A model generated the notes under the pieces. It saw nothing but the letters and a program-made list of their open reading frames with translations. It ran no database searches and had not been told where the DNA came from. From assembly GCA_964035545.1 (NCBI GenBank), contig OZ037773.1, positions 4,369,751 to 4,433,750 of the forward strand: DNA of 64,000 bases. The letters run 5' to 3'. A program made the translations under genes and the position numbers. This stretch comes from Bugula neritina. Taxonomy: Eukaryota > Animalia > Bryozoa. Shown here piece after piece: positions 1 to 64,000 of this stretch (positions are counted from its first letter, which is position 1; every line of letters starts with the position of its first letter).

Positions 1-1
1 G

Positions 2-2407
2 GTACCCTCAGTCTACGTACAGTGAGAGGTACGCCCCCTCCCAGCACAGTGAGAGGTACGTCGGGAGTCAGCCGCCCCCAACCGATGAATACATGCAGGA
101 CGATCACAACAGGTTAGTCGTTATGTCAGCAACTTGCTGTGGCAGCCATGGTTTGTCTTCGGCGTTTTACAATTCGTTACACAAAAGAGTTTCAAATAAA
201 ATCGAAATAGCTTGACTTGGAAACTTTCTTGTTCAGTTATCCTCTCTGTTACACTTTAACCTTTCAGTTGTCCTCTCTTGTACACTTTAACCTTTCAGTT
301 GTCCTCTCTTGTACACTTTAACCTTCCTATTGAGAGTCTGGGGTGCTATGCCTCCTAATAAAATGAAGTCAATAGTTGCTTTTTTAGTAAATAACCTTCA
401 ACTATATCATTTTCAAATTGTCCATCAAGGAAAGCTATTTTATTGGAAAGCCCATTCACCTTCCTTGATACTAGCAAAACTGTACTGTTGTCTGTTAGTA
501 ATTATCTTCTCTCTGGTCGTGTAGATACGGAGAGGAAGGTTCATTTATTGGCCAGTACAGAGATAACAAGGAACTGCCCAACTTTAGACCGAGAGTTGCT
601 GAGCCATACAGGCCAGCCCAACCTCAGCCTAGGCCGCGCGTCGCACCCACCGAAGACACGTAAGTGTGAAACCTTTGCTTACAGAATTTCAACCTTCCGT
701 TGCGTGAAATATAGTTGCTTAGATGGAGCTCGGGCTGCTCCTGTCAAAGGTTCTTATGTACTCATATTTGTGGTTGGGGGGTGTGTGTGTTTGCCCTCTA
801 TCTGCTAGACTGTTGGTATCTCAAGCTAAGCAAGATGTTGAATATTCTGTAATGCTCATATAACTATAACTATTATCTACACTCTACAGGTTATTTATGT
901 ACTGTTTTGGAGTTGCCTATTCAATTTCATGTTCAAATCGTTGATTTGAATATTTAATTCATGGTTTTGTAGCTAACAGTAGGTAAAGCTTTGAATGTCA
1001 GATTTTTGTTGAGTTTAACATTTGACAGTTGGAGGATAAATTATTGCTTCAGTTAAATGCATTTTCATCTGCATGAAGTTGAAAGTATTTAGTATTTTAT
1101 TGTTTAGGATCTTTAGTCAGTGTGTCTATCTGCAAAGACTATACATTCTCTCTCAGGCAATCACTTAGTGTCATTACATAAAGCTATTTATAGAGAAATC
1201 CTCTAGAGTCTAGACTAATTGAATTAGATATAGAGTTGTGAAGTTGGGAATTATGTTGCAAATAGTGTGAATATATTTGTGTTTATTCATACGATGTATA
1301 TATGTGTATCTTATGTTTATATAATATTTGTATAGTGTATATAATATTTATAGAGTATATATAATGTATTTACGAGTGTATAGAATGTATATAATGTATA
1401 TATGCGTCATATGTATAGATTGTATATGTTTTGAGTGTATATACATTTATATAATTTATATATTTCGTAAAGTGTATATAATATTTAGAGAACTTGTTAG
1501 TGACTTGTGATATAAAACCATCTGTTTAGGTACGGAGGTCCTCCTGTAGCTGAGCCCAGATCTGGCTATGCACCAAGAGGAGGCTATGCATCACGGGGAG
1601 GGGTTGCCCCGCCCCGGCAAGCTCCACCAAGGCAGCCAAGGAGCGCGGCTACAGAGTCATCTGATGACTATAGACCTCAGTACAGTAGCCGAGCAGGGAA
1701 ATACGACTCCGACACCAGGTGAGAGTGACTTATCTCCCCTCTACTTCTCTTCATATCATTATTGTGACACGCTGTTGTCTTATATGTTGTGTTATTATAT
1801 TAGGTCTACCTTTATACTCTTATATATTCCATAGCATTGCAGCTTGCATCTACTGTTTATTAAAGCATGTCTTAGTATTGAAAACCCTGATGCTAATACA
1901 CAAAATTATGCCCAATATTATATGAAATTATCTTATATTTTTTGCGTTATATTTTGTGATTTTGTACATTATATTATATTACTTGTAGTATTGTATGTTA
2001 TGTTATAATATGATGTACTAATGTTATATATGTTATGCTGTAGGTTATACTATTTTATATATTACGTTGTATATTACGTTATATATGTATGTTTACATGT
2101 ATGTTTACATTATATACTATATTATATAACATTGTATGTTATACTATACTATATATAACATTGTATGTTATACTATAGTCTATACTATATATAATGTTGT
2201 ATGTTCTACTATACTATATATAATGTTGTATGTTATATAATATACTATATATAATGTTGTATGTTATATAATATACTATATATAATGCTGTATGTTATAT
2301 AATATACTATATATAATGTTGTATGTTCCACTATATTATATTATTATTTCAGATATAGACCAGCTCCCGAAGAAGCAGAAGAAGAAAGCCATGATACAGT
2401 TGTTTAA
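2..2407 (+). CDS. 3' end (cytoplasmic tail) of an L1-CAM/neuroglian-like cell adhesion molecule; partial, last 4 coding exons
   Basis: Exons ~2-112, 525-659, 1530-1718 and 2353-2407 join in frame through GT-AG introns, all phase 2. Translation contains RYGEEGSFIGQY, matching the L1-family ankyrin-binding (F)NEDGSFIGQY motif. It ends SHDTVV*, a class I PDZ-binding type C-terminus. The ectodomain lies outside the window. Confidence 0.7.
232..325. repeat. ~31-bp tandem repeat, ~3 copies (intronic)
   Basis: Unit ctctcttgtacactttaacctttcagttgtc is repeated. Confidence 0.85.
2110..2335. repeat. AT-rich ~30-bp minisatellite (intronic)
   Basis: Repeated tatactatatataatgttgtatgttatataa-like units. 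Confidence 0.8.
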
Positions 2408-3377
2408 TTCTATCTAACCTTGCTATTGCTGCGGTGCATGTCTTCTGTATATAGAATGATGAAATTGGCATTGAGGTGTTACATTTGTCTAGATCATTTA
2501 CGGTGAATGCTGGGTCCATGCTATAGTGGAAATGATGTGTGCATTGTTCTATTTGTGCTCATCAATTCCGCTTCGCATTCGCCTAGCATTAGATTTTTCA
2601 AGTTATTTTGATTTATTCCATTTTTAGCATTAAAGTTATTATTATTGAAACATTCCAATCTGCTATGTGCTTGTGGTACAGCAGGAGTTGGTTTTAGCTC
2701 TGCCGTGCAGTTTGATATCTCTACATGCAGTGCTACAGTTTTCTTTCTTTCAACATTCCAAGTTTAGACTTTTACTTCCACATTCCATATTTAGACTTTG
2801 TAAGTCTGTTATTAGCTGTATTTCCTTACGCTGTAACTCTATGTACTTCACATTTTAATATGTTATTCAGTTATGTCTATTAGATATTATGTCATTTTTA
2901 CAATTTTAAACTCTTATGTACAAAATAATATATGATTTTTATACAACCAAGCCACCAGTCTAATGTGTGCTATTCTTATTATGGGCAGATGACCTTGCTG
3001 ATTGCTGCATAATTAAATGTTTGAAATTTTTGATGTGGAAGATAATTTCTCATGATGGATTTCTGGATTACACTTTGCAAAATTATTATTCAGTTAATAG
3101 GTTTCCAAAACCTTCCAAAACGCTGAAATATTGGGTCTTTTAGTGGGGCCCTGATTTATAGCCACACTTATTCAAGATTACAACTTTCTTTTAACAAAAA
3201 TTCAAGCTGCCATTGGTTATTTATTAACGATTTTATATATGATTTTAATTGCTGATAACAAATTACAGGTACATGTATTATATATAACAATATAATAACA
3301 ATAAATACATTCAATTGCCATAATTAGCAATAAATTGTTTTTATGCAATGAAGCGGAACAATATATAGAGAGATGAG

Positions 3378-3385
3378 TATAAATA
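3378..3385 (+). promoter_or_regulatory. TATA box of the insulin-like peptide gene
   Basis: TATAAATA 66 nt upstream of the predicted ATG at 3444. Confidence 0.5.
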
Positions 3386-3443
3386 CAAAGAATCTAAATA
3401 ACCCCATGCAGGCATACAAAGCAGATATAGAGCTAAATCCATT

Positions 3444-4002
3444 ATGATAAGGTAGGTCTGTATGCTTGTCTCCTACTAAACAACATAGCTAGTTGTACAT
3501 ATTATTTAGAGAAAATCTAAGGTTTACTAATATTCTATAACCAGTGTTCTATACAAAATATGTTGAGCAAAGGTAAAACACAAGTAAAAATGAAATTTAG
3601 CTGGTGATCAACTTCAATTGATGTTTCTTTGGCTGTTTATTGTACAAATATTCATGTACCAATAACTCTCAAACTTGTGCTGGTGGCAATTAGGACTTAC
3701 AACTTTGGCCACAGAAACAGCTGATCGCAGCGCATGTATAACTGGTTAATCCTTCTGTTTTACATGTATGCATGCGTGCTTGCGCACTCGTGCTCGTGTG
3801 CGTGCGTGTATGTGTGTGTACCTGTGTGTGCTTGTGCGTGTGTGTGTGTACATATGTGTGCATACATATGTGTGCATGTGCAAGTGCATTGCACGGGTCT
3901 TGTATATATTGCACAAAGCTTAAACAGCTGTTGTACACAGGTAGAGATCCATGTTTATGTACGGAATCACATCCAATAGCCCAACCACGCACACACACAC
4001 GC

Positions 4003-4061
<59 letters not shown>

Positions 4062-4926
4062 TGTCTTTTGCAGTCAAAGTCTTCTACTAATCATGGCAAC
4101 TGTATCTCTTTTGCTCATCCAACCAGCTGAAACAATTTCCTCTCGCTCAGGAAGAAATTGTACAGATAATGAGTTGCTTGAGAATGCAGACGAATGCACA
4201 GAAAATATTTACTCTTTCTTGAAGACTTCATGCCACCATACATCTGGAGGTGTGTCTACTAGAAGTTAGTTATAAACTGACTGCACACAGCGTTACTATG
4301 CGCTGCAGTAACTATATAACTAGTGAGCCGTGAATATTGTGTATAATTAATTAAAGTTTTAGGTAATGATTTTCATGTTTTATGAGATAATTTAATGCAA
4401 TATACTATATTTATCGCATGCATTTATACCTGTTTTAAATATTATAATACTCTATATAGATGAATGGTTTTCAATATTGATGTGCATTACATACGGCTGT
4501 TGCTATAACTGACTGCATTAAACATGCGTAATTGCGGTGATGTGTAAAGTTGGTTTCTCCTACTTTTTTACATCACCAAGAAGAGTGTGGGCATCATTTG
4601 GTGTTTAGAGAACAATCCTAAGTTTTTTTAAGCACAAACCTAGTGTTCTATAGCCATCAAAAAACAATTGCTTTGTACCTTACGGTAAATAATCTGATAA
4701 AATCGTGAGTCTATACCAACAAATATCTTGTGTGCCATACATGCAGGTGATACATCCTGACTGCACTGTACATAGAATAAGATAGGCTGTATATGTTGTA
4801 GCTCAGGATACCAGTGCTGATGTAACAGACAAAAAAGGACTTCGAGCAATGACCTGCCACTGCTGCACCATCTACCAGTTTTGCACAATTAGTGAATTCT
4901 TACAGCATTGCCATCTCGTAGAATAA
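3444..4926 (+). CDS. Insulin-like peptide precursor (8-Cys type), 3 exons, 102 aa
   Basis: Exons 3444-3451 (ATG ATA AG|gtaggt), 4074-4249 and 4802-4926. Translation: MISQSLLLIMATVSLLLIQPAET-ISSRSGRNCTDNELLENADECTENIYSFLKTSC-HHTSGAQDTSADVTDKK-GLRAMTCHCCTIYQFCTISEFLQHCHLVE*. It has a signal peptide, a B chain C-x11-C plus an extra N-terminal Cys, an A chain CxCC-x5-C-x8-C, and a phase-1 intron in the C peptide as in insulin-family genes. AATAAA at 5040. Confidence 0.8.
3988..4058. repeat. (CA)n microsatellite, preceded by a degenerate (TG)n tract at ~3775-3880
   Basis: Read directly from the sequence. Confidence 0.95.
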
Positions 4927-6935
4927 TTGTGTTTATTATATTGGTTTCTGCCATTTACTCTGCTGAGGCTATAATATTCAACTGTTACTTATAATGTACA
5001 TGTATTTACATATTTTTTAATATTTTGGTTGATCATCATAATAAATGTATTTTTATAGAGAGTCTATAAAGCAATGAAAAACTGTTTTGCAACCTAATAA
5101 CAATTGCATTTTATATTATTAATTACTTCGGTTTAAAAACGTAATATTAAAAATAGTTTATTAGTATATTTATATTACAGTTTCTTAAATGTAGTTAAAT
5201 ATTTCTATATGTTGAGGTTTTGGTAGACTTTAAATGTCTGCTTATATATTTATAATATAAAACAATTGAAAATATCAGCACACCGGATGGTAACTACTGA
5301 ATTTCTGTCTCATATCAATAACAGAAGTACATCAAACTGCTCATCAATTGTCATAGTGTAAGTTACTTGAAACTGATTATAGCTTAATGCAATGCATTTC
5401 ATGCTATAAGGAAGGAAATGTAATGCAAATTAATTTAATGCCAACCACTACTGCTAGCCATTTTCACCATAGAACTATAACTATAGTTTCAGTTAAGTAA
5501 TTTTCACCACTAGAGCTACAATTCACTTTAGAATAACTCAGATTGTAAATAAAACACATAGCTTATAATCACAATGTTGGTAGAGACATTTGTAGGGTCT
5601 AAATTGGAATGGGGGCCTCACAGAGACCAACCCTTAGCATTGAACGTCAGATCGGAGGGAAGAGGGGCTTCAAAAACAATGTTGGTGCTTTAGAGTGTAG
5701 AAGATAGTGACGTACCTTAGATATATTGGATATGTGAATCAACTGACATAATATAGTAAAGAACTGGTCACCACCAGAACCAATAGTAATAGTAGCAGCA
5801 GCAATAGTGATAGAAAAACGAATTTTTATCCAACGCATTGTTATTTACAGAACTCATGCTTGACTACAGATGACATGGAATTTAAAATGAAAATCAATTA
5901 CTTTGCCAGCCATTAGTTGAAGGTATATCTCAACGCTAAGTAAACCATCTTCTCCATCTAGTTTAAGTTTAGTATAAATGTATATATATGCGCGTGTATG
6001 CATACTGTTAGCTCTGTTGTGTGCTCATGAAGAGCAAGCAACTCCTGAAGTTATACTGATGCAATGAAAAAGACTAGCCCAGTGGTTGTATTGTGTTGGA
6101 GTTGCAACAGTAATTTAATGCTCATAATGAGTGGCAAACCTTTTACTACATCTTGATAATTTGATTGATTTGTGGTAACTGCAACTGCAAACTGTTTTCA
6201 CCAAATCAGTAGGTTACAGATTTTTAACATTGGGCAGTGCAACTGTTTTGAAGTGACAATCAATAAACATATGTTATTGTAAATTTAGAACAGCTCTGCT
6301 ATGATGGGTGTGATGTAAAAGAAAGGGGAGCTGTTAAACTAAAACTGAGAAGAAAATGAACTATAATTAGCCCTACACTCATTGTGTGTTGATATTACAT
6401 AATATATATTACAGTTTGTGTAAGGAAAAAGCTGATGGTAGCTTGCAACTGGTCTACTACCGGTGTAGGATAATCTAGTCTAGACAAGTATTATCTGCGG
6501 ATTACTGGTGTAAGTTATAAATCCTATCATATATCTACCATTCAACTCACAGCTCTTATAACTGTTTTTGTAATGGTGTGACTGCAGGTAAACCCTGAAC
6601 AGTAGTTGTAAAAGTTGCTAAGGTGATTCATGTTTATAAACAGCACTTGAACAAGCTATATCAGTAGTGGGCTTGAACATAATTATATTGATTTGTGAAA
6701 TTCCCAGCCCTGGGATTGACAATTACTGGAATGCAGGTTATAAAAGCCGAATGGAAGATTATACTGTGTATTCAGTTGCTTATGTATACACTGCTCTACA
6801 TAATTTAGACATAAACTAATTAAGACAAGTTGACAAGTGCATAGAAATTTTTTTACAGAGCCCAATATCTTTCGAAAAGGTTCATTAATAATTTATTATT
6901 TACAGGTTTGAACAACTCTTAAAGTTAACATTGGT

Positions 6936-6951
6936 GGCCCTGAAAAGGGCC
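6936..6951 (-). terminator. Histone 3' stem-loop (H2B)
   Basis: GGCCCTTTTCAGGGCC followed by ACCAA on the minus strand, then a purine-rich AAGAGTTGTTC element. Confidence 0.95.
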
Positions 6952-6980
6952 GTTGGGGTTAGTAGTGGAAATTGGCCAGA

Positions 6981-7349
6981 TTACTTGGAGCTGGTGTATT
7001 TGGTGACTGCCTTTGTACCCTCAGATACAGCGTGTTTGGCTAATTCTCCTGGGAGAATTAGTCTTACTGCGGTCTGAACTTCTCGGCTGGTAATGGTGGA
7101 TCTTTTATTGTAATGAGCAAGTCTTGATGCTTCACCAGCAATTCTCTCAAAAACATCATTGACGAAACTGTTCATGATTGACATTGCTTTGCTGGAGACA
7201 CCAGTGTCAGGATGGACCTGCTTTAAGACCTTATAAATGTAGATTCCATAGCTTTCTTTCCTTTTCCTCTTCTTTTTCTTATCGCCAGTGCGGGCTGCCT
7301 TAGCCTTTCCTGCTTTCTTTGCACCTTTAGAGCTAACTTTAGGAGGCAT
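6981..7349 (-). CDS. H2B: Histone H2B
   Basis: [15 protein letters not shown]...[20 protein letters not shown]...AVTKYTSSK, 122 aa, intronless. The start is placed at 7349 rather than at the longer ORF start. Confidence 0.98.
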
Positions 7350-8032
<683 letters not shown>

Positions 8033-8062
8033 CTGTCCGACTAGACCCCAACTAAACCCAAT

Positions 8063-8078
8063 GGCCCTTTTCAGGGCC
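8063..8078 (+). terminator. Histone 3' stem-loop (H2A)
   Basis: GGCCCTTTTCAGGGCC-ACCAA, with downstream AGAGTGTTC. Confidence 0.95.
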
Positions 8079-8557
8079 ACCAATTCATTTCTTAGAGTGT
8101 TCTCTGTACATCATTACTATGCCAAATAATTCTATTAACTACGAAATATAATGCATTTCATAGCTTAATTTTGATGCTCATTCAAGTGATTCATATGTCT
8201 ACTTGTAGTTGTCAGGTTACTGAGTGGATCTGCTTAGCAAACAGGTTGTATGCGTGCTCAGTACTGTAGTTTGCACTTTATGAATAAATAGAGTAACTAT
8301 AGCAATAAGTATCGGCAGCTGTGAATATGCTCATTCATAATACTGGACAAGTCGCATAGCATACTACTATAATGCATGAAATGGTAATTGCGGGTTGCTC
8401 CTACATTAAATAAATTCACTCTTCACAACCACGGACTCACCAGTAGGACAAAATTAGCCTTCAATGCATCTCGTTATTTTAAATTTTCTTTTACTAAAAC
8501 TGGTACTACAAGGCACGCAAAATTGAGAACATGAACAACACTTTGGTAGGAAATGGT

Positions 8558-8573
8558 GGCCCTGAAAAGGGCC
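8558..8573 (-). terminator. Histone 3' stem-loop (H4)
   Basis: GGCCCTTTTCAGGGCC-ACCAT on the minus strand, with downstream AAAGTGTTGTTC. Confidence 0.95.
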
Positions 8574-8597
8574 GTTGGGGTTGAAGGGTCAACTAGT

Positions 8598-9593
<996 letters not shown>

Positions 9594-9619
9594 ATTACTT
9601 GAAGCTATACAACCCCAAC

Positions 9620-9635
9620 GGCCCTTTTCAGGGCC
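9620..9635 (+). terminator. Histone 3' stem-loop (H3)
   Basis: GGCCCTTTTCAGGGCC-ACCAA, with downstream GGAGTCTGTTC. Confidence 0.95.
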
Positions 9636-10621
9636 ACCAACATAATCTGGAGTCTGTTCAACTTTATTACATTTAATCTATCAAAATTTTGATAACACTG
9701 CTAGTGCTAGTAATAGTATAGTTAGTACAGACAGTTGTCGGTCAGGTTGGGCTGTGAAGTTTAATAATATGGGTTAATTTAGCTTAAAGCTAATTGTAAT
9801 GGCAGAAATCTAAATTCCCTCAACGCATTTCAAAGTGCACTGAGAAAATCTGATATATATTAAATTCATTTGATCAAATACATCATACTTGTTACCATGT
9901 TGATGTAATGAATTGTGATGTGCAGAGGGTGCACATGTCAACTTCCAAATGCATCTAACTGATGGCTGTAAAACTAGAAATAAGCCAATTCTTCAGAATC
10001 ACTCTGAAAATGAAACTAGAATTAAAGCTCATGTGCTGTCATTTGTGCTACTAGAAACTGCCCCGCGTCCATGCTTCTTGAGTTATTAGTCATTTTTATG
10101 AGTAGATAACTCTAACACAATTGCCCAGCTTTGTAGTTTCTTTTGTGCAACTATTACAACAGACTATGTAGTTAAAATGGAAGACAGTAGTACTCGTCTA
10201 ACTATTGTATTATAGTATGCATTATAAACACACAAAATTATAATTCAGTTACAGAAAAACCAAAGCAAAAATAAATTTACATTGTGCAAATGTAATATTA
10301 ATTGTCTATTATGCTTTATGCATTCAACAAGCTCAATGGCTTGTTTCACAAATTTTGACTAAAATTATTACGGCTACAACAATCAATATGGACAGGATTA
10401 GTTGTTGAGAGATCTCTGGTCTCTCACAGTATCAGAAACAGTATATAATTTTGTCTAGGAAAATAAAAGAGCTCTAGCTAGGGCATAAAAATATATAGCA
10501 AGTTTAAATTAATCACCGACTAGAGAACAATGCATGTATAGAATGTATATTAGGTAATCAGAGCATGAGTTGTGGTCTTTGATCTTCCACCAAAAGTCTG
10601 AGGAAGTTGGGGCTAGTCTGT

Positions 10622-13600
10622 TCACGTCCCGTTATACTGTGGCTGTTGACTTGACCGAGAGACGGAATGAGGTCTACTTAGCCTTGGATCATAAACAGGT
10701 GCCCTCCCTACAGGGTGGTCGGCCTGCAGCCCATTGTTTATTGAACCATAAGTATGTCTGCTAAAGAATAAAACTGCTATTGTATTGCTGTGAGACATGA
10801 GATAAATATCATAAAATCAAACCAAAAAATATGGATAAGTCATCGGGGTGAGTCAGTGAAATACTAATAGGAAGTCAGTGACAGCGACAGTAACAGGAAG
10901 CAAAGAGACGCCAGCCAATGAATAATGAAAGTTAGACACATAATTTACCTGATGCCACTGAATGAATTGGATGCGTATCTGGCACTCAAATCTTCCTCGC
11001 TGTCGTACCGTCTCGGGTTGTCAAAGAAATACTGCTGACGGTAACTAATGTCGTCTGAGTTGACCTAAAATCAATTTGAACATTTAAGAAAAGAATAAAT
11101 TTTCCAGCAATTTTCCCACAGATTGAGTTTATAATCTATTGTAATATCTAAAAAGACTTTGTTCTCACAATACATTGATTTATATATTCATTCAAGACAT
11201 GCGTTAAAATGTAAAAAAAGAAGATCGAACTGTCAAATTTCAAAAGAAAAAAATTCAAAAATTAAATATTTTTTGTTTGTACCACTAGTACTCAGCCTTA
11301 AGAGACCAAAACAATCACTAAACTTGAGAGTTGTCTCACCTCCATGACGCTAGAAGGTTTTTGCACACGGAAGAAGATGGTGACAACGAGAGTGGGTAGA
11401 ATCTCCCAGATGAACAGGATTATGAGATAGACAGGATAGTAGTACTTCTGACTCAGGTCCACTAGGTCGGCCTGCAAACAGCAACTATGAGAACTGGAGG
11501 GGCAAGTTTATTACAGGGCTATTTAGCCAGAAGGCCAGTTATTTAGCAGGCTAAAATACTCATGTACTATTGCCAAGCTGGTCAACAATGGTCCAACATA
11601 TTAGAAGGCCTGTCAGGACAGGTTTATTAAAGACCAATTTACTAAGTGGGCCAGTTTATAAAAGGCCAACCTATCAGTGAGTTTGTTTATCAGCTACTGA
11701 GTGCATCTTGGTGCTTTTACAGTAGGAGATAATTCCAAAGTGATTTAGCAGATGGGACCACCCACTTGAAGGTTGATGATTTATAGATTATGTAACTATG
11801 ATATCAGTAATTAGTTTAGCATGTTGTCATGTGCTAAGACTTGGCCTTGGCATGTTCAATAAAACAGTCGTGTGATTCAATGATAAGATAATCAACTCAC
11901 TACTGAAATACAAACAGCTTCAGTGCAACACTATATTATCAACTGAATATTGAAAATAAAGCTTTGGAGATAACACCAGAATGTGAAAACAATACAAGTA
12001 TGCCCAGGTAGCACACTAGCACACATCAAATTTTAGTATTAATAACAAAATCACAGTCTAAGACAGCTACAGACTATTTACAGAAACAGAAAATTCGGCT
12101 ATTCAAATTGCCAAGTTGTATTGTCGAAACTTTTATATTTTGATATTTTATAGGCGACAATCAGGGTGCAAAAAGGGGTTCAGATGTGACCCCCCACCCA
12201 ACAGCACTCTGCATTTTAGTGAAACTGAAACCACATAAAACAGACTACAAGCAGCTGACATCTGAAAGTTGACACTTGCACAAGTATCAACGACATGTGA
12301 ATGTATGCCCCATTTTATAAAAATAGACTATGAATCAGTTGAAGGACTACTTTAAATCATACTCAGTTATCTGTTTGTGCATAATATTCAACTGATACTT
12401 TGATAAGAGTCGAGGGCAAAACACAGCATTTGTGTGCCACATAAAGATAAGCAGAGTCACTCACTGCATTTGCTGCAGTCCTGCTATCAGCTGCTACTAA
12501 GTGCCAAAATTTTGCAGGCCAACAAAGCTAAAGGGCTCACAATTATTAAGTTTTGATTGAATGTAAGGTGGAGTGACCATAAAAGCCACGTGACCTTGAC
12601 CTATAGCAAATGACCTTGACTCTACTCACCTGATCAGTGACATTAATCCAGCCGTAGCCAAAGTTGGGAAGCTGCTGCTGCTGATCCAGAGAGAGAAGGA
12701 TGAGACAGAGGGCGTTATATACAGCCCTCGATGCATATATGAACACAATAAATATGCAGGTGGTCCAGGACTGGCACAGGTTTGTCCCCTATTCATAAAA
12801 ACACGGTCTATATTTCAGTGAGGAAGGGGGAGCACACCGCCTCCCTGCTCTCTTAGACATTATAATGTTGAATTTTGCCAAAAGAAAAGGAAGTCACAAG
12901 GGATGAAATCATATCAGCTAAAAGCAGTGAATGACATCAAACAGTTTATGGGTCCAAATGGTAATTACCTGACTCCAAAAGTTGTATAATGGAGCCATTC
13001 AAAGGAGCATCTTTTAAAACATTATTGCAAACCTGCCTGTATAGTTGGTTTCTTTTTAATAGTAAAACACAAATATAACTTTTATTCAATATTTAATAAA
13101 AATTGAAACTTCATCTTAAAACAAAACTCAAATTTAGTTTCTATACCTAGATGACTGATCGGCACAGCTACAATACATTCAGTATTACAGCATTGTATTA
13201 CTGTACTATTGAATTAAATTACGGAATTGCGTGTATTAAAAGGTGACTAACCCGTGACTCCAACAAAGTCCGTGCGTTAGCCACTTTGTTTAAAGTAAAT
13301 ATCCAGTAGGAAAGAGCAATACCATGGACAACAAACAGAGATCCATTTATCGCCACCCGCGCCTGCAACGTAGACGTGGAGCTTCACAACATGCACTACA
13401 GGAACAGTTAAATACACCGTAGAAGGGTACTGTGGCTGCTACATGTACACAATAATAAGCACAAACAGCAAAGTTTAGCGACATATTGTATACACAGGAG
13501 AACATATGATGCTACTAGTTATAAGACTAGCATAGTAGAGTTATCTGATTATAAATTATCTATATTAGACCAGTTCCTTCAATTGGTTGGTACGACAGCA

Positions 13601-15763
13601 TGTTTCATTTCATTAATGCAGATATTTAGATGCCTATATATTGTATATGGCAGATAATTCCTTGTATATAAGCATATAATATAAGCATGCTGCTTGTGCA
13701 AGCATCACTAGTGAGTTGCATATAAGCATATATAAGCATATTGTTTGTGTAAGCATCACTAGTGAGTTGCATATAAGCATATATAAGCATATTGTTTGTG
13801 TAAACACACAGATATTCATTTAGAGGGTATGATTTGCTTACAAAGAGAACGTTTATGGCGGTTGGACAAGATTCTGATTTGTACATCTGAGCTAAAACCC
13901 CGCACACGGCATTCACTGTGGTGAAGATGAATACCGAGAGGGTACACAACACTCGCACACGATTTCTACAAAGAGAGAAGTAACAGAGCTTGTTTTGTGT
14001 GCGTGTCATTGTATAACATGAAAATAGACAAATACATTACAGATAAGATAAGCTTGTTGGATTGTGAGCTGAAAATGAAATGTCATTTAGGACAAAAATA
14101 GTTGACACAGTATAACAACTCAATCAAGGTGATATGTCAGCATTAAAGACATCACCTGTCCACATCAAGCACAGATTACATAATACCTGATGATACTAAG
14201 TGCTACAAACAAAAACTACTGAACAGAAAAAGCGCGGTACATTGACAGTGCCTGGGTTCCGCAAAGTCTTAATGGCTGATCGACTATCCCCCTCCCTCTC
14301 TATAAACTGTAAGTATTTATTCTAGTGGCAATCCCCCAGAAAGCTGGCTAACAGTTTATAGGTGTAAAGAGACACTGGAAAATATTCGCTGGGGATTGTT
14401 TTAGTTGTGGGAGTTTGGCAACTGAGCATACATGTGTCCTATACATCAGAATAGCTGCCAAGAATGTATGACTAATTGAAGCCTACACACTTAGTGCGGA
14501 GTGATATATAACTAATGCAGCATACTATGAAATATGCTCTGTTGTAACTCTGATGTAATAAACAGAGAACGATACAGCAAAGAAGATCAGAATGTAGAGG
14601 TATTGTGAGGCAATATAAATTTGACAATTGACAGTATTTATCAAGAGAGAGAGAAAGCAGCCGTGGTCTAGGGGTTAGAGCGTTTGCCTAGTGAACACAA
14701 AGTCATGAGTTCGTAACGCAATAAAGGCCTTTGGTGAAGTTAGAAAGAGCATCCAGTCATAATTGCTCCTGTGCCTCATCTAAATAAGTCCTTAGCTAGC
14801 TTTAACAAAAACCCCTTCCATCAGGGGTTTTTTCACAGAGATGGTGACTATAAACTTGCGTGAGTATTTATCAATAGAGAAATGAAAAGCACAAAACAAG
14901 CTGTGACAATATTTTTTAATGTCAGCAAATCCAATTTAAAAAATTATACAAGTACCAAAAACTAAACTATCCCACGCATTAAGATAATTAACTCAGGAGA
15001 TAAAATCTGAATTCAATACTCACTTGTAGACTCGAGCTGATTGGGGATACTTTGCTTTTATGACAACCTAAAAGGAAACCAAAACCTAGCATTACATGTG
15101 AAGTCTCAAGACCACTGCAGATCTGTACTGCGTTGCAGTTTCATCTCAGTTAGACATCACTTTTACAGGAAGATGGAGACTAAAGCCAAAACTTGAACCC
15201 TGGAGGCAATAAATTTCTACATTACCTGAACCCAAACCTACCTGAGAGAAGAATTACCTGAGCTCACACTTACCTGAGAGAAGAATTACCTGAGCTCAGG
15301 CCTACCTGAAAGAAGAATTACCTGAGCCCACATTTACCTGAGAGAAAAAGGCCACAAGGAGAACCAGGGTGGTAAACTGCAGCACAACAGGGAGGGAGTA
15401 GAGGAGCCAGTTGGAGAAGGGATCTAGATTGTTGGCAATTATTACATCAGTGAAGTAGAAAGAGAAAAGAGTGACTCTAAGTGCAGCCCAAACTAAGCAT
15501 AAAAGCAGAAAGACTGTCTGGTAACTTCGCTTCTTATGTTTATAGTAGAGGATCATCCACAGCTGCACATAGACAAAGAGAAAGATCAGACTGAAGATTA
15601 CTATGCACGTTATTGTCAACCCCAATTGAGTGGCATAAGATAGTGATGGCCGTAAGGTAGGCATAGTGTTTACAGTTGCTCTAACTAGGTCTCCCTCCTT
15701 CAGTGGGCTGTCAATGTAGCTGTTCAGTTCAGAGGTATTCATGTGGCTTGAAAGTAAAGTCAT
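10622..15763 (-). CDS. GPR137: GPR137/GPR137B-like lysosomal integral membrane protein, 8 coding exons, ~416 aa
   Basis: Exons 15763-15338, 15067-15024, 13965-13842, 13362-13252, 12788-12630, 11471-11340, 11064-10949 and 10760-10622 join in frame (1251 nt). Family hallmarks: FVYVQLWMILYYKHKKRSYQTVFL, WAALR, RVAING, SRAVYN, WINVTDQADL, WEILPT and FFDNPRRYDSEEDL. The C-tail has a YGSI tyrosine-type sorting motif. Confidence 0.93.
13701..13802. repeat. 51-bp tandem duplication (GPR137 intron)
   Basis: agcatcactagtgagttgcatataagcatatataagcatattgtttgtgta occurs twice. Confidence 0.9.
14651..14865 (+). mobile_element. tRNA-derived SINE (family 1) with target-site duplication
   Basis: A-box-like TGGTCTAGGGG, B-box-like GAGTTCG, core GAGCATCCAGTCATAATTGCTCCTGTGC and tail GACTATAAACTTGCGTGAG. 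An 18-bp TSD AGTATTTATCAA(G/T)AGAGA lies at 14633-14650 and 14863-14880. Confidence 0.88.
15223..15350 (-). repeat. 16-bp (32-bp higher-order) tandem repeat of the GPR137 exon/intron junction, 8 units
   Basis: tacctga recurs at 15223, 15239, 15255, 15271, 15287, 15303, 15319 and 15335. Each reads TCAG|GTA on the minus strand. Confidence 0.9.
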
Positions 15764-18700
15764 GCCATGGAATTCTCAAGTCAGAGGAAATTTGATAAGA
15801 AGTCCTGCAGACGTAGGGATTGCCTGGATGCATTAATACTGTAACTTCTATACTGTCCACAACACCTGAAAGAGGAAGTTTGTTTTAGTATTAGAAAAGA
15901 AAATTCAAATTTATTTTACAAACAGAATAGATATATTATAAAATTATCATGTGTTTTTATTTTTACCACAAGATATCATAATTTTTCAACAAATCAACAA
16001 CTGAGTAATCTTGAGTAGTATATACCAATTGTTAAGGTAACATGCTTGCACATGATGGGAATTTCTTAAGTTCACATTGTATATTGCTTACTTTCAATTT
16101 ATGACACAATAAATAGCTATACCAGGAAGTGTATCATGCAGTGACAATTGAAATCAACTATAGCTGTATTCAATCTGATCAGGCGAGTAAGTCAAACTGA
16201 AAAGGTAAATTTCACACCGATGGCTATTAATAGTTCGAACATAATCTCTTCTAACAGTGACTCAACTACAGAAAAAGCGGATCACATGACTGCAAAGTAC
16301 ATTTATGTGTTTATGACTTTTGAAGATTTACTTGATTACTATACAATCACACTTGTAATGATAAAAAATTTAAAATGTACCAGGCAACAGCAATCATGAC
16401 GACGCATGAATAATATTAAAGGTGTGATGGGCTAACAGAAAAAAAGATACAATTAAATATTTACAAATATGACTATTAAACATAATTATGTTGGTGGTTT
16501 GCATATTTTAATATACATTAGTACAGTGCTAACAAACAATAAAAACTAAAGCAAAATCATTGAGCAAAAAAAAAAATTGAAATTATAATTTTTATAACAA
16601 TAATTCTATATCTAAAATCTATCATCTAGATATCACAGAGAGAATGCTATTCTTATATAATATTGATAATCTATAATTCACTTTCACTTTGATTATCACT
16701 ATGTAAATTAATGCAAATGCAAACACTGACTGGCTATAAATTACTATCACTGGCCTATAGATAATTTTTTTACTAATACTACGGATCACTATGCTTCTGC
16801 TTTGTGAGCGAGTCAAATTGAAATACTAATGAGACATAACGTCTGGGCATAGTGCTATGCCTACTATTTAGTTTATCATTACCTACATTTTAAAACTATA
16901 AGACCCTCACAAACATAAACCCAAACTCTTTTTAATAATAATTATTATAAGAAAATAGTTATAAAAGTGCATATATTTATATTAAGACTAACCAACTGTT
17001 AAAAATGAAATATCAAACAATTTCGACTAAAAATTACAGTTACCTGTACTGATAATCTAGTACTATTGGCAATACAATGCTTATACTACACTTTTACTAT
17101 TAAACTTAGTATTAATATTATTCACAAATACAGCCTAATGGCTCTAGATGCAACAACAACAGTACTCAGTCTCATATTGACATTGACATATTCAGTTAAG
17201 GTCAATTACAGAGCCATATCTCCACTTATACAACGCTTACAATACTTGTACTTATGAAGTTATATTTGTAATATTTTATTTTAATGCTTATTCTTAAAGT
17301 TTATACTTACATTTAGTTTCTAATAGTAATACTAATGTATCTAATAGTATCTAAGTCTAATGCTTATTATTATGCTAACTCTAATTTAGTAAAATTATCA
17401 GTATTATTATTACCATAAGTAAAAGATCACTACTAGTGATAATATTGCTTGTATTGGTATTACTAATGTTCATTAGATTTAGTATATTTCACTCCAAGTT
17501 TATGTTTTGTCATAATGAGAACTATTGCAATTTATTAAAGTTGATGTAGCATTTTAAAATGCAAATATATGCCTTCAATATCACTATAAACATTAACTTT
17601 AGGTTTAAAAAAGTGATAGCAATAAGTTACAAGTACATAGCCATAGTAATAGTCAGGTTACTATCATTTTGCACACTGGTTGTTTCGAACACAGAATGGT
17701 CGTTTCTTACACAAAATTAATAACAATAATAAATTATTCCACTGGATTGCTTTCGAATGATACTAGTTTACTTATCTATTGGTTTCCAGCTCTCCCTCTC
17801 AGATGTTTTTGAAACAGAAAAAAAAACTCAACCATGTGCTGCCATTTACTGGTCATTAACAATATCTACACCAAAAGAGCAGTTCCCCCTAACATCTACA
17901 TAACATAATGTGCAATGAAACGTGCAAGTTACTTATAAGCAGTACTGTATGACTCATACATCAAATAGCCTAAATAAATATCAAAAATATGTATTTTAGT
18001 TAATTTATATTGATGCGGATGCAACGACCAGAAAAAGTGGGTACAAAACGGCTTCTCTATAAATTATAAAATGACCTGCACCCATAATAGTTACAGTAAA
18101 ATGATAGTGACACTTATGATACTGATAGTACATACTTATAGTTTGAGCAACGTTGAGTCAGTAAGTGAGTATGACTATGAATGTTATCATGAGTATCAGT
18201 ATGACCATCACTATGAGTAACCTCATGAGTATGACTATCACAATGATACATGATCATGAGTTAGTGATGAATATCACTATCAAACTCAGTATCAGATTTA
18301 CTTTTAGCACGAGTATCACTATGAGTGTGATTATAAGTATGAATAGCAAATTTAATATCTAATTCCATAGGCATATAAAATACTAATATTAATATATGAA
18401 TATTAACATTATAAATTTATTAATATTATATTTTATTATTTAATTTAAAAATTATTAATCATTATTACTTATACTTATAGTATTACTATTAGTAATAATC
18501 ACACTCACAGTCATAGTGTCATACTCATATTGATATTGATACTGTATTACTATTAGTATTTCTAATACTAATACTAATAGTAATAGTAGTTTACAGTTAG
18601 ACTCAAGACTAAGTTAAGTCTTAAGAGTTAGTGTTACAACTAATACTACAAGTACAAGCATGAGACATTCACATGCCCATGGTCATGGTGATCATTAATT

Positions 18701-19593
18701 ACTATATAGTACAATTATATAGATTGAGAGACAAGTCCATTAAACTAAAAACTCGTTGGCAGCAAATATTGACTGTCAGTACAGGTGGCCTGTACTTCGC
18801 TTTAGCTTTTATTAGGAGTTCTAGATTTTTATTCAAATAAAAATCAAATAAGTAGACCTAATTCTCAAAAAAAAACAACTTATAATCTGCGGGAGCATAG
18901 GTTAGTCGCACAAGCATTGGAACGAGCTTTTACCAACTGAACTAATAGGAAGATATTCCAATAAATGGTATTGTAAACAGCCCCAACCTGGAGGTGAACG
19001 AGTGCAGTGTTTTACAGTTCTTAAGTTTAAAGTTGGGTGCTCAGAATTGCAATCCAAAGTATTCAAGCTAAATTTCAAGAAACTGAAGCTATTACACTCG
19101 GTCATCCCTAACTTGGCGCCGCTTATAGTTGGTATAAACTTCGTATGACGCACTGATATTCCATTTCAGTGGTACGATGAGCATTTTAAACAAGAGATAA
19201 CTAGAAGCAGCACATAGTTTAAAGCCACTGCGTTCAAAATTTGTAGGCATAATTGCTAGCTAAACTCTAGACCCTGAACTTCAGAATTCAGTGACACTAA
19301 GCTTTATGCTGCATCAGACGAATTGTTCCTAAAAATTTAATATACTGTCATAAAACATTACAGTTCTGTTTTCTACTTTAAGTTTTGTTTTGTTTTCTAA
19401 CAAAATAAAATAATAATAATCTAATATAAAAAAGTTATTTGGTGCCAATTATAAAATAATTTGTGTTTGGGCTCTGTTGCGTAAACAATGGTCAGGTCAA
19501 GGTCATTGTGCAGCATTTGTGTTACAGCTCGAACTTAAGGGACTCGTGAATGCTGCAGTGCAGCTTTCTAGGGTACAAACTACAACAGCCAAA

Positions 19594-22500
19594 ATGTATT
19601 ACGGTGCAATACAGATATGTGGAGAAAGAGTAGGAACTTCAGAAACCAAGGAGTTTTGTGAGGCGCTGGACGCGCATAAAATTAAAATGTTATCTCTTAG
19701 AGAATGTGGTATATCGACAAAAAACTTTAAAAAGCTTATGGATTCAACTGGCTATTGTAAATCAATTTTGCACATGAATATGAATCTTTGTGGTATACAT
19801 TGTCAAGACAGAGTTGATATGTTGGCAGCTGCATTAAATATGAACAGATCTCTATCAGCTTTATTGTAAGACTTGGTCATTATACTTGAAATGTTCGTTA
19901 TAAAATAATAATTTAAATTGGAATGCTATTTATTATATGAATTTATACTACTAATAGTAATATAATATTATTACATATGGTGTAGAACTAGAAGTAAGTA
20001 ACACTTTAAGTTTATGGTCTTAAAGATTTACTAGTTTGTTTTCGTGAATTTAATTTATTTCATAATTTTACCTCATGCAATAATCATAATGATAATATAT
20101 ACTATTACTTATAGCATTGGATAATTGTCACCATGATCACAATTATTAATCGTAGTGATTTTGTTGTTGATGATTATGATCAGAATTAGTTACTGATCAT
20201 TAAACTTGTCTGTAAACTGCTGATACTATGAGTATGTTATTTTATATTAAAATTATATTGCAGCATGTAGACTGATGTTGAGCATATTCATTTGCAATAT
20301 TGATTTTGTTAGTATTTTTTAAGAAGATGGTTGTAGGTGTAAATTCATGACGTAATGTAATTATTTTGTAATTTAGTTCATAGAGTTTTTATTTTTGCTA
20401 GCTTCAAAATTTGCTACCCTTGTTTACCTATCAAAATGAGATTATATTTATTGTGAACTGAAATATTGTAAATTATTTGGATAAATACATTAACTTCTTC
20501 TAATGGAAATACTAATAATTATAACAGTAATACTTACACAGCTATGATAGTACTCATACCATTAGGGCCTACTAATACTTACAAGTTATATAGCTATATT
20601 TTTTACTTTTACTAACTTCAAGGTTAACACTTTTAACTACAATAATACTATTTCAGGATGTTGACTTTGTATCTGAATAATAAATAGGATTATTTTTTGT
20701 GTCTACGATAAATGGATAGTATGAAACTAAAGTAATAATTCTAGTATACTTTTAATACATAGAGTACTGTCTGTGATTGAATCAGCATAATTTAATATAA
20801 ATGTGATTTATTTAATAGATTACATGGGAACCACTTTGGTACAGAAGGACTGTTAAAAATTGTTCGTCCACTGATTTTACATCCCACCATTACATGTCTA
20901 GATGTAGGCGATTGTGATATTAGTGACCGAGGTCTGAAAAGTATTTGTGAGTTGCTTCCCCCTGATGGGGATAAGCCAGGCAAGTTTATATCTGTTATAC
21001 CAGGTCTTGTATTTTTGAAGTCCTAGTAAAAATGTTCATATATCATGCATTGGACTAATGGGCCACTAACATACCTGCTAAAATCATTAAACTTTATATT
21101 GCATTCATCGGCACTTTTTTGTTTATTCATTTATGGTTCTGCTCAACCTTTTTTTGTTTTATTTTTTTAATTTACATTCTTGTGTATATATTTTCTACTC
21201 TACCATTGCTTATAAAGTATTCGCTTACATAGTTTTAGCTCATGAAACAGACCAGTTTTCTGTCTAGTATAACATAACTTTTGAAGTTGAAATTAAACTG
21301 TCCATACTAGTTAGTATTTTTGTCTTTGGTTCTGAAATGAATTTTAAGCTATCTGCTTTCTAACAAAATTGTCTGAAGCCAAAAGCTCATAAAAACCTAA
21401 AATAAAAATATTATCCAACTTTTTAAAGTCTGTCTACTGCAACTAATTAATTCATAGTATTTTCACCAAACTTAAAAATTTTTTAAAGTTGCTGAATTAT
21501 ATAAGTTATAGCTTCATATTTTGCATATTATTGCTTTATTTGATATCTTCCTGTGATTTCAGGGCTGCAAGAATTGGTGCTGAGTGGGAATCCCAAGATT
21601 ACGTCCAGAGCGTGGGAGAAGTTCTCAGTGGCCCTGGCAGCCTGCTCCACTCTCCGCTCCTTGTACATCGACTTCAATAACATCGGAGAAGCTGCCGGAA
21701 AGATGCTTATAGTTGTTGCTGCTAGCCACAAATCTTTAAGTGTGTTAGACATGGAGGCTTGTGACATCACAGAGTGTGTGGCCAGGGTGAGATGATTATG
21801 TCATTTCCTTTTTGCAGGTGTTCAGCATTTTGTCACTTTTTATATTGAAGGGTTCAAATTTATTGAATGTACCTAATCTATGATAGCAAGTTGTATTCCG
21901 GATACCTTTTTCGAATTTTTTGCATTTATGCTGTAGGACATATTTCTTCTATGCGCACAATCTGTCCTAGCAATGAGATGTGTATTGAAGCTTTTAGCTG
22001 AGGAGAATTTGTTTTAGTCACAGTTGACATTAATTTTTTTTCAGCAGTTCCATTATTATTGTGAGTGAACTTCTACTAAGGTTGTACACGAATTGCTGTA
22101 ATTGTTGTTTTTAATCTAACCGATAATTAAACTTCGCTACTGTTTATGATTATGAGTGACTTGACACCATTTATTATTGTAATAAATGTCAGATTTCCTG
22201 ACCAAATTAATGAGCAGCTGTATAATAAGGACAGCCTTCTAGTTGGTTCAAAGACCTTGTAATTTGTGTTCTCAAAATCAATGCTCAATTATTTACCTAA
22301 ACTGTAAGGTACTATCAACTATACGTGAATAATGTGTTTTATGAAGGCAAGATGAATATATTGTGGCTATAGCATACCTCTGAAATTATCAGATATGTTT
22401 TATCTCAAACATTTTAAAGTTCTCTAGTCTGTTTATATATTGATTGACTAAATTTATATTGAAGATTCTGTTCAAATATAATGGGCACTCTATAATACAG

Positions 22501-22991
22501 TGCTCCCTGCATATCTCACGAAGCTGTGAGTCCAAAAAACCTCAATCCGTGATACAGTAGAACACCAGATTTCACTCACGGATGTTGAATTCAGCCATTT
22601 TGTCTCTATACACTCATACATACAGGGGTCCAAGCCTTTCTCATGACCTATGGGATTTGTTGAGAACTGGAACACTGAGATATGGAGGGAGCGTTGTATA
22701 TAAAAATAATATTGAAAAAAGAGACATTATATCCATCATATATTGCCTATATCATATCAGCTTATACTTTGTAGTGAGGTTTTTTTTATACCAGTTTGCA
22801 CTATATTCATATTGCTGCTACTTTTCCAGCTGCTACTCTACCTGCTACATCACTATCCTACCTGTCTGAGTCATGTTCTGCTGGAGGAGAATGACATCTG
22901 CGAGGAAACTAAGTACGCCATTAGAATAGCTCTGGGAGAGTCCGAGAGTGATAGCTCATCTTCTGATGATGGAGCTTGTGAACTCAAGTAA
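19594..22991 (+). CDS. LRRC73: Leucine-rich repeat-containing protein 73 (core, 4 exons, 272 aa if it ends at TAA 22991)
   Basis: Exons 19594-19865, 20819-20979 (GC donor), 21563-21786 and 22830-22991. Translation MYYGAIQICGE...MLSLRECGI...NRSLSALLLHGN...LDVGDCDISD...LLPPDGDKPGLQELVLSGNPKIT...YPTCLSHVLLEENDI is colinear with LRRC73 as I recall it (IQISGE, LLSLRGC, LHGSP, LDLGDC, LLPPDGAKSGLKEL, YPTAL). Confidence 0.9.
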
Positions 22992-23453
22992 GTCTTGGTA
23001 TACAGGCTATGCTTTATAACACAGGCTAGACCTCACTAAGGTGTTTTAACATGCATTCAGTATATATAATATTTAACTTTGTGACAGGAATAGTAACTGT
23101 AGACCCTCACGGTTTTTATATTTTTTTATCATTGTCTTGTATTAAAAAAGCCTGTTTTGAAACATGTGTTACAGGTCTTGCTCAGTTTTATGGCTATAAA
23201 ATTACCAAATCAGATTTTAGTTTGAATCTAGTAGTTTGGATATTGGATTCGAATATTGAATACTTATATAATATATTCAGTTTAGTACATAATATTTTCG
23301 TTAAATTTTTATTTAGAAAAACACATTTTTGTGTAATAATTGTTGAAAATGTAACAAATTTTATGCAATAAGTTCTGTTTTGTTTTATTTATTTCTGCTC
23401 TAGCTAGGCTACAAAAGCAGGAGCTAATTGAATTGCTAAATATTATTCTTTAG

Positions 23454-26400
23454 AACGCCCGAGTGCCCTCCTAAAAAGGAACGCAAATCTCGAAGGCGAG
23501 TTAAGAAAGCAGACATTTGCAGTTCAGACGAAGAGGAAGTTGCTTGTGTGGAGGTCAAGCCAGTAAGTGAATCTTCAGACAGTATGTTTAAGAGTTGCTA
23601 TTTGGCAGTTGGTACATTTGAAAGTTGTTTTTGTTGTGTTAATTTGGCCGGAAATGGTTGAGTAATTTGTGAATGAAACTTGTATGAAAGACAACTTACT
23701 GTGCTTCCAGAGGTCGGCCAATCAAACTTGTATAATCAAGAAGAAATGCTTCACCCCCACGAGTAGCGTTTGCACGACCAGCACTAAAGATATTTGTGGT
23801 AAGATTTCCTGTTGAAGTCAATTTATTTAAATTTTCCACTGAATTGCACAAAAACGGACACATTTTGCAATCCCTTACTTTGTGCATTCTCAAAACTAGT
23901 AGGTTTTGCTTATTCTTTGCGCTTTAATGTTTTATGAAAATGATGAAAAGACTTTCAACAGGGGCCGCTGCACTAGGGTTTGATTATATTGCATGTGTGT
24001 ACTTTTTTAAAATTTAAACCTATATATCCTGAATTATTACTTTATTTTCCAAGAAGTTTTTTCAATGTTTGTACATATCTACTAATTCTAACTTTTTTGT
24101 ATATTTCACTTAATAAAATGTTATGATGTGGCAAATCAACTCACTACACGCACGGCGTATTTAATGATTATTTTTATTTCCAGTTGGAACAACGAAGCGC
24201 AGCTCTCTGAAGTCTTCCAACAGATGTACCGACTCCTCAGAGGTTGAAGTGGCCAAACTAAAGGTTTGTAGCAGTTCTACTCTTTACTGACAGTGTGACT
24301 ATTTAACTGACTATTTACTCTTTACTGACTCTCACTATAACTGACTATTATGCTCTTTACTGGCAGTGTGAGTGTAGCTGACTATGCTACTCATTACTGA
24401 CAGTGTGAGTATAACTGACTATTGTACTCATTACTGATTTTTCATAATATTTTTCATGTACTCCATGTTAACTGTGGCTGTTAGAGAGCCGCTATTGTGT
24501 AACGTTTAAAGCACCGGTCTAGTAAAAACCAACTCAGTGGTTCAAGTTCAAACAACGGTGGTGATGTTGGGAAGAGCATCCAGTCATAATTGCTCCTGTG
24601 CTACATTAGAATAAGTCCTTAGCCCACTCTAACAAAAACCCTTTCCATCAGTATTCTCACAGGGATGGGGACTATAAACTTGTGTGATGTTTTTAATGTC
24701 CGACTCTTATTCCTATCTGTAGATGGTTGTCATATCTGAAGTGATCTCAGTGAGCATTTCAAGATTCTCTCATAGCTTAAAACTTTGCGTCTTATTTACT
24801 GATTTTCAAATTTGGTTACTTTTATCATATTTTATGCCTCGATTTCAACCTCGACCTTTTTAGATTCAACTCGAAGAAACGTCCGACAGTGAAGGTGACA
24901 TTCTGGCCGAGAGCAACAACCTGGATGTAACTTACGAGTTTAAAGCCGATGATATCAGGTTTGATTTTTCTCAGAAACCTATTAGTCCCAGTCTAGTATT
25001 TGATGATCCCGAGTTAGAACACGAGTATCAGACACTCATAGCTGACTCTGACGAAGAGGTGTTACCTCCGGCATTCTTCGAGAGTGACGGCAGCGATGTC
25101 GAAGACATTCTGCCGCAAGAAGCTCAGTCGGATGAATTTAAATCGTCTCGGGATTTCATACGTACAATGTCAGACAGTGAAGATTCATTATCTGAACTAG
25201 ATTTGACTAAAAAAAAGGCGTCTAGTCTGTTTGGCAGACGTAGCATATACTAGCAGACATCTCGGCAGATGTAGCATATACTAGCAGCCGTAACATATAC
25301 TAGCAGACGTTATGGCAGACGCAGCATATACTAGCAGACAAATTATATACTAGCAGATGTAGTATATACTAGCAGACATCTTGGCAGACGTAGCATTTAC
25401 TAGGCGGCGTAGTATATGCTAGCAGACATTATACGGACTTACTAACTTAAGAATACCTATAGTAGGCAATGTTATACAGCTTGGGTCAGAGGTATTTGCC
25501 ATGTTTCTGTATTATAGCAATGTACAGGAAGTTTTTTTTTGGAAAATCACTATCACTTGCGTAAGTCCCCGAGGACGAGATCTGCTGATCTGTAGGTCCT
25601 ACACCACTGACACTGCACTGATGGCTGTTAAAGTGTTATAGTTAATAGGTCATTAGTCAGTCTGTTTAAATGTAAGTCCCACAGTTTTATAACTATAGAG
25701 TTAGTAGTGGTTAGAAACCTTTCAGGCTATACTGTGCTTTTTTATCGTTTGCTGTGAGTAAATATTTCATCATTTTAGCTCTGATTTCGTCTCTAAAGCT
25801 GTGAATCTCATTGTTGTTTTTTTCTTATATAGATATAAGGTTTACGTTTAATTTATATTTCAAATTTTAAGTTTACAATTATGATATTGTCTTCCTAAAT
25901 CAAACTGATGCATTAGATTTACAAACTATTTCACTTTGAAATATCATTTAAAATGTAATCTAAGTCATTCTGGTCTACAGTATTTTAACTTATCTTTTTA
26001 ATTTATTTAATATATTTTGTTATAATCGATTGAATATGTAAAGGAAAATGCGTTTTGCTTATTATATTTTGATATTTCTGTTATCTATAGTTAGTATTTT
26101 TATTTTTATATTTTTTTGTAAATTTGATGCATAGGAATGTTTTATTTTAGCTGATTGATATATCAATTTTCTATTTTTCTCATTGAAACATAGTAATAAA
26201 GTATTTAGTATTATGTAACCAATTTTTAAAATTGCTGTAAAATAGTCAAGCCAAATTTATTTTTTCAATAAATCTTTTTCTTATACGCTAATTTTTTATT
26301 TTGTTTTCATATTTATCTTTTGCCGTCATTTTCTAACTTTCCATAATCGGTGCTCATTTTTTCTGACCTAGCTCAGTCTTCTATCTCGAGTTTGTTGCTT

Positions 26401-29400
26401 TTTTCTCACCTCTCGTAATAATCTTGATGTTTGCTTTCAATTCCAATATCTTCATTTCATAATTCATTTCCTATCTGACTTTTTCTATTCATCATTCACC
26501 AACCATCCATCTCACCTCTCTTTCACAGCCAAGATTGCTCTAGTCGTCCTAGTTGTCAAATGAAACAGGAGGTAGTTCATAAAGGTGGTAAGAATTTCCT
26601 CCGTATCCACGGCGATTGTGAGGGTGGTACGGTCAAAGTCCGTCTTAGAAGCAGAAGTCGAGAAAATTTGAAACCAAAGCCTCCATGGTCTGTATCTCTT
26701 ATAACTCTACATAATATATACATTGTACAATTTCATTTTCCAATGGCAAAATGCTGTTATACTTTCTATAGTTAATGATACTAACTAGTTTTATACATTT
26801 ACTTCACAGAGAAGATTCTCTTTGGTTTCTCAATTGGATAAGTGATATTCTTTATGGCAATTGTAGTTTTTCTATAAAGCCTGAATTAACGTTTTTTGTA
26901 TAGATTTTAGCTGATGTTTTTAGTTCCAAGAAACCTGAAACTAGAGGAAGGCGAATAAGGACTAAACCTCACTGCAATGACACGTCAACCACGACTATAG
27001 AGTGTGTTCCTGTTGACGAGTGTGTGGCGGTGTGTCAGCGCCCCCTAGACAAAGGAGAGCAGTATCGCATGTCTAATAAGAGTCGCAGTAGAAGCAGAGG
27101 TGCAGCACACCGGTCACGCTCATCTAAACACCGGGCTACCTTAGGTGGGTTCCCGGACCAGCAGTTGAGTTAGGTATCCTAGGCTATCTGTAAGCTCACA
27201 ATGTAGTTACCATGTACATGGGGCTACTGGTTTCCTCTTAGATGCAATACGTGTCTTTTAATATATAACTATATTGACTAGATTGTTATTTATTAACTCT
27301 GAATCATGCCTATATTATTACTATTACACACCTGCTTTTCGAGACTTGGGAAATCTTAAGCAATTTTTTATTCATTGTATAATTTATTATATTATGTTGC
27401 TGTGAAATTTTGAACAATATGAATTAGCTTTATCTTGAGGTATTTATATAAATTACAGATAACTGTAACAGCTTCGTTATTGGCATGATGTATGCAATGA
27501 TAGCAGATCACCTAACTTTCTGTATCAATAGTTATGGGTTGTCAATGAGATTGATAATCTGAAGTATTGGTTGATAGGATTGCAGAACGCGGCTCTCTAC
27601 AGTGAAGAAGAAGACACTGAAGAAGAATGCAAGAAAGTTGAAACAGTGAAATGTGGGCGGAGTCCTTGGTGTGGCAAAGGGACAGGTACCCAACCTCTCC
27701 GTCCACTGCAAAGACTTGCTTTTCCTACTGAGGCTAAAACCTCTTCACCTCCTCAGCTCTCAAGAAAGTCTGCTACTGCTAAACCAGTAGGTAAACATCA
27801 TAACTCAATTTAATGCTTGCTTGTTGTAGAAATGTGTCACACAGTGTCACCATGTGTCATAAAGTGTCACAGTATATCACATCGTGTCATACTGTGTCAA
27901 ATTGCGTTATAAAGCATCACACTTTGTCATAACTTGTCATATTGTGTCACTATATGTCATGGGGTGTCAGGGTATTTGTCATCCTGTGTCATAATATGTC
28001 ATCCTGTGTCATACCAAGTCATAATGTGACGCATTTTGTCGTAGCTTGTCACACGGTGTTATAGTATGTCATGCGTTGTCATGGTGTCCATACATGTTTC
28101 TAAGAATGCTTTGAGACAGAATCAGTTGCTCTTTTAACACTCAATAAATGCATGCACAATTGTCAAGTTGAGATGCATAGAGTAAAATACTGCAGACTAC
28201 TCAGTATGCTCTTATTTAAAGCGCAGATTATGCATTCTGCAACATTATATACTCCAGGGTGTGTACTTTGATTTTATGGTAAAGTTGTCATGCGATCTGT
28301 GTAGTTTTTTGAGTTATCTTTTTATAAAATCTAACTTTTAAAACGAAAAAGTGTAAGACCAGTTTTGTGGTGATTTTCTTAATTAGCTTTTGAATCCTAG
28401 CTTATACATTTTGAGTGATCGGTGAAGGTTCTAAAATGTTCCATTTTAAATAACAATAAGCATCTTTTACAGATAGTTGTCTTACATCAGCAATGTAAGG
28501 CAACTCCAAGCTTTGCAGAAACTTGCTTATTAACACATGTTATCCAAAACTCAACTAAACACTGCGTAAGATGTTTGGTTTTTTATAACTCCTCTGATTC
28601 AACATTGACCATACCTTTGACCTGTCGAAAATCGTATTGAAATTGCTCGTTTTATTCCGATTCAATTGGTTCTGTTAACTAATATTATTGAAAGCTATCA
28701 ATACTGATGAACATTTGGTTGCAGGCGTTTAACAATGGAGAAACCACAGAAACCAATATTACAGACTTGAAAACTGACCCTGTAAACAGCAATAACAATA
28801 AACGGTTTTCAACTTTTTCAAATAATGCAGGTCAGAAATTAGCCTAAATTTATTATAATGTTTATACAGTGGGAAAAGTTGTGGGCTTCAATTTTGAATA
28901 ATTATTATAATATTTTATTTTATTATGCTGTAATGTAATTTATATTGATCAAAAATGTCATCTTGGGGTAATATTGGTCAAATAGTATTATCATCTTTAC
29001 TGACATTATGTGAGAGCGAGGTTTTGCATGCTATTAGTTATTCTGGAGTATAGAGAACATGGATAATCATGGAATTCAATTTTTCACATTGGAATTTAAT
29101 ACATCGCAGTATTTTACCATCTAAGAATCGGGAGTAATATAATTTAGTGTCTGTAAGATTTACACTTTTACGACAAGGAGTATGCTTGACTACTATCTCT
29201 ACATCTACTACTACTACTACTACTACTAGTACTGCTACTACTACTGCTGCTACTACTACTGCTACTACTGCTGCTACTACTACTACTGCTGCTACTACTA
29301 CTACTACTGCTGCTACTACTACTACTACTACTACTACTACTGCTACTACTACTGCTACTGCTACTGCTACTACTACTACTACTACTACTACTGCCACTAC

Positions 29401-29505
29401 TACTACTACTGCTGCTGCTACTGCTACTGCTACTACTACTACTACTGCTGCTGCTACTGCTACTGCTGCTACTACTACTGCTACTACTACTACTAGTACT
29501 GCTAT

Positions 29506-29537
<32 letters not shown>

Positions 29538-32500
29538 ATTTCACATGCATTATGTTGATTGTCATTACCTATTATGTTACAGAGAGAAGAAGTATAATAC
29601 CTTTAGCTTCTACAAGTGGTAGTCGTCGAGCAAGTGACCAAATATTTGATTCTAAAAGGTTAGCAGATTGATCTAATAAATTTTTATATTTTCTGTTTTA
29701 CATGTTCCTAATAAATACCAAATTTTTCCTGAACAACATGAATGGAAATAGTCAATGCAAAGCGGTAAAATTAATCTGTACATGATTGTGTAGGAATGTT
29801 GGGATCTGATATGCAAGATAGATGTTTAGATTGTATATTATATATCAATTTATAAGTGCATTATTTTACATTAGTATATAATAACATTTAATAGTGGTGC
29901 AATTATTTTTACTGTGTTTTATAATACACTGATGGATTGTTTTATGTTATTAAAATGTCATTATAACGTGCTATTGTGTTTGTCACGGTGAAGTAGCAAA
30001 CCTAGATTGTTTAGTGAAATGCAGACAGCTTTTAAAATGGGTCTTTCGGTGATAACAGATTAAAAATTATGAATTTAGTTACATGGTTTTCATCTAATAT
30101 GATCATATTATATTATATATAAAATGTTTATATAATGCTTTATTATTCTGATCATATGGTGTCATGTAATATGGATAAGCAATATCATATTATGATGTAA
30201 TATATAATAATATGATCATATATAAGGTGATGTAATCTGGCTATATAGTATCATACAATTTGGTATTACAATGTAATACCAAATTTATATGATGGTGTTA
30301 TAATTACTTGTCATATAAGTTTATATAACATGTAATATATACTCCTTCCCATGTAGAGACAAGATTAGTGAGAACAACATACTGGGTGCCATCAGCATTC
30401 TGGAAGATGAGGAAAAAAAAGCAAAACGGGCGGAACAGAGGTGAGTTTTTTCTAAGCAAACCAGCAGCTTACATCAGTGTCTGCAGGCGTTTATCTCGGC
30501 AGCACTAGTAGTGCTGTCATCTGGTTGTGATTGTTCGTGTGCTACTTTGAAATCTCTCAAGCTATTTGGGATGGTGACTTTGAGCTAGTGTGAGTTCGTT
30601 AAAATCTGCTCTGAGAATATAAAGTTTGATTATTTTTTGTCATGCTTAAAATTTGAATAATAAATTACATGTTACCAGTATATTAATGATTCAATATGTA
30701 GAGGCTAAATTTTGATTTGGAATTCTTTTCAGGGTATATGAATTGTTATTTTTTAGACAGAAAAAAATGTAATACAGTTATTAAGATTCAATAACTATAT
30801 AAATATAGAGTGGTATGTAATTTGACTCATGAAGTAACTGCTAGGTGATGTACAGCAAGTGAAACTATGGTTACAGGAAGTCGTCAGCATGGCGCAACAG
30901 TTCTAGACGAGGTACTCGCCGATCATCACGGCAGAGTCGACCGCAGTCACGGGCGACTAGCAGAAGACCGACTTTATCCAGTCGAACAAGAGACAGGAAG
31001 TCTCGAGATTATAGCCGGAAGTCATATGACAGGAGGCAGTCGAGCCGTCGTCGTTCAAGGTCGAAGAGTCGTGGTGGGGAAGGCATGCGGAGCCGACGAG
31101 GAAGTTCTAGGCGAAATAGCGAATATGTTGACGATGGAGCGAGATCCAGAGCACAATCTCAAGTGAATCCATGGGGCGGAGATGGAAATGCTCCTAGAAC
31201 ATCAAGAGCAAAGTCTTTTCTAGTCAGCGTAAGTTATCTACTCTTTTCTACGTGTTGGCATTTGAGTTAATGAATTTCAAGTTGTTGGGCCCAGTAAGTT
31301 TTTTAATGCAGTTTGTCAGTTTTCACTTTTTGATATTTGCTTTGAAAATCAGTATGTTACGGTTGCAGCTTAAGAATCTGTTCATGGGGCCGGATGAGAA
31401 AACTCCAAATGAAGATGCAGATACAGGAGAGAATAACTACCTGAGTTCTAGACGTCCAACAAGGTGAGATAAATTTCAACAATTATTCTATCTAAATTAA
31501 GTACATAAAATTTTTGTGAAACTTAAGAGATTTCTTTTAATAAGTTGCAATAAGTTGAATGCTTAACTTAACTATAGTTACTAATGAATATTTAAACTTG
31601 GATAAAGTTGTTCTCGATTCAAATTTTACTTTGCAAAACCTTATTAAGTACATTGATATGTTTTACTTGTAACTTTACAGTTTATGAAAGCATGAATTTG
31701 AAGATTATTTGTTTTTCTATAGTCTCTAGTTTTCTGAATGTTAATTTGAAAAATAAATGTCAATTTAGAGAAAAGTGTGTTGACTATATGTGGGGTCTTC
31801 TAGATGTAAAGAACTATTTCTGAGTCTCATATGACGTTGTGTACAACCTTGTTGAGGTTTCATAAAGTTTATGGTTATGCTTGAATTGTAATCGAACAGC
31901 TTAGAAAAGCGTAACATCTTTGAATATTTGTTTTTCCCAAGTCTCTAGTTTTCTAAAAATCAATTCGAAAAAAGTCAGTTTAAAGAAAAGGTCTTCCAGT
32001 TGTAAGGAACTATGTTATGTTTTAGTCAGACTGTCAGGAGCCGAGCTACAAGTCGTGTCAGATAAGGAAGTAAAGTATCATGAGCATTATATTTGGTAAG
32101 TTGCAAGTGACCTTGAGTAATTCTACTTAAGGTCAACTGCCTACCTTGCACTATCATTGAAAAACTGAAGACTTACTGATTGTTTTCCATATAGAAAATG
32201 TGCACCAGGCATGTCAACTTTGATGAGAATACCTGTTGAAATTATTATTCAGAATCAAAAGGACACTTGATGAAGCTTTGTTGGCAATTTTGTTCTGTGT
32301 AGATTATATTATATTTTAACATATTTTCAAAGTAAACAAAATGTGTCTCATTGCTTGAAATCTCATGTTACAAGACTATACATGTCAGATTGCAGCCAAT
32401 GTCATATACTTGCAGCTTATTAAGTTTTATATTTTCTGTTGTAGGCAAACAGATAAATTTGAGAAAGATTTATATTCATTCCTTCAAATTGCTAGCAACA

Positions 32501-35500
32501 ATTTCCCTGCTTTATCTTCACTTGATAGGCCAAAAGAAACATTGGTCTATTCAATTCCGGAGATAACTAACACATTTGAATTCAACAAATCAGGTCAATT
32601 TTCCACTCCTCAAATTCCACTTGATTCAAATACCAGAAAGACACCTGCAACTTGTAGTCAAGCCCCTACGTCTGCTGTTGATGCTAGAAGTCATGTGACC
32701 AATGTGGTAGCCTGTCTCCCCGTGATATCTGAGAAGTGTCAAGTCTTGGAGCCGTCACATGAAAATCAAAGTAGCAAACAGGAAGTGCTAGCCCATAGCT
32801 CTCTCAATTTGGAACCGATGTCGGAAAGCATATCTGACAGAGAAGCTATTACTCCTACCTCTGACACCAAAGCTGCTTTGTTGGTTCAAAAGTCAGCTGA
32901 AGATCGTAACCAAACGAATGGGACTGAAGACGTTGAATGTAGCAAAATTTCTACTGATACCATTTCTGTAGATTCTGTTCCCAGGTCTTTTCAACAAATG
33001 ATATCTGAAGAAGCTGGTAAAGAGTTTTCTACACTCACAGAGAATAGATCACCATCTGTTGGAAAACCATCAGAATCAGGACAAAGTAAGCAACTCCGAA
33101 TATGGAACAAGCCAAATATATCAGGTGAGGTGATAATAATGTACTGACTAAGGTAACTTATGGTGAAACTGTTTTCTGTTATTATAAGAATTTCCCTGTA
33201 AAATTTGCATATAGATATTTTGATGCAGTTAGCCAACTGTTGTGCATTTTACTTGTAATAAGTGTGTATACTATCCGTCTATATTCACCTATTGGTTATT
33301 TTATGTAATACTATAATATAACATTGCAACACCTGTAATTTCTTGCAACTGCTCTAAGATAAATAAATTAAATTTGTGTAATATTATCTTACAATAGTTC
33401 TACTACATAGTATTGCCAGCTGAAGAAATGATTCATCTTAATATTGACGTTTGAATTGTTTATTGTTTTATGCGGACTACATTTCAGGATGATGTGTCTT
33501 TACACTCTGTAACATACAACTTAATAAATAAATAGTGAACTGGTTTTGTAGGATGCAAAAGGTGTGACAGTCTCTCTATTATATCGAATATTAATCGCCC
33601 AGCAAGAGAGAGTAGCTCTATGCCAACTAATTATTTGACGAGTCCTAGAAACAAGCAGGTAGTGTTTAGATTATTGTTTAAGTTATAGGTTTTTATATTT
33701 TTACACTATTTTAATTGGAACACTAATATTTGTGCTAAAAATTTGTTCAAAATGTTGCTTCACTTTTTTAGAATTTTGGTTCATTCGCAGAAGAAAGGAG
33801 TGATAATAGTTTGACTTCCAAGTCTTCAAGTAAGTCTTTCCATGGAATTCTATCAAAATTCAAATATACTAGTTTGAATTTTTGATATAAATATTCTACT
33901 ATTGTCACAGTAGAAATTTTAAAAGAACACTGCTTATTTATAACAGAAAAACTGATATAATTTGTAGAAGTCAAATTCAATCATTGCAAGTAATTTTATG
34001 ATTGTAACCAAAAATAGTGTCTTTGTATAATAACGGCTGTCTTCAAGTTGAAGCTAAGTTGAGTATTATGATAGATGATTATGATTACTGTGGTGACGCA
34101 AGGCAAGTGAATGCATATTATATTCACATTTCTCACACTTTGACTCTCTGTACGGAGCATGCTTTTCAATCATGACTAATATTTTTTAAACCTTTCAGTC
34201 ACTCCAAGCTGTTCATTAGCAGTTGATAGCATAGTGCCTAATTTGCAGCATTTTATTGTCTGAATTTGTGCATCTTGGGTTATTAACCCAGTGCATGGTG
34301 AAGTGAAGTGAAAGGGTTTAGCCTACATATCATATGTTGTTTTAAATGTAGTTGTTTAATTTTTTTGAGCTTTTCTTTGCTTTTATTAATTATTTAGAAT
34401 TTTTATGTTGAATGGTGTGTGGATGTACGAGAAAAGTATTGAAACAGCGAACTGCTTAGAAGCTTTGAATATAAAACATTTTCTTATGCTGTCTATACTT
34501 TTTTACATTTTTTTGGCAATTTGCCAGCTACTTTGACCTTTAATCTTTTAGATATCAAAAAAGAAGACGATTCAGAAGAGCCAAGTAATGGTCAAAAATC
34601 AGTTGAAAGTGGCTTGGAACTGTTAAGGAAAAGTTATGGCAGCCAAACAGAAGGTAACTACTGGCAGCCTACTTGTGATTGGATGATTTGTCTCTAGCTT
34701 GATTGTGGTTGGGTGACTTTGCATTGAAATTGTAGTCTTAGGCTGGATGTGTTTTAATGAAAGTCATCATTAAAATATTTTGCTAGTTGATCTATTAGGA
34801 AGCAACTGTGGTTTAGTGGTTAAAGCACAGGCCTAGTGTGTACTGTGTGAAATATTTGATACCCTGATAATGTCCGAGGCATTTGATTATAATTGTTCTT
34901 GTGCTAATTTGAACGCTTTCTCACAACACTGCCAGCATACAGCATAGTGAGAGACCGTCACTAACTCTCTTAAGAACCTTTTAACTTTAGGATTTCTTGC
35001 AGAAGGCTTTAAGAAGAATTAATTTATTAGTTTTATTACCGATACTTCACAGGAACTATGTCATCCTCAGAAAAAATAGTGTTAATATCTGGTGAGATAT
35101 CAGTAATGAATGAGGAAAGACTAGAATTCTCTAAAATTTTCATATTTTAAATTGGCTAAAGTTGAAACTTGATGGTTTTCAACAGAGTTGTCTTCTCCTA
35201 ACCTCAGCTAAAGCTCTTTTATATTGTAGTTGATGTAGTTTCCAACTCTGGAGGCAGCAGCTCAGACACGAGTTTAGTTCTGAACCCGGCAGCTGAGCTG
35301 AGCTCTTCTAACAGGAAGCAGAACGCTGACAGCCATTCAACATTGCTAGTACCTCACTATTTCAATGATGGACTGCTTGAGATTACCAGGTGCGGCCCGC
35401 TTAAGTTGAGAGTGCACTTGAGATTTACTCTTTCTTTTCAAAATTTTACATATTATTTATTGGTTTAAAGTAAAATGGGAATATAATATGTTTAATTTTA

Positions 35501-35894
35501 TTTCACATGCAGTAAGAAACGGAATGAATTAGTTCAAGTTGTAGTTTATATTAGTAAATGTCTCTGGCTTTTTATAGTATCTGCTTTGACGGGTTTCAAC
35601 TGTTCTGTGTATGTGTTGGGGAGCTTCTGGCAACATAGGTTGAAGATTTATAGAAAGACAGTTGTTGTTTTATTACATGCATTTCATAATTATATTTAGT
35701 GTGTTACTCGTTTCTGCAAGGTGGTACACTAAATCAATTGCCCTGAAAATCTTGTCTATTTTCAAGGTTTACAGTTTCACTTAATAAGTTGTAAGCGAAA
35801 AATTATTTCAGCTGAGTTTACTTCCGTTTATTGCAGCTATGGCCCACCAATGGAAAAGAATGATGAAGCAACAACGGACATTGAAAACTCATGA
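23454..35894 (+). CDS. Multi-exon low-complexity Ser/Arg/acidic coding region; probable C-terminal extension of LRRC73, or a separate downstream gene
   Basis: Phase-compatible exons: 23454-23581, 24184-24263, 24864-24958, 26529-26687, 26924-27144, 27578-27786, 28725-28830, 29583-29658, 30357-30440, 30877-31228 (RS-rich), 31369-31463, 32030-32095, 32445-33124, 33552-33658, 33772-33829, 34552-34653, 35053-35091, 35230-35389 and 35837-35894 (TGA). Some junctions (23581, 24958, 26687/26924, 27786) were chosen among alternatives. Confidence 0.65.
24278..24437. repeat. Degenerate ~36-39-bp minisatellite
   Basis: Repeated tactc(t/a)ttactgacagtgtga(c/g)tataactgac units. Confidence 0.75.
24485..24687 (+). 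mobile_element. tRNA-derived SINE (family 1), diverged
   Basis: Shares the core GGAAGAGCATCCAGTCATAATTGCTCCTGTGC and the tail GACTATAAACTTGTGTGA. Confidence 0.8.
25233..25430. repeat. Minisatellite (gcagacgtagcatatacta units)
   Basis: About 7 imperfect copies overlapping the stop codon at 25253. Confidence 0.85.
27834..28085. repeat. Degenerate ~10-bp tandem repeat (gtgtca core)
   Basis: tgtca(c/t) recurs with a ~10-nt period. Confidence 0.8.
29190..29537. repeat. Compound (TAC)n/(TGC)n trinucleotide microsatellite, intronic
   Basis: Read directly; it accounts for the poly-Thr and poly-Val ORFs. Confidence 0.95.
34797..34905 (+). mobile_element. Degenerate SINE family 1 fragment
   Basis: agcaactgtggtttagtggttaaagc head and tataattgttcttgtgct core remnant. 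Confidence 0.5.
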
Positions 35895-37884
35895 GGTATA
35901 TGGGTGTTATGAATGTCTACTCTGTGCGTTTGTGTAAACATTTGTGACTTATTAGTTTAGTGGTTGGATATCTGTAACCCTCCAGTTCATTGGCTGATTA
36001 TTTGTAACTCTCTAACTCATTGGTTGTCTTTCTATCACGGGTTTAAATACTTCTAGCTCAAATTTGTTGGGGACTTTTACAGGATAGCTGAAATCCAACT
36101 TTTGAAGTGTTGATTTTGTGAACATATTCTTTTTTTTGTCAAGTATTTTAAAACATATCTGAAACTGCTTTTGCTATCCCTTTCCAGAGGAGATAACTCC
36201 TAGTTATAGGTTCATGGTTCTGTATAATTTGAGCTATTGTGGCTGCAATTTCTAACACTGCCATTATAGTAAACACATTTCACTCACTCGAACCCTAACT
36301 TTCACTGCAATTTCATGGTCAACCGTAATGCGGCTGATTTACTAAATGAAAACAATTTTGTCATCAAAGTTTTATGAAAAATATCTTTATAAAAAGTCAA
36401 ACCAAAATTAATTAGATTTGACAAGTGATTTTTAAAGGCCACATGAACTTTAGAATAATATTCAAGACGAAAGTGCCACAACATCTGGTCTTGTGGTGTC
36501 ATGCGTTGATATCACTTTTCTTTATCTCACAAAAATAAGCTTTATTATCTGCTTTAGTTTTCAGCAACTTAAGAGGGGAAGAGACAGCTTCTATTACATT
36601 GCATTAGTATTTTGTAGTTATATTTAGAATGGTATGATGTTGCTAATTGTGATTAATTCTGTATCACATACCTTGGGTAATTAGGAGGTTCAGCTGTAAG
36701 GGTTTCAAGTTTGAAATTTAGCAAACGTCTCTGTTCATGTATTTTTGACTAAAAAATCTCTATTATGTACAAATATATCTTTTGTAGACTCTGAGAACCA
36801 TCAGAAACAAGGCTTCATGTTGACCCAAAGCTTTCTGTTCTGCCACAAAAGCTTTCTTTTTGCTAGTCACTTGTAGTAGCTAAAGTGTATTGTTAATGTT
36901 TTCTCTTTTGTATTACATGGTATTCAAGTACATATTATTATAATCATTCTGCATGTGATATTATTAAAGACAAACTACGTAAAACAAATAAAACATTTAA
37001 TTACAAAATTATAAAAGTTTGACCTGATGCGAAGCTAGAAACAATGTTTATGTTTGTGAGTTAGTTGGAAATTTCATAGCTGCCAAAACACAGATTGAGT
37101 CGTAACAAAAGTAGACAAGTGTCACAACACCTATAAGCGTTACTATATTTGCATATATAGTGAGGAATCTTTTAGAAAACACACTTTAGGGAATTTTTTA
37201 AAAGACATATTAAGCTGCTGTAAAATTTATTTATAGGTACTGCTTTTTGGGAAGTAACATTTGGTATATCTAAGACAAATGAGGTCAAATAACATCTGGT
37301 TCTGTCACATTTTGCTTGGCATTTTTCTGGCATTTTTCATTAGCTTAAATTTAAAATTTATTCTGTTATGAAGGTGTTATAGGCCAAGTTTTGTGCTAGG
37401 CAGTACAATACACTAATGAAGCTATATTACATGTATATGCAGTATTATAATAGAGTGTGAAAATATGTTGTAGTTGCACTATAATTAATTTGAAGCAGGA
37501 TTTATGCTAATCTCTTAAGTCACCTTAGTGCCCGGTGAAATAATTCACTTACAAATTTTTAAAGAAATGCAGTAGACCAAATTATTTGATCAGAAATAAT
37601 ATCCTGTTCAAAAATATCATTTTTTTGTCACCAAGTACCACCCAACAGTGGTTACTATTATTGATATATTGTATTATAAATAAAACTTTTTATATGGGCT
37701 AAGCCTCTTCTAAGCAGATTAGCAATGCATAATGTTGGAAGAAAATTGTTTTAATCCCGATTATGAATTAAAATGTGGTAATAGAAGAAGATAAATCAAA
37801 GTAAATTTATAGGAAGTGGATTATTGAAAACGAGCTGTCTGCAATGTATTGCAAAAGATTAGTAACATAATTTAGTTTGAGAAC

Positions 37885-40216
37885 TTATGGTCTGAATGGG
37901 TGGAGGTTTGCCAAGGACTCCAAGTGTTTTCTCCATGCTTCCAGACGAACAATAACCTGAAATTATACCAGTAATACTCTAAACATGCCACATGCTATAT
38001 ACTTGAATGAATAAAAGAATGTGCCACTATATTAAGTATATAAAAGCAATTATAATTCTCATAGTTAATATGACAGTAATCCAGTGTTAAAGTAATGTCA
38101 ATATAAGGTGGAGCTCTGCTGAAAGAAATTTCTATCACACTTGTTTTGATACAAAGAGCCAAATTCCGAACTTATGGAAACATCTTTGTATAATAAAAGC
38201 TTTTATTTGCCATAGATTCACTATGAAGCTTATTAAAGAAGTGCAGAACTGAAGGCTTTTAAAATAGTGCTAGAATTAGCCAATTAATATAATCTATTGC
38301 ATACAAATTTTGTGATGTAAATCTTCTAACGCTGCAATTAATAATATATCAGGATTTAAAAACATAAGTCAATTAAAAATTTTTGCATTTTTGCCTCTAG
38401 AAGACGTTTTTAAGGTGCAAACTACTAATGCCTCTGCCTTTGAATAACTATGACTATCATTTAATTGATGGCAGCATAATGTTCTAGAAGCTCATTAATA
38501 ACATATATAATAATATTATAGTGAATGATTAAACAAATCAATTATGTGTATCTAGATGCTGTGCTCTTAAAACACTTCCTAATGAAATTCCAGCATGTTT
38601 TGATCCTATAGACTTGTATGAACTTATCAACTTTGTAAAAGTATAGGATTAGCCTAAGTTTAGTGTCAGATTAACAAAATAAGTTGCTTCCTAACTTAGT
38701 GAATACATCTATATAATAATACAGGGTGTCCAACCTTTTCATAGCAAGGGCCACTGAGAGGAAATATCCTGTAGCGAGGACCACATTGTAAACTTCAGCT
38801 CGTGCTGGGGGCCATGGTGTCAGTATTTTTCAAATTACTTTATCCAAAATTTTTATGAATCGTTACACAATAAAGTCCTAATAGTTAACGCAGGCTGCTG
38901 CTTTGTGTAGCATGTGTATAAATAAAACGTTTAAAAGGTGATTTTTCACTCTAATTCATGTATATATATACTGTGAAAAATAGTTTTAGTCTATGCCTTC
39001 TTAAGACACATAAATGCAGGCTGGGGGTCACATCCGGCCTTGGGACCACTTGTTGAACAGCCCTGATCTAATAGGACAACAGATACTGTATGTTTATATG
39101 GTGCAGTCTATGAGCTCTATTGATTGAATCAAATGAGAGATAAACTATACTCACAGGGTCTTCTCCATTTGCACCAGGTCGGCCTGTGGATCTCAGATGA
39201 TCTATAAAGTTAGGATAGGGTGGGAGCATTGGCCTTCCAGTAGGACGGTCATGATTGAATTCTGGGAATACTGGAAATCGAGGGAAAGATGGTCGACCAG
39301 TAGGCCTTGCCCAGCTTTCTGACAAGGCTTTTTGGGCGTCATCCCACCAATAGGGCTTGTGTAGACCTCCTATCACATTCCTTTGATCTACAAAGTTATA
39401 CGCAGTCTTTCAGTACAGAATTGCTGTTATGATAAACTTTTGACACTTGTGCCATTGTGTCAAATCTAATTTTATTATCAATTATTAATTCTGAAATGCC
39501 TACAATTTTTAATTTAGCAAAAGCAGATAACTGTGAAATTCAATTCTAGCTGTCATATTCTGGTTTCTTTGTCAAAGACGCCCAAATATTTCAGTCTCAG
39601 TGAAGACATTCTGATTTCACATCAACTTTACATTAATCATATGTCTGTCAAATGATTGCTTACCCAATTTCAATTGTGATCCATATGCAACTCCAAAAAC
39701 CTATGAAACAAAAAAAACAAAATAGTTATATATGCACTAGTAGAAGTAAAAAGTAATGTGTGGGCAAATCATATAAATATACCTGTGTCTCTGTTATCTT
39801 AAATAAGCATTATTGTAATTCAAAGTTTATAAATATAATGGCTAAAATCAGTTCTAAAATATAGAGTAATTCCAGGCTGGTTTATGTCTGCTTCTCACAA
39901 AATTATAGAAACCATCAGTTGGTGTTTTTGCATTTTTTGTGAGAAAGGTAAATTTGTTTATCCAACCTCATAAATCATGTTATCATTTAGATGTAATTAA
40001 GACAGCATCAGAATTGAAACTGTTAACTAACTATCATCTATTATCAGATTTGGTAAAAATGACATTAAAAAGAATCAAATCATCTATTTTCGTAGTTCTA
40101 AATTCATTTCAATTTGAATATATTGCAAGCTACACTAAAACACAGTGAACTACTTGTATGTATAACTTTCAAAGACTTACTGCAGTGGCTAACAGGAGAG
40201 TGGTAAAAGAATTCAT
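37885..40216 (-). CDS. Secreted Pro/Arg-rich peptide precursor, 4 exons, 125 aa, unknown family
   Basis: Exons 40216-40181, 39700-39664, 39387-39155 and 37956-37885, with strong GT-AG sites. Translation: MNSFTTLLLATAVFGVAYG-SQLKLDQRNVIGGLHKPYWWDDAQKALSESWARPTGRPSFPRFPVFPEFNHDRPTGRPMLPPYPNFIDHLRSTGRPGANGEDPVIVRLEAWRKHLESLANLHPFRP*. Confidence 0.8.
38722..39065. mobile_element. hAT-like non-autonomous DNA transposon (MITE)
   Basis: Imperfect terminal inverted repeats CAGGGTGTCCAAC ... GTTGAACAGCCCTG. The flanking 8-mers taataata and atctaata match only partly. Confidence 0.6.
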
Positions 40217-41728
40217 TTTAACTTGATGACTTCTTGATCTAGTCAGCTACGGCCAAGAAATGAAAATCCACTCAACATGTGCGACTCTTTTAGTTTAACA
40301 TTGAGATAGGAACTTTTAGATAAAACATGGAGGTGGATAAGTGTGTTCATCCCATTAAGTTATGTTGTTCCAATAGCAACTGCGACATGTCTTGATTTCC
40401 GAATCAACATTTCACTGCTATATACTAAAGTGGTGTATAGTGCGTATTTCTCACAACATAAACTAAAAAAGCCCAAAATCAAAGTTTATATTTCACATTT
40501 AAATTTGACAAATGCATGTAATTGCTTTAGGCAGCCATTTAAGAAAAGCTGTAATCCACTCCTTGTGATGTCCAAAAATGCTTTCAGTTGCTATTTTAGT
40601 GTGACTGAGCAGATGTAGTTGGTGTAAGCACGTTATAGCACACGCACATGCCTGGTGTAATTGTTATCATAGCTGAAAACTCACACATGTGGACCAAGGT
40701 CAAGGTCTCACACATTTCAGACTTCATATTCTTGTTAGCCTTGAGATCTATTTACTTTATTCTAAAAATAGACCATGCAGCTGCTAATCTCTGAAATTTG
40801 AGAGCTTGCCTTGGCGTATTCCATGTATTGTAAATGTTAGGTGTTTTAAAATACATTTTTGCAGCTTGCATAAAATTTTGCAAACTACAACCACAGGTCA
40901 CATGACACACTATCTGGAGTTGTCTGCTACATACACTTACATGAATTATTTTAGTTATTTCGAATTTTAGTTATTGTATACATGCATGTGTCTTTTTTAT
41001 TAGTTTTCAGTTATTAGGTATTTTATACATACCTTTGCATAAGAAATTAAGTAAATGCCACAAACTTGTGTGAAACTTTGACTGTGCAATGCAAAGCATT
41101 TATATAATGCATGGTTCCAGCTTCATCAGGTGCAGAATAAATGGTCATTGAAATGCACTTATCCTTACAGAAATACAGAGATTAAAATTAGAGTTCAGAG
41201 TAGGTAGTGATGAACTTTTATAACTTTAGGGAACATAGAAATGCTATGCCTTTATTGCTATTCATAAGTAATTATTGCAAAAACTTAGAATGTTACACCC
41301 TTCCATTTTTATTGCAACAGCTGCAAATTAATAAACATTCTTACATGTTATAGGAGCATAGTTTCCGTATAGTTATATAGCCTGCATGAGCACATATAGT
41401 TGTAAACTTTCCTCACAAAAAGCTCAGTTTGACACCCATAAGAACTAATGTGATGAGGCACGCTTATTTAACTAATTTCCCACCAAAGCAATAATCATTG
41501 TAGTTATGCATAAATAAAAAGCTAATCAAGCTTAGTAATACAAATTTCCAAATGCTATGTTAGACATAGCAGATTGATCAAAGTTGAATTCTGAGCATTT
41601 TAACTGGTGCATGTGGTAAATTCTCTATATGTGCAAATCGACATGATTGGCAAATATGTATTATAATAAAAATTAATACATGATACATTAAATTATATTG
41701 CATGTAATATATTATGAATTAAATAATA

Positions 41729-41932
41729 GGGAGCAGCTGTGATCTATAGGGGTTATAGAGCGTTTGCCTAGTAAACACGAAGTCATAGGTTCGAGCCCGA
41801 CACAGGCCATTGGTGATGTTTGGAAGAGCATCCAGTCATAGTTACTCCTGTGCCCCATCTTAATAAGTCCTTAGCCCGCTTTAACAAAAATTTTCTCACA
41901 GGGATAGCGAATATAATAAACTTGCGTGAGTT
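41729..41932 (+). mobile_element. tRNA-derived SINE (family 1)
   Basis: GGGAGCAGCTGTG head, B box GGTTCGAGCCC, shared core and tail. Confidence 0.88.
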
Positions 41933-44390
41933 TATACTATTTAGATGATTTGTTTACCTATCATGTATATATTTTGTACATATGCTATGCATATTTGTGC
42001 ATAAAATATGTTGGGGTTTTATGAAGAGAATTTGTTATGCTCGAAGATCCTTACTGATCATGCTAGGTAGACAAACTGCTGTCACTAGAAACTTAACAGT
42101 TTAATTAATTAGCTTGCCATACTATATATTTAGTCTTGAAGTTTTTTTCAATCAAATTTGTATCACAGATGTTGTTATAAAAAGTTGTTGTCTTCAAAAA
42201 GTTCCGATTTCTATTCAGTAGTAAATGATGTATGAAAGATGGATGACAAGAAATACCACAAAGTTGATGTGAATTACCATAAGACTGCTTTGAACTATTT
42301 TTATTTAAAGCCATCAACTTATACTAGCTGAAAGTTACTGAAGAAAATTACTGTTTGAGCTGCAAGAATCTCCCCATTCGTTGCCAATAAAGTTTAAATG
42401 TTGATAGTTATATAAAAAGAGTTGCACATCAGGCCAGAAACTATACTCAAAGCTATATGTCAAAGCTTTATGACAAGTTTTACCAACAAAGTTGCTAGAA
42501 AATTAATTGCGTATTGAGTCAGATACTATCAAAATTCATGATGCTTGTTTAAAATCTTCATCTCTGTGAAAACACCAACAAGTGGAAAGAGTTTTTAAGG
42601 AGGGGGGGGGGGAGGGGGTAAAGAGTGTCCCTTGACAGTGTTAGCAGTGTAGTGTGAAGACTTAGCTTGAAACAAAAACAATTATGACTAGATGCTTTTC
42701 CTGACTTTTACTAATAGCTTGGCAGAATTTATGGTATAACCAAGTAATTGAGAAACTTGTATAATTGTATAACAAAATCTGACATTTCGTGCAGTATAAT
42801 TACTTTTTTTTAAGTTAAAGCTTAAGTAAGTAGTTTTGAAGAATGTGCAAAAGGTCTAAACAGATTCTTCATTTTATAAAAAACAAATCTATTTGATGCA
42901 AATGTTGATGTTAGCTCTCATATTGTTTCAGTTATAATTGCTTTAATTTATGTAAATTAATAAGCATCTGGCACTACAAATAGCTCTCATCGCACTTTCC
43001 ACAATTACTAATTATAGGTTATAGGTTAGTCCTTGCCAAATACATGTTAATTTCTGATTACAGTCACCTCTGAACAATATATAATCAGTTTAATGAAATA
43101 TTTAAGGTCAAGCGAAGGTAATCTTCGTGGTGAAAGTTATGCCATCCTATGAGCTGGTAATATGCAGATTAGCAATGGCAGTGGCTATTGTAGCATAAAA
43201 TTAGTTATTAATATAGTGCTTTGAACCTTAAATGATTAATGGAATACGGGTATACAGTAATGAATACATTGAATATATTATAGAAATAAAATCTTAAACA
43301 ATGCTAACACCACTTTCCATCACGTCAATTTTCGGTGTTTTAATTTCTAACTTCCAGAGCGATGTACAGGATTTCAAGATTAAGGTCACATGCAGATATG
43401 TGGCTGCACTCCATGTTACTGTTGAAGTATTTATATCCATTGACATACTTAATTAAATCTTAAAGAAATTTTTGTACATATAATCTTGCCGACAAGCCTT
43501 ATTCAATAAATCAACATTATGTTTTATAATTTAGATTTTAGATTATCTTAAGATAAGATTATATATAATTGAATTAGAACAAAAAAACTAAGTTAGTATA
43601 AAAATATGTCTATGTATAATACTTATAAAGAGCACAATAATCAACTGTTAATGTTCAGAACCTACTGGGAACTCATGATCTAATTGCAGTAAATGTAATA
43701 TAATTATGCATTTTCAAGTAACAAATAGAGTGCAAAATAAAAATCAAGCTGGATAATGTTAAGAGAAGTACATAAACAACTTGGCAACTAATTGTCTAAT
43801 CCTATCAGTCTGGAGCAGAAGAGGAGAAATTGAGATAGCCCAAGTTCTTCAATTTTATTATTAAATTTTGGTTTGGGGCTCAGTTTGAAAGTCTTGCAAG
43901 AATTAACATAACTTCTTTTGTTACATTTTTAATCTAGAAAACAGGCTTTTTTAATTTCTCCATTACTGCATCTACTTCACTTTGCTGATATGGAAGAAAC
44001 TTTTAAAATATTGTTCAACAGTTTTAGTTTCACCATCACTGATATTTTATACAACTGATAACGGCAAGACTTTGTAACCAAAGAAAAATAAGAAAAATAG
44101 ATATAAAGCAAGTTCTAATCTATAATGCTAATTAAAAATTTAAGTGAAATACAATCCATCATTGGCTGCGTTAAGAAAAGCTAGTTTATAATGTATTCAA
44201 AAGCATGAAGGGGCAGTAAATGTGTCAAAAAAGAGTGCCGAATACTGCAGGGGCCTTATTAGTAGGTGAAAGTATTATTAGCAGGTGAAAACACTGCATT
44301 CCATTAGTTTGTGGGGAGTATATAAATGTTGGTAATCGGCTTTCAACCAAACCTTGTAATTAATGATCAAATAATATTTTGAGAAGGTAT

Positions 44391-44612
44391 TCACACAATT
44401 TTTATAGTCACCATCCTTGTGAGAGACCTCTGATGAAGAGGGTTTTTATTAAATTGGGCTTATAATGCCTTATTGAAATATGGCACAGGAGCAATTATGT
44501 CTGGATGCTCTTCCTAACATTACCAATGGCCTTTGTCCGGGCTCGAACACATGACTTCGTGAGCACTAAGCAAAATCTCTAACTCCTATAATAATAGACC
44601 ACGGCTGCTCCC
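44391..44612 (-). mobile_element. tRNA-derived SINE (family 1)
   Basis: Reverse complement of the family head GGGAGCAGCCGTGGTCTA, B box GTTCGAGCCC and core. Confidence 0.85.
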
Positions 44613-46044
44613 TAAAATAATATGTTGAGTAGGTACTTAACACTAAAATATTATTTCAACATTCTAAGAGAGCAAGGTCTGTTAGTAATTATGTTCAAAA
44701 GACAAAAACTGAACTTGGCAACACATGCTCTACTTTGAAATTCTTGGTAAAGCTACCAGCAACCGATGCTTGTTGAAACAATATTTTTAATTTTCAAAAA
44801 CTTTCTTTTTTAGATAATTGCATGCCCCATTTACTACTCGGTCATGGGATTCTGTTTATTACCTGGGAAATGCTGTTATTTAGTGGCATCTAAACTCAGT
44901 ACAATCAAATTTTGTTTTGATGTGAAATATTTTATCAAGCATACTATTATACACATTCCTTTCCACATGTTTATGCCAATAACTTAATGTAAACCAGAGA
45001 GCACAACGCAGCTATATTAAGGATATACAGTTAATGGCCTTAGATTTCAAAGCAAAGCAATCTATAGAAAAGTCGATATAGAGACAAAATCGAGTATAGG
45101 GGTTGCAATTTGTATCCAACATCTGTGTCCAAACTCCAAACCCCAACTTCAAACTTGAGACCCCCAAACCACTGCACTCAGTGACCACTAACTTGGTGCT
45201 GCTTTAAGCGATTTTCAATCTAGCCTGTACAAGAGTGATATGATACCATTACTCAAGACCACAAGTGATTAAAGTTAAAAGAGCCGAGTTAAATGGCACA
45301 CTGCCTGCCATGTGGGGAACTTACATCAAGTGAGGAATTCACGTGCCAACAATAGAAGGCAAAAAATATGCGTTACCCGGTCAAATTAGATTTTTTCATC
45401 AACTGGTGGCAGAATAAATTCTATTAGATTGAACCAATAGAATGCTGTGCCATCAGTTCGACGTGTGATACACTTGACTAACAATCAGGGTTACTCATTC
45501 TGTAGTCTAGGCTTTGCTCTGGTAATTTAGATTACGAGTTCTCTGAGTTCATTTGTGATACAAGACATATGAACTTCTCATTATTACATGCAAGTTTTAA
45601 ACTTAGTGAACTTTTGATTTCTGTTAAGTTGATGACTCATGACTAAAGAATATTGAGTATTTCTAAATAATCTACACTTATAAGAAAATTGCTGATTCAA
45701 ACAGCCACGTTATGTTCATGCTAATATCTCACTTAAGAAATCACATTATTCAAAGTAGCTGCCTATAGTTTGAACTTATTTGAAAGTATCTGCCTTATTT
45801 TGATCCACTTGGTTTAAACATTCAGACACATTATTTTGTTCATGAGACATTTGCACAAGTCTACAACTAGATTCTGACTGCCTGGTAAATGAGTCTGTCA
45901 TAGTCAGACTAAAAGATGCACTTTTAATGGCTCTTTTTATGTTTTTGTGTTGACAAATTATCATTTTTTGTATTTGGATCTAGACATGCACTGCTATGCT
46001 ATAAATACGTGTGCATTTACTGTATAAAACTTTTTCTCCCATGC

Positions 46045-46318
46045 ACTTGGATTCGAATCCGAGACCTCTGGCTTGCAAGCAGGCACACTGCCATTGAACC
46101 ACAAGGGCTTACATGGGATTCCTAACAACAGCCCACCCATTTGATTTCTCTAGAACTGTACAGGCCCCATGATATTTTTGCCAGTTTACTTGCCATTCAA
46201 TCCCTTAAGAGGACTCTACACAAGGCCGAAATAGCTTGTAAAACTGTTGCCCTCACCGAGATTCGAACCCGAGACCTCTGGCTTGCAAGCAGGAGCACTA
46301 CCACTACACCACAGGGTC
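46045..46318 (-). mobile_element. tRNA-derived SINE (family 2), two tandem heads
   Basis: The minus strand reads TGGTGTAGTGGTAGTGCTCCTGCTTGCAAGCCAGAGGTCTCGGGTTCGAATCTC (46318-46255). A second similar head lies at 46108-46045. A and B boxes are present but the acceptor stem is imperfect. Confidence 0.65.
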
Positions 46319-47040
46319 TCCTGGCTAAACTCAACACTAAATACTGACATATAGCTACAAACATAACCAGTACCAATTATATGCATAGTTCCAATACTCT
46401 AGTTGTCCTTCAAAAATCCTGAGCCAATAACTGACTTATGTACAATGATGATGATTGGCAGTAGCTTTATATTTAAATAATAAGTTATTTTGAATTGTCA
46501 AATGGTTAATTTAAAGTCTTTCAGACAGCCTTAAATGCTGCATCTCATTAGAATTCTGTGTGCCATTCACTATAGAAGTGAATGCACAGGTGTACAATAT
46601 AGCAAATGCTGAATAAATTAATATTTGTAATGAAAAATTTTTAGAAACGTTGTTGACTTATGAACAATAATAATATTTTTTTCTCGCCTATCTCCGCTTT
46701 GTCTTGTTAGGTAGCGGGATGAACAATAATTATATTAAATGCAGTTTGTTATATGCATTTTATTAACTATATTAATGGTATAACTATAATACCTGAAAAC
46801 ACTTATAGTCTTTGACACATAAAAATTTGACTATACTACATGTTAACACTGTGCTACAGTGTAATGCATAGGAATTGTGGAAGTGAAAACTTTTACCACA
46901 AAAGTTTTTGCGAATTCTTGGTAACGGTGCCAAGCAATCAGACGTGTTGATGTCCAATTTCACTTCACACACTGGAGATCTGAGCTAGCTTTATCACTTG
47001 TTGAAAAAATTAAAGACAAATAAAACTTTCAAACTTAAAG

Positions 47041-47256
47041 AACTCACGGAAGTTTATAGTCAGTATCCCTGTGAGAAACCCTTGATGGAAAGGGTTATTG
47101 TTTAAGCGGGCTATAAGGACTTATTAAGATGAGGCACAGGAGCAATTAGGACTGAATGTCTTTCCTAACATTACCGCAATAGCCTTTGTCAAGGTTCGAA
47201 CCCATGACTTCGTGTTCACAAAGCAAGCACTCTAACCCCAGACCACGGCTGCTCCC
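47041..47256 (-). mobile_element. tRNA-derived SINE (family 1)
   Basis: Full head with B box GGTTCGAACC, core and tail on the minus strand. Confidence 0.88.
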
Positions 47257-48654
47257 TAAAACTTAGCTTTTTATTATTACAATAAAAGTTTGTTTGGTAC
47301 ACTTTTACTGCTATACTTTTAATGCTCTAAAATGTTGCTTCTAGTTATAATCACCAATAAAGAAATAAATAAATAAAATAAATAAACAAATAAATAAAAC
47401 ATTATCCAAGTTACTCTACTTCAGTAAAGCTGTATGAGTGAACATAAAAATGGAGAATCTTTATGTAGCCATATAGAACACTGAAGCATTAACTCCGCCA
47501 AAACGTTTCAGCTTGACCAAGAAGACACACTTATAAAGTCACATTAATCTTTTGCATTATAATGCTTTCAAGCACAGTCAACTTTCACTGAGTTAGCAAG
47601 TGTGACATGAACCATGAATCATCAGGCTGCGTTCATGACGGAGGAGTTGGAATAAACACCGTCATATAACTTGTTGTCTCTGCCAATCAAACACTACTCC
47701 CTATTTCACCTTATAATACTGTTGACAACACGCAGCAGGATGAAAACAGCTAAGTGATTAATTATACACCATCCAATGAGGGGAGATACAGGAATATATA
47801 ATATATACAGACACTCTTTACATGTCACAGTTGTTGGAGCTGGAAGATTGGTGGGGAGCAGTGGAAGTGGTACTATCTTGTACGGTGTATACACAGCAAT
47901 TGAAAGGTAAGGGAGCTTTAAGTTTCAATAATAAAAATATAATATAAATAATATAATAAACATTATATTATTTTACAGAGAAGTGTTTCCTTGTAACCTC
48001 TGATCAGCTTTTAAGTAAAAATAATTTTTTTTAATATAAAACACTTTTTATACCTTTTTTGTTTTTATCAATATTTTTGCTAAAGCCAGTGTTTTTAAAA
48101 ATAATGCATTCTTTTGAAAAGTTGACAAGATTATGACAAACTATCACAGTATTTTTTAGACTAATGTGTTTTTGTAGACTTACGACCTTGTTATAGATTT
48201 TTTAACATAGTCTGCTTATAGCCTCTGTTTTTGCTGAATAAATTTTAATATCAGGTTATATAGATAACATAATAAGAACTTGAGTCTAAACTAGCTTAGT
48301 GCGACGGGGTTTTCACAGAGATAAAACTTTCTCCACAACTTTCCAATCTCTCATATTTACCATTCTTTTAAATTGCTATATCAGCCATAGTCTAATTACT
48401 TCTACTGTACTGCATATAACTGAATAGTAGAATTTCTAAAGAAATTGAAAAATAAACAAATTGATATAATAATCATATTCTTTTACTCATTAAGGTGGCC
48501 ATCAAACATAGAGTGTAAAATCTAGCCCAGCTGCTTAAACTATTTTATTCTACTATAATTATGAAGACCATATTGAAAAGAACTCATGTTAAACAAGTAA
48601 GCAATAATTACATTAATTTTCAAGCATTGAAGATATGATTTTCAAGCATATAAT

Positions 48655-49431
48655 ATGTTGCAGAAAATGTGGAAACTGTGCATCTTAATGGTTCTTGTTG
48701 GAGTTGTGCTCCCAGATCCTATTCTGGACATCACGCCTAATCCCCGATACTACAGACCAACCACCACACAACGTCCTCATCATCCAGTTTACAAGCCACA
48801 CCCTAAAGATGGGCAACACCCACATTACCAATCAGCGCACACAATTAGTAAGTAATCATGCAGTGTCCGTCATTAAATAAAATCATTATAGGCGTTGAAT
48901 TCTATGCACTCTTTTCAATAAGTCGCTCACCATAGATTAGTGCCGGAAAAATACAACTATAGACGTAAATTCATCTTTAGGAAAATTTTATATATATTTC
49001 TGTTGAGGCATAAACAAGGGTCTAATGAACTGAAGGTAATGTTACCACATCAGGATATAAATTAAGTTATATCCATATTTTGAAAATAAATTTGACAAGA
49101 TAATAATATATTCATTAATTTTTGTCTATTGAATCAGTTTGGCGTTATAAACAAAACAGTCTGTACAACTAAAGATTGTTGTACGCAAATACAATTTTTT
49201 AATATTTATGAAGTAAATTTATTTTTTCTAGTTGATGACTGCACGTGTTTTGAGAAAGGGAATTACTACTCTCCAGTCACTAGTAACAACTGTCACACCT
49301 TCACCCAGTACACATCGGAACTACCACCAGAAGTGCTTGCGTGTCCCTATGGACTACAGTTTGATGTGAAAACATGTGTATGCAATGAGCCAAGGCACAG
49401 CGTTTGCCCCTATCAATGCCCTATCTATTGA
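48655..49431 (+). CDS. Small secreted chitin-binding type-2 (CBM14/peritrophin-A-like) protein, 2 exons, ~130 aa
   Basis: Exons 48655-48847 and 49232-49431 (phase 1). It has a signal peptide, a Pro/His-rich linker, then DDCTCFEKGNYYSPVTSNNCHTFTQY...ACPYGLQFDVKTCVCNEPRHSVCP, with the CPxGLxFD...C motif. AATAAA at ~49611. Confidence 0.82.
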
Positions 49432-51084
49432 TGGCTTAAAATTATGTTTTAAGTTTTGAGCTATATTTTAAAATATATAATAATAATATGTTCCAGTTTA
49501 TAATGTGAGGGTTCGTAGCTTTTTAGTGGTTCACAAATCAAATGTAATTTGATACTCAAGTGCATGGTTATAAATGACTATTTTCAATTTTTCTGAAGTT
49601 TATGAGCAACAATAAAAATAATTGAATTTTGTTGTGTTATAAAACAAAGCTGTTATTTAATATGACCAAGTTACAAGGAGATAAAAATAACTATGTAATT
49701 TCAGCAGTTTTTCATATAAAATCGATCATGAAAAAATGTCAATAATTAATGTTCAACATGGTTTTGGCAGTAATAAAAAGTCATAAGCATATTTTTTTTA
49801 TTAATGTTTATTAATAATACAAAATAGGAAGTGGTGCGGATTCAAATTGATTCAATCTGAATACCAATCAATCATGAAATGTCCTTTGAGTACTTGTAAT
49901 AATAGGTTCATGAGAGCCTTTGTAGCTTTTAAATTATTTGAAATATAATTAAAAACCACTACTTCAAGTGTTTAGCATATTCTAACATGTTATAAAATAA
50001 TATGAAACTTGTTGACCCTCGTGATTTATAAGAAGATCTCTATTTAATTTCAAATAATTATTTCAAATTACTTGGTAAAACCTTGCATAAATTATTGCCA
50101 AATAGTTGTTGTTGCAGTTTTATATTTTGTAAAATATGTAATTGGGGTAATGAATATGTAAATTTACCTGATTGTATAATAACATAAAAATTATGTTTGC
50201 AACTCTTGAGTTGGTAAGTTTTTTAAGGTGCAATACCAATTATCTATTAGAGTGTCACTCCAAAATTTATTAATCGAGACAATATGTCTAACTTACTGAA
50301 AAATTATTTGTGAAAAAAGGGAAACCCTTTAAAAGAGCAGATAAGTTCAAGCATTAGCAACATAGGTTGCGCAATTGAACAGATATTAGAAGTATGTTAT
50401 GATGCCAGTGAAATGAAGTCAATTGTTTAATGTATTATATGGCACTATTTTAAAACTATTGAAACTTTTTTGGGAAAAATAGAAAAGATGGCCTGTATAG
50501 GTAGAGTTAGTTTTCCATTGAATGGGAGAGCATAACTCCGTTTACATCAGATGACAAAACAAAGAAAATACAACTTTCAGTCTAAGTCTGTTACATATTC
50601 TAGTCTGTACAGTTGCTTGCCTCCCTTGCAATGCTTTACTTGATGGTAATTATTAAACACACTCATGCAGTCTTGTGAACAAAATAGTGGATATTTTGCA
50701 GAGTTATGTTACCTTAAGAGTTGAGTTGAATCATGAAAAGTGAGACCTATAATACATATATAATACAATGGCAAGTTGATGACTGACCCATTACTCTGAG
50801 CTTTTTATTCATCAAGGGATACATATATAAAAACTTACATTCCTTTATAATATTTTAAATTGAACTTGGAGCTTTTATATGTATAAAAAGACAACTCCAA
50901 AATTCTTATCATAATATAACTTCATGTAGCTTACACTATTGGATTGAAGAGAGAGTTACCTCCCCATTTTTCTTAGCTTTTATTTTTAATGTACTAATTA
51001 CTAAAAGCATTTAAACAGAAATTACACAGGGTTAATGTTCAGCAAACCTTTCTGTAATGTTTTATTATTATGCATTTAGTAGTC

Positions 51085-52430
51085 TAATGGGGTATTGTCC
51101 ACGTTCTATCAGCAACAATCAAGTTATTATATAATTGGAAAAGCATTGCAACCAATGTAAGACTTTAACTTAAGACATTTTTAGCCATGTAATAGTTTGA
51201 GGACAAAACTAAGAGAAGTTTTACAGAATAAAATTTTGCATGCTTTATTTAAAACTTAAGACACTAGCTAGGCTAGTAAAATGCATTATAACCTTTATTG
51301 TGGAAAATAACATCGCATAATTACATGCCACATAAGACCATATTCAGAACCATAAAAGTTTCGTAATTTAAAAATGTTAAAAATTAATTAAACTGAAGCA
51401 CCGTAACCCAGAATTAGCAGTGAATATTTACTGAAGGTCGTGTTTAGGTCAATGGTTAACAGCTGATGACGCTGACTTCACTTGCCAAGATGGATGGAGC
51501 ATTTACAAGAGCTACTCGCACATTTATACAAAAGGTAGCCTCCGTCCTTGCAATACCTCTTGCATTTCCATGGATAGTTGGGGCATCCGTAGCTAGCCTC
51601 TGCTACTGAAGCTATGGAAAATTGTATAACATGGTCAGGTAACTTCAAAATGTGTGCACTGTTTTTATAGTAGTATAATTTTTGTGTATAATTATATTTT
51701 TTGCGACCACATCATCTCAATAAACAGAAATCAATTATGTGTACAAAAATAGCCTAATGGGGGTATTGACCACTGATAGATGATCATGCAGCAACAATCA
51801 AGCTATAACCTATTATAAAATGAGAAAAAGTTGCAGCTGTTAAACATTAGCTTAAACTATTTTTTAGTCATGTAAAGGTTTGGGAACAGAACTAATACTT
51901 AAAAAGATAAAAAATTTTCACAACATTAAAATTTTGCATGCTTTAATTAAAGTAAGACACTTGGCTAGCAAAGTGTATTAGTCTTTATTGCAGAAAATAA
52001 CATAGTAATTGCATGCCATATAATACTATATTCAGAACCATAGAAGTTCTATAATTTCAAAAAATCACATTTTTTCAAACTGCAGTATTTTAAGCAAGAA
52101 CTATAGCAGAATAAATATTCTATGAAGGTCATGTTGAAGTCAAGGGTTAACAGCTGATGAAGGTGATTTTAATTGCCAAGAGGGATGCGACATTTACAAG
52201 TGTTAACTACACATTTATACATAAAGTAGCCTTCGTCTCCGCAATATTGTCTGCATATCCATGGAAATTTGGGGCATCCATAGCTAGCTTCTGCTACCGA
52301 AGCTGTTAAAAGTTGCATAACATGGTGAGGTAACTCCAACATTTTTGCACTGTTTTTATGAAAATATTATTATACTTTCTGCTTAATTATAATTTATGCG
52401 ATCACATCATTTCAATAAACAAAAATCAAT
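51085..52430. repeat. ~690-bp tandem duplication carrying the defensin mature exon, its 3' splice site and 3' UTR
   Basis: ~51085-51740 aligns with ~51755-52430 (e.g. ctaatggggtattg, aaattttgcatgcttta, tattcagaaccata, ggttaacagctgatga, cacatcat.tcaataaaca). Confidence 0.88.
51478..51611 (-). CDS. Defensin-like mature-peptide exon B (second, alternative terminal exon of the 52745 gene)
   Basis: Acceptor ttttccatag|CT, then (A)SVAEA-SYGCPNYPWKCKRYCKDGGYLLYKCASSSCKCSIHLGK*. The 6-Cys CS-alpha-beta pattern is intact and it has its own AATAAA (minus strand, 51299-51294). No signal exon of its own was found. Confidence 0.85.
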
Positions 52431-52745
52431 TTATATCTGTATAAAATGTTTTTTTTTAATGATAATGATTAAAACTTAAATCTAGAAAATATTAAGTATC
52501 TATAGAAGAGTTGAAATTTTAATTAATTTAATTAATAATTTAATTGATTTTAATTAATTTAATTATTTATTTAATTGATTTTAATTAATTTAATAATAAA
52601 ATGTGTGTAATTATACTAAACATTTCGAAATTGGTAGACAAAATTCATTAAAACAGTTTCACTTGCATAATACTTAGTAAATCTTCAACTCACCTAATGC
52701 ACTGATGACAATCATGGCAATCACAAACACAGCAAGAACCTTCAT
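52169..52745 (-). CDS. CS-alpha-beta defensin-like peptide precursor (signal exon + mature exon A), 61 aa
   Basis: Exons 52745-52694 and 52302-52169. Translation: MKVLAVFVIAMIVISALASVAEA-SYGCPKFPWICRQYCGDEGYFMYKCVVNTCKCRIPLGN*. Cys spacing is C-x6-C-x3-C-x9-C-x4-C-x-C, with a phase-1 intron in the signal peptide. AATAAA at 51989-51984. Confidence 0.9.
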
Positions 52746-53503
52746 ATTAAGTTTGTTTCTATAAGTAAATCATTGGGAGACCATTTTAAAACGCAATAAG
52801 ATTAACTGTTTTAAAGTTTAAAATGACTATTGTGAGAATATGACAGATTGGTAATGATTTTTCATTTATAAAATTGCTTATAAAAAAAATATCGTTATTA
52901 TTATACTACAAGTTGCTAAGTAATTTCATTTTGCTTTCCTGAAAGTTTAATATTTCATGTGTTAAATGTTGACAAACAAACCTACATATAATACGAATTG
53001 CCGCATTAGGTTTTAAATTTTATTTTTTCAATTTGAATTATGTTATAATACCTATAATAGCATAATATACATATGGATGAAAAATACAAAAAACTCTGAT
53101 AACAAGTGCAATGATGTTTCAACTGAAGATTAATTGTGCTATATAGAAAGTAAAGCAAGTTTGGCAGGTAAAACCCTTGTTAGTTGCAGATTCCCAACAT
53201 ATCTTTTTAAAACAGACTTTTTCTTACATATTATGTGACTTTCTTCTTTAAATTAAAAAAGCAGGTGGCTGTATCAGTACCTTCTTTTTTATTTGCAAGA
53301 AAATCTGCTGTCAAACAGATTTGTGCCTTTCTTATACTTAGAGTTGAAGAGTTATATTTGCTATAACTCACATTGATCACATAATTCTATGAGAATTATA
53401 ATTTACTAATTATCAGCGATGAATAAATAAACTATTTTCAAAAATTGTTGCAACACAGTAAATTTTTTTTAATATAATATTATGTTTATATAATTAAACG
53501 TAC

Positions 53504-53680
53504 CTGTAATACTTCACCTGTGTTAAACAAAAGTCAGATATTAAACAATATTGTAGTAAAAATGCATCTCAAAGCCCTTATATACCATTTTTAGCAAATT
53601 ATTTCAATTGAAAACATCATGTTAATTTAAGTTGATTGGCTAATACATATTATCTGCAATAGATAATAGTGAGTAATTAG
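53504..53680 (-). promoter_or_regulatory. Promoter and non-coding first exon of the minus-strand defensin gene
   Basis: The minus strand reads TTAGCCAATCA, then GTATATAAGGGCTTTGAGATGCAT (TATA), then the donor TTACAG|GTACGTTTAATTA. All three are conserved with 60090-60270. Confidence 0.7.
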
Positions 53681-53990
53681 CTTACATAATATTTAATTGA
53701 TAGAAAACATTGTTTATTATTTAATTTAGTATTTTAGATCAGCCTGATCCTATTGTTAACAGACAATTTATAGATTAAATTGAATGATGTAATGCAGATA
53801 TTCAATTGCTATTACTCTTTGATAGGCCTTCATAAAAGAACTAGGATAAGCTTTTAGTTGTACAGTTATTTTTTGTGAACTAAAAGCATATTCACTGCTA
53901 CTGAACATATAGTAGCAAGTTGTGTCTGCAGATATGTAGCACATCATCTATCACAATATGCAATGGTGCATGTGATATGTATACTATTCA

Positions 53991-54026
53991 ATATATATAT
54001 ATATATATATATATAGAATATATATA

Positions 54027-54117
<91 letters not shown>
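53991..54117. repeat. (TA)n microsatellite
   Basis: Read directly from the sequence. Confidence 0.95.
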
Positions 54118-54927
<810 letters not shown>

Positions 54928-55539
54928 ACGTGCGTGAATACTATAATATACATTTGAGCACACTTTCTTGTTCTCATAAAAATTCTAATTTGTTTAAAAA
55001 TAATTACAGTTCAGGTGTGGTTATTACCCTATAGGTCCTTTTTCATGAACAGAAAAACAAGTTAAACCTATAAAATGATGCTCCTCTATAGTATAATGAT
55101 TTAAATTGCTGAAAGATTATTGAGATGCTGAAGCATAAAGCAACTTTAACTTTCAATTTATTATAGCTTTTCTAAAGTTATAGCTCGATCACAGATCTAC
55201 TGATATGTAACAGGAGATATAATAAAGATGCAGGATATAATAAAGATGCAGACTACAAACTGTTCATATTCTCTGGACATGCAATACAAGACCTGATTAT
55301 GGGACAAACACAGGATGCATAAACAAAACCTACTTTCCTACTAAAGCCATAATTTATTAACCAATTATTATGCTTTGTAGCTAAAGTTAGATTAAATTAC
55401 AAGTTGATTTGTCACTTGAAACCAACTGTTCCTATTGGCTGGATGATTTAAACAATGCAAACATTATATTGTATGCCAGACATTTATCAATATTATAATA
55501 TTACGAATTCCTATGAGAAGACTCATTATCATTAGAGAT

Positions 55540-56890
55540 TGCCAAGATTTTTCAAACATTGAATACTGCTAATAAAAAATTCATTATATTGTAATTGAAT
55601 AGTCAACTCTGGGCATACATACACTTTCATATACTTCAATATCAGAATACAATAGCCGGATGAAAAACTTGATACCATCACTCAGGGAATATATTATATC
55701 TTGGAAATAATTTAAAAACTATTGTTTAGATGTAATTTATGCAAAATATCAGCAGCTTGAAACTGCTGCTGCAAAAATTGCAACTGTAAATAAAATATAT
55801 GTTTTCATATATTTAATTGGTAAAAAAACTTATATGTGTCTAAATAAATTACCATGCTGCTTGTTTTATTATTGACAGCAGATACAGGCCAATGTAGCCT
55901 ATAATTAGAAATATTTTACTGACTTTGTAGGCGCGGCTTCTTTAGCAAATTATCTCATATAATTTGCTTATTCAGCCTTCTCCTTGTTGCTGAATGCCCA
56001 ATTGTTTTTAATTTTTGATTTGCGGCTTTTATATACTTATACAGTTGCCTAGGCGTCTTTTCACCAGATAATAATTATCTAAACTCATGATACAGAGCTC
56101 AAAGTTGCTGTCGCTGTAAAAACACCCGATGATTTAAGGGTTTTTAAGAAGGCTATAAGAGACAGCGCCCTTTACCAAACCTGACAACATGGCCTTGAGG
56201 CTTCTTTTAAGCCACAGGAGTAAATTGCAACATTTCTACGTGACTGAGATTGATCTGTGTCACACTAAGCATTCTCCCTAAACACACGGCTCCGGCTGCT
56301 TTCACTTCAAAACTTTGTGCTCTTCAACTACCTATATATAATAACCAACTTGTAAATTCTCTTTTGGGACAGTGTAGTACCACATACCCTTCAGTCTTCA
56401 TGTTTCATGTTGCATTTTGTTGTCAAGTTAACAAGACTAAAATTTCACAGTCAAGCAAAATAGATTGTTTATCATAATTTGCAAATAGAAATGCCTGCAT
56501 TCACGAAAGTTCAGATTAATTTGCATATTTTTATTACTTGTTTACAATGCAGAAGAAAAAAACATTATTTATTAAAGAGAGCACTATAATATTACAAACA
56601 TAGAATAACTTTGATTTATTGTATGCTAGCCAAGAGTGAAACATTTGCAATGTGGGTTATCATAACTAACAGCTGATTTTGCAAAATTTCAAATTTATAT
56701 TGTACTTGGTGCGTCTAAACTGTTCAAACATAATGTTGAAAGTTTGTTGCACAGAAACAAAACTTCTGAAACAAACTGATTGCAATTTTTGTTGCAATAT
56801 ACTATATATTTTCATTTAACATATGTATATATTATGTTATGTTCCGCAGTAGTTGTTTGATAGTAGATCATAGAAGCTAATAACTTTTTA
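55540..56890 (+). repeat. Segmental direct repeat, copy 1
   Basis: Aligns colinearly with ~62515-64000. Confidence 0.88.
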
Positions 56891-58647
56891 TGTTTACATA
56901 TACTATCAAATTTATTTACATTTTGTTCTTGCCAACTACAATTAATTGCATCAAGCATACAATTTATATTTCAATATTTTTGTCAATTGCATAGATATTT
57001 ATAAGATATTATAAGCATCTCCAAAGTTTTGCATGATGAGAAATCATGTGAGATTATTGGAAATGGATTGTGTTAAGATTCAATTGTTTTTTATGCATGG
57101 TAATATGCTGTAGACAGCAATAGAGGAAATGGTAGCATAGCATGATCACTTGACAGATTCAGAAACAATCTTGTGTAAACCAATCTGAATATCAGAGTTG
57201 CATCATGCTTAGGGAACTGATCAAAAAATTTAGAACAAATTGTCACTCAACTGAAACACCTGGATGTTGTTTCTTTAACACCTGTAATCAAAAGGTGTTA
57301 TAGATTTCTTGTCTGTCAAATTCCTATCATAATATTACTTAATGCTTACTTACTTTATTAACCATAAATATGTGTGCATATAATAATACATACTTTCATT
57401 TATTCTATGAGTCAGCAATAATGGTTAAATGGTTGCTTTATGTGACTTTTAGAGTTTAAGTTCTTTTTTAAACATAATCATTCTGACAAAAAGTTATGTT
57501 AGGCTTGGCCAAATAATTTGAAACAATTATTTAAACCTATAAAGTCGATTACCAATTTATTTGATACAAATGCAGTCAATTTTTATGCATTTATAAGCCA
57601 GCAATATTATAGTTAAATTGGAAGCATTATGTAAATTTTAACTTTATGACTTTTTTTAAACAGAATTACTGTCAACATGCAGCCACATTGTTTATACGAG
57701 TAGAATTGTTTATTGTTGACACTAATCTAGTTATATATCATTTGGGTGTACATCTGTATTTAATTGTTCAAAAGAGGTTATATTATTATAGTATGTTTTA
57801 TTATATTGCATATCACATTATAACATAGCACAATGAGTTACATTGCATTATAATTATCATTGGTTTATTACAATATTACAAACTCATGGTTACTAAGGCA
57901 AATTATAATATATTGCTTATTAGCACTTTTAGGATTAAATTATTTTTATGCCATGAGAATTTTGTCATTCATTTTGCAGTTTACACAATATTCTGAGTAG
58001 TATATATAATAGTTGTTTTTAAAGCACCTGCTAGTGTGGCAACATTTGGCAGTGAGTTATGAAAAGACCTGCACCTCCATGCCATTGAGCAGTTTGAAAT
58101 TTTTTCAGCCAATCACAAGCTCAATTTATACTTTTCATTATAACAGCTTTGTTTGTTTCAACAATGTATTTCATTGGTTTACTAAGAATGTATCGTAATG
58201 GCTTTCCCAATTTTAGTGAGCTTGTTATAATTTATTTTTAGTATTTCAGCGAATGACATTCCTTTACCAGACTACAATTTGCGTCACAGTAAAACAAGAT
58301 AATTTGTCAAGAGTTGGATCAATCTCAAGACTTGTTTCATATACATAGGCAACAATGCTAATTCTTTATATGTTGTAATGACCAGTAGTTTCTTCACTGG
58401 TATTGGCTTCCAAATAATTGTAGCTCTAATGTTTTTTGGTGATATGTTTTAGTCAAATTTAGTGAAAATAAATTCTAGCTCAAAGGAAGACAAAATAAAA
58501 TAGATATTTATTAATATAGTTAGTTCAAAAAAATAACATACTCATAGGTGGCTTGCATAATGTAATGTATAGTAGATTTCTGAGCAGCTAAACAGCAAAA
58601 TGATGCAGTGCATGATAAGATATAGTGTAATTAAAAATATCTTTTAT

Positions 58648-59811
<1,164 letters not shown>

Positions 59812-60089
59812 TCTGTATGTACAGCAGCTGTTTTAAAACTTGTCCCCTTGTCAGCACATAATAATGTGCAATGGCCACACCTTAAGAATATAAAAAACTT
59901 ATGTTTCATGGTTTTAGCAAATTAATTAATCAAATGTACAAATATTTGCAAAACCTTTACATACGCAAATAGTATTATTAATTATTTAGCACCAGTATGT
60001 TTCCTTCGACAATAAGAATAATATAGTCTGATCACAAACCTTAAAATCAATAACAGAAAATATTTTCTATAAATAAAATATTTCGTAAA

Positions 60090-60255
60090 CAAATTACTCA
60101 CTATTGCTTGCAGATATGGATATTTATTAGCCAATCATCTCAAAGCTATGAGATGTTTCAAGTTTGAATATTTCGCTTGAAATAGTATATAAAGGCTTTG
60201 AGATGCATTCTTACTACAATATTGTTTACTATCTCACTTTTGTAAAGTATTACAG
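60090..60255 (+). promoter_or_regulatory. Promoter and non-coding first exon of the plus-strand defensin gene
   Basis: TTAGCCAATCA at ~60127, TATATAAAGG at ~60188, donor TACAG|GTACGT at 60255 and acceptor tttatag| at 61267. Confidence 0.7.
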
Positions 60256-61280
60256 GTACGTTTAATTATTATAAACATATATTTATTATCAAAAATCTTT
60301 TACATGTATATAGAATTACAAATTTTGACAAAAGTTTAAATAATTAAATATTGCCTAATACAATATAATACATTTGCTAAATTCTTTATTTAAGGTAAAA
60401 AGCAATTATATGACTGTTTACTCTTTTTATCAAAACATGAAAACTTTAAATAACAAACTAATTGAAAGAAACTTTTTCAAGTGGAAAAGAAAATACTCAT
60501 AAAATTACTAGCTTTTTTGATAAAATAAAAAAGTTCGCATAAAACAAGTTTGTTTTAAAGTTTTAAAGAGCAAATGTTTGGAAAAATGTTTCAGAAAAAC
60601 TTTAGCTAACAGTTAGGGTAATATGAATTTATAGCATAGTTTATAAGTTGAAACACCATTGCGGTGTTTAACTTTTTCTTATTCATATTATGTATATGCT
60701 ACCAGATATTACAGAACTCAAAAATCTTTGCAATTTAAAATAGTTTAAAAACCCAACAACCCTTAATCAAAATTTAGGTTTGTTTTGTGGCAACTTTTCA
60801 AATCAAATATCAAACATTTTATAAAAAAATGCATAACAAATATAACAGTGAGCATGCATTCTATTTACCTTAGCATTTTTATTACTGTCAATTTATCAAT
60901 ATTCTTTTTGCTAATTGTGCTATTGAAATTTTGATAATTTTGCAAAGGATTGAATACAATATATTAGGTTGAACCTTATACACACTAAAAACTGCAAAAG
61001 GTAAAATTTTTAAGTTTCCATAACATGCATTGACACTTAGATACATACCTTAATAAAAATAACCTAATATTCCATGTTATCAACCTGCATATACCAATAA
61101 GTATTTTACCATTTCACCTACAAAATGATAAGTCTTATAAATTATCAGTATATTGGTTGTTTTACAAGCAGTTGCAAGTGAATGCTGCTGTCCTGTTATT
61201 ACAAGTTCTTTTTAAGTATCTTGAATAATGCCCTTTCTATTTGCATAATTATTTTATTTGTTTATAGAACCAACATCAAT

Positions 61281-61749
61281 ATGAAGGTCATTGCTGTGTT
61301 TGTGATTGCCATGCTAGTCATCATGGCATTGGGTAAGTAAAATGTTGATTGGGTGTTGTGTGAGCGAAAAACACAAGTTTTATATAAATATTAAAATATA
61401 ATTACAATATTATTATAACTCAAATGTCTTCAAAGTTGAAGTCTTATTCCTTCCTTTATAAATTATTTGTTTACATATTTTAATTCATTCATATTTATTG
61501 CACTGATGCGGTTGCATATAAATTAGCCTTATACAGAAAGTACAATATAATATAATATTATAAAAGCAGTGTTCAAATATTGGAGTTACCTTACCATGTT
61601 ATTAATTTTCAACAGCTTCAGTAGCGGAGGCTAGCTATGGTTGCCCCAAATATCCAAGTAAATGCAAGAAGTACTGTAAAGGAAAAGGATATTCTTCATA
61701 TAAGTGTTCTGGTTCCTCTTGTAAATGCCTCAAATATCATGGGAAGTAA
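61281..61749 (+). CDS. CS-alpha-beta defensin-like peptide precursor, 61 aa
   Basis: Exons 61281-61332 and 61616-61749. Translation: MKVIAVFVIAMLVIMALASVAEA-SYGCPKYPSKCKKYCKGKGYSSYKCSGSSCKCLKYHGK*. Same Cys spacing and exon sizes (52+134 nt) as the minus-strand gene. AATAAA at 61923. Confidence 0.92.
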
Positions 61750-62514
61750 AGTCAACTTTCTCAGCTGGTAACCTTTGACCTGGACACGACCTTCATAGAT
61801 TTTCATCCTCCTAATCCTGTCTTAAAGCTCTGTAATTTAACTAAGTTTGAATTTCTGAAATTGATATGTTTTAATGATTCTGAATATATCGTATACATGA
61901 TTATATGTAACTACTAAGTCGGAATAAAACAAATGCTTTTGAGATAGCAAAATATTTTATTTTAATTAAGCATGCAGAAGTTTTATACAACCTAAAGTAA
62001 TTATGTTTCTCATTATCATTTTTGCTCTGAAATATTTACACATTACCAATTTGTGATTTCTGTATACATGCTTTAACTAAAATACATTGAAATTATACAA
62101 ACTAGAATAATGGGGAGATAAATCTGTCTTCCATCAAGTGGTGTATACTAGATAAATTAGCTAAATGATAATAGCTTAAAGTCGTCTTTCTCTAGCATAA
62201 CCTAATCCTAGTTTAAAATATGCAGTGCAAATTTTTATGTAAGCTTAATGAATAAAAGACAATTCTAAAGTAATGCACCAGTTATTTTGATTAACTTGCT
62301 ATAGTGATTGATGTAACTGTCACTTCTCATGATTTAACTAAGAGTGGTATAATGTTCACAACTATTGTATTATCTAGCATGATAGAATGTGCTTAATATG
62401 TCAATTAATGAAGGTTTGTTCAGATCGTTTTTAGTTATTTTTTTGAAGCCATTATTACAATTACTCACTGGACACTCCATTATTGATGCTAGTAGACTCA
62501 TTATGATCAGAGGG

Positions 62515-64000
62515 TGCCAAAATTTCTTAATCATTGAATACTGGTAATAAAATATCTTTTATATTGTAATTAATGCACCTTTAAAGTTGAATATCACAAT
62601 ACGATAGCCAGATGACAAACTCGGGAATATGTAATGTCTTGTAAATTATTTAAACAATATTTTTTAGAAATAACTTATGCAAATTTCCAGCCGCTTGAAA
62701 CTGCTGCTGTAAAAATTGCAACTGTAAATAAAATATAAGTTTCTGTTTTTGGTAATTGGTAAACAAAATTATATGTCTAAATAAACTACCATGTTGCTTG
62801 TTTTATTATTGGCAGCAGACATAGGCCAACATAGTCTATAATTGAAAGTATTTTGTTGGCTGTCTAAGTTTCTGTTTTTGGTAATTGGTAAACAAAATTA
62901 TATGTCTAAATAAACTACCATGTTGCTTGTTTTATTATTGGCAGCAGACATAGGCCAACATAGTCTATAATTGAAAGTATTTTGTTGGCTGTCTAGGCGT
63001 AGCTTTTTCAGCAAATTATCTCATCAAATAATTTGCTTATTCAGCCTTCTCCTTGTTGCTAAATACTCAATTGTTTTTTTATTTTTTGATTTGCTGCTTC
63101 TATTTACTTATACAGTTGCTTAATTAGGCGTCTTTTCACCAGATAATAAATCCATCATTTTGGATTTTCCTAACTCAGACAGAGCTCAAAGTAGCGGTCG
63201 ATGTAAAAACACCTGATGGTTTAAGGGTTTTCAATTTAAGGCTATAGGGACTGTGTCTTTTACCAAACCTGACAACATGGCCTTGAAGCTTCTTTTAAGC
63301 CACATGGGTAAGTTGTGACGTTTCTATGTGACTGAGATTGATCTGTGTCACACTAAGCATTCTCTCTAAACACAAGGCTCCGGCTACTTTCACTTCAAAA
63401 CTTTGTGCTGTTCAACTATCTATACATAATAGCCAACTTGTCAATTCCCTTTTGGCACAGTGTGTAGCACCGCATACCTTTCAGTACTTATGTTTCATGT
63501 TGCATTTTGTTGTCAAGTTAACAAGACTAAAATTCCGCAATCATCAAAGTATAATATTGTTTATCATAATTTACAAATAGAAATTATCTGCGTTCTGATA
63601 AGTTCAGACTAATTTGCACATTTTTATTACTTGTTTACAATGCAGAAGAAAAAATCATTATTCTTTAAAGAGAACACTATACAAACATAGAATAACTTTG
63701 ATTTATTGTATGCAAGCTAAGAGTGAAACATTTTCAATGTGGGTTATCATAACTAACAGCTGATTTTGCAAAATTTCAAATTTATATTGCACTTGGTGCG
63801 TCTAAACTGTTCAAACATAATGTTGAAAAATTGGCAAGCGCTCGAAAATCTTTTTGGACAGAAACAAAACTTATGAAACAAAACTGATTGCAATTTTTGT
63901 TGCAATATTATATATTTTCATTTAACATATGTATATATATTATATTATATTATGTTCCAGTAGTTGTTTGATAGTAGATCATAGAAGCTAATAATTTCTT
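62515..64000 (+). repeat. Segmental direct repeat, copy 2 (runs off the window); contains an internal 129-bp tandem duplication at 62736-62995
   Basis: Colinear with 55540-56890. Confidence 0.88.

What the first reader, a model, noticed from the sequence alone, without database searches (positions are those of the whole stretch)
51085..52745. One signal-peptide exon serving two tandem, intact defensin mature-peptide exons (cassette-style effector gene)
Seen: the minus-strand gene has one promoter/5'UTR exon and one signal exon (52745-52694). It is followed by two 134-nt terminal exons (52302-52169 and 51611-51478). Each has a good phase-1 acceptor, all 6 Cys, a stop codon and its own AATAAA. 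The ~690-bp duplication that made them excludes the signal exon, and I find no signal exon between them. The peptides differ at about half their residues (SYGCPKFPWICRQYCGDEGYFMYKCVVNTCKCRIPLGN vs SYGCPNYPWKCKRYCKDGGYLLYKCASSSCKCSIHLGK; K+R minus D+E about +3 vs +6), yet both keep the frame and cysteines. Inference: alternative last-exon/polyadenylation choice lets one transcription unit secrete either of two peptides, diversifying the payload behind a shared secretion leader. None of this appears in the ORF track.
Basis: partly seen in the sequence, partly recalled or inferred. Interest (0 to 1): 0.9.

Follow-up and report, generated by a model that had tools for sequence, protein, structure and literature searches.

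The report
Defensin-like gene with duplicated last exon
A small secreted-peptide gene of the defensin and scorpion-toxin fold has one promoter and one signal exon but two intact tandem copies of its last exon, so it could make two peptides by alternative splicing; no RNA data were available to show that it does.

Summary
On the minus strand there is one conserved promoter block, one signal exon (52745-52694, phase 1, GTGAGT donor), and two 134-nt terminal exons (52302-52169 and 51611-51478). Each terminal exon has a good acceptor, six Cys, a stop codon and AATAAA about 180 nt downstream. They lie in two abutting tandem units (52446-51750 and 51748-51080). A short-read contig from a public DNA run bridges the unit junction.

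No second signal exon or promoter lies between the two exons. About 25 paralogues in the 264-kb cluster all pair one signal exon with one mature exon.

The peptides are cysteine-stabilised alpha/beta (defensin / K+-toxin fold) but fall below Pfam cut-offs.

The alternative-last-exon reading could not be tested, because no RNA run or transcript-derived protein is available. Indirect support is modest. The copies differ by 21.6% in the exon, the same as in flanking non-coding DNA (21.3%). The flanks carry 15 indels and the exons none. A neutral simulation keeps one copy intact only about 1-2% of the time.

I put about 0.5 on real dual use and about 0.3 on the distal exon being an unused relic. 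The principle is already known from calcitonin/CGRP, SPAG11 and tandem exon duplication.

The parts
53633..53640 (-). CCAAT-box-like motif (GCCAATCA) in the conserved promoter block
   Evidence: It is conserved between the A/B gene and the paralogue C gene upstream regions. A function as promoter is inferred.
53576..53584 (-). TATA box (TATATAAGG) of the only promoter block upstream of the A/B gene
   Evidence: The 25-nt block around it occurs just twice in the window, at 53561-53585 (-) and 60185-60209 (+); 0 are expected by chance. See also the alignment.
53504..53552 (-). Inferred non-coding exon 1 (5'UTR). The start is approximate, about 25-30 nt after the TATA box; the exon ends at TTACAG|GTACGT.
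   Evidence: The donor and exon sequence are conserved with paralogue C. No RNA evidence.
52694..52758 (-). Exon 2: acceptor ttacttatag, 13 nt of 5'UTR, then ATG at 52745. It encodes 17 aa of signal peptide plus 1 nt (phase 1) and ends with donor GTGAGT.
   Evidence: The best 8-residue hydrophobic window scores 3.55 on the Kyte-Doolittle scale.
52303..52693 (-). Intron from the signal exon to exon A (391 nt). Its last ~140 nt belong to duplication unit A.
51750..52446 (-). Tandem duplication unit A (697 bp): intron 3' end, exon A, 3'UTR and downstream DNA
   Evidence: blastn and MAFFT; the repeat finder families D3, D5 and D6
52169..52302 (-). Terminal exon A (134 nt including the stop): end of the signal peptide (ASVAEA) plus a 38-aa six-Cys peptide of net charge about +3
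51984..51989 (-). AATAAA poly(A) signal of exon A; a second hexamer, ATTAAA, lies at 51947-51942
   Evidence: It is conserved in A, B and C.
51080..51748 (-). Tandem duplication unit B (669 bp). It abuts unit A. Beyond 51080 the homology continues only with paralogue C.
   Evidence: An X1 contig covering 51718-52013 bridges the junction.
51478..51611 (-). Terminal exon B (134 nt including the stop): ASVAEA plus a 38-aa six-Cys peptide of net charge about +6, ending in GK like most paralogues
   Evidence: AlphaFold2 model with pLDDT 80 showing a helix and a beta-hairpin.
51294..51299 (-). AATAAA poly(A) signal of exon B; a second AATAAA lies at 51249-51244
61281..61749 (+). Neighbouring ordinary paralogue (C type): signal exon 61281-61332, 281-nt intron, mature exon 61614-61749. 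It is the first of about 22 near-identical copies.

Best explanation
This is a three-exon gene for a small secreted cysteine-stabilised alpha/beta (defensin-like) peptide. Its terminal exon was duplicated in tandem, about 0.7 kb, together with the last ~140 nt of the intron, the 3'UTR and the poly(A) signals.

Shown: there is one promoter block, one 5'UTR exon and one signal exon. Both terminal copies remain complete.

Inferred: the signal-exon donor can splice either to acceptor A (391-nt intron, probably the default) or, when A's acceptor and poly(A) site are bypassed, to acceptor B (1082-nt intron). That would give two precursors with the same leader and different mature peptides. A has lost charge and the C-terminal GK. 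B stays close to the family ancestor.
For: - Anatomy is confirmed.
- The window holds only two promoter blocks, one for this gene and one for paralogue C.
- No family signal exon or plausible new one lies between A and B. Exon B has no in-frame ATG upstream, so it can be translated as a secreted product only through the shared signal exon.
- The duplication is old. Non-coding divergence is 0.213 with 15 indel events in 521 nt. The exons differ by 0.216 with no indel, no stop, all six Cys kept, and acceptor and AATAAA kept in both.
- In a neutral simulation at the flank rate, one lineage stays intact with probability 0.067. Multiplied by 0.21 for no frameshift, that is about 0.014.
- dN/dS between A and B is 0.5.
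- The seven leader codons at the start of both exons differ only by two synonymous changes.
- B has changed less than A since the split, 9 against 17 sites.
- Recent gene conversion cannot explain the intactness, because B differs from A at 29 and from C at 34 of 135 nt.
- A dead copy in the same cluster shows stops and lost Cys.
Against: - There is no transcript evidence of any kind.
- Substitution rates in the exons are not lower than in the flanks.
- The lineage counts are small. B has 3 synonymous and 5 non-synonymous changes. The A-versus-B asymmetry is not significant (Fisher p = 0.16).
It also assumes that AT-rich flanks give the right indel rate for an exon.
- The proximal acceptor and poly(A) site emerge first during transcription and would be expected to win most of the time.
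- None of the other ~25 paralogues uses this layout.
- No convincing RNA pairing that could loop out exon A was found.
Confidence: 0.5

Rival explanations
1. Exon B is an unused relic of a partial intragenic duplication. Transcripts splice to A and end at A's poly(A) site, and B happens to be still intact.
For: - Partial and dead copies occur in this cluster: an orphan signal exon whose intron is interrupted after about 100 nt, and a pseudogene with stops.
- B's exon substitution rate (9 of 134) is close to its flank rate (33 of 404).
- The proximal terminal exon should be favoured kinetically (general knowledge of co-transcriptional processing).
- There is no RNA evidence for B.
Against: - Under neutrality, intactness of one copy after this much divergence has a probability of about 0.014, or 0.025-0.04 given the 9-12 changes seen.
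- B has kept the acceptor, the branch-point-like CTGAC, the stop (TAA>TGA) and two AATAAA hexamers.
- B is the more conservative copy.
Confidence: 0.3
2. B is the main product and A is the fading copy. A is mostly skipped or contributes little, having drifted away from the family consensus.
For: - A carries 17 lineage-specific changes against 9 in B.
- Lineage dN/dS in A is about 1 (3 synonymous, 13 non-synonymous nucleotide changes).
- A has lost four Lys and the terminal GK shared by B, C and D.
Against: - With 17 random substitutions A stays intact only about 5% of the time, before indels are counted.
- A's acceptor, stop and AATAAA are intact, and it sits in the ancestral position next to the signal exon.
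- The same pattern fits positive selection, which is common in this family (C versus D dN/dS about 2).
Confidence: 0.1
3. Exon B has its own unrecognised promoter and first exon, or receives a leader in trans, and is therefore a separate gene.
For: Only that B is intact. A few ATG...GT stretches exist between A and B.
Against: - The whole A-B interval is collinear with B's and C's downstream DNA plus the intron 3' end, so nothing has been inserted.
- Neither the family signal exon nor the promoter block occurs there.
- The candidate ATG...GT stretches have poor donors and weak hydrophobicity, at most 2.2 against 3.55 for the real signal exon.
Confidence: 0.05
4. The duplication is an assembly artefact.
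For: Tandem repeats are sometimes mis-assembled. An in-register joint 51622->52317 appears in one X1 contig.
Against: - The units are only 73% identical, so they cannot be collapsed or expanded by error.
- Independent de Bruijn contigs of run X1 tile the region, and one bridges the junction (51718-52013).
- The joint has only 21 nt on its short side, in a stretch where the units differ at 1-2 positions. It is equally well explained by a small indel allele of B's intron.
Confidence: 0.02

Closest known systems
Calcitonin/CGRP (CALCA) transcription unit
   Same: One promoter and shared 5' exons that include the signal peptide. Two alternative terminal coding exons, each with its own poly(A) site, give two different secreted peptides (PMC6617714).
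   Different: The CALCA terminal exons are not duplicates of each other, and their use is proven and tissue-regulated. Here the two exons are tandem paralogues and their use is unproven.
Primate SPAG11 (EP2/HE2) beta-defensin fusion gene
   Same: A host-defence peptide locus inside a defensin cluster. Read-through and alternative splicing put different C-terminal peptides, some defensin-like, behind a common N-terminus (PMC1524968).
   Different: SPAG11 arose by fusion of two complete beta-defensin genes and keeps two promoters. Here only the terminal exon was duplicated and there is one promoter. The fold is cysteine-stabilised alpha/beta, not beta-defensin.
Tandem exon duplication giving alternative exons
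   Same: Adjacent homologous exons of equal length and phase, made by a local tandem duplication that includes flanking intron (PMC9013439).
   Different: The described cases are mostly internal, mutually exclusive exons. Here the duplicated exon is the terminal one and carries its own stop, 3'UTR and poly(A) signal.
Invertebrate cysteine-stabilised alpha/beta defensins and scorpion K+-channel toxins (alpha-KTx, beta-KTx/scorpine)
   Same: - Six-Cys pattern C-x6-C-x3-C-x9-C-x4-C-x-C.
- Predicted helix plus beta-hairpin.
- Best structural matches are kaliotoxin, OSK1 and agitoxin (TM 0.6-0.75) and plant and insect defensins.
- Profile hits to a bivalve 'invertebrate defensin' protein and a scorpion 'putative defensin 1'.
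- Weak PDB sequence hits to beta-KTx and scorpine.
   Different: - Below the Pfam gathering scores: PF14866 gives 17-21 bits against a cut-off of 27, and there is no PF01097 hit.
- No close homologue in 5.8 billion proteins.
- Activity is unknown.

Membership tests
Cysteine-stabilised alpha/beta peptide superfamily (invertebrate defensins / scorpion toxins) | Six cysteines in the pattern C...CXXXC...C...CXC | tested here: met
   A, B, C and six more paralogues share invariant Cys at positions 10, 17, 21, 31, 36 and 38 of the exon product.
Cysteine-stabilised alpha/beta peptide superfamily (invertebrate defensins / scorpion toxins) | An alpha-helix packed on a two- or three-stranded antiparallel sheet | tested here: met
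   AlphaFold2 model of B: pLDDT 79.7, helix 14-24, strands 28-32 and 35-39. Foldseek top matches are alpha-KTx toxins and defensins with TM 0.6-0.75, but E-values are not significant for so small a fold.
Cysteine-stabilised alpha/beta peptide superfamily (invertebrate defensins / scorpion toxins) | Passes a curated family model (Pfam PF01097 Defensin_2, PF14866, PF00451) | tested here: not met
   PF14866 gives E 3e-4 to 6e-3 and 17-21 bits against a cut-off of 27. PF01097 and PF00451 give no hit. A family profile does reach proteins that pass those models (P0002: PF14866 37.8 bits, PF01097 23.8 bits) at E about 1e-4.
Cysteine-stabilised alpha/beta peptide superfamily (invertebrate defensins / scorpion toxins) | Antimicrobial or ion-channel-blocking activity | not testable with these tools
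   Needs a synthetic or recombinant peptide and assays.
Alternative-last-exon transcription unit | A single promoter and shared upstream exon(s) | tested here: met
   One conserved CCAAT/TATA/5'UTR-exon block and one signal exon lie upstream, and none lies between A and B. Promoter activity itself is inferred.
Alternative-last-exon transcription unit | Two terminal exons, each with a 3' splice site, a stop codon and a poly(A) signal | tested here: met
Alternative-last-exon transcription unit | Transcripts that join the shared exon to each terminal exon | not testable with these tools
   No RNA run holds the locus. The only run is DNA. No transcript-derived protein is on record.
Tandem exon duplication | Adjacent homologous exons of the same length and phase within abutting duplicated units | tested here: met
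   Both exons are 134 nt and phase 1. Units 52446-51750 and 51748-51080 abut and are 73% identical.

The most novel reading that the evidence does not exclude
The gene is a regulated two-payload unit. Splice and poly(A) choice, for example after infection or between tissues, would switch one promoter and leader between a weakly cationic peptide (A) and a strongly cationic, probably C-terminally amidated one (B). That would show terminal-exon duplication as a route by which effector clusters gain new peptides before a full gene copy exists.
Probability: 0.25. Interest if true: 0.6.

Novelty: new variant of a known kind. Interest (0 to 1): 0.38.

Why it matters
If both junctions exist, this would be a clean invertebrate example of peptide diversification by duplicating only the payload exon. 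It would sit midway between a single gene and a two-gene cluster. It lies next to an array of about 22 near-identical paralogues that expanded by whole-gene duplication, so two routes of expansion could be compared in one locus.

It also matters for annotation. Gene finders will report at most one of the two peptides.

The principle itself (alternative last exons, tandem exon duplication, the SPAG11 fusion gene) is established, so the gain is one instance rather than a concept.

Tried and rejected
- **RNA evidence.** The look-up of sequencing runs returned only one run, and it is DNA. Laying it gave contigs only.
- **Transcript-derived proteins.** A word search with signal+B found nothing. That search would also have caught signal+A and the C type, so the blank means there is no transcriptome of this organism in the collection. 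It does not mean the gene is silent.
- **Literature.** A search for the peptide strings gave 0 papers.
- **Hidden signal exon between A and B.** Rejected.
- **Second promoter block.** Rejected.
- **Gene conversion keeping B intact.** Rejected, because B differs from A and C by 21-25%.
- **RNA pairing that could loop out exon A.** Only AT-rich, low-complexity or weak pairs were found, the best being 24 nt at 79-83% around a CAGCTGTTAAC motif. Not convincing.
- **Rate asymmetry, A faster than B.** Not significant (p = 0.16).
- **In-register joint 51622->52317 in run X1.** It was considered as a deletion allele that would place B directly behind the signal exon. Its 21-nt short side cannot separate that from a small indel allele.
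- **Flanking genome.** The cluster edge below C9:4339751 was seen only through the loci.
- **Organism.** I did not try to identify it.

Full report
**1. Observation**

The minus strand of 50800-53400 and a scripted check confirm every sequence statement.
- ATG at 52745 opens a 52-nt coding stretch (17 codons plus 1 nt) that ends at G|GTGAGT.
- Two 134-nt exons, 52302-52169 (A) and 51611-51478 (B), follow acceptors ttttaacag and ttttccatag.
- Joined in phase 1, each yields a 61-aa precursor with six Cys and a stop codon.
- AATAAA lies 180 nt after each stop, and a second hexamer follows each.
- The mature peptides differ at 16 of 38 residues.
- One nuance: the predicted cleavage region ASVAEA|S is encoded at the start of each terminal exon. 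Each copy therefore carries the end of the leader.

**2. The duplication**

The repeat finder, blastn and MAFFT define two abutting units, 52446-51750 and 51748-51080, 73% identical with gaps.
- Each unit holds the last ~140 nt of the intron, the exon, the 3'UTR and about 300 nt beyond.
- Downstream of 51080, homology continues only with paralogue C. Upstream of 52446 lies the rest of the intron and the signal exon.
- This is the footprint of a simple intragenic tandem duplication.
- Contigs of a public DNA run tile the region, and one (51718-52013) bridges the junction, so this is not an assembly artefact.
- One in-register joint (51622->52317) in that run has only 21 nt on its short side and cannot be interpreted.

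**3. Gene structure and context**

- Upstream of the ATG, an acceptor (ttacttatag at 52768-52759) and a conserved block are shared with the neighbouring plus-strand paralogue (signal exon 61281-61332, mature exon 61614-61749). The block holds a CCAAT motif (53640-53633), a TATA box (53584-53576) and a short exon ending TTACAG|GTACGT at 53504.
- The 25-nt TATA block occurs exactly twice in the window, once per gene.
- A scan of 264 kb of the contig shows about 22 near-identical C-type genes and a few divergent ones. All pair one signal exon with one mature exon, with the two exons 240-450 nt apart. Only the A/B gene has one signal exon and two mature exons.
- The cluster also holds an orphan signal exon and a pseudogene with stops and lost Cys. 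Partial and dead copies therefore do occur here.

**4. Is there another way to express B?**

- tblastn at E up to 1000 finds no family signal exon between A and B.
- The five ATG...GT phase-1 stretches in that interval have poor donors and low hydrophobicity.
- In the unspliced frame, exon B has no upstream Met.
- If B makes a secreted peptide, it must therefore use the donor at 52694.

**5. Is B maintained?**

With C as outgroup:
- A-B divergence in non-coding DNA is 0.213, with 15 indel events in 521 aligned nt. The exons differ by 0.216 with no indel.
- Lineage-specific changes in the exon are 17 for A and 9 for B. In the flanks they are 29 and 33. The difference is not significant (Fisher p = 0.16).
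- dN/dS between A and B is 0.5, or 0.62 for the mature part alone.
- On the B lineage I count 3 synonymous changes, one of them TAA>TGA, and 5 non-synonymous changes.
- I simulated neutral change using the flank substitution spectrum and rate. No premature stop, six Cys and the terminal stop survive in 6.7% of runs. No frameshifting indel survives with probability 0.21. Together that is about 0.014 per lineage, or 0.025-0.04 given the 9-12 changes actually seen.
- Recent gene conversion cannot explain the intactness, because B differs from both A and C by 21-25%.

This is moderate evidence that B, and likewise A, has been kept as coding sequence. It is weakened by post hoc selection of the case, by small counts, and by the use of AT-rich flanks as the indel yardstick.

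**6. What the peptides are**

- Pfam gives only sub-threshold hits to PF14866.
- A nine-member family profile searched against 1.84 billion representatives found four proteins at E of 2e-5 to 5e-4. Two of them carry a name. One is a two-domain 'invertebrate defensin' protein of the clam Tegillarca granosa. The other is 'Putative Defensin 1' of the scorpion Megacormus gertschi. The three short hits all give Pfam defensin or scorpion-toxin hits, and these two pass a gathering score.
- AlphaFold2 on B (pLDDT 80) gives a helix plus a beta-hairpin.
- The best PDB matches are kaliotoxin, OSK1 and agitoxin 2 (TM 0.6-0.75, rmsd 1.5-2.2 Å), followed by plant and insect defensins.
- PDB sequence hits are weak and go to beta-KTx and scorpine.
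- The family is therefore a divergent cysteine-stabilised alpha/beta lineage. Whether it is antimicrobial or channel-blocking is open.

**7. Mechanism**

Shown: one promoter block, one signal exon, and two complete terminal exons in tandem.

Inferred: the donor at 52694 pairs by default with acceptor A, and the transcript is cleaved after 51989. When A's acceptor and poly(A) site are bypassed, the donor pairs with acceptor B, 691 nt further on, and the transcript ends after 51299.
- The acceptors are of similar quality. They have 11 and 12 pyrimidines in positions -20 to -3, with branch-like CTCAC and CTGAC.
- I found no convincing RNA pairing that would favour B.
- No RNA data exist for this locus, so the central claim stays untested.

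My odds:

| Reading | Probability |
|---|---|
| Dual use of A and B | 0.5 |
| B is an unused relic | 0.3 |
| A is the fading copy | 0.1 |
| B has a separate first exon | 0.05 |
| Assembly artefact | 0.02 |

**8. Comparison with what is known**

- Alternative last exons that deliver different secreted peptides behind a shared leader are textbook for calcitonin/CGRP (PMC6617714).
- Primate SPAG11 does something similar inside a beta-defensin cluster, but through fusion of two whole genes (PMC1524968).
- Tandem exon duplication is a recognised source of alternative exons, mostly internal and mutually exclusive (PMC9013439).
- The present case differs because the duplicated exon is the terminal one, with its own stop, 3'UTR and poly(A) signal. 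It also lies in an invertebrate peptide family of the cysteine-stabilised alpha/beta fold.
- I rate it a new variant of a known kind, of moderate interest until junction reads exist.

Noticed in passing
window 61281-61749 and onward; contig C9:4431031-4568700 (loci L003-L021, L031-L044): About 22 near-identical C-type paralogues lie in both orientations at 3-12 kb spacing, each with its own signal exon. This is a large, recently amplified or homogenised effector array. C-type versus D-type exons give dN/dS of about 2 (17.5 non-synonymous against 2.5 synonymous differences).
   Followed up: partly
C9:4559992-4560042, minus strand (locus L043): An orphan signal exon with an intact donor. Its intron is replaced after about 100 nt by repeat-like DNA, and no mature exon follows within 1.2 kb.
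   Followed up: partly
L046:4765-4884 (-), with a signal exon at L046:5152-5202: A dead family member: two in-frame stops and lost cysteines. It shows what decay looks like in this cluster.
   Followed up: no
window 54395-54926 and 58651-59181: A perfect (TG)266 and a perfect (AC)265, each beside long (AT)n tracts, form a mirror-image pair. They lie between the head-to-head A/B gene and the first C gene and account for the GC-skew spikes in the composition profile.
   Followed up: partly
window 51622 / 52317: One contig of DNA run X1 joins these in-register positions of units B and A, skipping 694 nt, with only 21 nt on the short side. It could be a single-unit allele that places exon B directly behind the signal exon, or just a small indel allele of B's intron.
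   Followed up: partly
window 51928-51943 and 51230-51245; C gene near 61990: AAGCATGCAAAATTTT just after the poly(A) signals is identical in A and B and nearly identical in C. It is better kept than the coding exon and may be a 3'-end processing element.
   Followed up: no
window 52376-52431 and 51681-51736: The last ~140 nt of the intron is as well or better conserved among A, B and C than the mature-peptide coding sequence (A-B p = 0.18 against 0.22). The reason is unknown; splicing signals or an intronic regulatory element are possible.
   Followed up: no
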